Both the position numbers and the translations under genes were made by a program. Shown in pieces: positions 1-64,000 of a DNA stretch of 64,000 nt (the first letter of the stretch is position 1; every line of letters begins with the position of its first letter). The DNA comes from Acidobacteriota bacterium (GTDB lineage Bacteria; Acidobacteriota; UBA6911; RPQK01; JAJDTT01), in contig OY764083.1 in NCBI GenBank assembly GCA_963668095.1, forward strand, positions 1,131,709 to 1,195,708, read 5' to 3'. Under the pieces are notes generated by a model, which worked only from the letters and a program-made list of their open reading frames with translations, did no database searches and was not told the DNA's origin.

Positions 1-414
1 TCCGCAGCTGCTCCCACCCAGCCCGTCTCCGCAGCCGCCCCCGCACCGGCCCGGTCCGAACCTGCCCAACACGCGAAAGGGTTCCGGAAACGGCTCTTGG
101 CCGCAGTCCAGGATCAAAAGCCGGCACTCCACTCGTCGTTGCTGCATTCTACGGACAGCCAGGTTCAGGACGGAGAGCTGATCGTCGTCTTCCCCGCTTC
201 GGAACAGGTTCACGCCGGTCTGGTTCAGGCCAAGGCACAGCAACTCGGTGAACTCTCGGAACAACTGACAGGATCCCCCTGTAAGCTTCAGATTCGTTTC
301 GAAGGCGCCGAGTCGGCGAGGAAAGATGAGGAAGAGGACCCCATGGACAACCCCAAGGTCAAGGCCTTTCTGAAACGGTTTCCGGGGAAGGTGATCGTGG
401 AACGCAACCCGTAG
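1..414 (+). CDS. dnaX: DNA polymerase III gamma/tau subunit, 3' fragment (truncated by window start)
   Basis: Frame is open from base 1 (Pro/Ala-rich linker, then ...DNPKVKAFLKRFPGKV...). It lies immediately upstream of ybaB-recR, the conserved dnaX-ybaB-recR order. Confidence 0.75.
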   Translation, partial: SAAAPTQPVSAAAPAPARSEPAQHAKGFRKRLLAAVQDQKPALHSSLLHSTDSQVQDGELIVVFPASEQVHAGLVQAKAQQLGELSEQLTGSPCKLQIRFEGAESARKDEEEDPMDNPKVKAFLKRFPGKVIVERNP

Positions 415-484
415 GATCCCGTATGAAATGCGCCAACCCAATTCCACGGCGCTTCGATTCACACGCACACAGGAGTGATTGCGC

Positions 485-784
485 ATGAGGATGCGAAAAA
501 AGAACATCAAGGGCCTGATGAGACAGGCTCAGCAGATGCAGGAGCAGTTGCAGCAACAGATGCTCCAGACCCGCGTGGAGGCCACCAGTGGCGGTGGCGC
601 CGTCCACGTCGTCATGGATGGATCCAAGAAGATGCACTCCATCCGCATCGATCCCGATGCCGTGGATCCGGAAGACGTGGAAATGCTCCAGGATCTGATC
701 CTGGCTGCCGTGAACGAAGCGGCACGCAAGGTCGATGAGATGATGAGTTCCCAGGTCAGCAGTCTGACCGGCGGAATTCTTTGA
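485..784 (+). CDS. ybaB: YbaB/EbfC nucleoid-associated protein
   Basis: LMRQAQQMQEQL...VEATSGGGAV...DVEMLQDLILAAVNEA signature; AGGAG RBS at 471-475; upstream of recR. Confidence 0.93.
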   Translation: MRMRKKNIKGLMRQAQQMQEQLQQQMLQTRVEATSGGGAVHVVMDGSKKMHSIRIDPDAVDPEDVEMLQDLILAAVNEAARKVDEMMSSQVSSLTGGIL

Positions 785-807
785 ACCGCATCTCACTGGG
801 AGAAGTC

Positions 808-1410
808 ATGAACACCCACCACCCCGACCCCATCAACAGACTCGCCGACGAGTTGAAGCGCCTGCCCGGCATCGGCCCCAAATCGGCGCAGCGGCTGGTC
901 TTCCACCTCATCCGTAAGCCCGACTCCGAATGCGACCGGCTCGCCCGGGCCATTGGAGATCTCAAGCGCAGTTTGGTGTTCTGCTCCGTATGCAACCACA
1001 TCGGCGGTGCCGATCCCTGCTCCATCTGCAAGCAGGCCAATCGGGACACGGAGACCATCTGCGTCGTGGAGGAGCCCTTCAACGTGCTCTCCATCGAGAA
1101 GACGGGGCAATACCGGGGCCTCTACCACGTGCTCCACGGCGCCATCTCTCCCATCAATGGAATCGGACCGGAGGACCTCAAGTTGCGGAACCTCTTCGAG
1201 CGCTTTCGCGACGGTGAGGTCAAGGAGGTTATCGTGGCCACCAATCCCACCTCCGAAGGCGAGGCCACGGCGCTCTATCTCTCCAAGCTCATCAAGCCCC
1301 TGGAGATTCGCGTCTCCCGGATCGCGCTCGGCATCCCCATGGGAAGCGATCTGGAGTACACCGACCAGCTGACCCTGACCCGGGCATTGTCCGGGCGCCA
1401 AGACCTCTGA
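808..1410 (+). CDS. recR: Recombination mediator RecR
   Basis: HhH LPGIGPKSAQRL, zinc finger CSVC..CSIC, Toprim VVEEP / YHVLHGAISP / ATNPTSEGEATA. Confidence 0.97.
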   Translation: MNTHHPDPINRLADELKRLPGIGPKSAQRLVFHLIRKPDSECDRLARAIGDLKRSLVFCSVCNHIGGADPCSICKQANRDTETICVVEEPFNVLSIEKTGQYRGLYHVLHGAISPINGIGPEDLKLRNLFERFRDGEVKEVIVATNPTSEGEATALYLSKLIKPLEIRVSRIALGIPMGSDLEYTDQLTLTRALSGRQDL

Positions 1411-1484
1411 CGGCCCGCCTTTCGCCGACTGGCGAAGAATCCCTATTCGTTACGTATCAGCGACCCTGATGAAGTTGCGGGTCA

Positions 1485-1524
1485 GAAACAAAAGTGCCTG
1501 CACCGCCCGGAGGCGGTGCAGGCA
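1485..1524 (-). terminator. Rho-independent terminator of the OmpA-family gene
   Basis: 13-bp perfect stem TGCCTGCACCGCC-CGGA-GGCGGTGCAGGCA followed on the minus strand by CTTTTGTTTC. Confidence 0.8.
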
Positions 1525-1584
1525 TTCGGATCATTCGATGATCAGCGGCTCGACGGAACCCCATCCAGCCGTGGAGTCTGGGTC

Positions 1585-2838
1585 TTACGGAACGTAGAGT
1601 TCCACTTCGACCCGGCGATTCTCCTTACGGCCCTCGCGTGTCTTGTTGTCGGCGACGGGCATGGATTCACCGGCGCTCTTGGTGGCGATCCTGGAATCGC
1701 CCACGCTGTGCTGCGTGGTCAAGTAGGCCTTCGCACGGTCCGCCCGCTTGGCTCCGGCCCTCATGTTGCCCTTCTCGCTGCCCACCGAATCGGTGTGGCC
1801 GGTGATGGTGGCCATCAGACTCGGATTCTGCTGCAATTTGAGGGCGATCTCGTCCAGCTTGGCCTTGGCCACGTTGTTCAGCCGGCCATTGACCTGGATG
1901 ACGATATTCTCGCGGACCTTGAAGGAGGCCGTGGCCATTCCCTTTCCGCCGCGATCGTCACTGGCCGTGACCGAAACCGCATGAGCGCCGCCGCCCATGC
2001 CGCTGGTGTTGACCGTGTAGGTGCTGCCGGAACCGGACATGCTGCGGCCGTTCACCGCCCAGGCGTAGGTGATGGGATCGCCTTCGGCGTCGCTGGCCTT
2101 GGCCGTGGCCATGACCGCTTCACCCATCATGACCTCCGACTTGCTGAGGCTCAGGGTCACCTTGGGATCGGTGTTGGGCCTGCGGTTGACGGCCACGTTG
2201 AAGGTGCAGCTGGCGGTCATGTTGTCCGAGTCCTTGACCGTGACCGTGGCCCGGTGGGATCCGACCGAACGGCCGGTGGTCCCGAACTGGAAGCTCGCCA
2301 TGTTGCCGCTCACCGCACTCCCGTCGACCGCCCAGGAGTAGGTCAGGGGATCGTTGTTGGCATCGGACGCACTGGCCTTCAGCGTGATGCTCTTGCCCTC
2401 GGTCACGTTCACCATGCCGGGGTTGCAGGCGATCGTGGGCTTCTGCTTGTTCTTTTCGACCATGACGTCGATGGAGCAGGTCTCCTGCAGCTTGCGGTCG
2501 TCGAGCTCAGCCGTCACCTGGACCGTTCCCGGCTTCAAGCCGGTCGCGTCGAAGGTGGCGGACACCGAAACCGGAGTGTTGGCATCCTGGTCCAACGCGC
2601 CTCCCGACACCTTCCCCTGGGTGGCTGACCAAGTGAGCGTCAACTTGTCGCTGTCTCCACCGAAAGTGAACCGGTCGGGATCGGAGGCCTGAACCGTCAA
2701 CTGTACGGAACTGCCCTCGACCACGGACGCCCGGCCAGCACCGCAGTCGATCTGGGGCGGACGATTCATACAACCCGTCGCTACCAGAACCGCAAGACCC
2801 AGCACTGATACCGCCAGGAACCGTTTTCTCCAAGCCAT
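1585..2838 (-). CDS. OmpA-family lipoprotein with three tandem Ig/PKD-like repeats
   Basis: Lipobox LVATGC; three repeats containing A-S-D-x-D/N/E..L/I-T-x-x-W; C-terminal OmpA domain ITGHTD...RA...NRRVE. Start placed at 2838 because the -10 box overlaps the ATG at 2886. Confidence 0.85.
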   Translation of the reverse strand: MAWRKRFLAVSVLGLAVLVATGCMNRPPQIDCGAGRASVVEGSSVQLTVQASDPDRFTFGGDSDKLTLTWSATQGKVSGGALDQDANTPVSVSATFDATGLKPGTVQVTAELDDRKLQETCSIDVMVEKNKQKPTIACNPGMVNVTEGKSITLKASASDANNDPLTYSWAVDGSAVSGNMASFQFGTTGRSVGSHRATVTVKDSDNMTASCTFNVAVNRRPNTDPKVTLSLSKSEVMMGEAVMATAKASDAEGDPITYAWAVNGRSMSGSGSTYTVNTSGMGGGAHAVSVTASDDRGGKGMATASFKVRENIVIQVNGRLNNVAKAKLDEIALKLQQNPSLMATITGHTDSVGSEKGNMRAGAKRADRAKAYLTTQHSVGDSRIATKSAGESMPVADNKTREGRKENRRVEVELYVP

Positions 2839-2884
2839 GACATTTCCCCCTGTGGATGAATTCGAAGAACTATGCTCAGTCGGC

Positions 2885-2912
2885 ATTATACAGGCGCGGT
2901 TTCGAATGTAAA
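2885..2912 (-). promoter_or_regulatory. Sigma70-type promoter for the OmpA-family gene
   Basis: Minus strand reads TTTACA-16 nt-TATAAT. Confidence 0.65.
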
Positions 2913-2971
2913 TACCCCAACAGAATCAAAAAGACCGACGACTTCAGGTCTTTTGGAATCCCGCCGCGCGA

Positions 2972-3970
2972 TCAGGTCCAGTTGATGCAGACGCCGATCA
3001 TTTCCGCCTCTCCCGAATCCATTTTGGCGTAGGCGTCCGGCAATTCCTCCCATTCGAACTGGTGGGTCATCATGGGGGCGACTTGCAGACGTCCCCGGGC
3101 AAGGTAATCCAGAGTCAAATCGAGGGAACGGCGGCGGTCCCAGCGTTTCCCTGCCGGCGGGTAACCGTAGGAGGTCTTCAAGGAAAGATTCTTGCGCAAG
3201 TAGGGATAGTTCACCGGACTGAAGTGGGGCTGATCGGTGTGGCGCGCCACCACCACGACCCTGCCCTCGGACCGGGCCACGTCCAGGCCCGTCTCGACGG
3301 CCTTCCAGGTGGAGGCCGCCTCGACCACCAGGTCGGCTCCTTCACCTCCGAGAAATCCCATGATCCGTTCCCTGAAGTCGTCCTCGGCCGGGCTTCCGGT
3401 CCAGTCGGCTCCCATGGATCGGGCCACCTTCAGGCGATTCCGGTCCAGGTCCACGACCGCCGTCCGGCAACCGAAGGCGCGGCAAAAAGCCAATGCCGAG
3501 AGACCGATGATCCCCGATCCGACAATGGCCACGTTCTCCCCGGGCATGACGCCACCCCGGCGCAGGGCGATGTGAGCCACTTCAATGATGCTCAGAAAAA
3601 CACCCAAGTGATCCGGTACGGCGTTCGGAAGGAGCCTGGCCATTTCGGCCGGAGACGCCGCCACCTGCCTGTGCGGCTGCGGAACAAAGACCCGGTCGCC
3701 GGGCCGGAAACCTGAGGCCTGGGATCCCACTTCCAGGACTTCCCCAACCATGGAGTATCCATTCTCCACCGGAAACTGAAGTGGAAACCCGGGATATAGG
3801 AACTTCTTCTCCCGGTCCACCGGAATCCCGCGGTAAACGCGAAGCTCGGTACCCGTGCTGATGGCGGTCATTCGCGCCCGGACCAGGAGGCCACCGGCTG
3901 GGCAGCCCGGAACGGGAATCTCCTGGAACTCGGCTCTTCGGGGACCGGTGATGATGAGTCTCTTGGCCAT
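2972..3970 (-). CDS. Medium-chain (zinc-binding alcohol dehydrogenase family) oxidoreductase
   Basis: ISTGTE and GYSMVGEV MDR motifs; Rossmann GSGIIG. Confidence 0.85.
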   Translation of the reverse strand: MAKRLIITGPRRAEFQEIPVPGCPAGGLLVRARMTAISTGTELRVYRGIPVDREKKFLYPGFPLQFPVENGYSMVGEVLEVGSQASGFRPGDRVFVPQPHRQVAASPAEMARLLPNAVPDHLGVFLSIIEVAHIALRRGGVMPGENVAIVGSGIIGLSALAFCRAFGCRTAVVDLDRNRLKVARSMGADWTGSPAEDDFRERIMGFLGGEGADLVVEAASTWKAVETGLDVARSEGRVVVVARHTDQPHFSPVNYPYLRKNLSLKTSYGYPPAGKRWDRRRSLDLTLDYLARGRLQVAPMMTHQFEWEELPDAYAKMDSGEAEMIGVCINWT

Positions 3971-3999
3971 TGCACCTTGCCTCTTTTCTTACGCCGCAC

Positions 4000-4007
4000 A
4001 TTATAAT
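4000..4007. promoter_or_regulatory. Palindromic ATTATAAT, overlapping -10 boxes for two divergent genes
   Basis: TATAAT on + (4002-4007) and on - (4000-4005) within an 82-bp divergent spacer. Confidence 0.5.
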
Positions 4008-4052
4008 GGGCCGCTTCTCGTCATACGTTAGGAACGGTTACAAGGAGGGTCC

Positions 4053-4799
4053 ATGAGTTACCAGAAATTCAAGGCGGCCTACAAGCGGGATGGACATCTT
4101 GTCGTCAGGCAATTCTTGACCCCGGACGAGTTCCAGGAACTTTCCGACAATGTCGGCCGGTATATCCGGGACGTGGTGCCGGGTTTGCCCCCCACCAAGG
4201 CGTTTTACCAGGACCCGGAGAAGCCCGAAACCTTGAAACAGCTCCAGGAAATGGAGGAAGACCCTTTCTTCCGGGACTTCCTGGAACATCCGAAGCTGGT
4301 TTCCCTCGCCGAAACCCTGGTGGGAGAGCCGGTCAGAGGGAATACGGAATGGTTCAATAAGCCGCCCAACACCCAGCACCCCACGCCGCCTCACCAGGAC
4401 AATTACTACTTCTGCCTGATTCCCTGCAACGTGGTGACCCTCTGGCTCCCGCTGCAGACGGTCGACGAGGAGAACGGCTGCCTGCGCTACGTCACCGGCT
4501 CCCACCTGGAGGGTTACCGTCCCCACAACCCGACGGAAGTCATCGGCTTTTCCCAGGGGATCACCGACTACGGACCTCGGGACCGGCTCCAGGAACACCG
4601 GGTGGTGCTGCAGCCGGGCGATCTGGCGGCCCACCACGGGATGATGATTCACAGCGCGGAACCCAACCGGTCCACCCACCGTCACCGGCCGGCATTCGCC
4701 GTGGTCTACAAGGGGGTCAGTTGCCGCCGGGACGAAGATGCGGCACGCCGGTACCGGGACAACCTCCGCAGGCAACAACAAGAGGCCGGAATGGTCTGA
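4053..4799 (+). CDS. Phytanoyl-CoA dioxygenase (PhyH) family Fe(II)/2-oxoglutarate oxygenase
   Basis: FNKPP...PHQD...WLPL..VDEENGCL.YVTGSH...HSAEPNRS..R motifs. Confidence 0.9.
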   Translation: MSYQKFKAAYKRDGHLVVRQFLTPDEFQELSDNVGRYIRDVVPGLPPTKAFYQDPEKPETLKQLQEMEEDPFFRDFLEHPKLVSLAETLVGEPVRGNTEWFNKPPNTQHPTPPHQDNYYFCLIPCNVVTLWLPLQTVDEENGCLRYVTGSHLEGYRPHNPTEVIGFSQGITDYGPRDRLQEHRVVLQPGDLAAHHGMMIHSAEPNRSTHRHRPAFAVVYKGVSCRRDEDAARRYRDNLRRQQQEAGMV

Positions 4800-4822
4800 A
4801 CCGGGTGCCGGGTTTCTGGCGG

Positions 4823-6394
4823 ATGATTTTCGTCGCTGTTCTGATCGGTTTTCTGCTCCCCCTGCCGCTCGCGGGTCAGTCCGCTCCCATTTCCATCGGA
4901 TCCGAGAAGCAGTTGTTCCTGGACCAGCGGCTGATCCAGTCGAGCCAGGACGTGGACCTGGTCTTGAACTTCCCCGAACAGCCCCGGGAGAACCTCATCC
5001 TCAAAGACCGTCCCTGGGAACAGGGGAGGGCGGGCGGATACGCCCATGTCCTTCGCGACGGCGCCCTCTACCGCATGTACTACAACAGCTTCGACCGCTC
5101 CTACCGGGTCCGGTATTTCTGTCTGGCCCTCTCCCACGACGGCGTGAACTGGACCAAGCCGAACCTGGGCCTGATCCCTTACGCCGGGAATTACGACACC
5201 AACATCATTGGCCTGGACATCTTCGGAAGCCCGTTCATCGATCTTTTCGACACACCGGATCGGCGCTACAAACTCTACTCCCGTGTGGGACGGGCCCGGG
5301 GAGAGCGCGATCAGATCATGCAGGGGGACTCGCCCGATTCGAGTTCGTTCTCCTGGCCGCCGGCCCAGGACGCCGATCCCCAGAGCGTGTACCTCCTGTA
5401 CTCCGGGGACGGTGTCTTCTGGCAACGGGACCCGGAACCGGTAATGCCTTTCTATGTCGGCGCGCCCACCTCGGTCTTCTGGGACGAAGACACCGGCCTC
5501 TGGGCCATCTATCCCCGGGCCTATCTTCCCGATAGCCGGGTCCGGGTCTTCAGCCGGACCACCGCCGGCAAGCATGAATTGGGAGAAGCCTTCGACCTGA
5601 ATCTCATGTCGCCGGCCCGCCGCCGGCTCGAACGACAGAGCGGATCCCGGGTCAGCGGCCTCCTGGACGAACTCCCGGTGGTGCTCAAGCCGGATCTCGA
5701 AGATCCCGACGGCATGCAGGTCTACACCATCTACGCTTACAACTACCCGGCTCAGGACGCGTACGTCGCGTTTCCCAGCATGTGGTATTCCCGGCGCCCC
5801 GACGATTTCGAAAGGGTGGACCCCGGGGCCAGCGACACGCTGGAGATTCAATTCACCTTCTCCAGGGACGGGGTCGCATGGCAACGGCCCTTCCGTCAAC
5901 CGCTGATCTCACTCGGTTCCCCAGGCTCGGCCTGGGAGCACCAGATCTACGGAGCCGGGCTGGTCGAGAGCGGCGATCGGCTCTACTTCTACTACAACGG
6001 CCTGCCCAGCGAGCACATGACCATGGACAAGGCCGCGGACTGGACGTGTGTGACCGCCCGGGCCATCTTCCGCCTCGACGGTTTCGTCTCCGCCGACTCG
6101 GCCTACGAGGGAGGAGAACTCACCACGCCACTTCTCACCTTCACCGGCTCCAGGCTCCAATACAATGCAAAGACCGGCGGCGGGGGCTTCATCCGGACCG
6201 AGATCCTGGATTCGACCGGCGCTCCCATCCCCGGATTCACCTTGGCGGAATCGCACCGCGTCAACGGCAACAGCGTCCGCCACCTGGCCTCCTGGCGAGG
6301 CTCCGCCGACGTCTCTTCCCTGGCCGGGCAGCCGGTGCGGCTGCGGCTCGTGATGCGGGACACGAAGCTCTTCGCCCTCCAGTTCGTCCGCTGA
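4823..6394 (+). CDS. Secreted glycoside-hydrolase-like (beta-propeller) protein
   Basis: Signal peptide; QLFLD start; three Asp-box motifs (SHDGVNW, SGDGVFW, SRDGVAW); C-terminal RLDGFVS...TTPL beta-sandwich. Confidence 0.65.
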   Translation: MIFVAVLIGFLLPLPLAGQSAPISIGSEKQLFLDQRLIQSSQDVDLVLNFPEQPRENLILKDRPWEQGRAGGYAHVLRDGALYRMYYNSFDRSYRVRYFCLALSHDGVNWTKPNLGLIPYAGNYDTNIIGLDIFGSPFIDLFDTPDRRYKLYSRVGRARGERDQIMQGDSPDSSSFSWPPAQDADPQSVYLLYSGDGVFWQRDPEPVMPFYVGAPTSVFWDEDTGLWAIYPRAYLPDSRVRVFSRTTAGKHELGEAFDLNLMSPARRRLERQSGSRVSGLLDELPVVLKPDLEDPDGMQVYTIYAYNYPAQDAYVAFPSMWYSRRPDDFERVDPGASDTLEIQFTFSRDGVAWQRPFRQPLISLGSPGSAWEHQIYGAGLVESGDRLYFYYNGLPSEHMTMDKAADWTCVTARAIFRLDGFVSADSAYEGGELTTPLLTFTGSRLQYNAKTGGGGFIRTEILDSTGAPIPGFTLAESHRVNGNSVRHLASWRGSADVSSLAGQPVRLRLVMRDTKLFALQFVR

Positions 6395-6422
6395 TCGAGC
6401 GTCTGTCCAAATTCAGCCGGAA

Positions 6423-7697
6423 TCAGGCAGCCGGGCTCAGGTAGGGAATAGTCTGAGGTCCCTGGGGGAGGACTCCGAGGCGGGCGCCGGGACCGTATCC
6501 TTCCAGCAACTCCAGGACGGCGGCTTCCAGATCCCGGACCGGTTCCAGGTGCGCGCTCCGGATCTGGCGCGGAGTCAACCCGTCCGATTTCAGCAGGACG
6601 CGGGCCTTGAGTTGGATCTGGCTCTGGATCTGGACCTGCCACTGGTCGTGCGTGGTGGCGTCCTCCCGTTGGATCCGGTCCAGAAAACTGGCGGGGTCGG
6701 CGGTCGAGGCCAGAAGTTTTCGGTACTCGCCATGTTCCGGGATCCCGTCGGAGCACTCCGCGGCACAGACGATGGCGCCTCCCCGGCGGACGATGCGCGC
6801 CGCCGCCGACATCCCCTTCACCGACTGATACAGGTTCAGGTCCAAGGGATAACCGCTGTTGGTGGTCACGACCACGTCGAAGGGCCGGGCCACCGGCTGC
6901 ATGGCCGTCTTCTTGGCGAAGCGGCACGCGGACCCGTGGGCTTGGAAGATCTCACCCGCGTGCACGCTGGTAATCTCATGGTCCCGATTCAAAGTGACGT
7001 CCAGACTGAAATCCACGCCGGAGAGTCCCGCAACCTCACGAATCGCGTCATGAATGGGATTCCCGTGGGTGATCCCCCACGTGGCCTGGGGATGGGCGAT
7101 CAGGGGGGCGCTGTGCAGGTTCATGATGGTGTCGAACCCGGCCAGACCCGGAGCCACCAACTTGGGTCCGCCACTGAACCCGGCGAAGAAATGGGGCTCC
7201 ACGAACCCGGTGGTGATCCTGACGTCGGATTCGAGCCAGATCGAGTTGAGCCAAACCGGAATCCCGGAGGGAAGGGTGCCCCGGTAGCTGAGAGTTTCGG
7301 GGCGGAAGGACTGGTGATTGATGACCGGATAGTTGCGGACCACTTCCGCTCCCAACATGGTCTCCAGCTCCTCCACCGTGTTGGAGCGGTGGGTGCCGGT
7401 GGCTACCAGGATGGAGATCTGGTCTCTGGGCACGTGCTCCAACTCGGCCAACAGCACGGGAAGAACTCGGGAACTGGGCATGGGGCGCGTGATATCGCAG
7501 ACCGAGATGGCGACGGTCTGGCCGGGCCGGGCCAACTCTCTCAGGGGGAGAGTGCCCATGGGGCTCCGGAAGGCATTCCGGAGCGCCTCCTCTTCGGACG
7601 GGACCCCCAGGAGAAACGAGGGCTCCAGAACAATCGTCCCGTCCCCGGGAAGCTCCACCTCGAGACCGTTCTTGCCGTACGCCAGATCAACCCGCAC
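6423..7697 (-). CDS. larA: Nickel-pincer-dependent lactate racemase family protein
   Basis: DITRP, ATGTHR, EPHFFAGFSGGPK, NLYQSVKG, DQWQ motifs. The GTG at 7697 fits the AGGAGG RBS spacing; the alternative start is ATG 7703. Confidence 0.9.
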   Translation of the reverse strand: MRVDLAYGKNGLEVELPGDGTIVLEPSFLLGVPSEEEALRNAFRSPMGTLPLRELARPGQTVAISVCDITRPMPSSRVLPVLLAELEHVPRDQISILVATGTHRSNTVEELETMLGAEVVRNYPVINHQSFRPETLSYRGTLPSGIPVWLNSIWLESDVRITTGFVEPHFFAGFSGGPKLVAPGLAGFDTIMNLHSAPLIAHPQATWGITHGNPIHDAIREVAGLSGVDFSLDVTLNRDHEITSVHAGEIFQAHGSACRFAKKTAMQPVARPFDVVVTTNSGYPLDLNLYQSVKGMSAAARIVRRGGAIVCAAECSDGIPEHGEYRKLLASTADPASFLDRIQREDATTHDQWQVQIQSQIQLKARVLLKSDGLTPRQIRSAHLEPVRDLEAAVLELLEGYGPGARLGVLPQGPQTIPYLSPAA

Positions 7698-7707
7698 GGA
7701 CATCCTC

Positions 7708-8229
7708 CTATCTCTGCCCGGGAACGGTCATTTCCGCCCTCAGGGAGGAAACGCTCTCCTCGGCGCTCCGATTGATTCTGAGGCGGGAAAAGAAGTCCTG
7801 CAGCAACTGGCGCGCTTCCGCTTCCCGGACACCCGCCACCACCTCGGGGGAATGGTTGAACTGACCTGGCTTCAACAGGTCGACCCGCGACGAAACCGCT
7901 CCCGCCTTCGGGTCTGCCGCCGCGTAGACCAGTCGCCCCACCCGGGCCCAGACCAGAGCGCCGGCACACATGGCGCAAGGCTCCAGCGTCACGAAGAGGC
8001 CGGTTCCATTCAATCGGTAGTTGGACAGAAGCTCGCCCGCTTTTCGCAAGACCAGGATCTCCGCATGGGCCGTCGGATCGGATTTCTGGATGCTCCGGTT
8101 GTGGTCCCGGGCCAGAAGCTTTCCCTCTTGGACCACTACGGCTCCCACCGGCACCTCCCCCTCACGGGCGGCCTGTCGGGCCTCCTCCAAGGCGATCGCC
8201 ATCCAACGGTCCACCGCTTCCGTTTCCAT
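7708..8229 (-). CDS. tadA: tRNA adenosine(34) deaminase
   Basis: GEVPVGAV, DPTAHAE, TLEPCAMCAGA, DPKAGA. Confidence 0.93.
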   Translation of the reverse strand: METEAVDRWMAIALEEARQAAREGEVPVGAVVVQEGKLLARDHNRSIQKSDPTAHAEILVLRKAGELLSNYRLNGTGLFVTLEPCAMCAGALVWARVGRLVYAAADPKAGAVSSRVDLLKPGQFNHSPEVVAGVREAEARQLLQDFFSRLRINRSAEESVSSLRAEMTVPGQR

Positions 8230-8378
8230 TCCAACCCCGATCCTCCAGGTCGAGCCGCTGCCGGAAAGCATAACAGCCTTCGGTGAAGCTCAGGCGCCGC
8301 TGAAGCGAGACACTTCCGGAGATTTGCAATGACCCCGTGGCACTGGCATAAAATCGACGTCCGAAGCTTGCACAGTCC

Positions 8379-9287
8379 ATGAAATTTCCCCGCATTCCGA
8401 CGCTCATCCTGACCGCACTCCTGGCCTCGTGCCAACGTTCGACCGAGACCGTCACGTTTTTCCACACCTCGAGCCTGACGCCCCTGGTCGAGACCATCTC
8501 CAAGCGGTTCGAGAGCATGCATCCCGACGTCGTCGTGGCGAGCGAGTCCGGGGCCGGACTGGACATGATCCGCAAGTTGGGGGGCCAGGCACCGGGCCCG
8601 GATCTGCTGGCGATTTCGGACCGGCGGCTGCTGGAGCGTCTCCTGGATTCCGGAAAAGTGAGCCGCGCCTTCGAGTTCCTGGGGAATGACGTCGTGCTCG
8701 CCACCCGGGACCCCGAATTCCTGAGTGCGACCCGGCTCTCGGGACGTTCCCACCGGCGGTGGCATGAAATCCTTCTGGAGCGGAACTATTCCTACGGTAT
8801 CGCCGATCCCGACCGGGACCCGCCCGGTTACTGCGCCCACCTGGTCTGGAAACTGGCCGAGACCCACTATGAACGCCCCGGCCTCTACCGGCGGCTCCTG
8901 AATGGGCTGGATTCACGCTGGATCTGTCCTGAGGCCGGCGAGCTGGCGGCGCTGCTTCGGGCCGACGTCCTGGACCTGGCTTTTCTCTACCGGTCGACAG
9001 CGGTCCAGAACGATCTGGCCTTTCTGGACCTGCCCCCCCAGATCTCTCTCGGGGAAATGCCCTACCGGGAAGTCTACTCGCAGGCCACTCTCCGGGTCAC
9101 CGGTGCGGCTCCCGATTCCATGGCCGAGATCAGCGGCGTGCCGATACGGTACGGCGTGGTCCTGACGCGGGAGAGCAGCCCCTGGGCCGAACGCTATCTG
9201 AACTACCTCCTGAGTCCCGAGGTCCAGGCCCTCTACCGGGAGTTGGGCTACCGCAACATACCGGTAACCGAGATTCCTCCCTGGTAG
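8379..9287 (+). CDS. Tungstate/molybdate (WtpA/ModA-like) substrate-binding lipoprotein
   Basis: Lipobox LLASC; FHTSSL, DPDRDPPGY, LAFLYRS, PIRYGV resemble WtpA motifs. Confidence 0.7.
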   Translation: MKFPRIPTLILTALLASCQRSTETVTFFHTSSLTPLVETISKRFESMHPDVVVASESGAGLDMIRKLGGQAPGPDLLAISDRRLLERLLDSGKVSRAFEFLGNDVVLATRDPEFLSATRLSGRSHRRWHEILLERNYSYGIADPDRDPPGYCAHLVWKLAETHYERPGLYRRLLNGLDSRWICPEAGELAALLRADVLDLAFLYRSTAVQNDLAFLDLPPQISLGEMPYREVYSQATLRVTGAAPDSMAEISGVPIRYGVVLTRESSPWAERYLNYLLSPEVQALYRELGYRNIPVTEIPPW

Positions 9288-9338
9288 CGCTGCTCGCAAA
9301 TCACAACGACCTGTGACCACCAGCCCCACCGTGGCAAG

Positions 9339-9391
9339 GTCTTCACTCTTTCCTCTCTCCGCTTTCCTCTTTCCTCTCTTTCCTACTTTCC
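9339..9391 (-). repeat. (GGAAAGA)n-GAGTGAAGAC dispersed repeat, copy 1
   Basis: GTCTTCACTC followed by a TTTCCTC-type tract; same unit at 23582-23618 and 63801-63866. Confidence 0.7.
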
Positions 9392-9434
9392 CCGCCTTCT
9401 TCCCGCCACCCCTTTGCGGTAGAGTGACGCCACC

Positions 9435-12134
9435 ATGGGAAGAATACGAACGATGATCCCCCTGCTGCTGATTCTGACGGTCTGGGGTGCCCTCGCCGGA
9501 GGGATCAGCCTCTATATCGACTATCTCTGGTTCGACGCCGTGGGGTACGTGGAAGTCTTCCAGACCACGCTCGCTTCCAAGTTCCTGTTCTGGCTGGCCG
9601 GATTCGCCGTCAGCTTTCTGATTCTGGGATCGAACCTTTACCTGGCCGCCCGGCGTCACCACGGCATCTACTGGATGAGTCCTGAGCTGCAGGCGACCGC
9701 CCGGAAGGGAACCCAATTCGTCTTCTGGGTCGCCATCCTGGTCCTGTCCGTTCTCATTGGAATGGTAGTCCAGAGCCAGTGGCTGACCTTTCTTCAGTTC
9801 TGGAACCAGGTGCCCACGGGATCGGTGGATCCGATCTTCTCCGAGGACATCTCGTTCTACATTTTCTCCCTCCCTGTCCTGAGCTTCCTGGTCCATCTGG
9901 GACTGGTTCTGATCGCTCTCTCCGTACTGGCGGCTGCCATCACCTACGTGACCCATGGGCACCTGGCCTACCTGCAACGCCTGCAACTGAGCCACGAGGC
10001 CCGAGTGCATCTGACCATTCTGGCCGTGGCCGGGTTCCTGCTTCTCGCCGGCCGTTTCTGGCTCAATTGCTACGAGATTCTCTACAGCCGGGAGGGGGTC
10101 ATATTCGGCGCCGGGTACACGGACGTTTACGCCCGGTTTCCCTGCACCATGATCCTGGCCGGCGTTTCGGTCCTGACCGCCATCGCCTTCGCCGTCTCCA
10201 TCTTCGGAAAGAACCTTCGAACAGCCGTCTATTCGGGAGTTTTCTTCGGGGCCGCGTATCTGGCCCTGAACTTCTACCCCATGGTGATTCAGACCTTCAT
10301 CGTGGAACCCAATGAGCTGCAGATGGAGACTCCCTATCTGGCGCACAACATCGGTCTGACCCGCAAGGCCTACAACCTGGACAAGATCGAAGTGCATGAC
10401 TTTGCCGGGACCGGCGACCTCTCCCGGGAGGAGATGGCCGCCAACGAGACCACCATCAGCAACATCCGGCTCTGGGGATGGCGACCCCTGATGGATTCCT
10501 ACAATCAGCTTCAATCGATCCGCTCCTACTACGAGTTCCAGGGGGTCGACCTGGACCGCTATGTCATCGACGGGAAATACCGGCAGGTGATGCTTTCGGC
10601 CCGGGAACTGGATTTCAGCAAGATCTCGGAGCAGGCCCAGACCTGGATCAACGAGTATTTCGTCTACACCCACGGTTACGGCCTCTGCCTGAGCCCGGTC
10701 AACGAGGTCACGCGGGAGGGACTTCCCGAGTTCTTCATCAAGGACATCCCGCCCCAGAGCAACGGGAGCTTTGAGATTACCCGTCCCGAGATCTACTTCG
10801 GCGAGAAGACCGACAATCCGGTCTTCGTCAAGACCACCCAGGAGGAGTTCGACTATCCCCTCGGCGACCAGAACGCCTTCACGACCTACCAGGCCGAGCG
10901 GGGACTCGGCATCGGCTCGTTCGTTCGAAAGCTTCTCTTCGCCTGGGAACTGAAGAACTACAAGATTCTTTTCGCCGACGACTTCACGTCCGAGAGCCGC
11001 GTGCTGTTGCACCGCCGCATCCAGGACCGGGTGCCCAAGATCGCACCGCCGGGCCTGGATTTCGATCCGGATCCCTATCTGGTGATCCACGAGGGCCGCC
11101 TCTTCTGGATTCAGGACGGCTACACTTCCACTAGCCGCTATCCCTATTCGGAGCCGACCCGTGGCGGGTTCAATTACATCCGAAACTCATTGAAGGTGGT
11201 GGTCGACGCCTATCTGGGAGACGTGACCTTCTACGTCTCAGACCCGGACGACCCCCTGATTCAGGTCTACTCCGCCATCTTTCCGTCCACTTTTCGGCCC
11301 CTGGAGACAATGCCCGAAGGTCTGCGGCTGCACCTGCGGTATCCCGAGGTCCTCTTCAACGTTCAGCGGGAGATGTTCCGCACCTATCACATGCGGGACA
11401 CCGGCGTCTTCTACAACAAGGAAGACATGTGGGACATCCCCACCGAGATCTACCGCGACCAGGAGCAGGTCATGGAGAGCTACTACGTGATCATGACCCT
11501 GCCCGGGTCTCAGGAGGAGGAATTCATCCTTCTCGTGCCCTACACGCCCCGCAACAAGAACAACATGATCTCCTGGTTGGCGGCCCGGTCGGACGGGGAA
11601 CACTACGGGACCCTGGTTCTCTACCAGTTTCCCAAGCAGGAACTGCGCTACGGACCTCTCCAAATCGAAGCCCGCATCGACCAGGACCCGACCATTTCCC
11701 CCCTTCTGACCCTCTGGAGTCAGCAAGGATCGGAGGTAATTCGCGGCAACCTTCTGGTGATTCCCATCGAGGGGACGCTGCTCTACGTCGAGCCTCTCTA
11801 CCTGCAGGCGGAAAAGAGCATGATCCCCGAGCTGACCCGGATCATTGTGGTGTTCGAGAACCGCGTGGCTCTCGGGGAGACGCTGGATGAAGCCCTGGCG
11901 GCCGCCATCTGGCCCGACGAGGCGCCCGGAGATTTCCGGGCGGAATCCGCCGAGGCATATCCCACGGGTGCGAAGGTCGAACCGGGACTCGACAGCCCGC
12001 TGATGGTCCGGGCTCTGCATCACTTCAATCAGAGCCAGAAATACCTGCGAGAGGGGAATTGGGGCGGCTACGGAGAGGAACAGGAACGTCTGAAACAGGT
12101 CCTGGAACAGTTGGTTCGGGAGTCCCGGAAGTAG
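9435..12134 (+). CDS. UPF0182 family membrane protein
   Basis: DYLWF, DPIF..DISFY, GAGYTD, PNEL..E.PYL..NI..TRKAY, NIRLW, YTHGYG, NYIRNS, LLYVEPLYLQ. Confidence 0.95.
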   Translation: MGRIRTMIPLLLILTVWGALAGGISLYIDYLWFDAVGYVEVFQTTLASKFLFWLAGFAVSFLILGSNLYLAARRHHGIYWMSPELQATARKGTQFVFWVAILVLSVLIGMVVQSQWLTFLQFWNQVPTGSVDPIFSEDISFYIFSLPVLSFLVHLGLVLIALSVLAAAITYVTHGHLAYLQRLQLSHEARVHLTILAVAGFLLLAGRFWLNCYEILYSREGVIFGAGYTDVYARFPCTMILAGVSVLTAIAFAVSIFGKNLRTAVYSGVFFGAAYLALNFYPMVIQTFIVEPNELQMETPYLAHNIGLTRKAYNLDKIEVHDFAGTGDLSREEMAANETTISNIRLWGWRPLMDSYNQLQSIRSYYEFQGVDLDRYVIDGKYRQVMLSARELDFSKISEQAQTWINEYFVYTHGYGLCLSPVNEVTREGLPEFFIKDIPPQSNGSFEITRPEIYFGEKTDNPVFVKTTQEEFDYPLGDQNAFTTYQAERGLGIGSFVRKLLFAWELKNYKILFADDFTSESRVLLHRRIQDRVPKIAPPGLDFDPDPYLVIHEGRLFWIQDGYTSTSRYPYSEPTRGGFNYIRNSLKVVVDAYLGDVTFYVSDPDDPLIQVYSAIFPSTFRPLETMPEGLRLHLRYPEVLFNVQREMFRTYHMRDTGVFYNKEDMWDIPTEIYRDQEQVMESYYVIMTLPGSQEEEFILLVPYTPRNKNNMISWLAARSDGEHYGTLVLYQFPKQELRYGPLQIEARIDQDPTISPLLTLWSQQGSEVIRGNLLVIPIEGTLLYVEPLYLQAEKSMIPELTRIIVVFENRVALGETLDEALAAAIWPDEAPGDFRAESAEAYPTGAKVEPGLDSPLMVRALHHFNQSQKYLREGNWGGYGEEQERLKQVLEQLVRESRK

Positions 12135-12159
12135 AGGCAGCCCTTGTGGGTTGCCCTAC
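12131..12159 (+). repeat. GTAG-type REP palindrome overlapping the stop codon
   Basis: GTAGAGGCAGCCC-TTGT-GGGTTGCCCTAC; related copy at 59081. Confidence 0.6.
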
Positions 12160-12242
12160 CCGGCCACCCGCGGGAAGACCACGCCCAATGAATCCCGCGA
12201 CTTCTTTCCGCCCGGCTGCGCCCTCTTGCGTCACCAAGCGAT

Positions 12243-12271
12243 TTGAAGTCGATGGCGCGCCCGCGTAAAAT
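12243..12271 (+). promoter_or_regulatory. Sigma70-type promoter for iscA-like gene
   Basis: TTGAAG-17 nt-TAAAAT, followed by AGGAGA RBS. Confidence 0.6.
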
Positions 12272-12294
12272 CACGAAGCAGGAGACAAATTCTC

Positions 12295-12618
12295 ATGATT
12301 AGTTTGACGAACAAGGCAGTGAATCAGGTCCAGAGGGTCATCTCGTCACAGGGCCAGCCGTTTGTCGGTGTCCGGGTGGCGGTGGTAGGAGGGGGCTGCT
12401 CCGGCTTCCAATACACCATGAACCTGGAGCGGCAGGGCCGCGAGGGCGATGACGTCGTGGAGATCGACGGCTTCAAGGTCTTCGTGGATCCTCAGAGCAT
12501 GCTCTACCTGGACGGGACCGAGATCGACTACATTGAGACGACTCAAGCCGCCGGGTTTCAATTCAAGAATCCCAACGTCAGCGGCTCCTGCGGCTGCGGC
12601 GAGTCTTTTCACGTCTGA
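12295..12618 (+). CDS. iscA: A-type Fe-S cluster carrier (IscA/ErpA/HesB family)
   Basis: GGGCSGFQY and NPN...CGCGESF. Confidence 0.93.
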   Translation: MISLTNKAVNQVQRVISSQGQPFVGVRVAVVGGGCSGFQYTMNLERQGREGDDVVEIDGFKVFVDPQSMLYLDGTEIDYIETTQAAGFQFKNPNVSGSCGCGESFHV

Positions 12619-12711
12619 ACCTGTTTCTGCTCCAGGCTTTTCGATCTGCCGTCCGTATTCTGCGACGCCGGTTCGGCCCTTCCTTGAGGCGCTTCCGTCC
12701 CAGGTTAGATA

Positions 12712-13734
12712 ATGAGCGGCATGGAGACGACCGACGTATTTCGCAGACCCATGAAGGATCTGCGGATCTCGGTGACGGACCGGTGCAACTACCGCTGCCG
12801 GTATTGCATGCCGCTGGACCAGTACGTCTGGATCGAGAAGCGGGAGTTGCTGACCTTCGAAGAGATCGTCCGCCTGGCCCGCCTGTTCGTCGATCTGGGC
12901 GTCAGAAGAATCCGGATTACTGGAGGCGAGCCCCTGGTCCGCCGCGATCTGGATCGTCTACTTCAGGATCTTTCGGGAATCGGGGGCTTGGAGGACCTGA
13001 GCCTCACCACCAACGGCTCATCCCTGGCCCAGTCCGTTTCCGCGCTGAAGCGGTCGGGGCTGCGCAGGATCAACGTCAGCCTGGACACGCTGGACCCGGA
13101 GAAGTTCAGGACCATCACCAAACGGGGCCGGCTGGACGACGTTCTGGAAGGGATCCTGGCGGCCCGGGATACGGGAATGGAGCCCATCAAGATCAACACC
13201 GTCGTGATCCGGGGCGTCAACGAAGATGAGATCCTGGACCTGGTGGAGTATTCGCGCGAGCACGGTCTCCAGGCCAGGTTCATCGAATACATGGACGTGG
13301 GAAACGCCAACGACTGGAGTCTCGAGCGGACCGTCACCAAGCAGGAGATCCTGGACCGGATCCAATCCCGTTACCCTCTGGAGGCCGTGGGACGGGAGGA
13401 GAGCCGCGCACCCGCCGTCAACTACCGCTTCCTGGACGGCGCCGGAGAGATCGGAATCATCGGGTCGGTGACCGAACCGTTCTGTTCCACCTGCAGCCGG
13501 GTCCGGCTGACGGCGGACGGAAAAATGGTCACCTGCCTCTTCGCCTCCGATGGCCACGACCTGAAAAGCCTCCTCCGAAGCGGTTGCTCCGATGTCGAGA
13601 TCCGTTCCTTCCTGGAGCAGATCTGGGCCGTGCGGGATGACCGGTTCTCCGATCGCCGCTGGCAGCGGATTCGCACCGACGGCTACCATCGGGAAGATCA
13701 TCGAAAGATCGAGATGATCACCCTCGGCGGGTAA
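12712..13734 (+). CDS. moaA: GTP 3',8-cyclase (Moco biosynthesis)
   Basis: LRISVTDRCNYRCRYCMP, TGGEPL, FCSTCSRVRLT...CLF, C-terminal GG. True start may be ATG 12721. Confidence 0.97.
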   Translation: MSGMETTDVFRRPMKDLRISVTDRCNYRCRYCMPLDQYVWIEKRELLTFEEIVRLARLFVDLGVRRIRITGGEPLVRRDLDRLLQDLSGIGGLEDLSLTTNGSSLAQSVSALKRSGLRRINVSLDTLDPEKFRTITKRGRLDDVLEGILAARDTGMEPIKINTVVIRGVNEDEILDLVEYSREHGLQARFIEYMDVGNANDWSLERTVTKQEILDRIQSRYPLEAVGREESRAPAVNYRFLDGAGEIGIIGSVTEPFCSTCSRVRLTADGKMVTCLFASDGHDLKSLLRSGCSDVEIRSFLEQIWAVRDDRFSDRRWQRIRTDGYHREDHRKIEMITLGG

Positions 13735-13807
13735 CGGCCCGTGCCGAGTCTTGGAGATTCGGTCAATTTGCCCCCGTTTCCTGGTCCGGTCCGAGAGCCG
13801 GGGTTTG

Positions 13808-13966
13808 CAGTCCGTGGTGAAAGTCGCGCGAGCACCGAGACGGTTCCTGCGCCCGCCGGACAAGGCGCTTCGGAGGGAGCATACCGGGAGTATGAGACCG
13901 AGTCGCAACGCATCCCTCCGGGATGCAGGGACAGTCGAATGCCGAGACGACTTTTGCGACGGGCTG
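13808..13966. mobile_element. Putative MITE-like element with imperfect terminal inverted repeats
   Basis: Left end CAGTCCGTGGTGAAAGTC versus reverse complement of right end CAGCCCGTCGCAAAAGTC (14/18 identical); internal hairpins CATAC-CGGGA-GTATG and GCATCCC-TCC-GGGATGC; no transposase. Confidence 0.5.
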
Positions 13967-14059
13967 TTAGACTGGCGTCACCCCCCGGAGAGATACTGTT
14001 GCCGTCCGGGGCGGACGGCGAATCCATAGTTTCGAAAACTCAGACATCACAGGGCAGAC

Positions 14060-15940
14060 ATGACAGCAAATCCAGATTCTCCTGTAGTCACTCCTGACCG
14101 AATCCGATCCCTCCAGGCGATGGCCAACCGTTTGCGGCGCCACTCCCTGGTCTCCACGACCGAGGCCGGTTCGGGACATCCGACATCCTGCTTTTCCTGT
14201 GCCGATCTGGTCTCCACCATCTTCTTTCAGTTCCTGCGGTTCGACCTCAATCGGCCGGATCATCCCGCGAATGACCGCTTCGTGCTTTCCAAGGGGCATG
14301 CCGCACCGGTCCTTTACGCGGCTTTGGCCGAGGGCGGGGCCTTCCCGGCCGAGAGACTGCTCACTCTGAGGCGGATTGACAGCGAGTTGGAGGGGCACCC
14401 CACTCCGCGAAGCCGCTGGGTCGACGTCGGCACCGGGTCCCTGGGCCAGGGACTGGCCATCGGGGTTGGCATGGCTCTGGCTCTCAGAAACAGTCCGTCG
14501 GGAAACCGGGTCTACGTCCTCATGGGCGACGGAGAGACGGCCGAAGGCGCAGTGTGGGAAGCGGCCGCCCTGGCTGGATTCTACGGACTGGACAATCTCA
14601 TCGGCGTGGTGGACGTGAACGGGTACGGCCAGAGCCAGGGCACGATGTACGGCCACGACGTGAACGGCTACTGCGACCGTTTTCGAGCCTTCGGCTGGCA
14701 CGCGGCGGCCGTGGACGGCCACGACGTGGAGGAGATCGCCGCCGCACTCCAGGACGCGTGCGACCAGACCGGAAAGCCGTCGGTCATCGTCGCCCGCACC
14801 CTCAAAGGCAAGGGGGTCTCGTTCATGGAGAACATGGACGGATGGCACGGAAAACCGATTCCCCGCGGAGCAGATCTGGAACGGGCGCTTGAGGAACTGG
14901 GTCCGGACGTGCCGGCGGACTCGACTCTCCGTGTGGCCCTTCCGGCCTCAAACGGGGATTCCGGGGGCTCGGACGCCGACGGGATCTCGAAAATGGAGCC
15001 TCCCGCCTACACCGATCAGGATCGGGTGGCGACCCGCGTCGCATACGGGACCGGCCTGCAGAAGCTGGGAAACGCCAACCCCCGGGTGGTAGCTCTGGAC
15101 GGCGACACCAAGAACTCCACCTACTCGCTGCGGTTCATGGAACGCCACCCCGACCGGTTCTTCGAGTGCTTCATCGCGGAGCAGGCCATGGTCGGCGCGG
15201 CAGTGGGAATGGGCGCCGTGGGCAAGATTCCATTTGCCTCCACCTTCGCCGCCTTCATGACCCGCGCCTACGACCTGATTCGGATGGCCGCCATCTCCCA
15301 GAGCAACCTCAAGCTCTGCGGATCCCATGCCGGCGTCTCCATCGGTGAGGACGGCCCCTCTCAGATGGGTCTGGAGGATCTGGCCATGATGCGGGCCATT
15401 CAAGGATCCACGGTCCTCTATCCCAGCGACGCCGTCGCCGCCGAGCGCCTGGTCGAGGTGGCGTCCCGGACTCCGGGCATCGTCTATATCCGGACCACCC
15501 GTCCCAAGACCGCCTGCCTCTACGACGCGACGGAGACCTTCGTCCGTGGCGGGTCCAAGACCGTTCGAACAAGTCCTTCGGACCAAGCCACGGTGGTGGC
15601 CGCCGGAATCACCCTTCATGAAGCCCTCAAGGCGCACGAGCAGTTGCAGGATGAGGGCATCGACATCCGGGTTATCGATCTCTACTCGGTCAAGCCGGTC
15701 GATGCCGAGACACTGACGCGAGCGGCACGGGAGACCGGCGCCATCGTCACCGTTGAGGACCACTACGCCGACGGAGGCCTGGGAGATGCCGTCGTGGACG
15801 CGCTGGCGGGACAGCAGTTCCGCTACCGGAAGCTGGCCGTGACCGACCTGCCCCGATCCGGGCCCTCAGCCGAACTGATGGACAACCACGGCATCGGCGC
15901 CCGCGCCATCGTCGAGGCGGTGCGGGAGCTGGTTTCGTAG
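14060..15940 (+). CDS. tkt: Transketolase
   Basis: SGHPTS, LSKGHA, EGHPTP, TGSLGQG, TPP motif GDGETAEG...N, FIAEQ, SIGEDGPSQMGLED. Confidence 0.93.
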   Translation: MTANPDSPVVTPDRIRSLQAMANRLRRHSLVSTTEAGSGHPTSCFSCADLVSTIFFQFLRFDLNRPDHPANDRFVLSKGHAAPVLYAALAEGGAFPAERLLTLRRIDSELEGHPTPRSRWVDVGTGSLGQGLAIGVGMALALRNSPSGNRVYVLMGDGETAEGAVWEAAALAGFYGLDNLIGVVDVNGYGQSQGTMYGHDVNGYCDRFRAFGWHAAAVDGHDVEEIAAALQDACDQTGKPSVIVARTLKGKGVSFMENMDGWHGKPIPRGADLERALEELGPDVPADSTLRVALPASNGDSGGSDADGISKMEPPAYTDQDRVATRVAYGTGLQKLGNANPRVVALDGDTKNSTYSLRFMERHPDRFFECFIAEQAMVGAAVGMGAVGKIPFASTFAAFMTRAYDLIRMAAISQSNLKLCGSHAGVSIGEDGPSQMGLEDLAMMRAIQGSTVLYPSDAVAAERLVEVASRTPGIVYIRTTRPKTACLYDATETFVRGGSKTVRTSPSDQATVVAAGITLHEALKAHEQLQDEGIDIRVIDLYSVKPVDAETLTRAARETGAIVTVEDHYADGGLGDAVVDALAGQQFRYRKLAVTDLPRSGPSAELMDNHGIGARAIVEAVRELVS

Positions 15941-16031
15941 CTGTTCGTTGAGACCCTATGAATTTTTGGATTTCCCGGCGGCGGTTCGCCTATTGTAGAG
16001 ACCTACCAATGGTGCGTGTTTCCGCCGGACG

Positions 16032-19000
16032 ATGAGTGCTTCCACCTCTGTCGCAACGCAACTCGACCAGTCTCGTCGGGACCTTCTTGATCTCACGCTT
16101 CGCAATCCCCTTCTGAACTTTCGACCGTCCAAGACGCGCGGACTGACCATCACCGGCGAGGTCCCACGGGAAATCTTCAGAATCATCGCCCGGGATAGAC
16201 GTCCGATGTATTTTCTGCCGACGAGTTCGGGTGGGGAATACGAGTCCCTTGAAGGGGAGATTCCCGGGAATCTGCTGTCCTCGATCGCTGAATACGAGGA
16301 CCCTTCCGCTGAGGTCGCGGCTCATCACGTCGACAACCAGCTCCAGACACCCTACTCGGCAACTCAGTTGGAAATCCGGCTCAAAAACACATTCAGGGCG
16401 GCTCACACTTCCATCGAAGAGCAGGGTGTCAACATCCTCTTTCTCGCTCTGGGCACCCTCAACTGGTACGAATCCGAATCGAGCGAATTACTCCGCATGG
16501 CTCCTCTGATCCTGGTTCCGGTGGACCTTACGCGCACCAGCATCCGGGCACGTTATCGGCTCGTCTACATGGGAGAAGAGATCGGGGCCAATCTCTCCCT
16601 GGAAGCGAAGCTGAAAGCAGATTTCAATATCCGGCTGCCGGAACTTCCCGATGTGGAAGACCTGCACGTCAACGACTATTTCCAAGAGGTCCGCGCTGCG
16701 ATTGCAGGAAAGGAGAGGTGGGCGGTTGAAGCCAACGCCATCTTCCTGGGCTTTTTCTCCTTCAGCAAATTGCTCATCTACAAGGATTTGGACCCGATAT
16801 CGTGGCCAGATGACGAGCCACCGTCGGATCATCCTGTCATCGAAGCCCTTCTCAGCCGCGACGGCTTTCGAAATGGCGCGCCGGACGACATGGAAGAAGA
16901 CGGTCTCGACTCCCGTTTGACCGCCCAGGATGCCCACCAGATCCTCGATTCCGACAGTTCACAGACCCTTGCCGTCATTGATGCCATGAAGGGCCTCAAC
17001 CTGGTCATCCAGGGCCCGCCCGGAACCGGGAAGTCGCAGACCATTACCAATTTGATCGCCGAAGCGATCGCCCAGGACAAGAAAGTGTTGTTCGTCGCCG
17101 AGAAGATGGCGGCTCTCGAAGTCGTGAAGCGAAGACTCGACAGCGTTCACATCGGGGACGCCTGCCTCGAACTGCACAGCCATACCGCCAACAAGAAGGC
17201 CGTCGTCGATGAACTGAGGCGCACACTGCACTTGGGGAAACCTCAGATCAAGGATGTGACCGAAGACCGGCTGCTGATGGACAGGCGGAGAAAACGGCTC
17301 GACGAGTATGCGACCGCCGTCAATACACCCATTGGACAAAGCGGCTTCACTCCCCACGAAGTCATCGGAAGACTGGCCCGGTTCGAGGAATTGGATGCCG
17401 CCACCGAATGGCCACTTCTCTCCGGCGGTGTCGTTGCCTCTTTTGGACGGCGCGATTTCCTGAAGTTCCGGGAGTGGGTGTCCGAGCTTCAGGAGTTGGT
17501 GCAAACCATCGGCAAGCCCCGAGAGCACATTTTCTGGGAAAGTACTCGGACATCGTACCTGCCGACGGACCGACTGAGGATCTTGACGGCACTCCGGAAC
17601 GCCGCCGATGCGCTCTGCAAGCTCCGTGGATCGGTCGCGACCCTACAGAAATCCGTCCGATTGGACGATCCGGATTTGGACCTGGAGAAGGTAGCAAGAC
17701 TGACCCGCACGGTGTTGCATGCCACCGAACGTCCGGACCTCAGATACGTCGACCACCGTCATCCGGATTGGAAATTTCAGCATGACGAGATCAAGCAAAC
17801 TGCCCGGGTATTACTTGAGTACTCCGAGATTCGCTCCCGGTACGAGTCCATCCTGATTTTCGAAGCCTGGGACCAGAACGTCTTGAGCTACCGTCGGACT
17901 CTGATGGAGTATGGCGACAAGTGGTGGCGGTTTCTCTCCGGCAAGTACCGCGCCGCCCGTACTGGATTGTACGGCCTCTGCCGGAGCGATCCCCCTTCCG
18001 AAGGATCGGCTCAGTTGAAAATCGTCGAGGCGATTCTCCGCGAGCAGCGCCTTAGCAGACAGATCGAGGACTCAAGCCTTCTCCCCAGTCTCTTTCCCGG
18101 ATTGAGGCTGGATCGGAATTCCGCAAAGAATCGTCAACTCAGCGAATTGATGAACTGGCTTCTCGTTCTCTACCGGAAGAAAGCCGGGAACGGCGTCGAT
18201 GAACGCATCCATGAACTGCTCGACCGTGATTTGGACTGCGAAGAACTGAAACGCTTGGTTGAGATTTGCAGCAGTGACGCGGGAAGAATCTCTGTCGCGC
18301 TGGAAGCCGTAGCCGAGATTTTGGAGTTGAATATCTCACGCTCCCGCACGGGAACCGGACTGGCCGATCGCCGATTCTCCGATCTGGAGATCTGGCTCGA
18401 TTACGCTCAGAATCAAGTCAACTCACTCCACGAAATAGTCCGTTTCAACAGCATCGAGAAGCGACTGGTCGACTCCGGTCTACAGAGAATGATCGATACC
18501 GCCGTTTCCTGGAAACACGCTGGAGTTCATCTGGTCGATCTGCTCGAGCGAAGCTGGTTGGTCGTGCTGATTGAGGCCGCCCTTCGAGAACGTCCGGTAT
18601 TGAGAGAATTCGACGGAGGCATGCATCAGAAATTCATCGAAGAGTTCTGCAAGCTGGACACCGATTTTTTTCAGCACAATCGGGCTCTCGTAGCGCAGGC
18701 GCATTGGGAACGGCTTCCTCGTCATCATGGCGGCGGGCAACTCGGTGTCCTGAAGCGCGAATTCGAGAAAAAGAGAAGGCATCTCCCCCTGCGGCGACTC
18801 ATGGCCAAAGCGGGAAACGCGATCCAACAGGTCAAACCGATCTTCATGATGAGTCCGCTCTCGGTGGCCAAATTCATTCCGCCGGAATCGGTTCGGTTCG
18901 ATCTCGTCATCTTCGACGAGGCCAGTCAGGTCAAGCCAGTTGAAGCCATGGGCGCCATCCGCCGCGGCCGGCATTCGATCGTCGTGGGGGACAGCAAGCA

Positions 19001-20786
19001 GTTGCCCCCCACCCGTTTCTTCGAACGGATAGTTGAGGGGGAGGAGGATGAGGATCAGTTTGCGACGAGCGACATCGAAAGCATTCTGGGGTTGTTCGTG
19101 GCTCAAGGAGCTCCCGAACGGATGTTGCGCTGGCACTACCGAAGCCGGCATGAGTCCTTGATCACCGTTTCCAACCATGAGTTCTACGAGAATCGACTCA
19201 TGATCTTTCCGAGTCCGGACGCGCAGCGGAAGGAGGTTGGACTCCAGTTTAGGTGCGACCCCGAAAATTTCTACGAGCGTGGGGCCGGGCGGAGTTTCAA
19301 TTCGGGTGAGGCTCGAACGGTGGCCGGAGCGGTCATGGAACATGCGCGAACTCAGCCCGATCTGACGCTGGGAGTCGCCGCGTTCAGCATCGCTCAGGCC
19401 CGAAGGATCGAGGATGAACTGGAAATTCTCCGCCGCCGGGATCCCTCCCACGAGCCATTCTTCGCCAGGCATCCGGATGAGCCGTTTTTCGTCAAGAACC
19501 TGGAGAACGTCCAGGGCGACGAACGGGATGTGATCTTCATCAGCGTCGGCTACGGCAAAACCGAAGACGGCCGGATGCGGATGAATTTCGGTCCGCTGAA
19601 CCAGGACGGTGGCGAGCGGCGTTTGAACGTGCTCATCACTCGCGCCCGCCGTCGATGCGTCGTCTACTCGAACTTCAACGCCGACGACCTGGACCTGAGG
19701 CGGACCAACGCCCGTGGCGTCCAGGCTCTCCAGACGTTTTTGAATTATGCCGCGACCGGAATCCTTGAAGTCCCGCGAGCATCAGGGCGGGAGGCCGATT
19801 CCCTGTTCGAGGAGGCGGTCGCCTCGAGATTGACGGAGCGTGGACACTCCGTCGATCACCAGATCGGCTCAAGCGGATTCTTCGTGGACCTGGCCATCAT
19901 CGACCCGAATCTCCCGGGACGATATCTGCTCGGAATCGAATGCGACGGGGCCACTTACCACAGCGCACGCTCGGCTCGTGATCGAGACCGCCTCCGGCAG
20001 CAGGTACTCGAGGGCCTGGGCTGGACCATCCATCGAATCTGGAGCACCGACTGGTTCCATCACCCCGAGCGGGAACTGGAGAAGGTCGAAGGTGCGATCT
20101 GGCAGGCCATGCGGGACGATTCCTTCCGCGAAGGGGCTCCCAAGAGCCCCAGAAGTCACCCGGCTCCAATTTCCCGCGCTCAGGTACCGGAGGCCACACA
20201 GCAGGTTGCTGATCCATACCTTCTGGGAAAACCAGGGGTCCGCCTATTGGGTCAGGAACTCCATGAAGTGTGGTCCGGGCATGTGATGAACTGGATTCTC
20301 CAGGTCGTTCGAGTGGAGAGTCCGGTACACCTGCAAGAGGTCGCGCGCCGAATTGCCACTGCGGCCGGTGTGAAGCGGGTCGGCAGTCGAATTCGAAATC
20401 GAATCCAGACTGCTGCCAACGAAGCCGTCCGGGAAGGAAAAATCTATCGGCTGGACAACTTCCTGTGGCGTCGCGACCACAAACAGGTTCCACTTCGACG
20501 CCGTGACCGCCTGCCCCCTGCGATGCGCAAAATCGATCTGATCTCACCGCAGGAAATCGGCACCGCTCTACTTCACGCCGTTCAGGCGAGCCACGGAATC
20601 GACGAAGCCGGCGCCATCAACGAGGCGGCCCGGCTGTTCGGATTCAAACGGGTCGGTCCGGGTATTCGGTCTCGCTTCAAGACCATCCTTGACAGACTTG
20701 TCGAGGGCGGCGCTCTGACCCATCAACAGCAGTACCTGCGTCCGGGTCCAACCGAGATTCCGATTCCAGGTGCAGATGGAAGGTAA
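16032..20786 (+). CDS. DUF4011 - SF1 helicase - Vsr-like/REase nuclease - DUF3320-like protein (Hhe-type anti-phage defence)
   Basis: N-terminal LLDLTLRNPLLNF / EEQGVNILFLALG; Walker A QGPPGTGKSQT; DEASQ, GDSKQLPP, LRWHYRS, ENVQGDERD, RLNVLITRAR; nuclease VDLA..IECDG.TYH..RDRLRQ..L..LGW..RIWSTDW. Confidence 0.85.
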   Translation: MSASTSVATQLDQSRRDLLDLTLRNPLLNFRPSKTRGLTITGEVPREIFRIIARDRRPMYFLPTSSGGEYESLEGEIPGNLLSSIAEYEDPSAEVAAHHVDNQLQTPYSATQLEIRLKNTFRAAHTSIEEQGVNILFLALGTLNWYESESSELLRMAPLILVPVDLTRTSIRARYRLVYMGEEIGANLSLEAKLKADFNIRLPELPDVEDLHVNDYFQEVRAAIAGKERWAVEANAIFLGFFSFSKLLIYKDLDPISWPDDEPPSDHPVIEALLSRDGFRNGAPDDMEEDGLDSRLTAQDAHQILDSDSSQTLAVIDAMKGLNLVIQGPPGTGKSQTITNLIAEAIAQDKKVLFVAEKMAALEVVKRRLDSVHIGDACLELHSHTANKKAVVDELRRTLHLGKPQIKDVTEDRLLMDRRRKRLDEYATAVNTPIGQSGFTPHEVIGRLARFEELDAATEWPLLSGGVVASFGRRDFLKFREWVSELQELVQTIGKPREHIFWESTRTSYLPTDRLRILTALRNAADALCKLRGSVATLQKSVRLDDPDLDLEKVARLTRTVLHATERPDLRYVDHRHPDWKFQHDEIKQTARVLLEYSEIRSRYESILIFEAWDQNVLSYRRTLMEYGDKWWRFLSGKYRAARTGLYGLCRSDPPSEGSAQLKIVEAILREQRLSRQIEDSSLLPSLFPGLRLDRNSAKNRQLSELMNWLLVLYRKKAGNGVDERIHELLDRDLDCEELKRLVEICSSDAGRISVALEAVAEILELNISRSRTGTGLADRRFSDLEIWLDYAQNQVNSLHEIVRFNSIEKRLVDSGLQRMIDTAVSWKHAGVHLVDLLERSWLVVLIEAALRERPVLREFDGGMHQKFIEEFCKLDTDFFQHNRALVAQAHWERLPRHHGGGQLGVLKREFEKKRRHLPLRRLMAKAGNAIQQVKPIFMMSPLSVAKFIPPESVRFDLVIFDEASQVKPVEAMGAIRRGRHSIVVGDSKQLPPTRFFERIVEGEEDEDQFATSDIESILGLFVAQGAPERMLRWHYRSRHESLITVSNHEFYENRLMIFPSPDAQRKEVGLQFRCDPENFYERGAGRSFNSGEARTVAGAVMEHARTQPDLTLGVAAFSIAQARRIEDELEILRRRDPSHEPFFARHPDEPFFVKNLENVQGDERDVIFISVGYGKTEDGRMRMNFGPLNQDGGERRLNVLITRARRRCVVYSNFNADDLDLRRTNARGVQALQTFLNYAATGILEVPRASGREADSLFEEAVASRLTERGHSVDHQIGSSGFFVDLAIIDPNLPGRYLLGIECDGATYHSARSARDRDRLRQQVLEGLGWTIHRIWSTDWFHHPERELEKVEGAIWQAMRDDSFREGAPKSPRSHPAPISRAQVPEATQQVADPYLLGKPGVRLLGQELHEVWSGHVMNWILQVVRVESPVHLQEVARRIATAAGVKRVGSRIRNRIQTAANEAVREGKIYRLDNFLWRRDHKQVPLRRRDRLPPAMRKIDLISPQEIGTALLHAVQASHGIDEAGAINEAARLFGFKRVGPGIRSRFKTILDRLVEGGALTHQQQYLRPGPTEIPIPGADGR

Positions 20787-20861
20787 GGAAACCGCCACCG
20801 TTCCCTTCACAGATATCACCTATCGGCAGCAGTCCTCTTTCGAATTGGGACCAGTCCAGGC

Positions 20862-21713
20862 TCAATCCAGGTTGGCTTCACGGACTCCTTTGGTGGGGTC
20901 TTTCTTGATGGCGATGATGGTCCGATCGTCACTCTGGCGGCCGGCGCCGCCGAATTCCGCAACATCCGCCATGACGGCATGGCAGATCTCCTGGGCCGAC
21001 CGGTCCCGGTTGGCCCAAGCCAGCTTTCGCAGGGCCTCGAACCCGTATTCCCTGCCCTCCCCGTTCCGAGTCTCGATGATGCCGTCGGTGTAGCCGAGGA
21101 GCACGTCTCCCAGTTCCATTCGCGTCTCCCCGATCTGGTACCCGATGGGCGGAGTCCAAAATGCCCCCAGGACCAAACCGCCCACATCCAGCGTCTCGAT
21201 TCGATCCGGTTTCAGGATCAGGGGACTGAAATGGCCGGCGTTGATGTAGCGGACGACGCCGTCCACGTGAATCTCCCCGTAGAACGCAGAGATGAATTGA
21301 TCGGTCCGGGACGACCGGAACATACGGCGATTGATCTTGGAGAAGAGGAGATTGGTCGTGTCCTGGGCGTAGGCCGCCTCGAAGGCGATGGCCGTATAGA
21401 GGGCCGTGTTGAAGTCCCGGATCAGCATCGCCGCCACCAGGCCGTGACCAGCGGCATCGGCAATGACGACGCCGAAACGGTCCTTGAGGCCGAATCGCCC
21501 TTCCAGGTTGATGAAATCGTAGAAATCACCGCCGATGACGGCGGTGGGGAGGGTCACGCCGAAGATATCGTAGTCGGCATACGCCGTCACCCGCCCCGGA
21601 TCGGGCATGATGCGGCTCTGCATGTCGGCCAGGGAGACGAACTCCTCTTCGATCTCCCTCAGGTCCATGCGGGCGATGCGGGTGAGTTTGTCCGAATCGC
21701 GCGCCTCAGTCAC
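20862..21713 (-). CDS. PP2C/SpoIIE-family phosphatase (RsbU-like) without sensor domain
   Basis: GGDFYD, IADAAGHG, NAGH, YTDGIIE, DDRT. Confidence 0.88.
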   Translation of the reverse strand: MTEARDSDKLTRIARMDLREIEEEFVSLADMQSRIMPDPGRVTAYADYDIFGVTLPTAVIGGDFYDFINLEGRFGLKDRFGVVIADAAGHGLVAAMLIRDFNTALYTAIAFEAAYAQDTTNLLFSKINRRMFRSSRTDQFISAFYGEIHVDGVVRYINAGHFSPLILKPDRIETLDVGGLVLGAFWTPPIGYQIGETRMELGDVLLGYTDGIIETRNGEGREYGFEALRKLAWANRDRSAQEICHAVMADVAEFGGAGRQSDDRTIIAIKKDPTKGVREANLD

Positions 21714-22768
21714 GCTTCCTCACTCGTAAAGCGGTCCACGACCCGGGCCCGGACCTGACTCTCCGGGCTCAACTGCACGCCAAGAACCTGTCCCGGACGG
21801 GCAAAGGCCCGCCTCACATACCCCAGGGCAATGGGTCCGTTCAGACGCGGAGAGAGTACGGCGCTGGTCACCGAACCGATGGCCTTGCCTTCGGGACTCA
21901 GGACTCGATCTCCCGGCTCCGGAAGCTCTTCTCCATCCAGAACCAAGCCCATGAGAAACCTTCCGACGCCGCCGATGTGGGTGGCCTTGGCCACGACCTC
22001 CTGCCCCAGATAGCATCCCTTGGTCAAGCTGATGGCCGAATTCAGCCGAGCCTCCATGGGGTAGTTGCCTTCGTCCATATCCACGCCGAATTGGGGAATG
22101 GCGGCCTCGATGCGAAGCAGGTTCCAGACTTCCGGATCCAGCCTCCGGACGGGAAACGATCCGTTCCATTCCGACAACGCCCGGCTCAAGGAGGAACCGG
22201 TCTTCCGAGGTACCAGAATTTCGCAGCCTGCCGCCCCGACATCCGATTTGTGGATCAACAAGGCCGAGGCACCGTCCCAATCCGTCTCCACGACTTGGAG
22301 GGTTTGAGCCGGGATCCCGGTTTGAAGCAGCGCCCGAACCAGATCCCCCACCCGCGGACCCTGGAGCGAGAAGTGGCTGAACTGATCGCTGAGCGAAAGT
22401 TCCACCTCATCCATGATGACGTAGGCCTCCAAGGCTTCGCGGAGCCGCTCGGCCAGCGGCAGACCCACGTCTATGAGGACCAGCCGGGGCAGCCGATAGT
22501 AGTAGAAATCCGCAACCATCTTCCCGCGGGCAGTCAGGAAGGTGCCATACCGGCCCTGGTAGGCCTCCAGGCCCTCGACGTCGTTGCTGATCATGGAATG
22601 GAGGAAGCGGATCCGGTCCGCTCCGGTCACCCGGAGCTTGGTCCGCCGGGACAGTTCCCGCCAGCCGACACCACGGCCGACTGATTGGTACTGGTTTCGA
22701 CGTTCAGGGTCCATCTTTCGGCCGAGGGTTGGGACCGTTCCGTTCGGTCCGGTTGCTTTCGGATCCAT
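21710..22768 (-). CDS. ygfZ: YgfZ/GcvT-family folate-binding protein
   Basis: GADRIRFL, LRIEAAIP, signature KGCYLGQE. Confidence 0.85.
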   Translation of the reverse strand: MDPKATGPNGTVPTLGRKMDPERRNQYQSVGRGVGWRELSRRTKLRVTGADRIRFLHSMISNDVEGLEAYQGRYGTFLTARGKMVADFYYYRLPRLVLIDVGLPLAERLREALEAYVIMDEVELSLSDQFSHFSLQGPRVGDLVRALLQTGIPAQTLQVVETDWDGASALLIHKSDVGAAGCEILVPRKTGSSLSRALSEWNGSFPVRRLDPEVWNLLRIEAAIPQFGVDMDEGNYPMEARLNSAISLTKGCYLGQEVVAKATHIGGVGRFLMGLVLDGEELPEPGDRVLSPEGKAIGSVTSAVLSPRLNGPIALGYVRRAFARPGQVLGVQLSPESQVRARVVDRFTSEEA

Positions 22769-22800
22769 CCAGGAATCGGCTGTTCCGGCGTCCTGGTTGA

Positions 22801-23511
22801 CTAGAGGGTTTCGCCAGGACTCATGGGAATGACCTCGGTCCCCAGATCCCGGGTCAGACGGGCCAATTCTGCCGGTGTGCCGGTAAGGATTGGAAAGGTC
22901 CCGTAGTGCATGGGAATCACCTTCCGGGCGTTCATCAGCCGGCAGGCATAGGCAGCCTCCACGGGACCCATGGTGAAGTGGTCTCCGATCGGCAGGAAGA
23001 TCAGCTCGGGCTGGTAAATCTCGGCGATGATCTTCATATCCCCGAAGACGCAGGTGTCGCCCGCGAAATAGATGCGCAGGCCGTTCTCGAACTCCACGAC
23101 GTACCCGGCGGGCTCTCCACCCTCGATCATGTTGCCGTCGGCACCCATGATCCCCGAACTGTGCCGCGCGTCCACCATGGTGACCCGAAGATCCCCCACG
23201 GTCACGGTTCCGCCCTTGTTCATGGCCACAATGTTGGAGACCCCCTGCTTTTCCAGCCAGTTCCCGATTTCAAGGATGCAGACGACCTGGGGCTCCAGCC
23301 GGGTGGCCAGGCTCACGGCATCCTGAATATGATCGAAATGCCCGTGGGTCACCAAGATGACGTCCAGCGAGTCGATCTGCGCCGCCTCCTTGGGACAGGC
23401 CGGGTTGTGATCGGTCCAGGGATCGATCAAGACCTTCCGTCCGGACGGTGACGTGAACAGGAACGTACTGTGACCCAGAAATTGGATCTCGACTCCGCGA
23501 CCGATACCCAT
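22801..23511 (-). CDS. UPF0173 metal-dependent hydrolase (MBL fold)
   Basis: FLGHSTF, LIDPW, THGHFDH, MNKGG, AGDT, LPIGD.FTMG, IPMHYGTF; GGAGG RBS upstream of 23511. Confidence 0.9.
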   Translation of the reverse strand: MGIGRGVEIQFLGHSTFLFTSPSGRKVLIDPWTDHNPACPKEAAQIDSLDVILVTHGHFDHIQDAVSLATRLEPQVVCILEIGNWLEKQGVSNIVAMNKGGTVTVGDLRVTMVDARHSSGIMGADGNMIEGGEPAGYVVEFENGLRIYFAGDTCVFGDMKIIAEIYQPELIFLPIGDHFTMGPVEAAYACRLMNARKVIPMHYGTFPILTGTPAELARLTRDLGTEVIPMSPGETL

Positions 23512-23581
23512 GGCGTCCTCCTCTTGGAGGCACAATATACTCGCCCCGGCGAATCGAGTAAAATCGGCCCGTTTCTGAGAA

Positions 23582-23618
23582 AACGAGGAAAGAGGAAAAA
23601 GAAAAGAGTGAAGACAGG
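23582..23618 (+). repeat. (GGAAAGA)n-GAGTGAAGAC dispersed repeat, copy 2
   Basis: AACGAGGAAAGAGGAAAAAGAAAAGAGTGAAGACAGG, nearly identical to the reverse complement of 63828-63866. Confidence 0.75.
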
Positions 23619-23764
23619 TGGATCGTCTGCGCCCAGGGGACTCGGCAGCGGAGACGGGCTCGTAGAGGAAGACGAAGCCGAACGAACACGATGCCTGTTT
23701 CTCCTTGGCGTCCGCCGGACCGGGACGGTGGGAGAGCTGGTGAGAGTCCCGTGTGACGTTTGGA

Positions 23765-24121
23765 ATGGATAGTCTCCGTCTCCTGGATATCGAGTGTCGG
23801 TCCCGCATCGGCGTGACCCCCGAAGAACGGGCGCGGCCCCAATCGATACGGGTCGATCTGGACCTGGGCCTGGACCTGGAAGCGGCCGGCAACAGCGACG
23901 CCATCGACCTGGCGGTGGACTACGTGAAGGTGGTGGACCGGGTGCAGGCCATCGCCGCCGATAGGGAGTACCACCTGGTGGAGGCGGTAGCCCGGACCCT
24001 CTGCCGGCGTCTGCTGGAGGAGAACCCCATTGATCAGGTTCAGGTGACAGTCAGGAAACGGCCTGAAGAATTGAAGGAGAAACTGAGAGAGGTGGCCGTG
24101 ATCATGACCCGGCCCGCCTGA
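23765..24121 (+). CDS. folB: Dihydroneopterin aldolase
   Basis: IGV..EER..PQ...DL, SD.....VDY, LVEAVA, VRK.P. Confidence 0.9.
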   Translation: MDSLRLLDIECRSRIGVTPEERARPQSIRVDLDLGLDLEAAGNSDAIDLAVDYVKVVDRVQAIAADREYHLVEAVARTLCRRLLEENPIDQVQVTVRKRPEELKEKLREVAVIMTRPA

Positions 24122-24178
24122 TCTGCCGGCTGGAGAAACGGTCTATGACGACACCGGAGCCCGGAGGCGCTCCGGGGG

Positions 24179-24505
24179 TCAGATTCCGAAGGACTGGCCG
24201 CAGCTGCAGGTCCGGGTGGCATTGGGATTCACGAACGTGAACCCCTGCTGCATCATCGATCCGCGCCAGTCCAGACCCATGCCTTTCAGAAACAGATAGC
24301 TCTTCATGTCCACGTAGACCTGTACGCCGTACTCTTCGAAGATCCGGTCGCCCGGCTTCTTCTCCTCCTCGAAGCGCATGACATAGCTCAGTCCGGAACA
24401 TCCCCCTCCGCGGACTCCCAGGCGAAGTCCTCCTCGGTTCAGCCCTTCCTGTTGAAGGCCCTGCTTGATCTTCTCTGCTGCCGTCTCGGTGATGGTGATG
24501 GACAT
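24179..24505 (-). CDS. iscA: Second A-type Fe-S cluster carrier (IscA/HesB family)
   Basis: GGGCSGLSY, NPNA..TCSCGQSF. Confidence 0.92.
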   Translation of the reverse strand: MSITITETAAEKIKQGLQQEGLNRGGLRLGVRGGGCSGLSYVMRFEEEKKPGDRIFEEYGVQVYVDMKSYLFLKGMGLDWRGSMMQQGFTFVNPNATRTCSCGQSFGI

Positions 24506-24549
24506 TGCCTCTCGGTCCTCCCGCTCCGTCTATATTACACTACCATCCG

Positions 24550-25161
24550 ATGCTGAAACGGATCGCCTCCGTGATTCTGGCCGCAGGCGACTCCCGCCGC
24601 ATGGGGAGCCCCAAGGCCCTGCTGCCGTTGGGACGCAAGGCCTTTCTGCGACATATCCTCGACTGCCACCTGACTCTCGGGTCGGACCCCTGGGTGGTGC
24701 TGGGGCGACAGCATCGCGAGATCCGGAACCGGCTGGACCTGACAGGTGCCCGCGTCGTGGTGAACCCCGATACGGACCGGGGTCCCCTCTCCAGCCTCCT
24801 TCTGGTTCTGGAGAGACTCGATGGTTTCGACGGCGTGCTGGTGCATCCCGTGGACCACCCCCTCGTCGCCACGTCCACTCTCCATGCCCTTCTCCGAAAA
24901 CATTTCCAGTGTCCGGCCTGCATACTGATTCCCCGGCACCGCGGAAAAAAGGGACACCCGGTACTCTTTCCGCACCGATTCTTTCCCGAATTGAAGCAAG
25001 CCCCGTTGGAGGAGGGCGCGCGCTGGGTGGTGAGGCGCCGCTTGAGCTCCCAGTTTCTGGTGCCCGTCCTGGACGCAGGCGTGGTGACCAACGTCAACCG
25101 GCCGGAGCAGTTGGATCGTCTCCGGCGAACCGGCCACGGCGTGGGTTATCCCACGGTTTAA
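24550..25161 (+). CDS. MocA/MobA-like nucleotidyltransferase (Moco cytidylyltransferase-like)
   Basis: LAAGDSRRMGSPKALL, VVNPD..G..SSL, PVDHP, GHPVLF, GAR. Confidence 0.85.
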   Translation: MLKRIASVILAAGDSRRMGSPKALLPLGRKAFLRHILDCHLTLGSDPWVVLGRQHREIRNRLDLTGARVVVNPDTDRGPLSSLLLVLERLDGFDGVLVHPVDHPLVATSTLHALLRKHFQCPACILIPRHRGKKGHPVLFPHRFFPELKQAPLEEGARWVVRRRLSSQFLVPVLDAGVVTNVNRPEQLDRLRRTGHGVGYPTV

Positions 25162-26585
25162 TACGCCGGGACCGAAGGATCCACGTCCCGGGCCCAGGCC
25201 AGGATTCCGCCCTCCAGGTTCCGGATCTTCCTGAAACCAGCCTGGCGCAGCAACTGCACGGCCTGGGCGCTCCGGGCGCCCGAGCGGCACTGGGCTACGA
25301 TTTCACGGGAGGTGTCCAGTTCGTTGAGGCGGTTGAGCAGATCACCCAACGGGATCAGTTGGGCCCCGTCGATGCGGCAGATCTCGTACTCGGGCGGGTT
25401 CCGCACATCCAGAATGAAGACGTCGTCGCCCCGGTCCAATTCCTGCTTCAACTCCACCGCCGTCACTTCCTCCACCGATGTGGCCGACTCGGGTTCGATA
25501 CCGCAGAACTGTTCGTAGTCGATGAGCTCGTGCAAGGTGGGCTCGTCCCCGCAGACCGGGCATTCCGGATCTCTTCGCAGCTTCAACTCCCGGAACTTCA
25601 TGCCCAGGGCGTCAAACAGGAGCAGGCGGCCCACCAGGGGATCGCCCTGCTCCAGGATCAGCTTCACCACTTCGGTCGCTTGAATGATCCCCACCAGCCC
25701 GGGAAGAATCCCCAGGACTCCCCCCTCGGCGCAGGAGGGCACCAGGCCCGGGGGTGGCGGCTCCGGATAGAGGCAGCGATAGCAGGGTCCATCCGGAAGA
25801 GCGAAGACCGAGGCCTGGCCCTCGAACCGGAAGATGCTGGCGTAGACGTTCGGTTTGCCGCTCAGCACACAGGCGTCGTTGACCAGATACCGGGTGGGAA
25901 AGTTGTCGGTTCCGTCGGCCACGACGTCGTAGTACCGGAACAGGTCGAGCGCATTCTCGGAACTGAGGCGCAGCTGGTGGGTCTCCACCTGGACGTGAGG
26001 GTTGATCTGGGCCAAAGTGTCCTGCGCCGACTCCAGCTTGAACCGGCCCACGTCGCCGGTTCCATGGAGAATCTGCCGTTGCAGATTGCTCTCATCCACC
26101 ACGTCAAAATCCACAATTCCGAGGCGGCCGACTCCGGCCGCCGCCAGATACATGGCCAGGGGCGAACCCAGGCCTCCAGCACCGATGCACAGGACGCTGG
26201 CCTGCTTCAGCTTCCGCTGTCCCTCCAGACCCACCTCGGGCATGATCAGGTGGCGACTGTACCGCCGGATCTCCTCGTGGGTGAGAAGGCCGGGCGGGGC
26301 GGCCGCCACGCTGCCGCCGGCGATGGAGGGAACGATGCTGACCGTATCGCCGTCGCTGACGGCCGTGTCCTCCCGCTGCAGGTATCGGATATCTTCGTCG
26401 TTCAAGTAGACGTTGACGAAGTTCCTCAGGCGTCCCTGAGGGGTGTAGAGGTGCTTGCGGAGCGTCCCGTGTTGCTCGGTGAGGCTCTCCAGAACCTCCC
26501 GTATGGTGGCTCCCTCCAACTCCAACGACTCCCGGTTGCCCACATGGGGCCTCAGGGGAGTCGGAATGAACACCGTGACAGCCAT
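25158..26585 (-). CDS. moeB: Fusion of ubiquitin-like sulfur carrier (MoaD/CysO type), MoeB/E1 adenylyltransferase and rhodanese
   Basis: aa1-91 beta-grasp (IPTPLR...FVNVYLNDEDIR...IVPSIAGG); E1 RYSRH, GAGGLG, SNLQRQ, CYRC, SCAEGG, CPVC; rhodanese CRSGARS. Confidence 0.93.
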   Translation of the reverse strand: MAVTVFIPTPLRPHVGNRESLELEGATIREVLESLTEQHGTLRKHLYTPQGRLRNFVNVYLNDEDIRYLQREDTAVSDGDTVSIVPSIAGGSVAAAPPGLLTHEEIRRYSRHLIMPEVGLEGQRKLKQASVLCIGAGGLGSPLAMYLAAAGVGRLGIVDFDVVDESNLQRQILHGTGDVGRFKLESAQDTLAQINPHVQVETHQLRLSSENALDLFRYYDVVADGTDNFPTRYLVNDACVLSGKPNVYASIFRFEGQASVFALPDGPCYRCLYPEPPPPGLVPSCAEGGVLGILPGLVGIIQATEVVKLILEQGDPLVGRLLLFDALGMKFRELKLRRDPECPVCGDEPTLHELIDYEQFCGIEPESATSVEEVTAVELKQELDRGDDVFILDVRNPPEYEICRIDGAQLIPLGDLLNRLNELDTSREIVAQCRSGARSAQAVQLLRQAGFRKIRNLEGGILAWARDVDPSVPAY

Positions 26586-26616
26586 GGCTTTCCTCCTAGT
26601 CGCAAAAGAACTGATC

Positions 26617-27048
26617 TCAATTTCCCTGGAGTTCCAATTTCCATGCTTCCGGCTCGAAGCCGGAACGGTCTTCCATCAACAGCCAGGATAATATTTCCGC
26701 CGTCTTACCCTGGCGCACCGACGCGATCAGGTACGAGTACCAGGGCCAAGCATGGTCCCGATCATATTCGGACGGGCGGGCCGGCACATCCGGGTGGCTG
26801 TGAAAATAGCCCAGAATCTGCAACTCGCCTCCCCGGAGCCGCCTTTCCCACTCCAGCAGGAACTCGGGCGAGATCAGGTAGCGATTGGCGGCACTGTCGC
26901 TTCTCTGGTTCTGAGCCTCCACCACTCGGGAAACCCGCTTGAACCCGTCGCCCGCCGAACCGACCAGAAGTCCGCAGCACTCGTGAGGATAGGTCTTTTC
27001 GGCAATAGCCTTGATGCGCTCCAGGTCCTCCGGTTTCAAAAAAAGCAT
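26617..27048 (-). CDS. JAB/JAMM (Mov34, M67) metallopeptidase, Mec-like
   Basis: YPHECCG and HSHPD...PS..D JAMM motif; TGATG overlap with the cysM stop codon. Confidence 0.92.
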   Translation of the reverse strand: MLFLKPEDLERIKAIAEKTYPHECCGLLVGSAGDGFKRVSRVVEAQNQRSDSAANRYLISPEFLLEWERRLRGGELQILGYFHSHPDVPARPSEYDRDHAWPWYSYLIASVRQGKTAEILSWLLMEDRSGFEPEAWKLELQGN

Positions 27049-27971
27049 CAATCACTCTCCCAGAACTCCTCTGAGAGGTATTTGTCTCCCGAATCCGGGA
27101 AGATGGCCACGATGACGCCATGATCCAGGTTGCGGGCGACCTCAAGAGCCGCCGCCATGGCCGCGCCCCCGGAGATCCCCGCGAAGATTCCCTCCTCCCG
27201 GGCCAACCTCAGGACCATCTGCTGCCCCGCTTCAGTGGATACCTCCATATTCAAGTCGGCCAGGGTTGGATCGTAGATGGAGGGAACCAGCGCCGTGGGC
27301 ATGTGCTTGAGACCCTCCAGACCATGGAAGGGAGAATCGGGCATGAAGGAGATGGCCTGAATCCGCGGATTCAGCTCTTTGAGACGGCGGGTCGATCCAA
27401 TGAAGGTCCCACTCGTTCCCAGACCGGCCACGAAGTGGGTGATCCCTCCGTTGGTCTGCCGGTAGATCTCCATTGCCGTGGTCTCGTAGTGGGCCATCCA
27501 GTTGGCGTCATTGCTGTACTGGTCCGGGTAGAAATACTTTTCCGGCGACTCCTGGTAGAGCCGGCGAATCTCCCGAATCGCCCCGTCGGAACCCTCCAGC
27601 GGATCGGTCAGACGAATCTTGGCCCCATAGGCCCGCAGAATCTTCTTCCGTTCGATGCTGGCGTTGGCGGGCATGGCCAACAGGACATCGTAACCCCGGG
27701 CGGCTCCGATCATGGCGTATGCAATTCCGGTGTTGCCGCTGGTGGAATCGATGAGCGTACGCCCCGGCCGCAGCAGTCCCCGCTCCTCCGCGGTCCGGAT
27801 CATGTTGTAGGCGGCCCGGTCCTTGACCGATCCGCCCGGGTTGAATCCTTCCAGCTTCGCGAGGATGCGGACCCTGCCCGGCGGCACAATCCGCCGGATC
27901 TCCACCAGCGGAGTATTGCCGATCCGACTCAGCAGACTCTCTCTCGGCTCGACTGCCAACTCGACTTCCAT
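27048..27971 (-). CDS. cysM: PLP-dependent cysteine synthase (CysM/CysK family)
   Basis: IGNTPL, KLEGFNPGGSVKDR, TSGNTG, GLGTSGT, PDSGDKYLS. Confidence 0.92.
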   Translation of the reverse strand: MEVELAVEPRESLLSRIGNTPLVEIRRIVPPGRVRILAKLEGFNPGGSVKDRAAYNMIRTAEERGLLRPGRTLIDSTSGNTGIAYAMIGAARGYDVLLAMPANASIERKKILRAYGAKIRLTDPLEGSDGAIREIRRLYQESPEKYFYPDQYSNDANWMAHYETTAMEIYRQTNGGITHFVAGLGTSGTFIGSTRRLKELNPRIQAISFMPDSPFHGLEGLKHMPTALVPSIYDPTLADLNMEVSTEAGQQMVLRLAREEGIFAGISGGAAMAAALEVARNLDHGVIVAIFPDSGDKYLSEEFWESD

Positions 27972-27989
27972 GAGTCCCGTACGCGCTCC

Positions 27990-28406
27990 TCAGATATGGT
28001 AAACCAGGACCCGGTCATCCTGGATCTTCCGGCGAACCAGATCCTCGATGGTGATGGATCTGAGCTTTTTCACGAACTCCTTCTCGATCTCCTGCCAAAC
28101 CTTGTACAAGACGCAGCATGGCTTCACTCTGGAATCGAGCAGGGTCACGTCACCCTCCACTGCTTCCAGAATCCGAGCCAGACTGATCTCTCTGGCCGGA
28201 CAGGCCAGTGTGTACCCTCCCGCGGCACCACGGACGCTCTCGACCATGCCCGCTTTCTTGAGCTGAATCAGAATCTGTTCCAGGAACCTCAATGGAATTT
28301 CCTGACTCCCAGCCAACTCGCGGGCCTGCACTCGAGTCGTTGCCGGGTGCAGCGCCAGCTCGAAAATGGCCAGGATGGCGTAGTCGGCCCGAGCCGTGAT
28401 CTTCAT
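27990..28406 (-). CDS. Rrf2-family transcriptional regulator (CymR-like)
   Basis: FLEQIL..LKKAG.V.S.RG..GGY.LA; C-terminal ...LVYHI; first gene of the cysteine operon. Confidence 0.9.
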   Translation of the reverse strand: MKITARADYAILAIFELALHPATTRVQARELAGSQEIPLRFLEQILIQLKKAGMVESVRGAAGGYTLACPAREISLARILEAVEGDVTLLDSRVKPCCVLYKVWQEIEKEFVKKLRSITIEDLVRRKIQDDRVLVYHI

Positions 28407-28417
28407 TGAATCCCCAC

Positions 28418-28479
28418 AATCCCTACCGATTTAGTCAACTTTCGCCGGCATTATGGGATTGCCTGAGAGGTGATGTCAA
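28418..28479 (-). promoter_or_regulatory. Promoter and Rrf2-type operator of the cys operon
   Basis: TTGACA-18 nt-CATAAT (28479-28450), then AAAGTTGACTAAATCGGTAGGGATT (28442-28418), which matches the IscR type-1 box at 20 of 25 positions. Confidence 0.7.
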
Positions 28480-28507
28480 GATTCTGCCGGGTAGTGGGGG
28501 CCCCCCG

Positions 28508-29347
28508 TCAGCAGGTCACGAATTCTACATCGGGCCTATGAGGAATCAGGCCAGCCGAGAATCCACGGTCCAGAAAAAGCCGGACCGCGCGACGCCCCTC
28601 CTCGCCATAGCTGACGGTGCGCTGGTTGACGTACATCCCGACGAACTGGTCTCCCTGATCCCGGCCCAACCCTCTGCCATAACTCAGAGCATAGTCCAGG
28701 GCGTCGTCCCGATGTTCCAGGGCATAGCGGATGCTTTCTTTCAAGAGCCGGCAGACCTGGTGGATCCGTTCCCTTCCCAGATCCCTTCGGATCACGTTTC
28801 CCCCCAGAGGAAGGGGCAGACCGGTATTCTGGTTCCACCATAGGCCCAGATCCACGATGCAGTGCAGACCCAGACTCTCGTACAGCAATTGGCCCTCGTG
28901 GATGATGAGACCCGCATCCACCTCTCCGGCCTGAACGGCGGGGATGATCCGGTCGAAGTCCATCACCCGGTATCGCAGATTGGGCACCAACAGCTTCAGG
29001 GCCAGTAGGGCGGAGGTCCTCTCGCCCGGCGCCGCCACCATCAGCGAGGAGATCTCCTCCACCCCAAACGGTTTCCGCGCGACCAGAACCGGCCCGTAGC
29101 CTTCCCCCATGCTGGCGCCGCTGTCCAGCAGGGCATAGCGATCGGCGAGATAAGCATAGGCATGGATGCTCACAGCCGTCACCTCGTACCGGCCTTCCTC
29201 GGCATCTTGATTCAGGCTCTCGATGTCCTTGAGTTCGTGCACGAATTGGAGTCCACCCGTGTCCATGGCGCCGGTGGCCAACGCGTAGAACATGAAAGCG
29301 TCGTCGCTGTCGGGACTGTGAGCTACGTGAATCACCTGATCTGTCAC
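28508..29347 (-). CDS. mqnD: MqnA/MqnD family protein (1,4-dihydroxy-6-naphthoate synthase-like, futalosine pathway)
   Basis: HSPDSDDAFMFYAL, DIESLN, GYGP, LIIHEGQL, LPLPLG, MYVN; GTG start with AGGAG RBS. Confidence 0.85.
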   Translation of the reverse strand: MTDQVIHVAHSPDSDDAFMFYALATGAMDTGGLQFVHELKDIESLNQDAEEGRYEVTAVSIHAYAYLADRYALLDSGASMGEGYGPVLVARKPFGVEEISSLMVAAPGERTSALLALKLLVPNLRYRVMDFDRIIPAVQAGEVDAGLIIHEGQLLYESLGLHCIVDLGLWWNQNTGLPLPLGGNVIRRDLGRERIHQVCRLLKESIRYALEHRDDALDYALSYGRGLGRDQGDQFVGMYVNQRTVSYGEEGRRAVRLFLDRGFSAGLIPHRPDVEFVTC

Positions 29348-29405
29348 TGAAAATCTCCTGTTCCGCCGGCCGTTCGGCCCAGGCAGATGCCGTCGAGAGG
29401 CCGCA

Positions 29406-30128
29406 CTATAGCAAAAATGATTCGATGTCCTGCAAGTCCTCGACGCGGTATTCGGCGCGGTCCACCCAACGTCGCCCGGGATCGTAAAGAAGAGTGTGCA
29501 GGCCCGCCGCCCGGCCGGCATCGTAGTCCTCCTCCGGATGGTCTCCCACGTGAAGGCACCGGCCCGGAACGGACTCGGCCTGCCGGATCACCATTCGAAA
29601 CATCGCTGCTTGCGGTTTGGCGTGAGGGGACTCGGAGGAAACCGAAATCAGATCGAAGAAATCCCGGATTTCCAGCGACTTCAGGACCGAGTCGATCCGG
29701 CTGTCGAAGTTCGAGATGATCCCCAGGTTTCGCCCCTGGAGCTTGAGCCCCTCCAAGACCCGCCAGCATCCGGTCTCCAGTTCCCAGGCCGCGTCCGTGG
29801 CGAAAAGATCGAAGACCGATTCGAAAAACCTGTCGAACCGGAAGAATGGCCCCAGGTCCCGAAAGGTTTCTCGAACCACGTCCCGCCACCACTCCTTCTG
29901 GGCGGCTTCTCCGGATCTGTCTGCCAGGGGAGACGCCACCTGAGCCTTCCGAAAGGCTCGCTTGAAGGCTCGATCGATGCGGGCCGTTCCGGCCTGATCC
30001 CGGCCGCCACGGAAGCCGTGGCGGGACGCCTCCCGGCCGTAGACCTCTCCAACCGACCCGCGGACCCTGAACAGGGTTCCCACCGCGTCGAAGAACACCC
30101 ACTCTATCTTCCAGGGCGAACCCATCAT
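29406..30128 (-). CDS. HAD-superfamily hydrolase (REG-2/HDHD3-like)
   Basis: FFDAVGTL, ISNFD, KP, HVGD...D..AG. Confidence 0.88.
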   Translation of the reverse strand: MMGSPWKIEWVFFDAVGTLFRVRGSVGEVYGREASRHGFRGGRDQAGTARIDRAFKRAFRKAQVASPLADRSGEAAQKEWWRDVVRETFRDLGPFFRFDRFFESVFDLFATDAAWELETGCWRVLEGLKLQGRNLGIISNFDSRIDSVLKSLEIRDFFDLISVSSESPHAKPQAAMFRMVIRQAESVPGRCLHVGDHPEEDYDAGRAAGLHTLLYDPGRRWVDRAEYRVEDLQDIESFLL

Positions 30129-30173
30129 TTCCAGCCGGAAGCGGTCGCTGCTTCGAGTTGGTGCCTGCTCTGA

Positions 30174-30827
30174 CTAAAGGCCGACGGGACGGGCCGCACC
30201 CGTGAGGAACGGATTGTACAGGCGTTCCTCGCCCACCGTGGTCACGGGTCCGTGGCCCGGATAAAGAATAGTGTCGTCTCCCAGGGGAAGGATCCGGCTT
30301 CGAATGGTCTCGATCAGGACATCGTAGGACGACGAGGGCAGATCGGTCCGGCCGATGGATCCCTGAAACACCGTGTCCCCGCAGAACAGGTGATTCTCCA
30401 CCTCCAGCGAGACGCTGCCCGGGGAGTGGCCGGGCGTGTGATGGACGCGGATCTGCAGACAATCCAGGCTCAACGTCTGTTCGTCCTCCAGGATGTCGGT
30501 CGGCGGCGGCGCAGGATCGCACGTGAGCCCGAACCAATAGCCCCATTCGGGCAGAGCGTCGTAGATGGATCGATCCTCAGGATGCAGGTAGATGGGAGTT
30601 CCCCACTCTTCCACGACTTGTCCGACTCCCGTGATGTGATCCACGTGGGCATGGGTCAGCACCACGGCGATCAAGTTGAGGCCACGCTCTCGAATCCGGG
30701 CCAGAAGCCGCGAAGCCTCGTCCCCGGGATCGATGTAGATGGCGTTTCCGGTGGCCGGACAGGACAGGATATAGCCGTTCTTGAAGAACGGCCCCACGGC
30801 GTCCGATTCGATCTCGAAGGAACTCAC
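30174..30827 (-). CDS. Metallo-beta-lactamase-fold hydrolase (glyoxalase II/YcbL-like)
   Basis: IDPG, THAHVDH, TPGHSPG, GDTVF.GSIGRTDLP, PGHGP. Start uncertain (30827-30887). Confidence 0.88.
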   Translation of the reverse strand: MSSFEIESDAVGPFFKNGYILSCPATGNAIYIDPGDEASRLLARIRERGLNLIAVVLTHAHVDHITGVGQVVEEWGTPIYLHPEDRSIYDALPEWGYWFGLTCDPAPPPTDILEDEQTLSLDCLQIRVHHTPGHSPGSVSLEVENHLFCGDTVFQGSIGRTDLPSSSYDVLIETIRSRILPLGDDTILYPGHGPVTTVGEERLYNPFLTGAARPVGL

Positions 30828-30861
30828 AGCGCGAATATTCTCAAATTCGAAGACTGACAGG

Positions 30862-31188
30862 TCAACTCGACCGGCGCCGGATTGCACCCAGCTTGTAGCC
30901 CCTGCCCCGCAAGGTCAGGATCTGTTGTCCCGCCTTGCCCAGCTTCTTCCGGAGCCGTCCCACGTGGGTATCCACTGTCCGTTCGCCGCCCTGGTAGTGC
31001 TCTCCCCAGGCCGCATCCAGTAGTTGGCGGCGGCTAAGAGTCCGTCCCGCGTTTCTCAACAGGCAAACCAGAAGATTGTATTCGGCGACAGTCAGACGGA
31101 GCAGGCGGCGTCCGGCCCGGGCCGAGCACTGATCCAGGTCCACGGATATTCCCCCCGCCCGGATGATGCTACGCGACATGGGAGCCAA
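30862..31188 (-). CDS. Stand-alone OmpR/PhoB-type winged-helix DNA-binding protein
   Basis: LT..EY.LL..L....G...SR.QLL...WG......RTVDTHV.RLRKKL......I.T.RG.GYK; no receiver domain. Confidence 0.8.
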   Translation of the reverse strand: MAPMSRSIIRAGGISVDLDQCSARAGRRLLRLTVAEYNLLVCLLRNAGRTLSRRQLLDAAWGEHYQGGERTVDTHVGRLRKKLGKAGQQILTLRGRGYKLGAIRRRSS

Positions 31189-31375
31189 TGCCGAAGGCCC
31201 GGCCCGCCGGCCGGACGGAGGTTGCGCCGAATTCGACGATGGAGGAGCAGACTCGTGTCTCCCGGCCGACTCCGGGCCGGATGCAAACGTAACCTAACGC
31301 CGCGGGGCGCGATTCGGCGCCTTTCGAATCCTTTGACTGCTCCTGTCCCGAGCCCATGGATCCCGTTCCCCGGCT

Positions 31376-33901
31376 TCAGGACCGAACCAGGGCCAGACCC
31401 TGGCCTCGGCTGGAGGCGTACTCGGAATTCGGACGGGTGATGCGAGCCAGAGTCTTGGCCAGCGGATACGAACTCTCCACCTTGGAAGCCCCGACGCCCA
31501 CCGGGATGAAGTTCCCGCCCTGAGCGTCCCAGATGGCCTTGTTCACCCGGTAGGCGCGCTCTTGAGCCGCGTCGAAAGAGGCGTCCGCAAACACGTCCCG
31601 GAATTCGGTCATGCGACCCGATTCGTCCAGTTGGATCCAGGCGGATACGGCGACTCCCCGGCTGGAGATGGTGGCGATGGCGTCCCGGAAAGAGAGTGGC
31701 GTCGGAAACATGTAGTGGGACCCCCGTCCGTCCCCTTGAGTCATGTAGAAGTGGTCCCGCATGAAGAGATTGAGCCCCTCGGCCAGCGGCTCCACCGACA
31801 GCAGCACCGGATCGTCCTTGCCCAGATACTCACCGCCCGAAATGACGGCCAGCTTTTCGGTGGAAGCCGACAGCAGGACCTCGTCCAGACTTCGGTGAGG
31901 CCGCGACGGATCGAATTCCCCGTTCCGGCTCCACACCCGTTTGACGTTGAACTTCTCCACGGCCCCGAGCAGCGTCTGGCAATGCCCCGACTCGGTTTCC
32001 AGGTCCAGGAAGATCCGGCGATGATGCTCCACGTCCCAGACCTCCAGAACGGCCCCCACGCCACCGATGGTGTCGAGGTGCCGCTGCAGTGAACCGCTGG
32101 TCCTGGCGTGATTCAGGCTCCACCAGACGGGCAGGTTGAAAGCCGATGGTCCGGCCTTGTCGATGGACAGAAGACCGACCCGTTGCGTGCGGTTGAGGGG
32201 CAGCTCGGCAAAGCCGGGCCCCTGCCCCGAAACGTTGCCGGAGAAGACCGGTTCGGGCTCGCCGGCCTCGACCAACCCGGCCTTCCAGTCCCGGTAGGAT
32301 TTCTCGAGGACCCCGATCTGGGACCGCTCGGCCTCGGGCAGGTGATCGGCCAACAGCTCCAAAAACCGATCGGTGAGGTGAGCCAGCTCCTCCGTGGCAC
32401 GGCCGGCCGAGGCGTCCCCGACCAGATCCTGGCCCAGACCGTACCACTTGTAGCCCAGCGTGCTGGCGACCCAGACTTGGCGAAAGAAGGTTCGATACGC
32501 AAAAAGGTGGACCGCGTTGTCGTCGGCGCCGCGGGAATGGGTCATGAGCAGGTGCTCGTCATCGCCCACCTCGATGATCTCGGAGGTCGAGGAGATGAGA
32601 CCCAGCTCCGTCGCTTCCTGGAGACTCGCCTTGGCGACGAACCGAAAATGGTTCGGCGGCGTCGTGTGTCCGACTTTGCCTCCACCGTCGGCCTTGATGT
32701 CCGAGATGGTGAAACGCGCCCGCTGGTTGGCGCCCGCAATCAGAGAGTCCTGCTCGGGTATATCTTCAAGTCGACCGGCGAGGCGGCCGGCCAGATCCGC
32801 GGCCCTGGATTCCGACGCTTGGGGATTCAGATAGGGCTCGAACTCACCGTGTCCGACCATGTGCCGGATCAGTTCGGCGGCGTCCCGTTGCAGGCAGCGG
32901 GTCTCGGGACGATTCTGGTCGAAAATATCCACGACGTCAGTGTCCGAGGGGATGCGGCCTCGACCGAAAGACTGGTAGGCGTACGCCACGACCCGGGCGG
33001 CTCCTTCGCCGGAATGGAGCGGACAGCTTCCGGGAAAGTCCACCGGAACCAGACCGACCCGGTACTCTCCACCACGCCCTCCCGGACCGAAATGAAACTC
33101 TCCGGCAGCTTGCGTAAATTCGCCGATGGCTGGCAGCCCCGACTGGGAGCGTCCGATCAGGATGGGATTGGTGCTTCCACCCACCAGCGCGGCCGGCTCA
33201 TCCCGCAGGTCGCCCTCGGCGAACCTGCCCCGAACCGCGTAGACCTGACTCAGACGCCATTGCTCGGCATCGGCAATGAGAGCCACCAACTCGTTCAGCT
33301 GGCCCGGTCCGAACTCGTAGGTCCGGACCCGATCCCGGCCCGCGGACAAGTCTTCGATGGATTCGACCACTCCGAGATAGTCATTGGCCTCGATTCTGCG
33401 CCCGGATCCCTTGTCCGGATTGAAGAAGAGATTGAAAAGAGACCGGTTGAAGAAACCCCATGCACCGCCCAGGGCTTTGGCCACAAAGATGGGTTCGGCC
33501 CCTCGCTCCGTATAGGGATAGTTCAGCAGGCGGACACCCAGAGCCTCCCGCTGCGCGTCATCGGACAGTGAGAAGACTTCCTCGGCCTCGGGTCCGGTCA
33601 GGCCGGCCGCCAGGGCATGTTCCAGGGCCTTCAGCCCACCCTTCAGTGCGACCCCGGCCGAAACCTCGACCGCATCCTCATTGGAAAAGTCTCCATTGAG
33701 GCTCGAGAGATGGATGTGAATGTCCCCGCCGAAGGACTGAACCCAGGACCCGCGAAGACCCGATTGGAGGCCCGAGGCGGCCACTTCATCTCTGACCGCC
33801 TGCACGATGGCGGACGGAGTCTCCGCCGCGGTCCAGCGGCCCAGATCTACGGAAACGATGGTGACATTGGATTGTTCGGAGACGGTATTCCCCGTTTTCA
33901 T
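31376..33901 (-). CDS. Tandem double-domain fructose-1,6-bisphosphate aldolase/phosphatase (FBPase class V) protein
   Basis: C-terminal half has IKADGGG..GH, GDD, YGLGQDL, FSGNVSGQGPG, DK, STEKL...YLGKDDP, RGSH. N-terminal half has TERGAEP, RSQSGLPAIGE, HGEFEP. Confidence 0.85.
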   Translation of the reverse strand: MKTGNTVSEQSNVTIVSVDLGRWTAAETPSAIVQAVRDEVAASGLQSGLRGSWVQSFGGDIHIHLSSLNGDFSNEDAVEVSAGVALKGGLKALEHALAAGLTGPEAEEVFSLSDDAQREALGVRLLNYPYTERGAEPIFVAKALGGAWGFFNRSLFNLFFNPDKGSGRRIEANDYLGVVESIEDLSAGRDRVRTYEFGPGQLNELVALIADAEQWRLSQVYAVRGRFAEGDLRDEPAALVGGSTNPILIGRSQSGLPAIGEFTQAAGEFHFGPGGRGGEYRVGLVPVDFPGSCPLHSGEGAARVVAYAYQSFGRGRIPSDTDVVDIFDQNRPETRCLQRDAAELIRHMVGHGEFEPYLNPQASESRAADLAGRLAGRLEDIPEQDSLIAGANQRARFTISDIKADGGGKVGHTTPPNHFRFVAKASLQEATELGLISSTSEIIEVGDDEHLLMTHSRGADDNAVHLFAYRTFFRQVWVASTLGYKWYGLGQDLVGDASAGRATEELAHLTDRFLELLADHLPEAERSQIGVLEKSYRDWKAGLVEAGEPEPVFSGNVSGQGPGFAELPLNRTQRVGLLSIDKAGPSAFNLPVWWSLNHARTSGSLQRHLDTIGGVGAVLEVWDVEHHRRIFLDLETESGHCQTLLGAVEKFNVKRVWSRNGEFDPSRPHRSLDEVLLSASTEKLAVISGGEYLGKDDPVLLSVEPLAEGLNLFMRDHFYMTQGDGRGSHYMFPTPLSFRDAIATISSRGVAVSAWIQLDESGRMTEFRDVFADASFDAAQERAYRVNKAIWDAQGGNFIPVGVGASKVESSYPLAKTLARITRPNSEYASSRGQGLALVRS

Positions 33902-34248
33902 TTCGCTTATGACTCCCAGGCATTAGAAAAAACGATTCAACCTTACCGGCGACCGGATCATCTGCACCGGTAACACAGCCGTCGATCAGCCAATTCTCTG
34001 ACGGCGTTATTGTACCTTTCTCCCCCGAAAAAAATGTCGTCCTCCGATGCTCACAGCCGCACATCGCCGCCGCCCGAAGACGGGACCTGATAAGAGCCTC
34101 GGGGAGTCTGCGGATCAGCAGGTCCGGTGATGCGGTCTTGTGCCGGAGATCGGCTACAACTGAACTCTCGCATTCGCTCGCCAACCAGGATTGGAATGGG
34201 ACGATGGAACGTCCCCACCCTTCAGGAGGCGGGGACATTACAAGGCGG

Positions 34249-35772
34249 TTATGCTCTCGACCGGCGAAGTTCCCGGATGCCCTCGGACAGAATGCGCAAA
34301 AAGCTGGACCGGTTCTGCCAGAGCAGCAGGATCCAATGCCGCTTCTTCATCTGAGGAAAATAGATGCCCCGGAACGCCAGCCGCGTGAAGAACATCAACG
34401 TTCGTTCGTGGAAGGGACGCCCCTCTATTTTCTTCAATGCCAGGGCCGTGGTCTGGGGCGAGTAAGACCGGCTCCAGGCCTCGTGAACTTCGGCTTCGGC
34501 CGCCTTGACGCTGATGTTGTTGGGAGTGAAGGCCATGCGGAAAGGCCTGAAATCGAGCCAGTGTTTGGGACGGGTCAGCCGATCCTGCGCCAGCAGACGA
34601 TCATACAGCGGCGTTGCGGGATAGGGCGTCAGCAAGCCGAACACCGGCAGCCCCGGAGGCCAGCTGTCGATGATGTCCAGGGTCTTCCGGGCCACTCCCG
34701 GACGATCGCCGTCCATCCCGAAGATGAAGGAGGTGATGGAGTAGATGCCGCGCCGGGCGAGGCGGTCCAGGACCTCCGCGTATTGCGCCGGTTTGTTGAA
34801 GCCCTTGTTCACTCCCTTGAGGTTCTCGTCGTCAACCGACTCGAGACCCATGAAAATCCAGCGGCCGCCACTCTCCTTGATCAGGTCTACCAGTTCTTCG
34901 TCCTTCAGCAGGTTCACGCTGATCTGAGCGACCCAGGGAATTACGGCATCCTGCGCAATGATTTCCCGAAGCAGCGATTTGGTCCGCCGTTTGTTGAGGG
35001 CGAAATTGTCGTCGATAAAGAAAACGCCGACTCTACTGTCCTCCTTTCGGGCCCGGGCCTTGAGGCGCAGCATCTCGTCAACGACGCTCTGATCGCTTCG
35101 GAAGCGAATGGAGTCACCGAAGAACCCGGTGACGGTGCAGAAATCGCATCCGTACGGACAGCCCCTGCCGGACTCGATGGGTACGACGTAAAGGCCCTTC
35201 CAAGTGTTTCCCGCCTTCCTCAGCAGGTAGCGGCCCCAGTTGGGGATCTTGGACATGAGGTCGAACTGGCTCAAGTCCAGATCTTCCCATGGAATGTGGG
35301 GGTAGTCGTCCAGAGAGGGCTTGATCTCGCGGCCCGTTTCATCGACTGGCTCGTAGACTTCTTGAAGCTGACCCGCCTCCGCATCGGCCACGATCTTGGG
35401 CCAGATATCATCCGCTTCCCCCAGCGCCACTGCGTCCGCGTGGCGGGGTTCGCCGCTCCTTCCAATCGGCTCGTCGGGAACCTCGGTCACGTGGGGTCCC
35501 CCCATCACGACCTTGGCGCCCGCCGACCGAATGGCGTCGGCCATCTGGTACGCGCGCGCCGCCATCCGGGTCATGGCCCCGATGCCGGCCAGCTTGATAT
35601 CGTTCTCCCTGACGAATTCCATGATGTCCGCCCGGGTCATGGGCTGGGCGTTCCCGTCGATCAGGAACACCTTGTGCTCCGGAGGCGTCACGGCCTGCAG
35701 GACAAACATCCACAAGTGCGGCATGTAGTTCTTCGTTACCTGGTTGTCGGGGTTGTACAACAATATGTTCAT
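34249..35772 (-). CDS. B12-binding-domain radical SAM protein
   Basis: VMGGPH..., DAVALGEAD (cobalamin-binding domain); GRGCPYGCDFC; FIDDN; GLES; LTPYPATPLY. Confidence 0.9.
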   Translation of the reverse strand: MNILLYNPDNQVTKNYMPHLWMFVLQAVTPPEHKVFLIDGNAQPMTRADIMEFVRENDIKLAGIGAMTRMAARAYQMADAIRSAGAKVVMGGPHVTEVPDEPIGRSGEPRHADAVALGEADDIWPKIVADAEAGQLQEVYEPVDETGREIKPSLDDYPHIPWEDLDLSQFDLMSKIPNWGRYLLRKAGNTWKGLYVVPIESGRGCPYGCDFCTVTGFFGDSIRFRSDQSVVDEMLRLKARARKEDSRVGVFFIDDNFALNKRRTKSLLREIIAQDAVIPWVAQISVNLLKDEELVDLIKESGGRWIFMGLESVDDENLKGVNKGFNKPAQYAEVLDRLARRGIYSITSFIFGMDGDRPGVARKTLDIIDSWPPGLPVFGLLTPYPATPLYDRLLAQDRLTRPKHWLDFRPFRMAFTPNNISVKAAEAEVHEAWSRSYSPQTTALALKKIEGRPFHERTLMFFTRLAFRGIYFPQMKKRHWILLLWQNRSSFLRILSEGIRELRRSRA

Positions 35773-35960
35773 GAAGACTTCCTTGATCCAGGGTCCGGCA
35801 ACCGGGCCCTTCCCACCATTAGCAGACTAGAAAACAGTGACACGCAGATGTTCTTAAGGGAGTTCAAGCGCAGAGTTTACTTGAGCCGGGTTTCGATGTA
35901 CAGGGCTCGACCCAGGGTTGCCGCGAATCCACCCGGAATGGCAGCAGGCGCAAACCGGCA

Positions 35961-37340
35961 TCAAGACCCCACCAACGTCGAAGCCTGCCTGCTGACCTTG
36001 CGGACTGCCGCTCCGATTTCTTCCATGTCGGACCGCGAACCCAGAAAGACGGATTGCCCCAACCAGACGGCCTCTTCGCACAGACGGTCGTTCCCGGGGC
36101 AACGATTCCGTTCGGGCCACTCCTTGAGCACCCGTTCCGGATAGATTCTCCGAAAGGCCCGGGATTGGAGGGCCTGCTCCAGAAACGGCTCCCGGTTCAG
36201 CGGTCGGTAGCCGGGAGAACAGCGAACCCCCTCCGCGCGAAGCGCTTCCAGGAAACGCTTCCGCGGAAGACCGGAAAAAGCTTCGGACCGGTAGCGGAAC
36301 ATATAGAGGTGATAGGCGTTGCCGGTGCAGCCGTCGTATTGTCCAGGCGGCTCGATTCCGGGAATCTCGTCAAACAGCCGAGTCAGGTAGGCGGCGTTCT
36401 CTCTTCGAAGTCGGGTCTGGGCGTCGAGACGCTGCAATTGGGCCAGCAGCAGCGCCCCCTGAAATTCGGTCATTCGCCGATTGTCGCCGCTTCGCACGTG
36501 GGCCAACGGCGCGGCCGCTCGCTCGAGGCGCCCGCCGGGCATCGCCTCGTAGCCCCGCCCGGCGTCCTGGAAGCTGGTGCAGATCGCCATGAGTTCGGGG
36601 TCGTCCCCGGAAATTGCTCCTCCTTCTCCGCAATTGAGATTCTTGGACGACTGAAAGCTGAAACAACCCAGATCCCCCAAGGTTCCAACCCTTCGTCCCC
36701 TCCACTCCGCCAAATGAGCCTGGCAGGCGTCTTCCACCACCTTCAGCCCCCGTTTCCGGGAGATTTCCAGGATACGGTCCATGTCACAGACGTTGCCCCC
36801 CAGATGCACCGGGATGATGGCTCGCGTCCGTTCGGTTGCCGCTTCCTCAATTCGACTCGGATCCATCTGGGAGGTTTCCCGGTCCGAGTCCGCGAAGATA
36901 GGCAGGGCGTGGCAGAGCAGCACCACGTTGATGGTAGCGACGAAGGTGTATGGGGGGACAATGACCTCATCTCCCGGTCCCACCCCCAAGGCTTGCAAAG
37001 AAGTGTAAAGGGCGCTGGTCCCGCTGGAGGTGGCCACCACGTATCCGGCGCCCAGCCGGTCTCTCCACTCCGCCTCGAAACGCTCGACGTAGCTGCCGCC
37101 CCTGCGGTTCCAGCGCCGCGTTTCCAGCACCTCTTTCCATATCTGCCGGTCGCCGTCCTCGAGGATCGGCCACGAGCTGAAGGGCCGGGACCGGACCGGA
37201 GTTCCCCCCAGCAGAGCCAGCCGATTGTCTCGAGTCGCTTTTGTCAGCGGAGCCGGGGCCGCCCGGCCTGCAAGCCGGGAACCTGCGAACGCGGCCGAGG
37301 CCCCCAGAAAGAGACGTCGCGACCAACTTCTGCTTTTCAT
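35961..37340 (-). CDS. DegT/DnrJ/EryC1/StrS aminotransferase with Tat signal peptide
   Basis: SRRLFLG..A Tat motif; SSGTSAL, GDEVIVP.YTF.AT, EDACQAH, FSFQSSKNL..GEGG; GGAGG RBS upstream of 37340. Confidence 0.9.
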   Translation of the reverse strand: MKSRSWSRRLFLGASAAFAGSRLAGRAAPAPLTKATRDNRLALLGGTPVRSRPFSSWPILEDGDRQIWKEVLETRRWNRRGGSYVERFEAEWRDRLGAGYVVATSSGTSALYTSLQALGVGPGDEVIVPPYTFVATINVVLLCHALPIFADSDRETSQMDPSRIEEAATERTRAIIPVHLGGNVCDMDRILEISRKRGLKVVEDACQAHLAEWRGRRVGTLGDLGCFSFQSSKNLNCGEGGAISGDDPELMAICTSFQDAGRGYEAMPGGRLERAAAPLAHVRSGDNRRMTEFQGALLLAQLQRLDAQTRLRRENAAYLTRLFDEIPGIEPPGQYDGCTGNAYHLYMFRYRSEAFSGLPRKRFLEALRAEGVRCSPGYRPLNREPFLEQALQSRAFRRIYPERVLKEWPERNRCPGNDRLCEEAVWLGQSVFLGSRSDMEEIGAAVRKVSRQASTLVGS

Positions 37341-37386
37341 TTGCACCTCCCGTCGATGCCCTCGAATTGGTCCTCTCCCGCCTGCC

Positions 37387-38382
37387 TCAGGAAAAGGCCA
37401 CGCGGACGCCCAGATCCTGGTCTCGGGCCTGCTGAAAAATGGTCCGGGCGATAGTAGTGTCCTGGATGCCGATCCCCACTCCGTCATAGAGGGTGACCTG
37501 CTCCTCTTCCGTCCGGCCCGCCACGTCCCCGTTGATGACCTGGCCCAGCGATCCGGCATAGCAGTCCTGGCCCAGGATTCCGGCCTCCACCGCCTGACTC
37601 GCCTCGCCGCGAACCAGAGCATGCTCGACAAAATCGGCGAAGAGCCGGCAGCGGGGCATCAACTCCATTTCACATTCGATCTTCTCCCCCAGATCCGAAC
37701 CCATGCAGCAGAGATGAGTTCCGGGCCGCACCCAATCGGAGCAGACGATGGGCCGGCGGCTGGTGGTCGCGGTGACGATGACGTCCGCCCCGCGGCACGC
37801 CTCCTCGGCCTCCGCCACCAGGATCGGCGCCGGCGCCTCGCCGGCGAGCTCGCGGCTCACCTGCTCGGCCGCTTCCCGGCGCATGTCGTGGAGGTAGATG
37901 CGGCTGAAGGGCCGGACCGAACTGACCGCCCGCAGGCACTGGCGTCCCAACTGTCCGGCGCCGATCACGGCCAGCGTCGCCGAATCGGGACGGCTCAAGT
38001 GTTTCGCGCTCACCGCCGCAGCCGCGCCGGTCCGGTACATGGTGGGCAGGGTGCCGTCGCAGATCATCAGGAGCTCTCCGGTCCGGGGCTCGAATGCGGC
38101 GATCCAACTGTTGGTGGTGGGCAGACCCCACTCCAGGTTGTCGGCCCGTTCCTGGCCGACCTTCATGGAAAGCAGGTCGGCGGCCTCGGTATAGCCGGTG
38201 ATGCAGGCGGCCATGCCCCCGCTCGTCCCGGGAATCGACAACGGATAAATGGCCTTGGGCGGGAGGAAATCATTACCCCGCTCGAACACTCCCATGGCGT
38301 GCTCGATGGCGGGGATGGCGGCCTTGATGTCGATGCGGGAACCGATGTCCTCGCGGGTCAGAATGATTGTTTCTCGAGCCAT
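37387..38382 (-). CDS. Ornithine cyclodeaminase/mu-crystallin family protein
   Basis: RTGAAAAVSAKHL, IGAGQLG, ADVIVTAT, GTH...GSD, DGVGIGIQD. Confidence 0.9.
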   Translation of the reverse strand: MARETIILTREDIGSRIDIKAAIPAIEHAMGVFERGNDFLPPKAIYPLSIPGTSGGMAACITGYTEAADLLSMKVGQERADNLEWGLPTTNSWIAAFEPRTGELLMICDGTLPTMYRTGAAAAVSAKHLSRPDSATLAVIGAGQLGRQCLRAVSSVRPFSRIYLHDMRREAAEQVSRELAGEAPAPILVAEAEEACRGADVIVTATTSRRPIVCSDWVRPGTHLCCMGSDLGEKIECEMELMPRCRLFADFVEHALVRGEASQAVEAGILGQDCYAGSLGQVINGDVAGRTEEEQVTLYDGVGIGIQDTTIARTIFQQARDQDLGVRVAFS

Positions 38383-39524
38383 GGAATCATCCTTTCGAAT
38401 GCCTTCTCGATCTGGTCCATGGAAGTGGCGAAGCTGATCCGCAGGGCGTTGTTGCAGGATCGGCCGAACGCGCCTCCCGGGATGGTGCAAACCCGAGCCT
38501 CCCGGAGCAATCGCATGGCCACCTCGAATCCATCGGCGCCCTCGGGAAGGAAGGGCATGATGAAGAACGCGCCCCCCGGCCTGTAGCCGGTCAGCGACGG
38601 CGCCTGATCCACCAGTTCCACGATCCGGTCCCGGCGCCTGCGGTATTGCCGGACCATCTCGTCGACGCAACTCTGGTCCCCTTCCAGGGCCGCCACGACG
38701 GCCCACTGGGAAGCCGTGTTCTCGGTGGTGCTGATGAACATGTGATAGCGCTGAAGGTCCACAATGTTACGGGCGCTGGAGATGGCCCAACCCAGGCGCA
38801 GGCCGGCCATGGAGTAGGTCTTGGACACGCTGCTGGCCACGATCACGTGATCCAGCGTCGGGGAGCAGGTCAGGGCGCTGGCGTACTCCACCCCGTCGAG
38901 TATGAGGCACTCGTAGACCTCGTCACTGATCAGGGCCAGGCCCCGCTCGGCCGCGGCCTCGCTGATGGCGCGGATCGTCTCCTCCGGATAGATGGCTCCC
39001 GTCGGGTTCCCCGGGGAATTGATCATGATGGCGCAGGTACGTTCGTTGATGGCGTCGATCACCGCCTGCGGGTCCAACTGGTACCCTTCCCCGGCCGTCG
39101 TGACCAGGGGCCGGGGGATGGCTCCGGCCATGCGAATGATGTGGACCAGGATGAAGACCGGCTCCACCACGATCACCTCCATGCCCGGTTTGACAGCGGC
39201 GGTGAGAGCCATGAACATGGCCTGGCAACAGCCGGTGGTGATGAGGACGTTGTCGGGACCGAGCTCGATACCGTAGCGGAGATTGTACCAGCCGGCGACG
39301 GACTCCCGGAGCCGGGGCAGGCCGGCATCCAACTCATACCGCGTCTTGCCCTCCCGGAGCGCTTGGACGTGTGCCTCGATGATATGGGCGGGAGTGGGAA
39401 AATCGGGCTGGCCGATGGACAGATGGACCACATCCTCCATGGCGGCGGCGGTGTTGAAGTACTTGCGTATGGGAGAGAACGGAAGCTGGGCCAGATTCGG
39501 ATTCCAGTCGATGCCTGTGGTCAT
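38358..39524 (-). CDS. Class I/II PLP aminotransferase
   Basis: LSIGQPDF, NSPGNPTG, SDEVY, SVSKTYSMAGLRLG, LRISF. Confidence 0.92.
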   Translation of the reverse strand: MTTGIDWNPNLAQLPFSPIRKYFNTAAAMEDVVHLSIGQPDFPTPAHIIEAHVQALREGKTRYELDAGLPRLRESVAGWYNLRYGIELGPDNVLITTGCCQAMFMALTAAVKPGMEVIVVEPVFILVHIIRMAGAIPRPLVTTAGEGYQLDPQAVIDAINERTCAIMINSPGNPTGAIYPEETIRAISEAAAERGLALISDEVYECLILDGVEYASALTCSPTLDHVIVASSVSKTYSMAGLRLGWAISSARNIVDLQRYHMFISTTENTASQWAVVAALEGDQSCVDEMVRQYRRRRDRIVELVDQAPSLTGYRPGGAFFIMPFLPEGADGFEVAMRLLREARVCTIPGGAFGRSCNNALRISFATSMDQIEKAFERMIPWLEKQSF

Positions 39525-39667
39525 GAGCCCTCGGGGCCTGCGCCCCCATCCAAAGAATTCGTATTCCGTTTCGGAAATAACGGACTGCGCAAATGCTCTA
39601 TCAACCCTCATACAGTGTCAACAGCCCGTGGTGAAACCGCTCATTGAACGAAACGCACGGAGAAAAC

Positions 39668-40729
39668 ATGGTTTTACGGAATAGCCGGATTCGCGGGTTC
39701 GCCAGCGACACGAATGCGGGCATCTGCCCGGAAGCGTGGGAGGCATTGGATCGTGCCAATCGGGGACACGCTCCCGCCTACGGCTTCGACTCCCATACCC
39801 AGGAGGCGCGCGCCGCCATCCAGGACCTTTTCGTCACCGATTGCCAGATCTACTTCGTCTTCACCGGTTCGGCCGCCAACTCGCTGGCGGTGGCCCATCT
39901 CTGCCGCAGCTATGAACTGGCCATCTGTCACGAGACGGCTCATCTCGACCTGGGGGAATGCGGCGGTCCGGAGTTCTTCAGCGGCGGCTCCAAGGTGCTG
40001 CCCCTGCCTGGAGAACACGGAAAACTGGACGCCGCCGGCATCCGGCATACCGTCGAGACTCGAACCCGCGACTTCCAATATCCCGCCCCCCGGCTCGTCA
40101 GTCTGACCCAGGCCACGGAGATGGGAACCGTCTACAGCCTGGAACGGCTCCGGGAGATCTCCAACCTGAGCCGCGAGTTGGGACTTCGGGTCCACATGGA
40201 CGGGGCCCGTCTGGCGAATGCCCTGATCCACCTGGATTGCGAGCCGGCCGACACGACCTGGAGAGCGGGTGTCGACGTCCTATCCTTCGGCTGCACCAAG
40301 AACGGACTCCACCAGGGGGAGGCGATCGTCTTCTTCGATCGGGAGCTGGCCTCGGGCTTCGAGTATCGCTGGAAGCAATCGGGCCAGGTCGCTTCCAAGA
40401 TGCGTTTCCTGTCTGCGCCCTGGACGGCTCTTCTCAAGAGCGGCGCCTGGCTCCGCAACGCCCGGCACGCAAATGCCTGCGCCGCCCGGTTGGAGCGGGG
40501 TTTGAGAGGGTTGGAGGGCATCTCCATCCCCTACCCGCGGGAAGCCAATGGCGTATTCGTCCGGCTCAAGCCCGCTCTGGCAACAGCCCTGAGGCAACGG
40601 GGCTGGACGGTGGGAATCATGCCCGGCGGCGCCGCCCGCTTCATGTGCAGTTGGGACACCCGGAACGAGGACGTCGACGCACTGATCCACGATTTCCGGG
40701 ACCTGGTTGCCGACCCGGGACTTACCTGA
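39668..40729 (+). CDS. Low-specificity L-threonine aldolase family
   Basis: FASD, TGSAANSL, TQATEMGTVY, HMDGARLANA, DVLSFG.TKNG, SKMRF. Confidence 0.9.
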   Translation: MVLRNSRIRGFASDTNAGICPEAWEALDRANRGHAPAYGFDSHTQEARAAIQDLFVTDCQIYFVFTGSAANSLAVAHLCRSYELAICHETAHLDLGECGGPEFFSGGSKVLPLPGEHGKLDAAGIRHTVETRTRDFQYPAPRLVSLTQATEMGTVYSLERLREISNLSRELGLRVHMDGARLANALIHLDCEPADTTWRAGVDVLSFGCTKNGLHQGEAIVFFDRELASGFEYRWKQSGQVASKMRFLSAPWTALLKSGAWLRNARHANACAARLERGLRGLEGISIPYPREANGVFVRLKPALATALRQRGWTVGIMPGGAARFMCSWDTRNEDVDALIHDFRDLVADPGLT

Positions 40730-40733
40730 ACGA

Positions 40734-41972
40734 ATGATCATCGATACCGTGGTCACACACCCCGATTGGGCGGCCGCCTGGGGCAATTGGGGGAAGGTGG
40801 GGGTCCGCCGGATCGCGGATGCGTGCGCCGCCGGAGGCATCCGAAGAATCTACTGGCGAGCCAACTGCGGCTCCCGGGTCTTCTACCCCAGCCGTCTCGA
40901 AGACACCTTCCGGGGCGAGGACCGCGAAGCCTGCGAGGTCCCCGAATACTGGAAGGTCACGCTGGCCGAAACCGACTACTCCACCTGGAACCTGCTGGAG
41001 GATGCCGTGGAGTGCACTCTCGGAGCCGGCCTTGAGCCCTGGGTCTGGTACAGCCCCTACGAAGAGTCCCACGGCCAGGTCTCGCTAACCCGTTTCGCCC
41101 GGGAGCATCCGCAGTACCACGCAGTGGCCCGGGACGGACACCGGAGGTCCTCCCGGCTCGGCTTCGCCTATCCCGAAGTGCGGCGCCACAAGCTGGCGAT
41201 GATCGAGGAACTCATGTCCCATGGCTTCCGTGGCGTCCTGCTGGACTTCGTCCGCCAGTTGCCCCGGATCGACGAGAACCTGCCTCCGCAACTGGACCGG
41301 CGGGGCGTCTGCCGGTACGGCTATGAGGCGCCGGCCCTGGAGAGTTACCGCCGAATCCACGGTATCGATCCCAGAGAGCGGCCGAACCACACCGATTCCT
41401 GGATTCGCCACCGCGCCTCTTACGTCACCCGTCTTATGGAGGAGTTGAACCGGCAGCGGAAGACAACGGAGCCCGGATATCCCGTCACCGTTCTGGTGTC
41501 GCCCGAGAGCCCCCTGAGTCACGTCCTTCCCGACTGGCCCCGCTACGTCCGTGACGGGCTCCTGGAGGAGACGGGCCTCTGGCGGGTCCGAACCGACGCC
41601 TTGAGAGGTGCGCTGGTGGACTGGACCTCGTGGCTCGGCGGAGGAATCTGCCAGGAGGCCCACATCATGCTGCCTGAATGGAATCTGGCACGGCTCAACC
41701 CGAAGGAGGTGGAACGTCAGATCCGCCAAGCCCGGCATTCGGGTGGTGACGGAACCGGCATCCTGGCCGGAATCTACTGCTACAACATGGACCAGCTCGG
41801 ACTGAAGGAGGGCTCGGAGCGGTTGGAATCGGGAGTCCGGGCGGCTCGGGAGGCGGGAGCCGAGGGCGTCGTCCTCTGGGAGTCCACTTCCATCGAGAGT
41901 TGGTCGGGATGGGACAAGTACCTCCCCTCAGGACTTTGGGCCACAGTCGCGCGGTTGGCCGGGGAACCTTGA
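40734..41972 (+). CDS. Glycoside-hydrolase-like TIM-barrel protein (GHL10/DUF187-like), no signal peptide
   Basis: F.REHPQY, FAYPEVR, GVLLDF.R, DW..W motifs. Confidence 0.6.
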   Translation: MIIDTVVTHPDWAAAWGNWGKVGVRRIADACAAGGIRRIYWRANCGSRVFYPSRLEDTFRGEDREACEVPEYWKVTLAETDYSTWNLLEDAVECTLGAGLEPWVWYSPYEESHGQVSLTRFAREHPQYHAVARDGHRRSSRLGFAYPEVRRHKLAMIEELMSHGFRGVLLDFVRQLPRIDENLPPQLDRRGVCRYGYEAPALESYRRIHGIDPRERPNHTDSWIRHRASYVTRLMEELNRQRKTTEPGYPVTVLVSPESPLSHVLPDWPRYVRDGLLEETGLWRVRTDALRGALVDWTSWLGGGICQEAHIMLPEWNLARLNPKEVERQIRQARHSGGDGTGILAGIYCYNMDQLGLKEGSERLESGVRAAREAGAEGVVLWESTSIESWSGWDKYLPSGLWATVARLAGEP

Positions 41973-42097
41973 AACGCTGGAGAAGATTCAGCTAATATGA
42001 CGGCAGTCGACCGCAGGGGCCGGCATCCATAATCGTCTTTTTCCCGTTTCCGAGCGCCCTCGGACCGGGAGCCATGCACCGGAAAAAAGGAGTCGTC

Positions 42098-43417
42098 ATG
42101 AGCAAGTCATCCATCAGCCGCCGTCGATTTCTGTCTCGCTCCACTGGAGTGGGGGCAGGATTGGCCGTCGCCGGGTTCCCGGGAATCGCCAGCGCCCGCA
42201 ACGTCAACAATCGGATCAACGTGGGAATCGTGGGTCCGGGCGGCCGCGGCACAAGCCTCCTCAAGAACTTTTTTGCCGACAACCATCGCTTCAACGCTCA
42301 CCTGACGGCGATCGCCGATCTCTGGAGCTACCGTCGAGACAGAGCGTCCAAGTTCGTCGCGGAAAACCAGGGACAGGCTCCCAAGGTGTACCGCCACCAC
42401 GAAGAGATCCTGGCCGACGCCGATCTGGATGCCGTCATCATCGCGACTCCCGACCACGCCCACGCCCAGGTTCTGACGGCGGCCGCCGAAGCCGGCAAGG
42501 ACGCCTACTGCGAGAAGCCCATGTCCAACGTCCTGGAGGAGGCCAACGACGCCCTCGACGCGGTCAGGAAGGCCGGAACCATCGTTCAGATCGGAACCCA
42601 GAGGCGCTCCTGGCCCAAGTACCGGCAGGCTGCCAAGATGATCGGCGACGGCATCATCGGCGACGTGGTCAAGGTGGACATCCTTTGGAACGCCTACAGT
42701 CCCTACCGTTGGGCCGGGCGAGCCGAAGAGCGCGCCATGGTCAAGGAGAGCGACGTGGACTGGGGCAGCTGGCTCATGGGGAAACCCCACCGCCCCTTCG
42801 ATCCCAGGATCTTCCGCTGCTTCCGCCTCTGGAAGGACTTCTCCAGCGGCATCATCGACCAGTGGATGACTCACGGAATCGACTTGGCCCACATGTTGGC
42901 GGGGGTGACGACCCCGCTGAGCGCCGTGGCCCACGGCGGCATCTACAAGTACAAGGACTGGAGAGAGAATCCCGACACTTTGGAAGTCGCTCTGGAGTAC
43001 GAGAAGGGCGGCAAGAAACTCTTGGCCGTTTATTCCACGAATCTCATCAACGGCTACGGCAAGCAGACTCAGGTCCACGGCACCCTGGGCAGTTTCTCAC
43101 CTGCCGGCGGGATGGACTGGAAACAGGGCAAGGAGGAGCCCAATGCCGATCCTTCCAAGGGCTGGCGATTCACGGGCACGGGCGTCAAGGCCGACGGGAA
43201 GGTCGGCGATATGGTCGAGGTGCCCGATGCTCCCGGCGAAGTCAGCCACATGGCCAATTGGCTCGACGCGGTGCGGCAGCAGGATCCAAAGAGGCTCTAC
43301 TGCACGGTCGACGCGGGCTACGCCCACTCCATCGCCTGCATCATGTCCAACGACGCCTACTGGGCCGGCCGGCGCATGACCTTCGATCCGGTGAAGCGGA
43401 CCATCCAGGCTGGCTAG
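42098..43417 (+). CDS. Gfo/Idh/MocA oxidoreductase with Tat signal
   Basis: SRRRFL; VG.GGRG; ATPDH.H; YCEKP; QIGTQRRS. Confidence 0.92.
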   Translation: MSKSSISRRRFLSRSTGVGAGLAVAGFPGIASARNVNNRINVGIVGPGGRGTSLLKNFFADNHRFNAHLTAIADLWSYRRDRASKFVAENQGQAPKVYRHHEEILADADLDAVIIATPDHAHAQVLTAAAEAGKDAYCEKPMSNVLEEANDALDAVRKAGTIVQIGTQRRSWPKYRQAAKMIGDGIIGDVVKVDILWNAYSPYRWAGRAEERAMVKESDVDWGSWLMGKPHRPFDPRIFRCFRLWKDFSSGIIDQWMTHGIDLAHMLAGVTTPLSAVAHGGIYKYKDWRENPDTLEVALEYEKGGKKLLAVYSTNLINGYGKQTQVHGTLGSFSPAGGMDWKQGKEEPNADPSKGWRFTGTGVKADGKVGDMVEVPDAPGEVSHMANWLDAVRQQDPKRLYCTVDAGYAHSIACIMSNDAYWAGRRMTFDPVKRTIQAG

Positions 43418-43425
43418 CGGGAGCA

Positions 43426-43503
43426 GGAGCGGCGGTTTCCAACCGCCGGACTCTGGCCGGAAGGAATATCAGGAGTGGGCGACTGGAAGTCGCCCACTCC
43501 TGA
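43426..43503. repeat. Inverted REP doublet (GGAG family), likely also a terminator between convergent genes
   Basis: GGAGCGGCGGTTTCCAACCGCCG plus 16-bp perfect hairpin TCAGGAGTGGGCGACT-GGA-AGTCGCCCACTCCTGA; same pair at 61666-61780. Confidence 0.7.
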
Positions 43504-44865
43504 CTACACGAGCCGGCGGAAGCCGGTGTGCTTGACCGGACCACCGATCCGAGGCTCGATGTCTCCCTTCTGAATCGCATCACTCAACTCCTGGAACACC
43601 GGCTCGCAGGCCTCCAGGAATTGCTCCACATGCGTCTCCTGGTGGGCGAATGTGGGATAGAAGCCTCCCGCCACCAGGAATCCCCGGTCCAGCATGCGAA
43701 CGGTCCAAAGGGTCTGGAGGGCGGCCGCCTCGGGATGGTCGAAATGGTAGAAGGTCAGCGCCGGATGACCGGTGGCGCCGACGGGGACGCCGCAGCGGTC
43801 TCCCAGCTCCGTAAGGCCCTGCCGCGCCGCCTCTCCGATCCGGGCCACGTGTGAGCGAACGTCCTCCCTCTGGAACTTGCGGATAGTGGCCAGGGCGGCC
43901 GTCGGTCCCACCGCCTCCGTCCAGAGCGCGCTGGAGATGAAGCTGTTCTGGGCCGCCTGCATGATCTCCCGCCGGCCCACCACCGCCGAGATGGGATGCC
44001 CGTTTCCGGTGGTCTTGGCAAATACCGCCATATCCGGCTCCAGCCCATACTTGAGGTGGGCTCCTCCCAGCCAGAGCCTCCAGCCGATGGTGATCTCATC
44101 CATGATCAGGCAGGCGCCGCAACGGGTGGCGATTTCACGGATCTCCTCCAGGAAGCCGGGCTCGGGATCGAAGTTTCGAGTCGGCTCCATGACGATGGCG
44201 GCCAATCCCGCGCCGTGCCGGTCCACGATGGCCCTGAGCTCCTCGATCCGGTTGTAGGTGAAGGGCATGGCCGTTCCGGCCAGTCCGCTGGGCACGCCAG
44301 CCGGTTCCAGGCCAGGCATCAGGTGTCCCCCGCCCAACCGGTCCACCGTCTCCTCGCTGGGGTCGACGGGAACGTTGGCGGCCAGGTACCAGTCGTGCCA
44401 TCCGTGGTAGCCGCAAAAGGCCACCTTGTCGCGCCCGGTATAGGCCCGGGCGATCCGCACCGCGATGGTCATGCTCTCTCCGCCCAGACGCCCGAACCGG
44501 ACCATCTGGGCCCAGGGATGGAGCTCCAGCATCAGTTCGGCCAACTCCACCTCGTCGGGAGGATTCAAGGAAGACATGCAGCCGTTGCGCACCCGCCGGA
44601 TGACCGCCTCGGTCACGTCAGGATCGGCATATCCCAGGAGCGTGGCGCCGATTCCGGCCATGGACATGTCGAAGTAGTGGTTTCCGTCCACGTCCACGGT
44701 CTCGCAGCCTTGGGCCTGGGCGAAGTAGGCCGGCCACTGCCCCGGAGCGGTCATCTCCTGGCGCTTGCCGTAAAGCTGCGTCGCGCCGGGAATGAGTTCC
44801 CGGGCCCGGTCGTACATCTTCTGACCCAAGATTCTTTTGTTTTCTTTTTTGTTCACTATTTGCAA
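43504..44865 (-). CDS. Class III aminotransferase (glutamate-1-semialdehyde aminomutase-like)
   Basis: DVDGN.Y.D, LGYAD, CGYHGWHDW, MDEI..GWR, PDMAVFAK..GNG.PI.AV.GRREIM. Start uncertain. Confidence 0.85.
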   Translation of the reverse strand: MQIVNKKENKRILGQKMYDRARELIPGATQLYGKRQEMTAPGQWPAYFAQAQGCETVDVDGNHYFDMSMAGIGATLLGYADPDVTEAVIRRVRNGCMSSLNPPDEVELAELMLELHPWAQMVRFGRLGGESMTIAVRIARAYTGRDKVAFCGYHGWHDWYLAANVPVDPSEETVDRLGGGHLMPGLEPAGVPSGLAGTAMPFTYNRIEELRAIVDRHGAGLAAIVMEPTRNFDPEPGFLEEIREIATRCGACLIMDEITIGWRLWLGGAHLKYGLEPDMAVFAKTTGNGHPISAVVGRREIMQAAQNSFISSALWTEAVGPTAALATIRKFQREDVRSHVARIGEAARQGLTELGDRCGVPVGATGHPALTFYHFDHPEAAALQTLWTVRMLDRGFLVAGGFYPTFAHQETHVEQFLEACEPVFQELSDAIQKGDIEPRIGGPVKHTGFRRLV

Positions 44866-45096
44866 ATTAATATCTCCTAATTTACATGAATCTCATCCAA
44901 GAACATCCCAGGACATTTCATCCCGGATTTTGAGCGAAACATATCCAACCGCGGGTGTCCGGTCAACATTCGCGGTTGCCTGCACCTGGTGATTCCCGGC
45001 GCTGCACGCGTGGCTCGCACCGGCGACCTCGATCCCATATGATGGTGCGCCCTGAGAAGGACTCTCCTCCTCCGACGACGGGAGCGCAATGAACTA

Positions 45097-46239
45097 ATGG
45101 TGTACGACCCCGGAAAGATCTATCGCGCGGCTCTCATCGGTTGCGGCTCCATGGGCAGCTACTGCATGGACGAGCTTCAGAACGCGACGGGCCGGATCCT
45201 GCTCCCCTTCGGACATGCGGAGATCCTGAAGACCCATCCCGGAACCCGGCTGGTGGCGGGGGCGGACCCGGACCGGGGACGTCTGGAGGATTTCGGAAAA
45301 CGATGGAAGGTCAACGCCCTCTATTCGGACCACCGCAAGATGCTCGAAGCCGAGCGTCCCGAGATCGTCGCCATCGCCAGCCCTCCGGATTTCCACGCCC
45401 CTCAGGTCATCGACTGCGCCCAAGGCGGAGTCAAGGGGATCTTCTGCGAAAAACCGTTTACCACGAACTTGGCGCTGGCCGACCGGATGATCGCGTCCTG
45501 CCGCGAGAGCGGCACCAGCTTGGCCATCAACCACACTCGCAGAGGCGACCCCCTGATCCTCCGTTCACGCCGCCTCCTGGACGAGGGGGGCATCGGAGAG
45601 GTCCTCAGCATCGTCGCCACCTGGCCCGGACGCCTCTTCCTGTCGGGAACCCACTGGTTCGATCTGGTGAACTACCTGGCTGGAGACACGCCGCCGGCAT
45701 GGGTCGTGGGGCACTCGGAAGATCCCGAAATATCGATGGTGGCCATTCCCACGCAGCGGGGACGGGATCTGGGCGGCACCCTCTACGCCGCGTATCCGAA
45801 CGGGATCCGGGCCTTCTTCAATGGCCGGGACAGTCACGCCGGCTACCGGGTGGAGGTGAACGGCACCGAGGGGGTGCTCAACATCGAGCCCAACGGAGTC
45901 CGCCTCTGGAAGATCAATGCGGGGAGCGTGTTCCGAGAGCTCCTGGAACACCCCTTTCCCCAGATGATGCACCACACTGCGCCCATGGTCTACCTGCTGG
46001 AAGACCTGCTGGAGGCGGTGGAAACAGGCCGCGCTCCCCTCTCCAACGGAATCACGGCCCGGAACGCCCTGGAACTGATCCTGGCGACCCACGACTCCTC
46101 CCGGAGAGGCAACGTGAAGATCCAACTGCCGTTGCAGGATCGAGAGATGCGGCCTCCGTTTCACTGGCAGAATCCCGACGGCTCCACGTTCTACAGCGCG
46201 ACCGCTGGAGACGGCTCTCCTCCCTCCGATGATTCGTAA
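45097..46239 (+). CDS. Gfo/Idh/MocA oxidoreductase
   Basis: LIGCGSMG, CEKP, NHTRR, GTH.FDL. Confidence 0.88.
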   Translation: MVYDPGKIYRAALIGCGSMGSYCMDELQNATGRILLPFGHAEILKTHPGTRLVAGADPDRGRLEDFGKRWKVNALYSDHRKMLEAERPEIVAIASPPDFHAPQVIDCAQGGVKGIFCEKPFTTNLALADRMIASCRESGTSLAINHTRRGDPLILRSRRLLDEGGIGEVLSIVATWPGRLFLSGTHWFDLVNYLAGDTPPAWVVGHSEDPEISMVAIPTQRGRDLGGTLYAAYPNGIRAFFNGRDSHAGYRVEVNGTEGVLNIEPNGVRLWKINAGSVFRELLEHPFPQMMHHTAPMVYLLEDLLEAVETGRAPLSNGITARNALELILATHDSSRRGNVKIQLPLQDREMRPPFHWQNPDGSTFYSATAGDGSPPSDDS

Positions 46240-47848
46240 CCACCGCGTCCTGCTCGCCAAGCTGGTCTTTCTGCTGGGGTGGACCTCGGCGTGTGCCCCG
46301 GCCACCGACACCGGATTTGATCCCGCCGGCGACACCGACCGGTCCGGGAGCCTCCGTTTCGCGTGGCAGGGAGACCTGACGCCCATGTGGCACCCGTCCG
46401 GATACGAGACCTTCAGCCAAGCCGTGATTTTCTTCCTCCTCTTCAACAAGCTGGTCCGGCTCGATCCGGACCTGACCACCATACTCCCCGATCTTGCCGA
46501 GAGTTGGGAGGTCTCCCCCGACGCCCGCATCTTCACGTTCCGTTTGCGGCGGGAGGTCCGCTGGCACGATGGCGAACCCTTCACCGCCCGGGACGTGGTC
46601 TTCAGCTTCAGCCGCCAACTCCTGGAACCCTACCGGTACGTCAAATTCGCCGGCGGGATCGTCGGAGCACAAGCCTATGAGGAGGGAAGGTCCGGCAAGC
46701 TGGAGGGCCTGGAGGCACCCGACGACTTCACGGTTCGGATCACGCTTCGGGAACCCGACGTCACGTTCCTGCAGAAACTCGCCGAGCCGTCCATGGTGAT
46801 CATGCCGTCTCACCTCCTGGCGGGAGTGGAGCCCGGCGCCGTGCAGTCGGCGGCCTTCACCATCACTCGTCCGGTGGGAACCGGTCCCTTTCGCTTCGTG
46901 AAATACTTGACCGACCTCTACGTGGAGTTGGAGTCGAACCCGGACTACTTCCGGGGCGCCCCCTCGATTCGCAAGGTCTACATGAAGCGTCTCCGGCCCG
47001 AGGTGACGGTGGCGCAACTGGAGAGCGGCGAGCTGGACCTGGGAATGCGGCTTCAACTGCTGGACTACGACCGGCTGGCGGCCTTGTCCCATCTGGAGAC
47101 GACGACCCGTCCCGGCATCGGCATGATCTCGGTGGGGTTCCCCCTGGACCGCACCGTGGTTCAGGACCGCCGCCTGCGCCAGGCCATCTACTGCGCCATC
47201 GATCGGAAGACCGTGGCCCGCACCTTGTTTCGGAGCCGCGCCAAGGCCATGGAGGGGGTCCCGCTCGGCATGGAGCCGGACGCGAGACTCGACCCCTACG
47301 AGCACGACCTGGAAAGGGCCAGAAGGCTGTTGAAGGAGTCGGGCTTCGATACGGCGACTCCGCTGCGCCTCATCTACGACCAGACCTATCCCCGCGCAGC
47401 CCAGATCTACCCCATCATCGGCCAACAGTTGAGAGTCTTGGGACTGAGGGTGCAGTTGGAGGCCATGGAGTCGACGGCGTATATCGCCCGCCGCTACGAG
47501 CAACGGGACACCTACGAAATGTCGGGGAGCCATGGCGGAGCCTACGGTCTCGGTCCTCACGTGACCTCCACCTACTTCAACTGCCGGCGGGCCGACTGGC
47601 AGTATGGCTATACCAATTGCGATCTGGATCGCCACTTTGCGGAAGCGACGGCCACCGTAGACCCGGAACGGCGGCGGGACCTCTACTTCCAGGCCGCCCG
47701 CCTGCTGAACCGGGACCTGCCCATCCTTCCCCTGTGGGCGCCCGACGAGGTCCATGCGCGTCACCAGCGGCTGGGAGGCGGTTTTGCTCTTCACCGGGAC
47801 GCGCGCCGGACGTTCGGCAACATCGAGACCTGGACGTTGGATCCCTAG
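46229..47848 (+). CDS. ABC transporter substrate-binding protein (Opp/Dpp family 5)
   Basis: Possible lipobox WTSAC; PDLAESW.VS.D...F.FRLR..VRWHDG.PFTA.DV.FS; GTGPF. Confidence 0.92.
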   Translation: MIRNHRVLLAKLVFLLGWTSACAPATDTGFDPAGDTDRSGSLRFAWQGDLTPMWHPSGYETFSQAVIFFLLFNKLVRLDPDLTTILPDLAESWEVSPDARIFTFRLRREVRWHDGEPFTARDVVFSFSRQLLEPYRYVKFAGGIVGAQAYEEGRSGKLEGLEAPDDFTVRITLREPDVTFLQKLAEPSMVIMPSHLLAGVEPGAVQSAAFTITRPVGTGPFRFVKYLTDLYVELESNPDYFRGAPSIRKVYMKRLRPEVTVAQLESGELDLGMRLQLLDYDRLAALSHLETTTRPGIGMISVGFPLDRTVVQDRRLRQAIYCAIDRKTVARTLFRSRAKAMEGVPLGMEPDARLDPYEHDLERARRLLKESGFDTATPLRLIYDQTYPRAAQIYPIIGQQLRVLGLRVQLEAMESTAYIARRYEQRDTYEMSGSHGGAYGLGPHVTSTYFNCRRADWQYGYTNCDLDRHFAEATATVDPERRRDLYFQAARLLNRDLPILPLWAPDEVHARHQRLGGGFALHRDARRTFGNIETWTLDP

Positions 47849-47863
47849 CCGAGAAGGCCAACC

Positions 47864-48847
47864 ATGGGCCGCTACCTGCTCCGCCGCCTGCTCATCGCGA
47901 TCCCGGTGCTGTTGGGCATCACTTTCGTTGCCTTCACGGCCTTGGCGCTCGCTCCGGGAGACCCCATCCTGGCCCGGATCGATCCCAGCATTCTGGCCCA
48001 GCAGTCGCCGGAGTGGATCGAGGAGCGCCGCCGCGAACTGGGACTGGATAAACCCATTCCCGTCCAATATGTGAAATGGCTGTCCGGTCTGGTCCAGGGG
48101 GATCTGGGTTACTCGGTGGCAACACGCCGGTCGGTGGGTGACGAACTGCGGACACGCCTGCCGGTCAGCCTGAAACTCATGGGCGCAGCCCTTCTGTTCG
48201 GGATCGTCATCGGAATCCCATTCGGCGCGCTGGCCGCGCTCAAGCAACACTCGCGGCTGGACTATGCCCTCAGTTCCCTCACCATGCTCCTGATCTCGAC
48301 CCCGACCTTTTTCCTCGGACTGCTGGCCATCTACCTGTTCGGAGTCCATCTGAGGCTGCTGCCGACGGGTGGCATGGCGACCCTGGGAACCGTCCCCAAC
48401 CTGGCCGATCAGGTCCGGCACCTGGTGCTGCCGGCCACGGTCCTGGGATTGCGGAACGCCGCCCTGCTGATGCGCCACACCCGAAGCAGCCTGTTGGAGG
48501 TATTACGTGAAGACCATGTGACGACGGCCCGCGGCAAGGGGTTGTCCCAGCGCGTCGTGTTCCTGCGGCATGTCCTGAGGAACGCCCTCATCCCCATCAT
48601 CAGCGTCCTGGGATTCCTGCTGCCCGAGTTGGTGGTGGGAGCGGTGATTACGGAACAGGTCTTCGCCTGGCCGGGGATGGGATTCATGGCCGTTCGAGCG
48701 GCGGCGGATCGTGACCCCTCCATGCTCATGGGGGTGGTCCTGGTGGTGGGAATCGGAGTCCTCCTGAGCTCCCTGCTGGCCGACATCGGCTACGCCATCG
48801 CCGACCCCAGAGTCCGTTTCACCCGGAAGCAGAGAACATGGATCTGA
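47864..48847 (+). CDS. ABC transporter permease (OppB/DppB)
   Basis: APGDP, LGLDKP..VQY, GDLGYS, TARGKGL, E.VFAWPGMG. Confidence 0.93.
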   Translation: MGRYLLRRLLIAIPVLLGITFVAFTALALAPGDPILARIDPSILAQQSPEWIEERRRELGLDKPIPVQYVKWLSGLVQGDLGYSVATRRSVGDELRTRLPVSLKLMGAALLFGIVIGIPFGALAALKQHSRLDYALSSLTMLLISTPTFFLGLLAIYLFGVHLRLLPTGGMATLGTVPNLADQVRHLVLPATVLGLRNAALLMRHTRSSLLEVLREDHVTTARGKGLSQRVVFLRHVLRNALIPIISVLGFLLPELVVGAVITEQVFAWPGMGFMAVRAAADRDPSMLMGVVLVVGIGVLLSSLLADIGYAIADPRVRFTRKQRTWI

Positions 48848-49713
48848 GTCGAGACGAACAGAGGCCCGCCAGACACCGGGGCCCCGGACCCTGGGCTCGA
48901 TTTCTCCGGCACCGGCTCGCCTGCGGCGGAGCGATTTTCCTGGGAATCATCATCCTGGCCGCCCTCCTCGCTCCCTGGGTGGGCCGGCACGATCCCTTCC
49001 ATACGGAACTGGAACATCTCAACCAGGCGCCCGACGCCGTCCATTGGCTGGGGACGGATCTGATCGGCCGGGATGTCTGGAGCCGGGTGATTCATGGCAG
49101 CCGCACCTCTCTGACCGTGGGAATCCTGGCAGTCGTCCTCTCCACGCTGATCGGCTCGCTTCTGGGTGCGCTGGCGGGATATTCAGGCGGCGCCATCGAT
49201 CAGGCCGTCATGAGGGCCACCGAAGTCATGATGAGCATCCCGGTCCTGCTCATGGTCATGCTTTTCGTCTCGCTGCTGGGCCCCAGCCTCGCCTCGGTCA
49301 CCCTGGTCATCGGGCTGCTGGGCTGGTCGAGCACCTGCCGCGTCGTGAGGGGAGAGGTCCTGGTGCTGCGGGAGAAGGATTTCATCTTGGCGGCGCGGTC
49401 CCTGGGCAACGGCCACGCCCGCGTCATCCTGCGTCACATCCTGCCCAACACCGTGGGTCCGCTGAGCGTGATCGCCACCTTCGGTTTCGCCAACGCCATC
49501 CTGCTGGAAGCGGCGCTCAGCTTTCTGGGGTTGGGAGTCCCTCCTCCCACGCCGAGTTGGGGAGGGATGCTCAACGAGGCTCAGTCGCCCACGGTGCTGG
49601 CCGGCATGCCCTGGCTCTGGATGGCGCCCGGGGCCGCCATCGCCGTGACGGTGCTGGCCGTCAATTTCATCGGGGACGGCCTGAGAGACTCGGCGGACGT
49701 TCGATCCCTCTAA
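48838..49713 (+). CDS. ABC transporter permease (OppC/DppC)
   Basis: HWLGTD..GRD, AARSLG, RHILPN, EAALSFLGLG, SWG.ML, GDGLRD. Confidence 0.93.
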   Translation: MDLSRDEQRPARHRGPGPWARFLRHRLACGGAIFLGIIILAALLAPWVGRHDPFHTELEHLNQAPDAVHWLGTDLIGRDVWSRVIHGSRTSLTVGILAVVLSTLIGSLLGALAGYSGGAIDQAVMRATEVMMSIPVLLMVMLFVSLLGPSLASVTLVIGLLGWSSTCRVVRGEVLVLREKDFILAARSLGNGHARVILRHILPNTVGPLSVIATFGFANAILLEAALSFLGLGVPPPTPSWGGMLNEAQSPTVLAGMPWLWMAPGAAIAVTVLAVNFIGDGLRDSADVRSL

Positions 49714-49728
49714 CTCGAATCTCCCGGG

Positions 49729-51600
49729 TCAGGCCTCCACAATCCCCAGTTCCCTGGCCTTCCGTCGGATGTGGCTCATTCGATCCTGAACCGGGACCAG
49801 TCGATTCCCGTCCGGCGTGGCGCGGGCCAAGTGGAAGAATTCGTACAGATCGAAACCGGCGAAGCGGCGGTCTCGCCAGATCCGCTCCATATCTTCTACA
49901 TATTCCTGGATCGGGATGGCCCGGGCCACGTACCGGTTCAGGTAGACCGGAAGCTCCAGATCTTCCGTGATCTCCAGTACTTCTTCCACCACCGGATCGG
50001 CCAGGACATTGATCAGTTTGCTCCTCCGGGCCGGAGACCCGTCCATCGGATCCTCGGCGGCCTCGTACCAACTGGATCTCAGGGTCACGGCGTCGGCCAG
50101 CCCCTCTTCCAACCATTGCCGCCAGGCGAAATGGATATTGGCCGGGAAACCCATAAGCTGACCGAAGACGGGGTCGGGACGGAACGCCTCGGTGTGGACC
50201 TGCACCTGGAAGAGCTTCCCGGCTCTCCGGGTCATGGCGCTGGCTTCGCGGACAAATCGAGTGTAGGCCTCGCCCCGCAGAGCACCCAGCAGGTTCGGAT
50301 CGAAGTCTTCCCGCCGGATGTCGACTCCGTGCCGTTCCCGGTAGGCCTCCACCACGGGAGGGTTGAAACCGTACTCGCAGGGTTCGTCGGTGAGGGTCCC
50401 GTGAGCCGAGACGCGGAGCACGACACCATCGACTCCCTTCTCCAACATGCGGTTGACCCGCCAATTCCAGAGCCGCTGCACCTCGGGATAGCACTCGCAG
50501 GGCGCGGCCGGCAGATAGCCGTTCTTGCCCCGGGCAAATGCGATGAAACCGCCTCCGGCCCCCCGGCCCAGCTCGGCCCGATGCTCGTGCCAGGAGCTGG
50601 CCTGCGAGTCTTGCGGCGTCGTCGGGCGTCCGGCCGGAGGCCCCCCTACCCCGTCCAGATGGAGCAGGCGGGTCCCGTAACCCGAATCGAATTCCAGGCC
50701 GTACGTGCGGAAGTCGCGGGGCCGAATCCAGGTGGCATCCCGGGTGGCCACGACAATGGGCAAGGCTTCCGGACCCGGACCGAAAACCTCGACCATGCCG
50801 ACAGCCGTGTTCTCGAAGTCAGTGGGTCCTTCTCTGAAATTGGTGGCCACTACCAGATAGCGATCTCGGAGATCGAGACCGGTGAGGGTGAGAGCCCGGA
50901 TGAAATCTCCTTTTCTGGTAATCACTTGACCGTAAGAGTCTCGAATTTCCTGGAGAGATGTCTCTACCGTTTCTTCGAGTCCGAAATCCACCTGCCGGCG
51001 CCGGTATCGATAGTTGTCGGGACTGCTCCAGATCTCCAGATGCCGGGCCCGGATTCGCGTAGGAGAGTCATCCCGCTTGACCAGACGGATCCGCCGAATG
51101 GGGATGGCCTGCAGGTTCGAGGGGCCCTCCAGGGGACGGCGTTGAATCCGAGTGTGGGGGAACCGCTCCATGAAGGGATTGAAGCACTGGAGGCTGCCCC
51201 CGATCCGCCGCATCGGACTGGCGGGGTCCGATTCCGGTGAACCCTCGGGAAAGGTGGCCGACATCCCGGTGTGGTAGGGCTTCAGGACCCCGAAAATTTC
51301 CAGTCCACGCCGGTGAGCCGCCCCCACGGCGGCTTCCAGCGGCTCGCCGATGGCCGCCAGCGTGAGGGGACCATACTTCGCCCAGGGGGTGCGAAGCATG
51401 TTGGTCCCGGCGCCGTACCGGTCCTGCTCCAGATCACCCAGGTACTGCCAATACACCCGGGTGACCCCCATGCGGCGAGCTTCCCGCATCATCAGTTCCA
51501 GGGTGCGAGGCGTGTAGAGCCCCCTGCCCCCGTCACCGAAAAAATCCACCGTCATGGAGAGCTTGAAGGGCGGCTCTCGGTCGACGCGAACCGGCGGCAT
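49729..51600 (-). CDS. Glycoside-hydrolase-like TIM-barrel protein with large insertion (paralogue of 40734-41972)
   Basis: GVTRVYW, AAHRRGLEIF, YPEVQ, GVDGV, YGFNPPVVEAY..RHGVD, W..WL.EGL.D. Confidence 0.55.
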   Translation of the reverse strand: MPPVRVDREPPFKLSMTVDFFGDGGRGLYTPRTLELMMREARRMGVTRVYWQYLGDLEQDRYGAGTNMLRTPWAKYGPLTLAAIGEPLEAAVGAAHRRGLEIFGVLKPYHTGMSATFPEGSPESDPASPMRRIGGSLQCFNPFMERFPHTRIQRRPLEGPSNLQAIPIRRIRLVKRDDSPTRIRARHLEIWSSPDNYRYRRRQVDFGLEETVETSLQEIRDSYGQVITRKGDFIRALTLTGLDLRDRYLVVATNFREGPTDFENTAVGMVEVFGPGPEALPIVVATRDATWIRPRDFRTYGLEFDSGYGTRLLHLDGVGGPPAGRPTTPQDSQASSWHEHRAELGRGAGGGFIAFARGKNGYLPAAPCECYPEVQRLWNWRVNRMLEKGVDGVVLRVSAHGTLTDEPCEYGFNPPVVEAYRERHGVDIRREDFDPNLLGALRGEAYTRFVREASAMTRRAGKLFQVQVHTEAFRPDPVFGQLMGFPANIHFAWRQWLEEGLADAVTLRSSWYEAAEDPMDGSPARRSKLINVLADPVVEEVLEITEDLELPVYLNRYVARAIPIQEYVEDMERIWRDRRFAGFDLYEFFHLARATPDGNRLVPVQDRMSHIRRKARELGIVEA

Positions 51601-51613
51601 GGGGTCCCCGACG

Positions 51614-52714
51614 TCAGGAGATGTGGGCCCCCTGGGTCTCCACGTAGACGGCGTAAAGGGATTGGCTGGCGGTCATGAAAAGGCGGTTCCGCTTCCGGCC
51701 TCCGAAGCAGGCGTTGCCGCAAATCTCGGGGAGGCGGATCTGCCCGATGCGTTCTCCGTCCGGGGCGAAAATGTGGACTCCGTCATAGCCGTCTCCGACC
51801 CAGCCGGCGCTGGCCCAGATGTTGCCGTCCACGTCCGCCCGGATTCCGTCGGCGAAGCCCGCCTTTCCGTTCAACTCCATGGAGGTGAACTCGCGGCCGC
51901 CGGAGAGGCGCTTCCCGTCGACGATGTCCCAGACCTTGATGTTCTTGGGGGCCTCCGGGTAGTGGGAGGCGCCTGTGTCGGCCACGTAGAGCTTCCTGTA
52001 GTCGGGAGAGAAGCAGAGCCCGTTGGGCTTGAAGATCTCGTCGGTCACCTTGTCCATCCGGCCGCTCGCGGCGTCAATCCGGTAGACGGCTTCCTTGATG
52101 TGGAGCGTCCCCTTGTGCCCCTCGTAGTTCATGAGGCTGCCGTATCCCGGATCGGTGAACCAGATGGCTCCGTCGTCCGGATGCACGACCGCATCGTTGG
52201 GAGCGTTCAACGGCTTCCCTTCCCACTCGCCGGCCAGCACCGTGGCGGTGCCGTCCGGCTCATAGCGCACGACCCGCCGGTTGCCGTGCTCGCAGGAGAT
52301 CTGACGTCCCTGATAGTCGAACGTGTTCCCGTTGCTGTTTCCCGAGGGGGACCGGAAGACGCTCACGTGTCCGTCTTCGTCCAGCCAGCGCAACTGGCGG
52401 TCGTTGGGAATGTCGCTCCAAACCAGGTAGCGGCCCACTCCGCTCCAAGCCGGCCCCTCCGCCCAGAGGGTTCCGGTGTGCAGGCGCTGGATGGGTGTGT
52501 TGCCCAACTTGTAGCGGGCGAAGCGTTGGTCCAGCACCACGATGTCGGGGTCCGGATAGCGCACCGGTTGCGCCGAGGGACCGTATTCCCGGCCCAGGAC
52601 GGGAACCGACGCGGCCGCCGCCGCCAGGAAGGTCCGGCGCCCCCAGCGGTAGGAAGAAGTTCTCGAGGTATGGATGTCTATCGTTTTCATCTGTGGGCCG
52701 GCGCCAATCTTCAT
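51614..52714 (-). CDS. SMP-30/gluconolactonase family protein with Tat-like signal
   Basis: GRRTFLA; WAEGP.W, SDIPN, NGNTFD, NAPND, PNGLCFSPD, DGIRAD; GGAGG RBS before ATG 52714. Confidence 0.92.
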   Translation of the reverse strand: MKIGAGPQMKTIDIHTSRTSSYRWGRRTFLAAAAASVPVLGREYGPSAQPVRYPDPDIVVLDQRFARYKLGNTPIQRLHTGTLWAEGPAWSGVGRYLVWSDIPNDRQLRWLDEDGHVSVFRSPSGNSNGNTFDYQGRQISCEHGNRRVVRYEPDGTATVLAGEWEGKPLNAPNDAVVHPDDGAIWFTDPGYGSLMNYEGHKGTLHIKEAVYRIDAASGRMDKVTDEIFKPNGLCFSPDYRKLYVADTGASHYPEAPKNIKVWDIVDGKRLSGGREFTSMELNGKAGFADGIRADVDGNIWASAGWVGDGYDGVHIFAPDGERIGQIRLPEICGNACFGGRKRNRLFMTASQSLYAVYVETQGAHIS

Positions 52715-52852
52715 AGGGAACCTCCGTCCCCAGGATGGCACATCCGGCCGCCGGGATGAAGTAGACAGGCTCGCACAGACGTTCCCGGCTGAACGGAAAC
52801 CCACTGACGAACACACGGCTTCAGAAGTTGCTGGTATTTGAACTATTCAAGT

Positions 52853-53104
52853 TCAAGTCAGATGCTGGAAGACGACCCTGCCAAGAGCGAGCACCAGCGT
52901 CACGATGCTGGCAGCGATGACCCAGAGCCAGCGGTAGAGGGTCTTGAACTTGTTGGCCACTTCGGCCTTGATCTCGATGATGTCCCGTTTGGTCGCCAAG
53001 TGGTGGCTTACTGGAATGGCTTCGGCGGCAGCCTTGGCCTGGGCTTTCGGTGCGCCGGCGGCGACGAAGGCCTCGTAGACTTCGCTGCTCATGACTCCCA
53101 TCAT
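52853..53104 (-). CDS. Small coiled-coil membrane-anchored protein (LATKxD motif; DUF1640/CCDC90-like)
   Basis: Strong RBS; AG.P..QA.A.AE..LATKRDI..., C-terminal hydrophobic helix. Confidence 0.65.
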   Translation of the reverse strand: MMGVMSSEVYEAFVAAGAPKAQAKAAAEAIPVSHHLATKRDIIEIKAEVANKFKTLYRWLWVIAASIVTLVLALGRVVFQHLT

Positions 53105-53513
53105 TCCCCCTCCGAAGTTGCCTCAACTGTTCCGCAATTTAGCATGTTCCTCCCTCCAGCGCGCTGCTTTCACTGCGGACCGACCGCTATGACAACGCGT
53201 CGGAGGGTGCTCTACGCGACACCAATCTACGAGGAAACGCTGGAGACGATTCCGGGACGCAGTCGGATCATATGCCGGGACGGGACCCAGTTCTTTCTCT
53301 ATTCCGTCGTTTTCGTCGATCCCCGTCGCCGTGTCGCCTCCATGATCGGAAGATTCGCCTCGGTGGGAATGAAAACAACTCTATTTTTAGTAACGTCCAG
53401 GCGGGTGAAATACGCGACCCAAAATAAACTGAGCCGGTCCTGCCGAGCTCTGGTCGATCGCTCCGGAGCCGGTCGTTTTCCCACGCCCGGCCCAATCGGG
53501 TTAGAATCGGCGG

Positions 53514-55265
53514 ATGGTGAAAGAGTCGGACCCAAAAGCGGCGGGAGATTCCCGGCCGTCCCGGTCATTGGATTTCCTACGGGCCATCCTCGAGGACGAC
53601 TTGAAAACCGGGCGCTTTCAGGGACGCGTGCAGACCCGATTCCCTCCCGAGCCCAACGGCTATCTCCATATTGGGCACGCCAAGGCCATCTGCCTCGACT
53701 TCGGATTGGCCGAAGAGTACGGCGGCCTCTGCAATATGCGCTTCGATGACACCAATCCCACCAAGGAGGAGCGGGAGTACATGGTGAGCATCCTCGAAGA
53801 CGTGCGCTGGCTCGGCTTCGACTGGGGGGAGCGGCTCTACCACGCCTCCGACTATTTCGAACAGCTCTACGAATTCGCCTGTCAGCTCATTCGGGATGGC
53901 AAGGCTTATGTGGACAGCCTCAGCGCCACCCAGATCCGGGAATACCGGGGCACTCTCACCGAGCCGGGCCGCAACAGTCCCTACCGGGACCGGCCCGTGG
54001 ACGAAAACCTGGACCTCTTCGAGCGAATGAGGAACGGTGAATTTCCCAACGGCGCCCACGTACTACGGGCCCGCATCGACATGGCCTCGGGCAACCTGAA
54101 TCTTCGAGACCCGGTCATGTACCGGATCCTCCACGCCCCCCACCCGCGCACGGGAGGCAAGTGGTGCATCTACCCCACGTACGACTTCGCCCACGGCCAG
54201 TCCGACTCCATCGAGAGGGTCACTCATTCCATCTGCACCCTGGAGTTCGAAGATCATCGTCCCCTTTACGACTGGTTCCTGGAGAATCTGGGGATCTACC
54301 GCTCCCAGCAGATCGAGTTCGCTCGCCTCAACATCACCAAGACCATCTTGAGCAAACGCAAACTCTCCCGTTTGGTGAAGGAGGGTCACGTTGACGGCTG
54401 GAACGATCCCCGCATGCCGACGCTTTCGGGGATGCGCCGGCGAGGCTACACGGCGGAAGCGATTCGCGACTTCTGCGCTAAGGTTGGCGTATCCAAGAAA
54501 GACAGCATCGTGGAGGCGCAGATGCTGGAGCACAGCCTCCGTCAGTACTTGAACCAGACCTCTCCCCGGGTCATGGGCGTGCTCCGTCCGCTCCGGGTGG
54601 TCATCGAAAACTATCCCCCGGACCAGGTGGAGGAACTGACGGCCATCAACAATCCCGAATCTCCCGAGGCGGGCACCCGCAAGGTCCCCTTCTCCCGGGT
54701 TCTCTACTTGGAGCGGGAGGACTTCATGGAGAACCCGCCCCGCAGGTTCTTTCGGCTGGCGCCCGGACGCGAGGTCCGCCTGCGCTACGCCTACTTCATC
54801 ACCTGTGTGGGAGTCGTCAAGGACGACGAGGGACGAGTCGTGGAGTTGCGCTGCACCTACGACCCGGCCACGCGGGGAGGAGACGCGCCCGACGGGCGCC
54901 GGGTCAAGGCCACCCTGCACTGGGTCTCCGCCGCCCACGCCCTGAGCGCTCAGGTCCGTCTCTACGACAGCTTGTTCATCAAGGATAATCCGAGTGACGC
55001 CGGCGACGGATCGGACTTCATCTCGAATCTCAATCCAAACTCTCTAAAGATTATTGAAGACTGCAAAATTGAGCCCAGCCTCGTGAGCTCCCAGGGCGGC
55101 CACCGGGTCCAGTTCGAGCGGTTGGGCTATTTCTGCGTGGATTCGGAGGACTCCTTACCCGACCGGCTCGTCTTCAATCGCACCGTGACCCTGAGGGACG
55201 CCTGGGCCAAGATCCGGAAATCCCGGAAGAAGGTGACTCGGAAGCGGCGCCGCGGTCGGCGCTAG
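53514..55265 (+). CDS. glnS: Glutamine--tRNA ligase
   Basis: [55 protein letters not shown]. Confidence 0.97.
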
Positions 55266-55281
55266 CAGCCCGAAATTGTGA

Positions 55282-55467
55282 TCAGCAGTAGAGGCAGCGG
55301 ATGTCCTCGAAGACCGTCGATTCGTCGGCCTCGGTCAGCACGTAGTCGATGACCACCCGCAGGGCCTTGTCCTGATCTCCCAGATCGTACTTGTCGGCCA
55401 TCTGCTTGAGCCAGTCCACGTGATTCGGATTCAACTGATAAATCGCTTCGACCTTGGGTCCAGCCAT
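55282..55467 (-). CDS. Small hypothetical protein ending in CxxC
   Basis: AGGAGG RBS; typical codon usage; ends ...FEDIRCLYC. Confidence 0.7.
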   Translation of the reverse strand: MAGPKVEAIYQLNPNHVDWLKQMADKYDLGDQDKALRVVIDYVLTEADESTVFEDIRCLYC

Positions 55468-55537
55468 CAGGGCGTCCTCCTAAAATAATCCAACATCAGC
55501 ACCAAAAACCGCCGCGGCCGATGGCGGCGCGAGGCCA

Positions 55538-56035
55538 TTACCATTTGCCGTGCTTGTATCGTGTAGCCCAATCGACCCCTTGCCAACTCATGAGCTTGCG
55601 GGGCCGGACGAACAGCAGCCATCTGGGCTCGTTCAGAGTCGGAACCAGATAGTCCGGACCCCGGTGCCCCAGATAGCGCAACGACATTCTGCGGGCGATC
55701 TCGACCCATCTTCCACCCACGTTGGGCTCCTCCAGGACGTCGGCCTCGCCCCGGACCAGAACCCTTCGATTGTAACGGGTGGAATCATCGATGCACAGAA
55801 ACACCCGGGGCTCCCGCCGAATATGCCTGGCCCAGGCGGAACGGGCTCGCGGAATGATGTAGAAACCTCCGTCCCGGTACTCGAACCAACAGGGCACCAC
55901 GTAGGGCCACCCCTCCCGGTCCAGACAGCCGAGACGGCAAATGGGGTCTCCGGAAAGGAATTCCTCCAGCTCCTCCGGGGACAGCTTCCCCACCTTTCCC
56001 CGCCAGCTCCGGCCTTCGTCCGACTTTCGAGCCAT
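55538..56035 (-). CDS. Pyridoxamine 5'-phosphate oxidase-like (split-barrel flavin/F420-binding) protein
   Basis: ICRLGC...G.PYVVP.WF, I...PRV..CID, V.VRG.A. Confidence 0.85.
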   Translation of the reverse strand: MARKSDEGRSWRGKVGKLSPEELEEFLSGDPICRLGCLDREGWPYVVPCWFEYRDGGFYIIPRARSAWARHIRREPRVFLCIDDSTRYNRRVLVRGEADVLEEPNVGGRWVEIARRMSLRYLGHRGPDYLVPTLNEPRWLLFVRPRKLMSWQGVDWATRYKHGKW

Positions 56036-56184
56036 CGCCGGATCACCATAGCCCAGTCGGCGGCGCCTCACAAGGGCGCTGCCAACCGCTCCTGCACGAC
56101 CGCTCTGCTCGTCCCGCACCGCCTCGAAACCGCCGGCGCCCGAGTTCGCATCCGCTGGACTTTGACGGTATCCTTCTCTTCATC

Positions 56185-57042
56185 ATGGCGCAGACGACTC
56201 CTGCAACGCCGGGTTTTCTGGAGAGCTCCACAGTCGAGGTGCTCCGGGACGTCACCCGCACCCAGCCCCCCCGTTGTGCCCTTTTCGACTTCGACGGCAC
56301 CCTCAGCCTGATTCGAGAAGGTTGGCCCCAGATCATGATCCCGATGATGGTGGATATCCTGCAGCAGAGCGGCAGCGGCGAGAGCGATGAGGAGCTGGAG
56401 CGTGTGGTCACCGACTTCGTCACCGAGCTGACCGGCCGGCAGACCATCTATCAGATGATCCGGCTGGCCGAGGAATTGGAAAAAAGAGGGGGCACACCTG
56501 CTGATCCTCAGGAATACAAGAGCCGCTACCTGGACCTTCTGATGGAGAAGATCCGGCACCGGCGGCTGCGCCTGGGCACCGGCAAGGCCCTCCCCGCCGA
56601 CTATCTGGTTCCAGGATCGGTCCAGATGCTGCGCGCCCTCCGGGAGCGGGGCGTCCAGCTCTACCTGGCCAGCGGCACCGACGAGCAGTACGTCCGGGAA
56701 GAAGCACGCCTCCTGGAGGTGGACGGATTCTTCGGACGCCACATTTACGGTGCCCGGAAAGACTACGCGAACCACTCCAAACGAAGGGTCATCGAACGAA
56801 TCCTGCGGGAGAACCGGATCGACGGCGCTTCGCTGGTGGGGTTCGGGGACGGTTACGTGGAGATCGAAAACGTGAAATCGTGCGGCGGAATCGCCGTTGC
56901 GCTGGCCACCGACGAAGCCCATCCCGGCGGGGCTCCCGACCCCTGGAAACGAGCCCGGTTGAGCGCGGCGGGCGCCGACCTGTCGGTTCCCGACTTCCGG
57001 GACTGGAGGGTCCTCATCCGCTGCCTGTTCCAGCGAGTGTGA
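56185..57042 (+). CDS. HAD-superfamily phosphatase
   Basis: LFDFDGTLS, LASGTD, SK, FGDGYVEI. Confidence 0.88.
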   Translation: MAQTTPATPGFLESSTVEVLRDVTRTQPPRCALFDFDGTLSLIREGWPQIMIPMMVDILQQSGSGESDEELERVVTDFVTELTGRQTIYQMIRLAEELEKRGGTPADPQEYKSRYLDLLMEKIRHRRLRLGTGKALPADYLVPGSVQMLRALRERGVQLYLASGTDEQYVREEARLLEVDGFFGRHIYGARKDYANHSKRRVIERILRENRIDGASLVGFGDGYVEIENVKSCGGIAVALATDEAHPGGAPDPWKRARLSAAGADLSVPDFRDWRVLIRCLFQRV

Positions 57043-57045
57043 AGA

Positions 57046-58050
57046 TTGCCCTTCCCCCAGTTCGACCGCAGCCGCCTGCGCCTTCTCCCCCTGAGCCGGC
57101 GGACCCACGACCTGAAGGCGGCAGACGTGTTGAAGACCCCGGGCGGGGTTCGAGAGCCTTTCGAGCATCCGGCGCTGCCAAAGCTCGCCGGGCGTATTTT
57201 GGACGCATCGCGGGCAGGGAGATCCATCATTTTCGCCTGTGGCGCCCATGTTCTGCGGGAGGGCAACGCACCGCTGCTCATCGATCTCATGGAGCGGGGC
57301 GTCCTGGGCCACCTGGCCCTCAACGGCGCCGGGGCCATTCACGATTTCGAACTGGCGCTGGTGGGCGAGACCTGCGAGAGCGTTGCGCGCTACGTCGCCG
57401 AAGGAAAGTTCGGACTCTGGCGGGAGACCGGGCGCATCAACGAGTCCGCCTCGGCTGCGGCCCGCGACGGGATCGGCCTGGGGGAGGCGGTCGGGCGAAT
57501 GATCCAGGAGGAGTGCTTTCCCTATCGGCGCGAGAGCGTCCTGGCCGCGGCCTACCGGCTCCAGGTCCCGGCCACGGTCCATGTCTCAATCGGCCAGGAC
57601 ATCATCCACCAGCACCCGGGATTCGACGGAGCCGCCACCGGGGCCGGCTCCTATACCGACTTCCTGATCTTCGCCGAGTCGGTGACCCGCCTCGAGGGTG
57701 GAGTCTTTCTCAATATCGGTACGGCCGTCATGGGACCCGAGATTTACCTGAAGGCGCTGGCCATGGCTCGCAACGTGGCTCACCGGGAAGGCCGGCGCAT
57801 CGCCCGCTTCACCACCGCCGTCTTCGACCTGGTTCCTCTGGGGGACACCTCCCGGGAGGCCGGCAAGTCGGACCCCAGATACTACTTCCGGCCCTTCAAG
57901 ACCATCCTGGTGCGTACCGTCGCCGACGGCGGGGAGAGCTTCTACGTGCAGGGGAACCATGCAGCGACGGTTCCTGCCCTTTACGATCTGGTCCTCGACC
58001 GGCTCAAGGCAGCCGAGCCTGCCCGACCCGGCCGCGACTCGGAGTCATGA
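57046..58050 (+). CDS. Uncharacterised protein, deoxyhypusine-synthase-like fold
   Basis: GAHV...G, NGAGAIHDFE, PATVHV.IG.DI.H.HP, NIGTAV.GPE.YLKAL, G.H. Confidence 0.65.
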   Translation: MPFPQFDRSRLRLLPLSRRTHDLKAADVLKTPGGVREPFEHPALPKLAGRILDASRAGRSIIFACGAHVLREGNAPLLIDLMERGVLGHLALNGAGAIHDFELALVGETCESVARYVAEGKFGLWRETGRINESASAAARDGIGLGEAVGRMIQEECFPYRRESVLAAAYRLQVPATVHVSIGQDIIHQHPGFDGAATGAGSYTDFLIFAESVTRLEGGVFLNIGTAVMGPEIYLKALAMARNVAHREGRRIARFTTAVFDLVPLGDTSREAGKSDPRYYFRPFKTILVRTVADGGESFYVQGNHAATVPALYDLVLDRLKAAEPARPGRDSES

Positions 58051-59084
58051 AAAGTTCGAGGCTGGCAGAGTTGACGGACCGGTTTCCCTCGTGCCGGGTC
58101 GCGGTCCTGGGGGATTTCTTTCTGGACCAGTATCTGGATGTCGACCCGGCCTTGGAGGAGCGAAGTCTGGAGACCGGGAAGAGAGCCCACCAGGTCGCCG
58201 CCGTTCGCTCCAGTCCCGGAGCCGCCGGAACGGTGGTGAACAACCTGGCCTCGCTGGCCTGCGGCCGGGTCCACGCTCTGGGAATCACGGGAGATGACGG
58301 CCAGGGATTCGAGTTGAGACAATGCCTGGACCGGATCGGCTGCACGACGCGGGGATTGCGGCGCCGGAAGGCACACATGACTCCCACCTATTTGAAGCCC
58401 CGGGACCTGTCGCGGAAGGGGCTTTCCGGCGAACACGAGCGCTATGACCTCCGAAATCGAGCCCCCATCTCTCCGGATCTCCTTCAGGAAATGTTGGCCG
58501 ATCTGGAAGGTTTGCTGGATCGCGTCGACGCGGTCATCATTGAGGATCAGGTGGAAGAACCGGACTTGGGCGTCGTGACCGAAGGGGTCCGTGCCGGCTT
58601 GGCGGATCTGGCCCATCGCCAACCTGGGGTCGCCTTCTGGGCCGACAGCCGGGCTCAGATCCACCGCTTCCGCCGGATGATCCTGAAGCCGAACCAGTTC
58701 GAGGCGATGCGGCGTGCCAGTCCGGGACCCGGAGAGAAGGTCGCCGTCGAATCCGTCCGAAGGATCCTGCCCCGTTTCCGGGCGAGGGCCGGCGCTCCCA
58801 TTTGCGTGACCCTGGGTGAGGCGGGAGCCCTGGTGAGCGACCCTGAGATCACGCGCGTGCCGGCCGTCCAAGTGGAGGGACCCCTGGATGTGACCGGCGC
58901 GGGCGACAGCTTCACCGCGGGCGCGGTGTTGGCGCTGTGCAGCGCAGCGAGCCTCCCGGAAGCCGCCTTGGTGGGCAATCTGGCGGCATCGGTCACGATC
59001 CGGCAACTATCCGTCACCGGCACGGCAACGCGGCGTCAACTGGCCCGGCGGCTGGCGCTTTGGAAGGAACAGAACGAATTGTAG
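58047..59084 (+). CDS. PfkB/ribokinase-family kinase (RfaE/HldE domain I-like)
   Basis: VLGDFFLDQY, PGAAGTV..NL, KPN..E, TLG..G, DVTGAGDSF; ATGA overlap with the upstream gene. Confidence 0.88.
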   Translation: MKSSRLAELTDRFPSCRVAVLGDFFLDQYLDVDPALEERSLETGKRAHQVAAVRSSPGAAGTVVNNLASLACGRVHALGITGDDGQGFELRQCLDRIGCTTRGLRRRKAHMTPTYLKPRDLSRKGLSGEHERYDLRNRAPISPDLLQEMLADLEGLLDRVDAVIIEDQVEEPDLGVVTEGVRAGLADLAHRQPGVAFWADSRAQIHRFRRMILKPNQFEAMRRASPGPGEKVAVESVRRILPRFRARAGAPICVTLGEAGALVSDPEITRVPAVQVEGPLDVTGAGDSFTAGAVLALCSAASLPEAALVGNLAASVTIRQLSVTGTATRRQLARRLALWKEQNEL

Positions 59085-59106
59085 GGGCGGCCCTCGTGGC
59101 CGTCCC
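59081..59106 (+). repeat. GTAG-type REP overlapping the stop codon
   Basis: GTAGGGGCGGCC-CTCGT-GGCCGTCCC; related to 12131. Confidence 0.6.
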
Positions 59107-59181
59107 GTCCCGCTTCCGGCCGGGATGCAGCCCCGGCCGGGTCCCGCGGCGATATCGGCCGCAGGCTGCTGTCAGGAGAGC

Positions 59182-60351
59182 ATGACCATGATTTTGAAGA
59201 CTCTGGAATTTTTCGACCCCATATGGCTGGGACTGGTCTTGGTGATTCTGGCGGGACTGGCCAGTTGCACGCCTCCGCCGGAAAAACCGGCGCCCGCGCC
59301 CCGGTTGTTGGTCCTGAAGAACGGACTTTCCCAGGTCACGCTGGATCGCTGGGGCGGCGGCATCATCGACATCCACTTCCTGGACCATCCGATCAATCCG
59401 CTGAGCTGGCGAGCCACGGAGGATATCGAGCCACTGAGTCCGGACAGACCGAACCTGCAGGGGCATTTCATCTGCTTCGATCGCTGGGGCGCTCCATCTC
59501 CAGCCGAGGTGAAGATGGGGATGCCCTACCACGGAGAAGCTCCCCGGGTGGTCTGGGAACGGCTCGATTCGCCTGCCGAGAGTGCGACGGACCGCGAGAC
59601 CCGAATGGAGTGCGCGCTTCCCCTGGCGGGGATGGAGGTCAAGCGGACGGTGCGGCTCCAGGAAAACGAGGCATCCCTGACGGTGACCGAAGCGGTCACC
59701 AACGTCCGGGCGGCGGGACGCGTCTACAACCTGGTGCAGCATCCCAGCATCGCTCCTCCCTTCCTGGACGACACCACCATCGTGGACTGCAACGCCTCCC
59801 ATGGTCTGGTCCAGGAAGAACCGGTGCCCCAGTCGACGGACGATGCCGACCGCTGGCCCCGGATCTCGATCGGGGGGACGCCGGCGGACCTTCGTTTTTA
59901 TCGCAGCACCGAGGATGGGACCTCGGGACACGACGTCACCGCGTTCATCTTCGATCCCGGAGTCGAGTACGGCTGGGTGACGGCCGCGACGCCTTCGGCC
60001 GGACTGCTGGTGGGCTATCTCTGGAAGATCTCCGAGTACCCGTGGCTCAACATGTGGCGTTACCGGCACCAGGGAAAAGTGAGCGCGCGCGGGCTCGAGT
60101 TCGGGACGACGGGGATCCACCAGCCGTTCCCCACCCTGCTTCAGTTGGGCAAGGTGCTGGACAGAGGAGTCTACGAGTACCTGGATGCCGGGGAAACGGA
60201 CACCCGGAGCTACATCCTGTTTCTGGCTCGGATCCCCGGCGACTTCCAGGGCGTGGAGTCCGCCGAATACGATGGCGCCGAACTCCGCATCCGGGAACGT
60301 CGCGATGACCAGCCCAGGAGCCTGACCGTCGAGGTGGGGGCCCTGCCCTGA
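59182..60351 (+). CDS. Hypothetical lipoprotein, galactose-mutarotase-like fold
   Basis: Lipobox LASC; LKN, GG.I, GHF.CFD.WG, HGEA, QHP...PPFL, YPWLN.W, GLEFG. Confidence 0.55.
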   Translation: MTMILKTLEFFDPIWLGLVLVILAGLASCTPPPEKPAPAPRLLVLKNGLSQVTLDRWGGGIIDIHFLDHPINPLSWRATEDIEPLSPDRPNLQGHFICFDRWGAPSPAEVKMGMPYHGEAPRVVWERLDSPAESATDRETRMECALPLAGMEVKRTVRLQENEASLTVTEAVTNVRAAGRVYNLVQHPSIAPPFLDDTTIVDCNASHGLVQEEPVPQSTDDADRWPRISIGGTPADLRFYRSTEDGTSGHDVTAFIFDPGVEYGWVTAATPSAGLLVGYLWKISEYPWLNMWRYRHQGKVSARGLEFGTTGIHQPFPTLLQLGKVLDRGVYEYLDAGETDTRSYILFLARIPGDFQGVESAEYDGAELRIRERRDDQPRSLTVEVGALP

Positions 60352-60396
60352 ACGTCCGTGGACTGACTGACTGACACGAAAGAAGGAGAGGAATCG

Positions 60397-61665
60397 ATGA
60401 GAAGGATGTTCGCCCATCCCCGGCTCAGCCTGATGATGTTCCTGCAATACGCCATCTGGGGGGCCTGGGCTCCGGCTCTGGCCGGGTACCTGGAGGCGCA
60501 ACTGGGATTCTCGGGATGGGGGTTGGGACTGATCTATGCCGCCTTTCCTTTGGCCAACCTGGTGGCTCCCTTCACCGGAGGACAGGTGGCGGACCGCTGG
60601 CTTCCGACCCAGGTGGCGTTGGCCATCTTTCATCTGCTGGGCGCGGGATTTCTGCTCTGGATGGCCTACACCGAGACCCTGAGCGGCATGCTGATCCTGA
60701 TGCTCCTGTACTGCCTGGTCTTCGCACCCACCCTGGCGCTGACCAATGCGCTGGCCTTTCAGCATCTGGCCGACGGACAGCGGGACTTCGGCCCCATCCG
60801 GGTCTGGGGCACGCTGGGATGGATCGGCGCCAACTGGGCCCTGACCGGGATGCGGGTCCTGTTCGACACCGAGTCGGCCGGCTACATCGACACCTTCGTC
60901 CTGGCGGCCGCATTTTCCCTGGTCCTGGGCCTCTTTTCCGTGGCGCTCCCCCACACCCCTCCCTCCCGGGAGGCTCCGGACCCCCTCGCCTTCAGGAAAT
61001 CGTTCGGACTCCTCAAGGACCGGAACTACCTCAGTTTCTTCATCATCGCCTTCGTGGTGGCCACCGAGCTCCAGCTCTACTACATCCTCACCTTTCCCTA
61101 TCTCCAGACCATCGGTCCCGCCGTGGGAATCACCTCCGAGAATCTGCCCGCCTGGATGACCATCGGGCAGATCGCCGAGATCTTCACCATGGCGTTGATT
61201 CTTCCCTACGCCCTCTCCCGCTGGGGCGTGCGGGTCTCCATGTTGGTGGGGATCCTGGCCTGGCCCGTCCGCTACGTCATCTTCGCGGCCGCGTGGCCAC
61301 TGTACGAGAGCGCTCCGGTGCTGGTCTGGGTCGTCGTGGGATCACTGAGCCTTCACGGTTTCTGCTACGTCTTCTTTTTCGTGGTGGCGTTCATCTACAC
61401 GGACATGGTGGCGCCGGCCGACATCCGTGCTTCGGCCCAGTCGCTGATCAACGTGGCGGTCCTGGGCATCGGCCTCTTTCTTGGGAGCCTGTTCTCGGGA
61501 TGGCTCAAGGAAGTGGCTACGGTGGGCGAAACGACTCGTTACGATATCGTGTTTGCCGTCCCCGCGGTCATAACGGCCCTGTGCGCCCTCGTCTTCTGGC
61601 GAGTATTCCGGGAGCCGGAAACCGGTCCCGGATCGGGCGCCCGGTCTGAAAAACTCGCTGCCTGA
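60397..61665 (+). CDS. MFS transporter, nucleoside:H+ symporter (NupG/XapB) family
   Basis: LSLMMFLQYAIWGAW, G.VADR, PT.ALTN, IRVWGTLGWI, GQ..E, LHG.C. Confidence 0.88.
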   Translation: MRRMFAHPRLSLMMFLQYAIWGAWAPALAGYLEAQLGFSGWGLGLIYAAFPLANLVAPFTGGQVADRWLPTQVALAIFHLLGAGFLLWMAYTETLSGMLILMLLYCLVFAPTLALTNALAFQHLADGQRDFGPIRVWGTLGWIGANWALTGMRVLFDTESAGYIDTFVLAAAFSLVLGLFSVALPHTPPSREAPDPLAFRKSFGLLKDRNYLSFFIIAFVVATELQLYYILTFPYLQTIGPAVGITSENLPAWMTIGQIAEIFTMALILPYALSRWGVRVSMLVGILAWPVRYVIFAAAWPLYESAPVLVWVVVGSLSLHGFCYVFFFVVAFIYTDMVAPADIRASAQSLINVAVLGIGLFLGSLFSGWLKEVATVGETTRYDIVFAVPAVITALCALVFWRVFREPETGPGSGARSEKLAA

Positions 61666-61780
61666 GGAACGGCGGTTTCCAGCCGCCGACGAGGGGGGTC
61701 AAGGGGGACGGAATCCCCACTCCGCGTAGCGTCTTCCAATTGGGCGAAATGTAGAACGGGCGATTGGAAATCGCCCCTCC
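61666..61780. repeat. Inverted REP doublet (GGAG family) between convergent genes
   Basis: GGAACGGCGGTTTCCAGCCGCCG ... GGGCGATTGGAAATCGCCCCTCC. Confidence 0.7.
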
Positions 61781-61787
61781 AGGCGGC

Positions 61788-63743
61788 CTAACCGCCGATT
61801 CCGGCCAGCGATACCGTCAGCCAGATCAGACCTCCAACGGCGACCCAGGCCAGGCCGAATCCGACCAGGCCGACCAGGCCGGGACGAGGAATCTCCAGTC
61901 CGCCCGCGGAGATCAGCTTTTCGGTCTCGGCCGGCATGGGGTTCTCCGGAAGCGTGCATGGCTCGTCGATCTTTTCACCCTGCCGGACCGGAGTGTGGAT
62001 GAGCCGGAAGAAATGGTCCAGCTTGGCCCGGGCGACGGGCCGGGTCAGAAAGCTGGTGACGAGACCGGCTGCCGCGCCGCAGGAGAGATAGATGAGAATC
62101 TGGTAGGGAAGGCGGGTCCGGTAGGCAACTTCGCCCCCCGCCCCCTGGACCACCTGCATGATTCCCGGAACCTGCTCGTAGAGCCATCCCCGAACCAGGC
62201 CGGGAAGATAGTCGATGTTGAGCTGGAAGAACAGGGAGTTTCCCATGGCGGCGATGGTCTCGAACGGATTGTGGGTCTGGGTCAGGTACCAGGCCAGAGC
62301 CGTGGCGACGGTGGAAGCCCAGACCGCCTTAGCCGTGTAGCCGCGCCAAGTGATGCCGAACCAGAAGGCCAACCCCATGAAGGTGGGAATGGGCTGGATG
62401 TAACGAGTCAGAACCTGAATCACGTTGTCGAACTGGGTCAGCATCAGCAGCGCCATGCAAACGATTCCCAGGCCGCTCAGGCGCCCGACCCACAGATAGT
62501 GCCGCCCACTGCCGCCGGGATGGATGAAACGTTTGTATATGTTCTCGGTGAAGAGTCCGGACCCCACCACCATCTGGGCATCGCAGGTGCTCATCACCGC
62601 CGCCAGCAGTGAAGCCATGAGGAGCCCCACGAGCCCGACGGAAATAGTGGGAAGAATGTCGTGGGCGGCCCGCCCGAAGACCTGGTTGGCGAAGGCGGCC
62701 AGTGCACCGGGATCCGACTGCACCCGCTGGATCTCGGCGGCCGACACGTAGCCATTCTCGGGCGTCAGGTAGATGATGATGCAGGCCAGCCCGGTGAAGG
62801 TCCAGGCGATGGTGCAGAACCGCTTGATGAAGTTGCCGACGGTGAAGCCGAACCGTCCCTCGAACTCGGTGCGGCCGGCGCCGCAGACGCCCATGATGTG
62901 GGGCTGGACCACGATTCCGATGAGACCGGTGAGAGAGAGCATCACCACGTAGAAGAGGGTGATGGGCTCCTGCCCCATCAGGCTGCTGACTTCCTCCGTG
63001 ACCGTGAGGCTCAACAGCTCGGAGCCGCTCCGGCCCGGAACGCCCTGCTGCAGCGCCGCGAACCCGTTGGAGGTGCCGGCCACCCGGGCCGCCGCGTTGA
63101 ACGCGAAGGGGAGGAGCAGGAAGGAAAAGACGATGGTCAGGACGCCCTGGATGAAGTCGGTGATGATGGCGGCGCCCAGGCCTCCGGCCATCCCGTAGAG
63201 GACGAAAAGCACCGTCATCCCGGCGACGGCATATTCCATGGGGAAATACGGCTCTCCCGTCGCCGGATCGGTGCCTCCCGCAAGTCCTTCGATCATCTCC
63301 CCGCTGCCGTAGAGGGCGCCCGCCATGAAGACCACGGACATGAGGATCCCCAGGCACGAATAGAGCGTGGCGGTGGAGGAGTCGTAACGGGCCTGGAAGA
63401 AATCGCTGGTGGTCAAGGCCCGCATGCGTCGAAAGACGGGAGCGATGATCCAGTAGAAGGGCGTGGCCCAGAGCCATAGAAACTGGTACCAGATCCCAGC
63501 CAGGCCGTAGCGGAAGGACCCGGCGGCGACGCTGAGGGCCTGCTCGCTGCTGGTTCCGACTCCGAAGGCGAAGAACATCATGAAGACCTTGCCGAAGCGG
63601 CGCCCCCCCATGAAGAAATCGGTGAGATCCCGTACCTTCCGATAGGACCAGAATCCGATGAAGGAAACCGCCAGCAAGTAGAAGATCAGGACGATCCAGT
63701 CCACCCAATGGAGTCCGAGCCAGACGGTTTGAGTCACGATCAT
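61788..63743 (-). CDS. Sodium:solute symporter family protein
   Basis: DFFMGGR, T..DF...RY, GGL.A.I.TDFIQG, LLAA.MST.D; many transmembrane segments. Confidence 0.92.
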   Translation of the reverse strand: MIVTQTVWLGLHWVDWIVLIFYLLAVSFIGFWSYRKVRDLTDFFMGGRRFGKVFMMFFAFGVGTSSEQALSVAAGSFRYGLAGIWYQFLWLWATPFYWIIAPVFRRMRALTTSDFFQARYDSSTATLYSCLGILMSVVFMAGALYGSGEMIEGLAGGTDPATGEPYFPMEYAVAGMTVLFVLYGMAGGLGAAIITDFIQGVLTIVFSFLLLPFAFNAAARVAGTSNGFAALQQGVPGRSGSELLSLTVTEEVSSLMGQEPITLFYVVMLSLTGLIGIVVQPHIMGVCGAGRTEFEGRFGFTVGNFIKRFCTIAWTFTGLACIIIYLTPENGYVSAAEIQRVQSDPGALAAFANQVFGRAAHDILPTISVGLVGLLMASLLAAVMSTCDAQMVVGSGLFTENIYKRFIHPGGSGRHYLWVGRLSGLGIVCMALLMLTQFDNVIQVLTRYIQPIPTFMGLAFWFGITWRGYTAKAVWASTVATALAWYLTQTHNPFETIAAMGNSLFFQLNIDYLPGLVRGWLYEQVPGIMQVVQGAGGEVAYRTRLPYQILIYLSCGAAAGLVTSFLTRPVARAKLDHFFRLIHTPVRQGEKIDEPCTLPENPMPAETEKLISAGGLEIPRPGLVGLVGFGLAWVAVGGLIWLTVSLAGIGG

Positions 63744-63800
63744 TCGCTCTGCTTCCGTTCGGTCCCCAGGACAAACAACCGGGACATCTTGCTGGAAACA

Positions 63801-63866
63801 AGGAAAAGAGGAAAGAGGAACGACCCGCCTGTCTTCACTCTTTTTCCTCTTTCCTCTTTCCTCGTT
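63801..63866. repeat. (GGAAAGA)n-GAGTGAAGAC dispersed repeat, copy 3, hairpin form
   Basis: AGGAAAAGAGGAAAGAGGAA ... CCTGTCTTCACTCTTTTTCCTCTTTCCTCTTTCCTCG; the two tracts are mutually complementary. Confidence 0.75.
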
Positions 63867-63880
63867 GTCTTGGGATTCAG

Positions 63881-64000
63881 TCAGATAGTCAGGACCCGGA
63901 GCAAATCGGTGCCTCCGGAAAGGCCGATGGGAACGCCGGCCACCAGCACTACCAGCGCGCCCTTCTTCAGACCGACGCGGCGCACGGCTTCCTCCCGAGC
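63881..64000 (-). CDS. pyk: Pyruvate kinase, 3' fragment (truncated by window end)
   Basis: Manual translation AREEAVRRVGLKKGALVVLVAGVPIGLSGGTDLLRVLTI* matches the PK C-terminal G..VV..AG.P....G.TN motif. Confidence 0.75.
   Translation of the reverse strand, partial: AREEAVRRVGLKKGALVVLVAGVPIGLSGGTDLLRVLTI

Follow-up and report, generated by a model that had tools for sequence, protein, structure and literature searches.

A tandem FBP aldolase/phosphatase from an Acidobacteriota bacterium with one catalytically equipped unit and one conserved, catalytically dead unit

FBP aldolase/phosphatase (FBPA/P) is commonly discussed as the ancestral enzyme of gluconeogenesis and is a textbook example of a single active site being remodelled for two reactions. 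The canonical protein is a homo-oligomer, and every subunit is active. The gene described here, located in a 64,000-nucleotide stretch of Acidobacteriota DNA (the window), encodes 841 residues arranged in two unlike units, as against the usual single-unit polypeptide of ~360–400 residues. Does each unit hold an active site of its own, or do the two units share one?

Two folds with complementary losses

The whole protein matches Pfam PF01950 (FBPase_3) with 238.8 bits (E 1.4e-70). The original prediction was that the chain contains two FBPA/P-like domains with a boundary near residue 398, and each half searched alone bears this out: residues 1–397 score 56.7 bits (E 3e-15, profile positions 4–338 of 361) and residues 398–841 score 185.9 bits (E 1.6e-54). 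The whole protein and both halves exceed the gathering cut-off of 25. Both halves also resemble archaeal folds at Z ~32. Residues 10–380 of the N-half model superimpose on 1umg (Z 32.3, rmsd 3.1 Å, 329 residues), and residues 395–816 of the C-half model on 3t2d (Z 32.0, rmsd 3.2 Å, 336 residues). The whole-chain model (pTM 0.81, mean pLDDT 80.7) matched 3r1m in Foldseek at E 2e-19; its low-confidence stretches lie at the C-unit active-site motifs (residues 407–414, 488–491, 553–562, 682–695, and 723–730) and at residues 795–805, and the pLDDT below 50 at 682–695 is as expected for a mobile loop. Compared with each other by BLASTP, the halves have no detectable likeness (best E 1.5), so it takes the family profile and the fold to reveal the duplication. 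The ORF is thus confirmed as two complete PF01950 folds, one of which is catalytically dead yet strongly conserved. Against the NCBIfam equivalog model NF041126 (FBP_aldo_phos), the whole protein scores 234.3 bits, the N half 61.9, and the C half 176.2; the curated cut-off is 520 bits, and by that standard the 841-residue protein is not an equivalog.

Table 1. Coordinates in the window of the gene, its two units, and their motifs.
Feature	Residues	Window positions	Strand	Basis or remark
Tandem FBP aldolase/phosphatase gene		31376..33901	(-)	ORF translation: 841 codons + TGA, ATG start
N unit	1–397	32711..33901	(-)	FBPA/P fold without catalytic residues; PF01950, alignment, model
ERGAEP	132–137	33491..33508	(-)	canonical ERxSEP motif, retained only in N unit
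FFNPDKGSG	159–167	33401..33427	(-)	most conserved N-unit stretch
RSQSGLPAIGE loop	251–261	33119..33151	(-)	aligns with ST0318 R-L-Q-H-G-L-P-A-L-G-E; proposed donor to C-unit site
Linker region	365–397	32711..32809	(-)	4 of 33 columns invariant; model helices 360–373, 386–394
C unit	398–841	31379..32710	(-)	catalytically equipped; PF01950, model, conservation
KADGGGKVGH	403–412	32666..32695	(-)	equivalents of Lys9, Asp11, His18 (metal site)
GDD	446–448	32558..32566	(-)	equivalents of Asp52, Asp53
Helical insertion, 55 residues	497–551	32249..32413	(-)	between Y-x-x-G-Q and S-G-N; absent from single-unit enzymes
YLGKDD	692–697	31811..31828	(-)	Schiff-base loop; equivalents of Tyr229, Lys232, Asp233, Asp234
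PVLLSVEPLAEGLNL	698–712	31766..31810	(-)	place of R-x-Q loop in single-unit enzymes; loop missing
RGSH	726–729	31715..31726	(-)	equivalent of Arg266-Gly-Ser-His
Tyr812	812	31466..31468	(-)	likely equivalent of ST0318 C-terminal-loop Tyr347

The residue numbers and roles of the reference enzyme, S. tokodaii ST0318, are presumed ones anchored on our alignments, Tyr347 excepted. We take its catalytic set to include the Schiff-base Lys232 with Tyr229 and the metal ligands Asp11, His18, Asp52, Asp53, Gln95, Asp132, Asp233, and Asp234. Only the C unit has the corresponding residues: K403, D405, H412, D447, D448, Y487, Q491, G555, N556, D581, K582, Y692, K695, D696, D697, R726, S728, H729, and Y812. 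All the motifs predicted for this copy (KAD..GH, GDD, YGLGQ, SGN, DK, YLGKDD, and RGSH) are present, with YGLGQD at residues 487–492, SGN at 554–556, and DK at 581–582 completing the list in Table 1. K403, D405, and H412 are invariant in close homologues and retained in 50/50 fully aligned C units, and the fifteen positions from K403 to D697 are identical in 48 of these 50 representatives. Position 726 is more variable (Arg in 19, Asn in 24, another residue in seven). Around Tyr812, residues V808, E809, S811, Y812, P813, and L814 are invariant in close homologues, and a tyrosine occupies the position in 49 of 50 C units; the register that equates it with Tyr347, a number taken from PMC8740755, differs by two residues from the sequence alignment with ST0318. 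Overall, 160 of the 444 C-unit columns are invariant in 45 homologues.

The C unit departs from the canonical enzyme in two respects. First, it aligns with ST0318 chain 3r1m in two stretches, split by the 55-residue insertion, whose model helices span residues 503–540; single-unit proteins skip the corresponding C-unit HMM positions (~101–153), which the N-C proteins cover. Second, the C copy was predicted to lack the ERPSEP, FADPFNT, and RxQSGLPAxGE motifs, and it reads NRTQRV, LNHARTSG, and PVLLSVEPLAEGLNL in their places. The R-x-Q-(H/K/G) loop that follows the Schiff-base motif in single-unit class V enzymes is therefore absent from the C unit and present only in the N unit. No C unit of the N-C proteins has an R-x-Q after its K-D-D-P motif, whereas most single-unit enzymes have one.

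The N unit is the mirror image. It aligns end to end with ST0318 (3r1m index 5–347, E 7e-15), and the alignment upholds every loss that had been proposed for it: Lys9 is replaced by Ser, His18 by Ala, Asp52 by Gly, Asp-Lys by Ala-Leu, and RGSH by GGEY, the Tyr91/Gln95 and Gly-Asn positions are lost, and the Y-x-x-K-D-D loop is deleted. The canonical K-D-H-D-D combination occurs in 0 of 56 N-unit rows. The motifs said to persist are also in place, namely TERGAEP (here located as ERGAEP), FFNPD, RSQSGLPAIGE, and HGEFEP (residues 351–356). In 45 homologues, 84 of the 397 N-unit columns are invariant, concentrated in residues 121–360, while the would-be metal-site part, residues 1–120, is the least conserved (0.45–0.60). 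Mean column conservation in the 45 close homologues reaches 0.88–0.91 over residues 141–180, where F160, N161, P162, D163, K164, G165, S166, and G167 are invariant. In the loop, R251, Q253, S254, G255, L256, P257, A258, G260, and E261 are likewise invariant. Across the deep family, Gln253 is retained in 45/45 N units, R-Q-S-G in 32/45, and E-R-(E/D)-(P/S) in most.

Homologues, descent, and genome context

The N/C asymmetry holds in 45 close homologues (59–92% identity) and extends to 43 additional representative proteins with identities as low as ~30%; the complementary losses, verified residue by residue, are therefore conserved far beyond the close homologues. Many of the 43 are 900–6393 residues long with signal-peptide-like starts, and by a crude rule such a start is found in 26 of 46 long relatives of this size; the same N-C module thus also resides inside very long, apparently exported proteins. 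The uninterrupted architecture recurs in at least 120 clusters of 805–875 residues and at 40 loci in named genome records, many of which are assembled as a single chromosome. It is common in public records, where the N-C proteins are labelled simply ‘fructose 1,6-bisphosphatase’; a literature search found no paper describing the fused architecture. RNA-library contigs from two studies cover the gene in close relatives at 90–97% likeness, which cannot prove transcription; one example (X18 record 21) covers positions 31339–34034 with 210 differing letters.

When 18 N units, 18 C units, and 14 single-unit proteins are placed in one tree, each unit type has a single origin, with the N units in one clade and the C units in a second (SH-aLRT 99 for both). 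Several sub-clades of one have a counterpart in the other, a pattern consistent with a single fusion and later co-evolution of the units. Among the single-unit proteins, P0304 branches as the sister of the C units and, like them, has no R-x-Q. A split, two-gene form was not found among 62 shorter matches, all of which are truncated pieces of fused proteins. The pair formed by N-unit Glu261 and C-unit Arg726 is complete in 14 of 45 units, wholly missing in 28, and mixed in three; independent pairs number four on all branches and one on well-supported branches, too few for coupling. The original prediction had read the protein as the outcome of duplication, fusion, and subfunctionalisation. The folds, the complementary losses, and the one clade per unit type support this in part; the division of labour within a composite site is a proposal that we weigh in the next section.

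The host genome (5.50 Mb, one contig, 96.65% complete) contains no other PF01950 locus, and the three PF01950 matches fall in one open frame of 848 residues without stops. Searches of this genome found no GlpX, class I FBPase, or class III FBPase, no class II FBA, no class I FBA (by a validated search), no PFK, no RuBisCO, and no PF00342 glucose-6-phosphate isomerase (PGI). Genes of the PPDK/PEP-synthase type are present. So are an IMPase-family gene and a DeoC-family gene that best matches LsrF thiolase (481 bits versus a cut-off of 297); either could conceivably supply a side activity. In a sample of the phylum comprising 151 genomes, GlpX or class I FBPase occurs in 0/4 with the fused gene versus 92/147 others. 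Twelve further fused-gene genomes, one of which is also in that sample, come from Acidobacteriota, Poribacteria, Gemmataceae, Latescibacterota, and Anaerolineae; class I FBPase is found in none of them, GlpX in one, class I FBA in two, and class II FBA in one (a weak match). Genomes with the canonical single-unit enzyme behave similarly, 11 of 15 being without GlpX and class I FBPase. Judged by gene content, the 841-residue protein appears to be the host's only enzyme for the FBP aldolase/FBPase step, and the context favours the ordinary FBP aldolase/phosphatase role over a new substrate; since 44 of the 151 genomes lack all three FBPase families, such absences do not prove the function.

A proposed composite active site and its alternatives

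The reading we favour, with moderate confidence, is that the protein is a pseudo-heterodimer in a single chain, has one composite active site, and works in gluconeogenesis. The C unit would join DHAP and GAP by aldol condensation and hydrolyse FBP to F6P, using Mg-binding Asp, His, and Gln residues, Lys695 as the Schiff-base residue together with Tyr692, and Tyr812 towards the C-terminus. Gln242 and His243 of ST0318 presumably act on the neighbouring subunit's site, in line with database annotation. The C unit would have lost the R-x-Q loop that in the homo-oligomer completes the substrate site next door. The N unit would be a folded pseudoenzyme that keeps this loop (R251-x-Q253-S254-G255) together with the interface motifs. 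We infer that it packs on the C unit in the way that partner subunits of the canonical enzyme pack together and donates the loop across the interface, so that each chain would have one working composite site and a reciprocal site dead on both sides. Such a protein, if enzymatically active as its residues suggest, would be the host's gluconeogenic FBP aldolase and FBPase.

A structure prediction of the N half paired with the C half lends weak support to this packing. The median ipSAE was 0.53 (runs 0.53, 0.49, and 0.65), with run-to-run contact agreement of at least 24% and partner pLDDT of at least 85, while the best of three controls scored 0.00. In the calibration, the mark was reached by 58 of 80 solved complexes and two of 110 mismatched pairs; at scores of 0.60 or below, it was reached by only seven of the 80 solved complexes and by both passing mismatches. 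The pass may only reflect likeness, because homo-oligomers of the FBPA/P family have already been solved.

The C unit could instead be self-sufficient, with the N unit retained as an assembly scaffold or an allosteric sensor, which we consider unlikely. The allosteric version would place an effector at the degenerate N pocket or at the conserved FNRxLFNLFFNPDKGSGRRIE stretch, by analogy with the inactive half of some duplicated sugar kinases. The self-sufficient reading draws on the fact that residues 141–180, and not the Q-S-G loop, are the most conserved N segment in the 840-residue subfamily; the 55-residue insertion could moreover stand in for the lost loop, and P0304 suggests that a loopless lone unit may exist. 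However, Gln253 persists in all 45 N units to ~30% identity although the remainder of the former site has decayed, a contrast that is difficult to account for if the loop is idle. The poor conservation of the former pocket in close homologues argues against an effector site there, and no stand-alone C unit was found among the 62 shorter matches.

It is quite unlikely, in our estimate, that the protein acts on a different substrate, such as sedoheptulose-1,7-bisphosphate or another ketose bisphosphate, a phosphorylated compound of a different kind, or a phosphoprotein; its annotation as an FBPase would in that case mislead. The score of 234 against the equivalog cut-off of 520 bits, the Q-S-G in place of Q-H-G, and the missing PGI would all fit such a change. 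There is also a precedent, because CinF keeps the fold and the catalytic Tyr with no detectable FBPase activity, according to its published account (PMC8740755). The signal-like starts of the long relatives and the Asn at position 726 in 24 of 50 C units make a cytoplasmic sugar-phosphate role unlikely for the 900–6393-residue proteins. The 841-residue protein, in contrast, has no signal peptide, and all mapped residues are intact in its C unit, Arg726 included. The usual FBPases, and for the most part the usual FBP aldolases, are missing from genomes with the 840-residue form, a tendency that canonical-enzyme genomes share. Lastly, a Calvin-cycle SBPase role does not apply, as the host has no RuBisCO. 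That the gene is an artefact of joining two genes in assembly or annotation, or a decaying duplicate, is scarcely credible: its only point is the low Pfam score of the N half, and it is contradicted by the recurrence in clusters and loci, the uninterrupted frame, the 84 invariant N-unit columns, and a relative's RNA-library contig spanning both units.

The preferred composite-site reading has a wider counterpart, which we regard as rather doubtful: an obligate asymmetric N-C module would have arisen once and spread into the cytoplasmic 840-residue enzyme and into exported proteins of 900–6393 residues with a second chemistry. In sponge-associated and other Acidobacteriota, Poribacteria, Latescibacterota, Planctomycetota, Nitrospinota, and Chloroflexota, the 840-residue form would have taken over the FBPase step and, in most searched genomes, the aldolase step as well, while the exported form would carry all the catalytic residues to a place outside the cytoplasm in which no FBP is expected. 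If so, the long exported relatives may hold a new function for this ancient fold, with phosphorylated sugars or glycans, from either the envelope or a host, as conceivable substrates, and the 840-residue form itself may not be a plain FBPA/P. A natural single-chain version would also be a system for assigning the parts of a shared site to individual subunits and could show how homo-oligomers become obligate hetero-units. For annotation, it matters that the N-C proteins labelled ‘fructose 1,6-bisphosphatase’ score below the equivalog cut-off. In several phyla they seem to provide the sole path from triose to hexose phosphates, and metabolic reconstructions of these mostly uncultured bacteria hinge on reading them correctly.

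Relation to known systems

Canonical class V FBPase (ST0318, 1umg/3r1m; Thermoproteus neutrophilus, 3t2b–3t2g) shares its fold with both halves and its mapped catalytic residues with the C unit, and the gluconeogenic role is probably the same; both the canonical enzyme and the N-C fusion tend to displace GlpX and class I FBPase. The canonical enzyme is one unit of ~360–400 residues, whereas here two units are fused with divided functions, and the C unit has gained the 55-residue insertion and lacks the R-x-Q loop. A second bacterial member of the fold family that departs from the canonical enzyme is Coxiella burnetii CinF (Cbu0513). According to PMC8740755, CinF is an FBPA/P homologue turned protein phosphatase, a single unit of 382 residues that shows ~39% identity to ST0318 and no longer has FBPase activity; its catalytic Tyr362 is required and matches ST0318 Tyr347, which is itself required for both activities. 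Unlike CinF, the present protein is a tandem with a full C-unit set, in a genome context suggestive of metabolic duty.

Duplication and fusion, with catalysis lost in one half that is kept for another role, also characterise unrelated folds. Mammalian hexokinase I and eukaryotic phosphofructokinase are duplicated and fused enzymes whose one non-catalytic half is regulatory; here, in contrast, we propose that the dead half contributes to the active site itself, given that subunits of the ancestral enzyme presumably shared their sites already. In trypanosomatid AdoMetDC and its prozyme, a dead paralogue is the obligate partner of the active one. That system likewise relies on a pseudoenzyme partner, but it has another fold and consists of separate polypeptides, whereas here both units belong to one chain.

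Two complementary halves in one chain

The query is an 841-residue tandem FBP aldolase/phosphatase (FBPA/P) built from an N unit without the catalytic residues (residues 1–397) and a catalytically equipped C unit (residues 398–841). The only Pfam family in the protein is FBPase_3 (PF01950), which reaches 238.8 bits over the whole chain in three stretches. The original prediction placed two FBPA/P domains in this ORF, and each half does score separately against the FBPase_3 HMM: residues 1–397 alone give 56.7 bits (E 3e-15) across profile positions 4–338 of 361, and the last 444 residues alone give 185.9 bits (E 1.6e-54). By sequence, the query is a member of the FBPA/P family, yet it is not an equivalog by the curated NCBIfam standard because it reaches 234 bits with the FBP aldolase/phosphatase equivalog model, which requires 520. 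BLASTP finds no recognisable likeness between the N half and the C half (best E 1.5). Aligned to the single-unit enzyme of S. tokodaii, ST0318 (PDB 1umg and 3r1m), the N half matches end to end (3r1m index 5–347, E 7e-15), and the C half matches in two segments on either side of a 55-residue insertion.

Features of the window and of the source genome G000
Feature	Coordinates	Strand	Details
Futalosine-pathway menaquinone gene	28508..29521	-	VitK2_biosynth, 248 bits
108-aa ORF, OmpR-type winged-helix DNA-binding domain only	30862..31188	-	Trans_reg_C, 87 bits
Tandem FBPA/P ORF	31376..33901	-	841 aa
B12-binding radical SAM protein	34249..35772	-	507 aa
Only DeoC-family gene of G000	L004:1351-2241 = G000:C1 about 742016-742906	+	297 aa; LsrF model match

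The residue map was read from the printed alignments to ST0318, with query coordinates checked separately; the ST0318 residue numbers, and the residue roles apart from that of Tyr347, are those we take to hold for this enzyme. The C unit retains K403-A-D405, H412, G446-D-D448, Y487, Q491, S554-G-N556, D581-K582, Y692-L-G-K695-D-D697 and R726-G-S-H729. It lacks ERxSEP, a FADPFNT-type motif and the R-x-Q-H-G-L-P-A-L-G-E loop that single-unit enzymes carry after the Schiff-base motif. Its Y812 sits near the place of ST0318 Tyr347, a residue that PMC8740755 reports as required for both activities. The N unit shows the opposite pattern: relative to ST0318, K9 is replaced by S, H18 by A, D52 by G, D-K by A-L and RGSH by GGEY, the Tyr/Gln and Gly-Asn positions are lost and the Y-x-x-K-D-D loop is deleted, while ERGAEP, FFNPDKGSG, RSQSGLPAIGE and HGEFEP are retained. 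The mirror-image loss of motifs described earlier is right in every detail checked against the alignments and coordinates, and the sequence-level observation of complementary halves is confirmed.

The AlphaFold2 model of the query, built with 45 homologues, has a mean pLDDT of 80.7 and a pTM of 0.81. Its low-confidence stretches include the C-unit active-site motifs (407–414, 488–491, 553–562, 682–695 and 723–730) and residues 795–805, and the chain ends (1–6 and 833–841) fall below a pLDDT of 50. Foldseek matches the model to FBPA/P structures, with 3r1m at E 2e-19. In VIA-align, model residues 10..380 superpose on 1umg with Z 32.3 (rmsd 3.1 Å, 329 aligned, 22% identity) and residues 395..816 on the Thermoproteus neutrophilus enzyme 3t2d with Z 32.0 (rmsd 3.2 Å, 336 aligned, 29% identity), against Z 9.3 for the next unrelated chain. 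These values argue that the N half and the C half are each a full FBPA/P fold in the predicted model, as had been proposed for the N half too.

Conservation and descent of the two units

A word-based search returned 202 proteins of 462–1472 residues at E <= 1e-3, and the best 120 of these matches are all 805–875 residues long, 58–92% identical to the query and aligned over 95–100% of its length. We aligned 45 of 121 sequences, spanning the identity range and with long contigs preferred. Invariant columns number 84 of 397 in the N unit and 160 of 444 in the C unit. Residues 1–120 of the N unit, which would hold the metal ligands, are its least conserved part (0.45–0.60), and residues 121–360 reach 0.70–0.91 with ERxAEP, FNR..FN..FNPDKGSG.R.E and R.QSGLPA.GE invariant. 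Judged from the alignment, the N unit is not a decaying domain.

The asymmetry extends well beyond the set of about 840 residues, down to about 30% identity, and its predicted conservation among homologues is borne out. Searched exhaustively with HMMER, a set of 1.84 billion representatives yields 267 proteins at E <= 1e-3, of which 141 reach <= 1e-10 and 69 reach <= 1e-30. We parsed the 150 listed matches with N-unit and C-unit HMMs derived from the alignment of 45 homologues. Under strict criteria, at least 44 of these 150, the query included, carry an N unit followed directly by a C unit; they are 841 to 6393 residues long and 30–65% identical to the query. Fifteen C-unit positions from K403 to D697 are identical in 48 of 50 fully aligned C units, the exceptions being P0200 and P0186, both at the Gly-Asn pair. 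Canonical K-D-H-D-D is kept in none of the 56 N-unit rows. All of 45 N units retain Gln253, and 32 of the 45 have R-Q-S-G. In this parsed list, R-x-Q after K-D-D-P is absent from every C unit of the N-C proteins, and vR.Q(H/K/G)..PA..E is present in most single-unit proteins.

The phylogeny comprises 18 N units, 18 C units and 14 single-unit proteins, the units coming from 18 of the 44 N-C proteins chosen to span the range. In this unrooted tree from a quick search, with the N units on a long branch, the N units group in a single clade (SH-aLRT 99), as do the C units (99). Several sub-clades match between the two parts, such as P0001 with P0029, P0189 with P0190 and P0225 with P0245. The C-unit clade has a single-unit protein, P0304, as its sister (SH-aLRT 96). 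At 453 residues, it lacks the R-x-Q loop, as the C units do, and has neither the 55-residue insertion nor an N unit. P0304 may be a relic of a pre-fusion stage or may have a separate partner. No split two-gene form appeared among the 62 shorter matches to the C half: every one is a truncated copy of a fused protein, and neither unit of the fused clade was met on its own.

Longer relatives form a group of their own. Among representatives P0184–P0255, the N-C module lies inside proteins of 900–6393 residues, and P0184 carries two N-C pairs. A signal-peptide-like N terminus is present in 26 of 46 by a crude rule, and in more by eye, often followed by an L-R-P motif. In the seven of these proteins that were scanned, Pfam recognises FBPase_3 alone, and nothing in their extensions. 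The C-unit catalytic set is kept, and position 726 among the 50 C units is Asn in 24, Arg in 19 and another residue in 7. All protein-atlas matches of P0188 are at or below 0.80 and fall on FBPase_3 clusters; one atlas cluster of 900-residue 'FBPase domain-containing' proteins has 502 members. Because the N-C module also occurs in long proteins whose starts resemble signal peptides, the fold may have a second function.

Genome context of the fused gene

The source genome, G000, is a 5.50-Mb single contig, 96.65% complete, in which the query gene is the only PF01950 locus; the window corresponds to G000:C1:1131709-1195708. Profile searches of G000 find no GlpX, class I FBPase or class III FBPase, and no class II or class I FBP aldolase. 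The class I aldolase search left the named control genomes unmatched, yet it works because 17 of the 151 genomes of the phylum sample matched. The only DeoC-family gene of G000 scores 481 bits against the LsrF (3-hydroxy-5-phosphonooxypentane-2,4-dione thiolase) model (cut-off 297) and 111 bits against the archaeal class I aldolase model (cut-off 430). G000 has PPDK/PEP-synthase-type genes and one IMPase-family gene, and searches for PFK (PF00365), RuBisCO and glucose-6-phosphate isomerase (PF00342) found none. Upper hexose-phosphate metabolism must run through other enzymes, since both PF00342 and PF00365 are missing from a genome of this completeness.

In a phylum sample of 151 genomes, all at least 90% complete, PF01950 occurs in 19 (four fused, 15 single-unit), GlpX in 53 and class I FBPase in 43; the tallies include genomes flagged as unpublished, G145 (GlpX and class II aldolase) and G023 (class I FBPase and class II aldolase), and no claim depends on either by itself. 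GlpX or class I FBPase is found in 0 of the 4 fused-gene genomes versus 92 of the 147 others. Four of the 15 single-unit genomes have one of the two: G006, G024 and G092 have GlpX, and G102 a marginal class I match. Same-order relatives without the fused gene have class I FBPase in 5 of 7 cases (G015, G032, G072, G120 and G131). None of the three FBPase families is present in 44 of the 151 genomes, and therefore the absence of alternatives is not proof. Named loci led to twelve further fused-gene genomes, from Acidobacteriota, Poribacteria (four), Latescibacterota (two), Gemmataceae (one) and Anaerolineae (one); among them, G160 shares its coordinates with G108 of the larger sample. In this set, with completeness not stated and eight being single-chromosome records by title, class I FBPase was found in none of the 12; GlpX turned up once (in the Anaerolineae MAG), class I aldolase twice and class II aldolase once (64.5 bits). 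The missing alternatives suggest that the fused gene stands in for the usual FBPase, and in most cases for the aldolase as well, having displaced these enzymes; kinship among the genomes limits the weight of these counts.

The 840-residue form is 57–66% identical across Acidobacteriota, Poribacteria, Latescibacterota, Gemmataceae, Nitrospinota and Chloroflexota MAGs (loci L006–L045), and several sequencing runs that hold it are labelled sponge metagenome, which together suggest transfer between phyla sharing a habitat. A conserved operon partner is ruled out: across 17 loci no neighbouring gene is common to the phyla, synteny is limited to one Acidobacteriota clade (6 loci), and the window neighbours (MqnA/D-type, HAD, MBL-fold, lone Trans_reg_C, B12 radical SAM and DegT) are unrelated to the query. 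The Trans_reg_C ORF has no receiver domain and follows the FBPA/P gene downstream, on the same strand, after a gap of 187 nt.

Metatranscriptome contigs from two studies extend over the orthologous gene in close relatives, at 90–97% likeness, with record 21 of contig set X18 spanning 31339–34034 and record 19 of X17 spanning 31894–34034; this is compatible with expression and is not proof of it. Upstream of the gene (34034..34253), the contigs of both sets carry 208 other letters for 218 nt, and in the downstream intergenic stretch (31124..31339) they break or diverge. The flanks therefore differ among relatives, with the gene itself about 92% identical.

A putative composite active site

In the canonical FBPA/P, we take Gln242-His243 of a neighbouring subunit to complete the active site. 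Since the canonical site, on this understanding, is built across subunits, a composite site would be the simplest account of the query. Duplication and fusion of an FBPA/P unit would have come first. One unit could then shed catalysis provided that the donated loop was kept, and the other could shed the loop provided that catalysis was kept. One working composite site per chain would be left, the reciprocal site being dead on both sides. Such a division of labour predicts the conservation pattern seen.

Two analyses bear on how the units relate. First, pairing prediction of the N half with the C half gives a median ipSAE of 0.53 (best control 0.00), a pass at the level of weak support, with run-to-run contact agreement of at least 24% and partner pLDDT of at least 85; in the tool's calibration, the mark was reached by 58 of the 80 solved complexes and by 2 of the 110 mismatched pairs, and values at or below 0.60 comprise 7 of the 80 solved complexes plus both mismatches that passed. 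This pass may reflect family likeness only, because homo-oligomers of the FBPA/P family are solved. Second, N-unit Glu261 and C-unit Arg726 are both present in 14 of 45 units, both missing in 28 and mixed in 3 (42 of 45 both or neither), and the single-unit P0284 has lost both equivalents. Coupling between the two residues is suggestive, with a sign test at p = 1 and only 1 to 4 independent pairs.

The proposed pseudo-dimer, born of duplication and subfunctionalisation, is partly supported: the case is strong for sequence, predicted fold, conservation and genome context, and the geometry and activity of the composite site are predictions. In public records the fused proteins are entered as fructose 1,6-bisphosphatase or FBP aldolase/phosphatase, with no further remark. 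No tandem or fused FBPA/P is described in the literature searched, and the available part of PMC12965863 contains nothing on a class V enzyme structure. FBPA/P as a kind of enzyme is already known; its single-chain asymmetric form, the apparent division of labour between the two units and the spread of this form appear to be undescribed.
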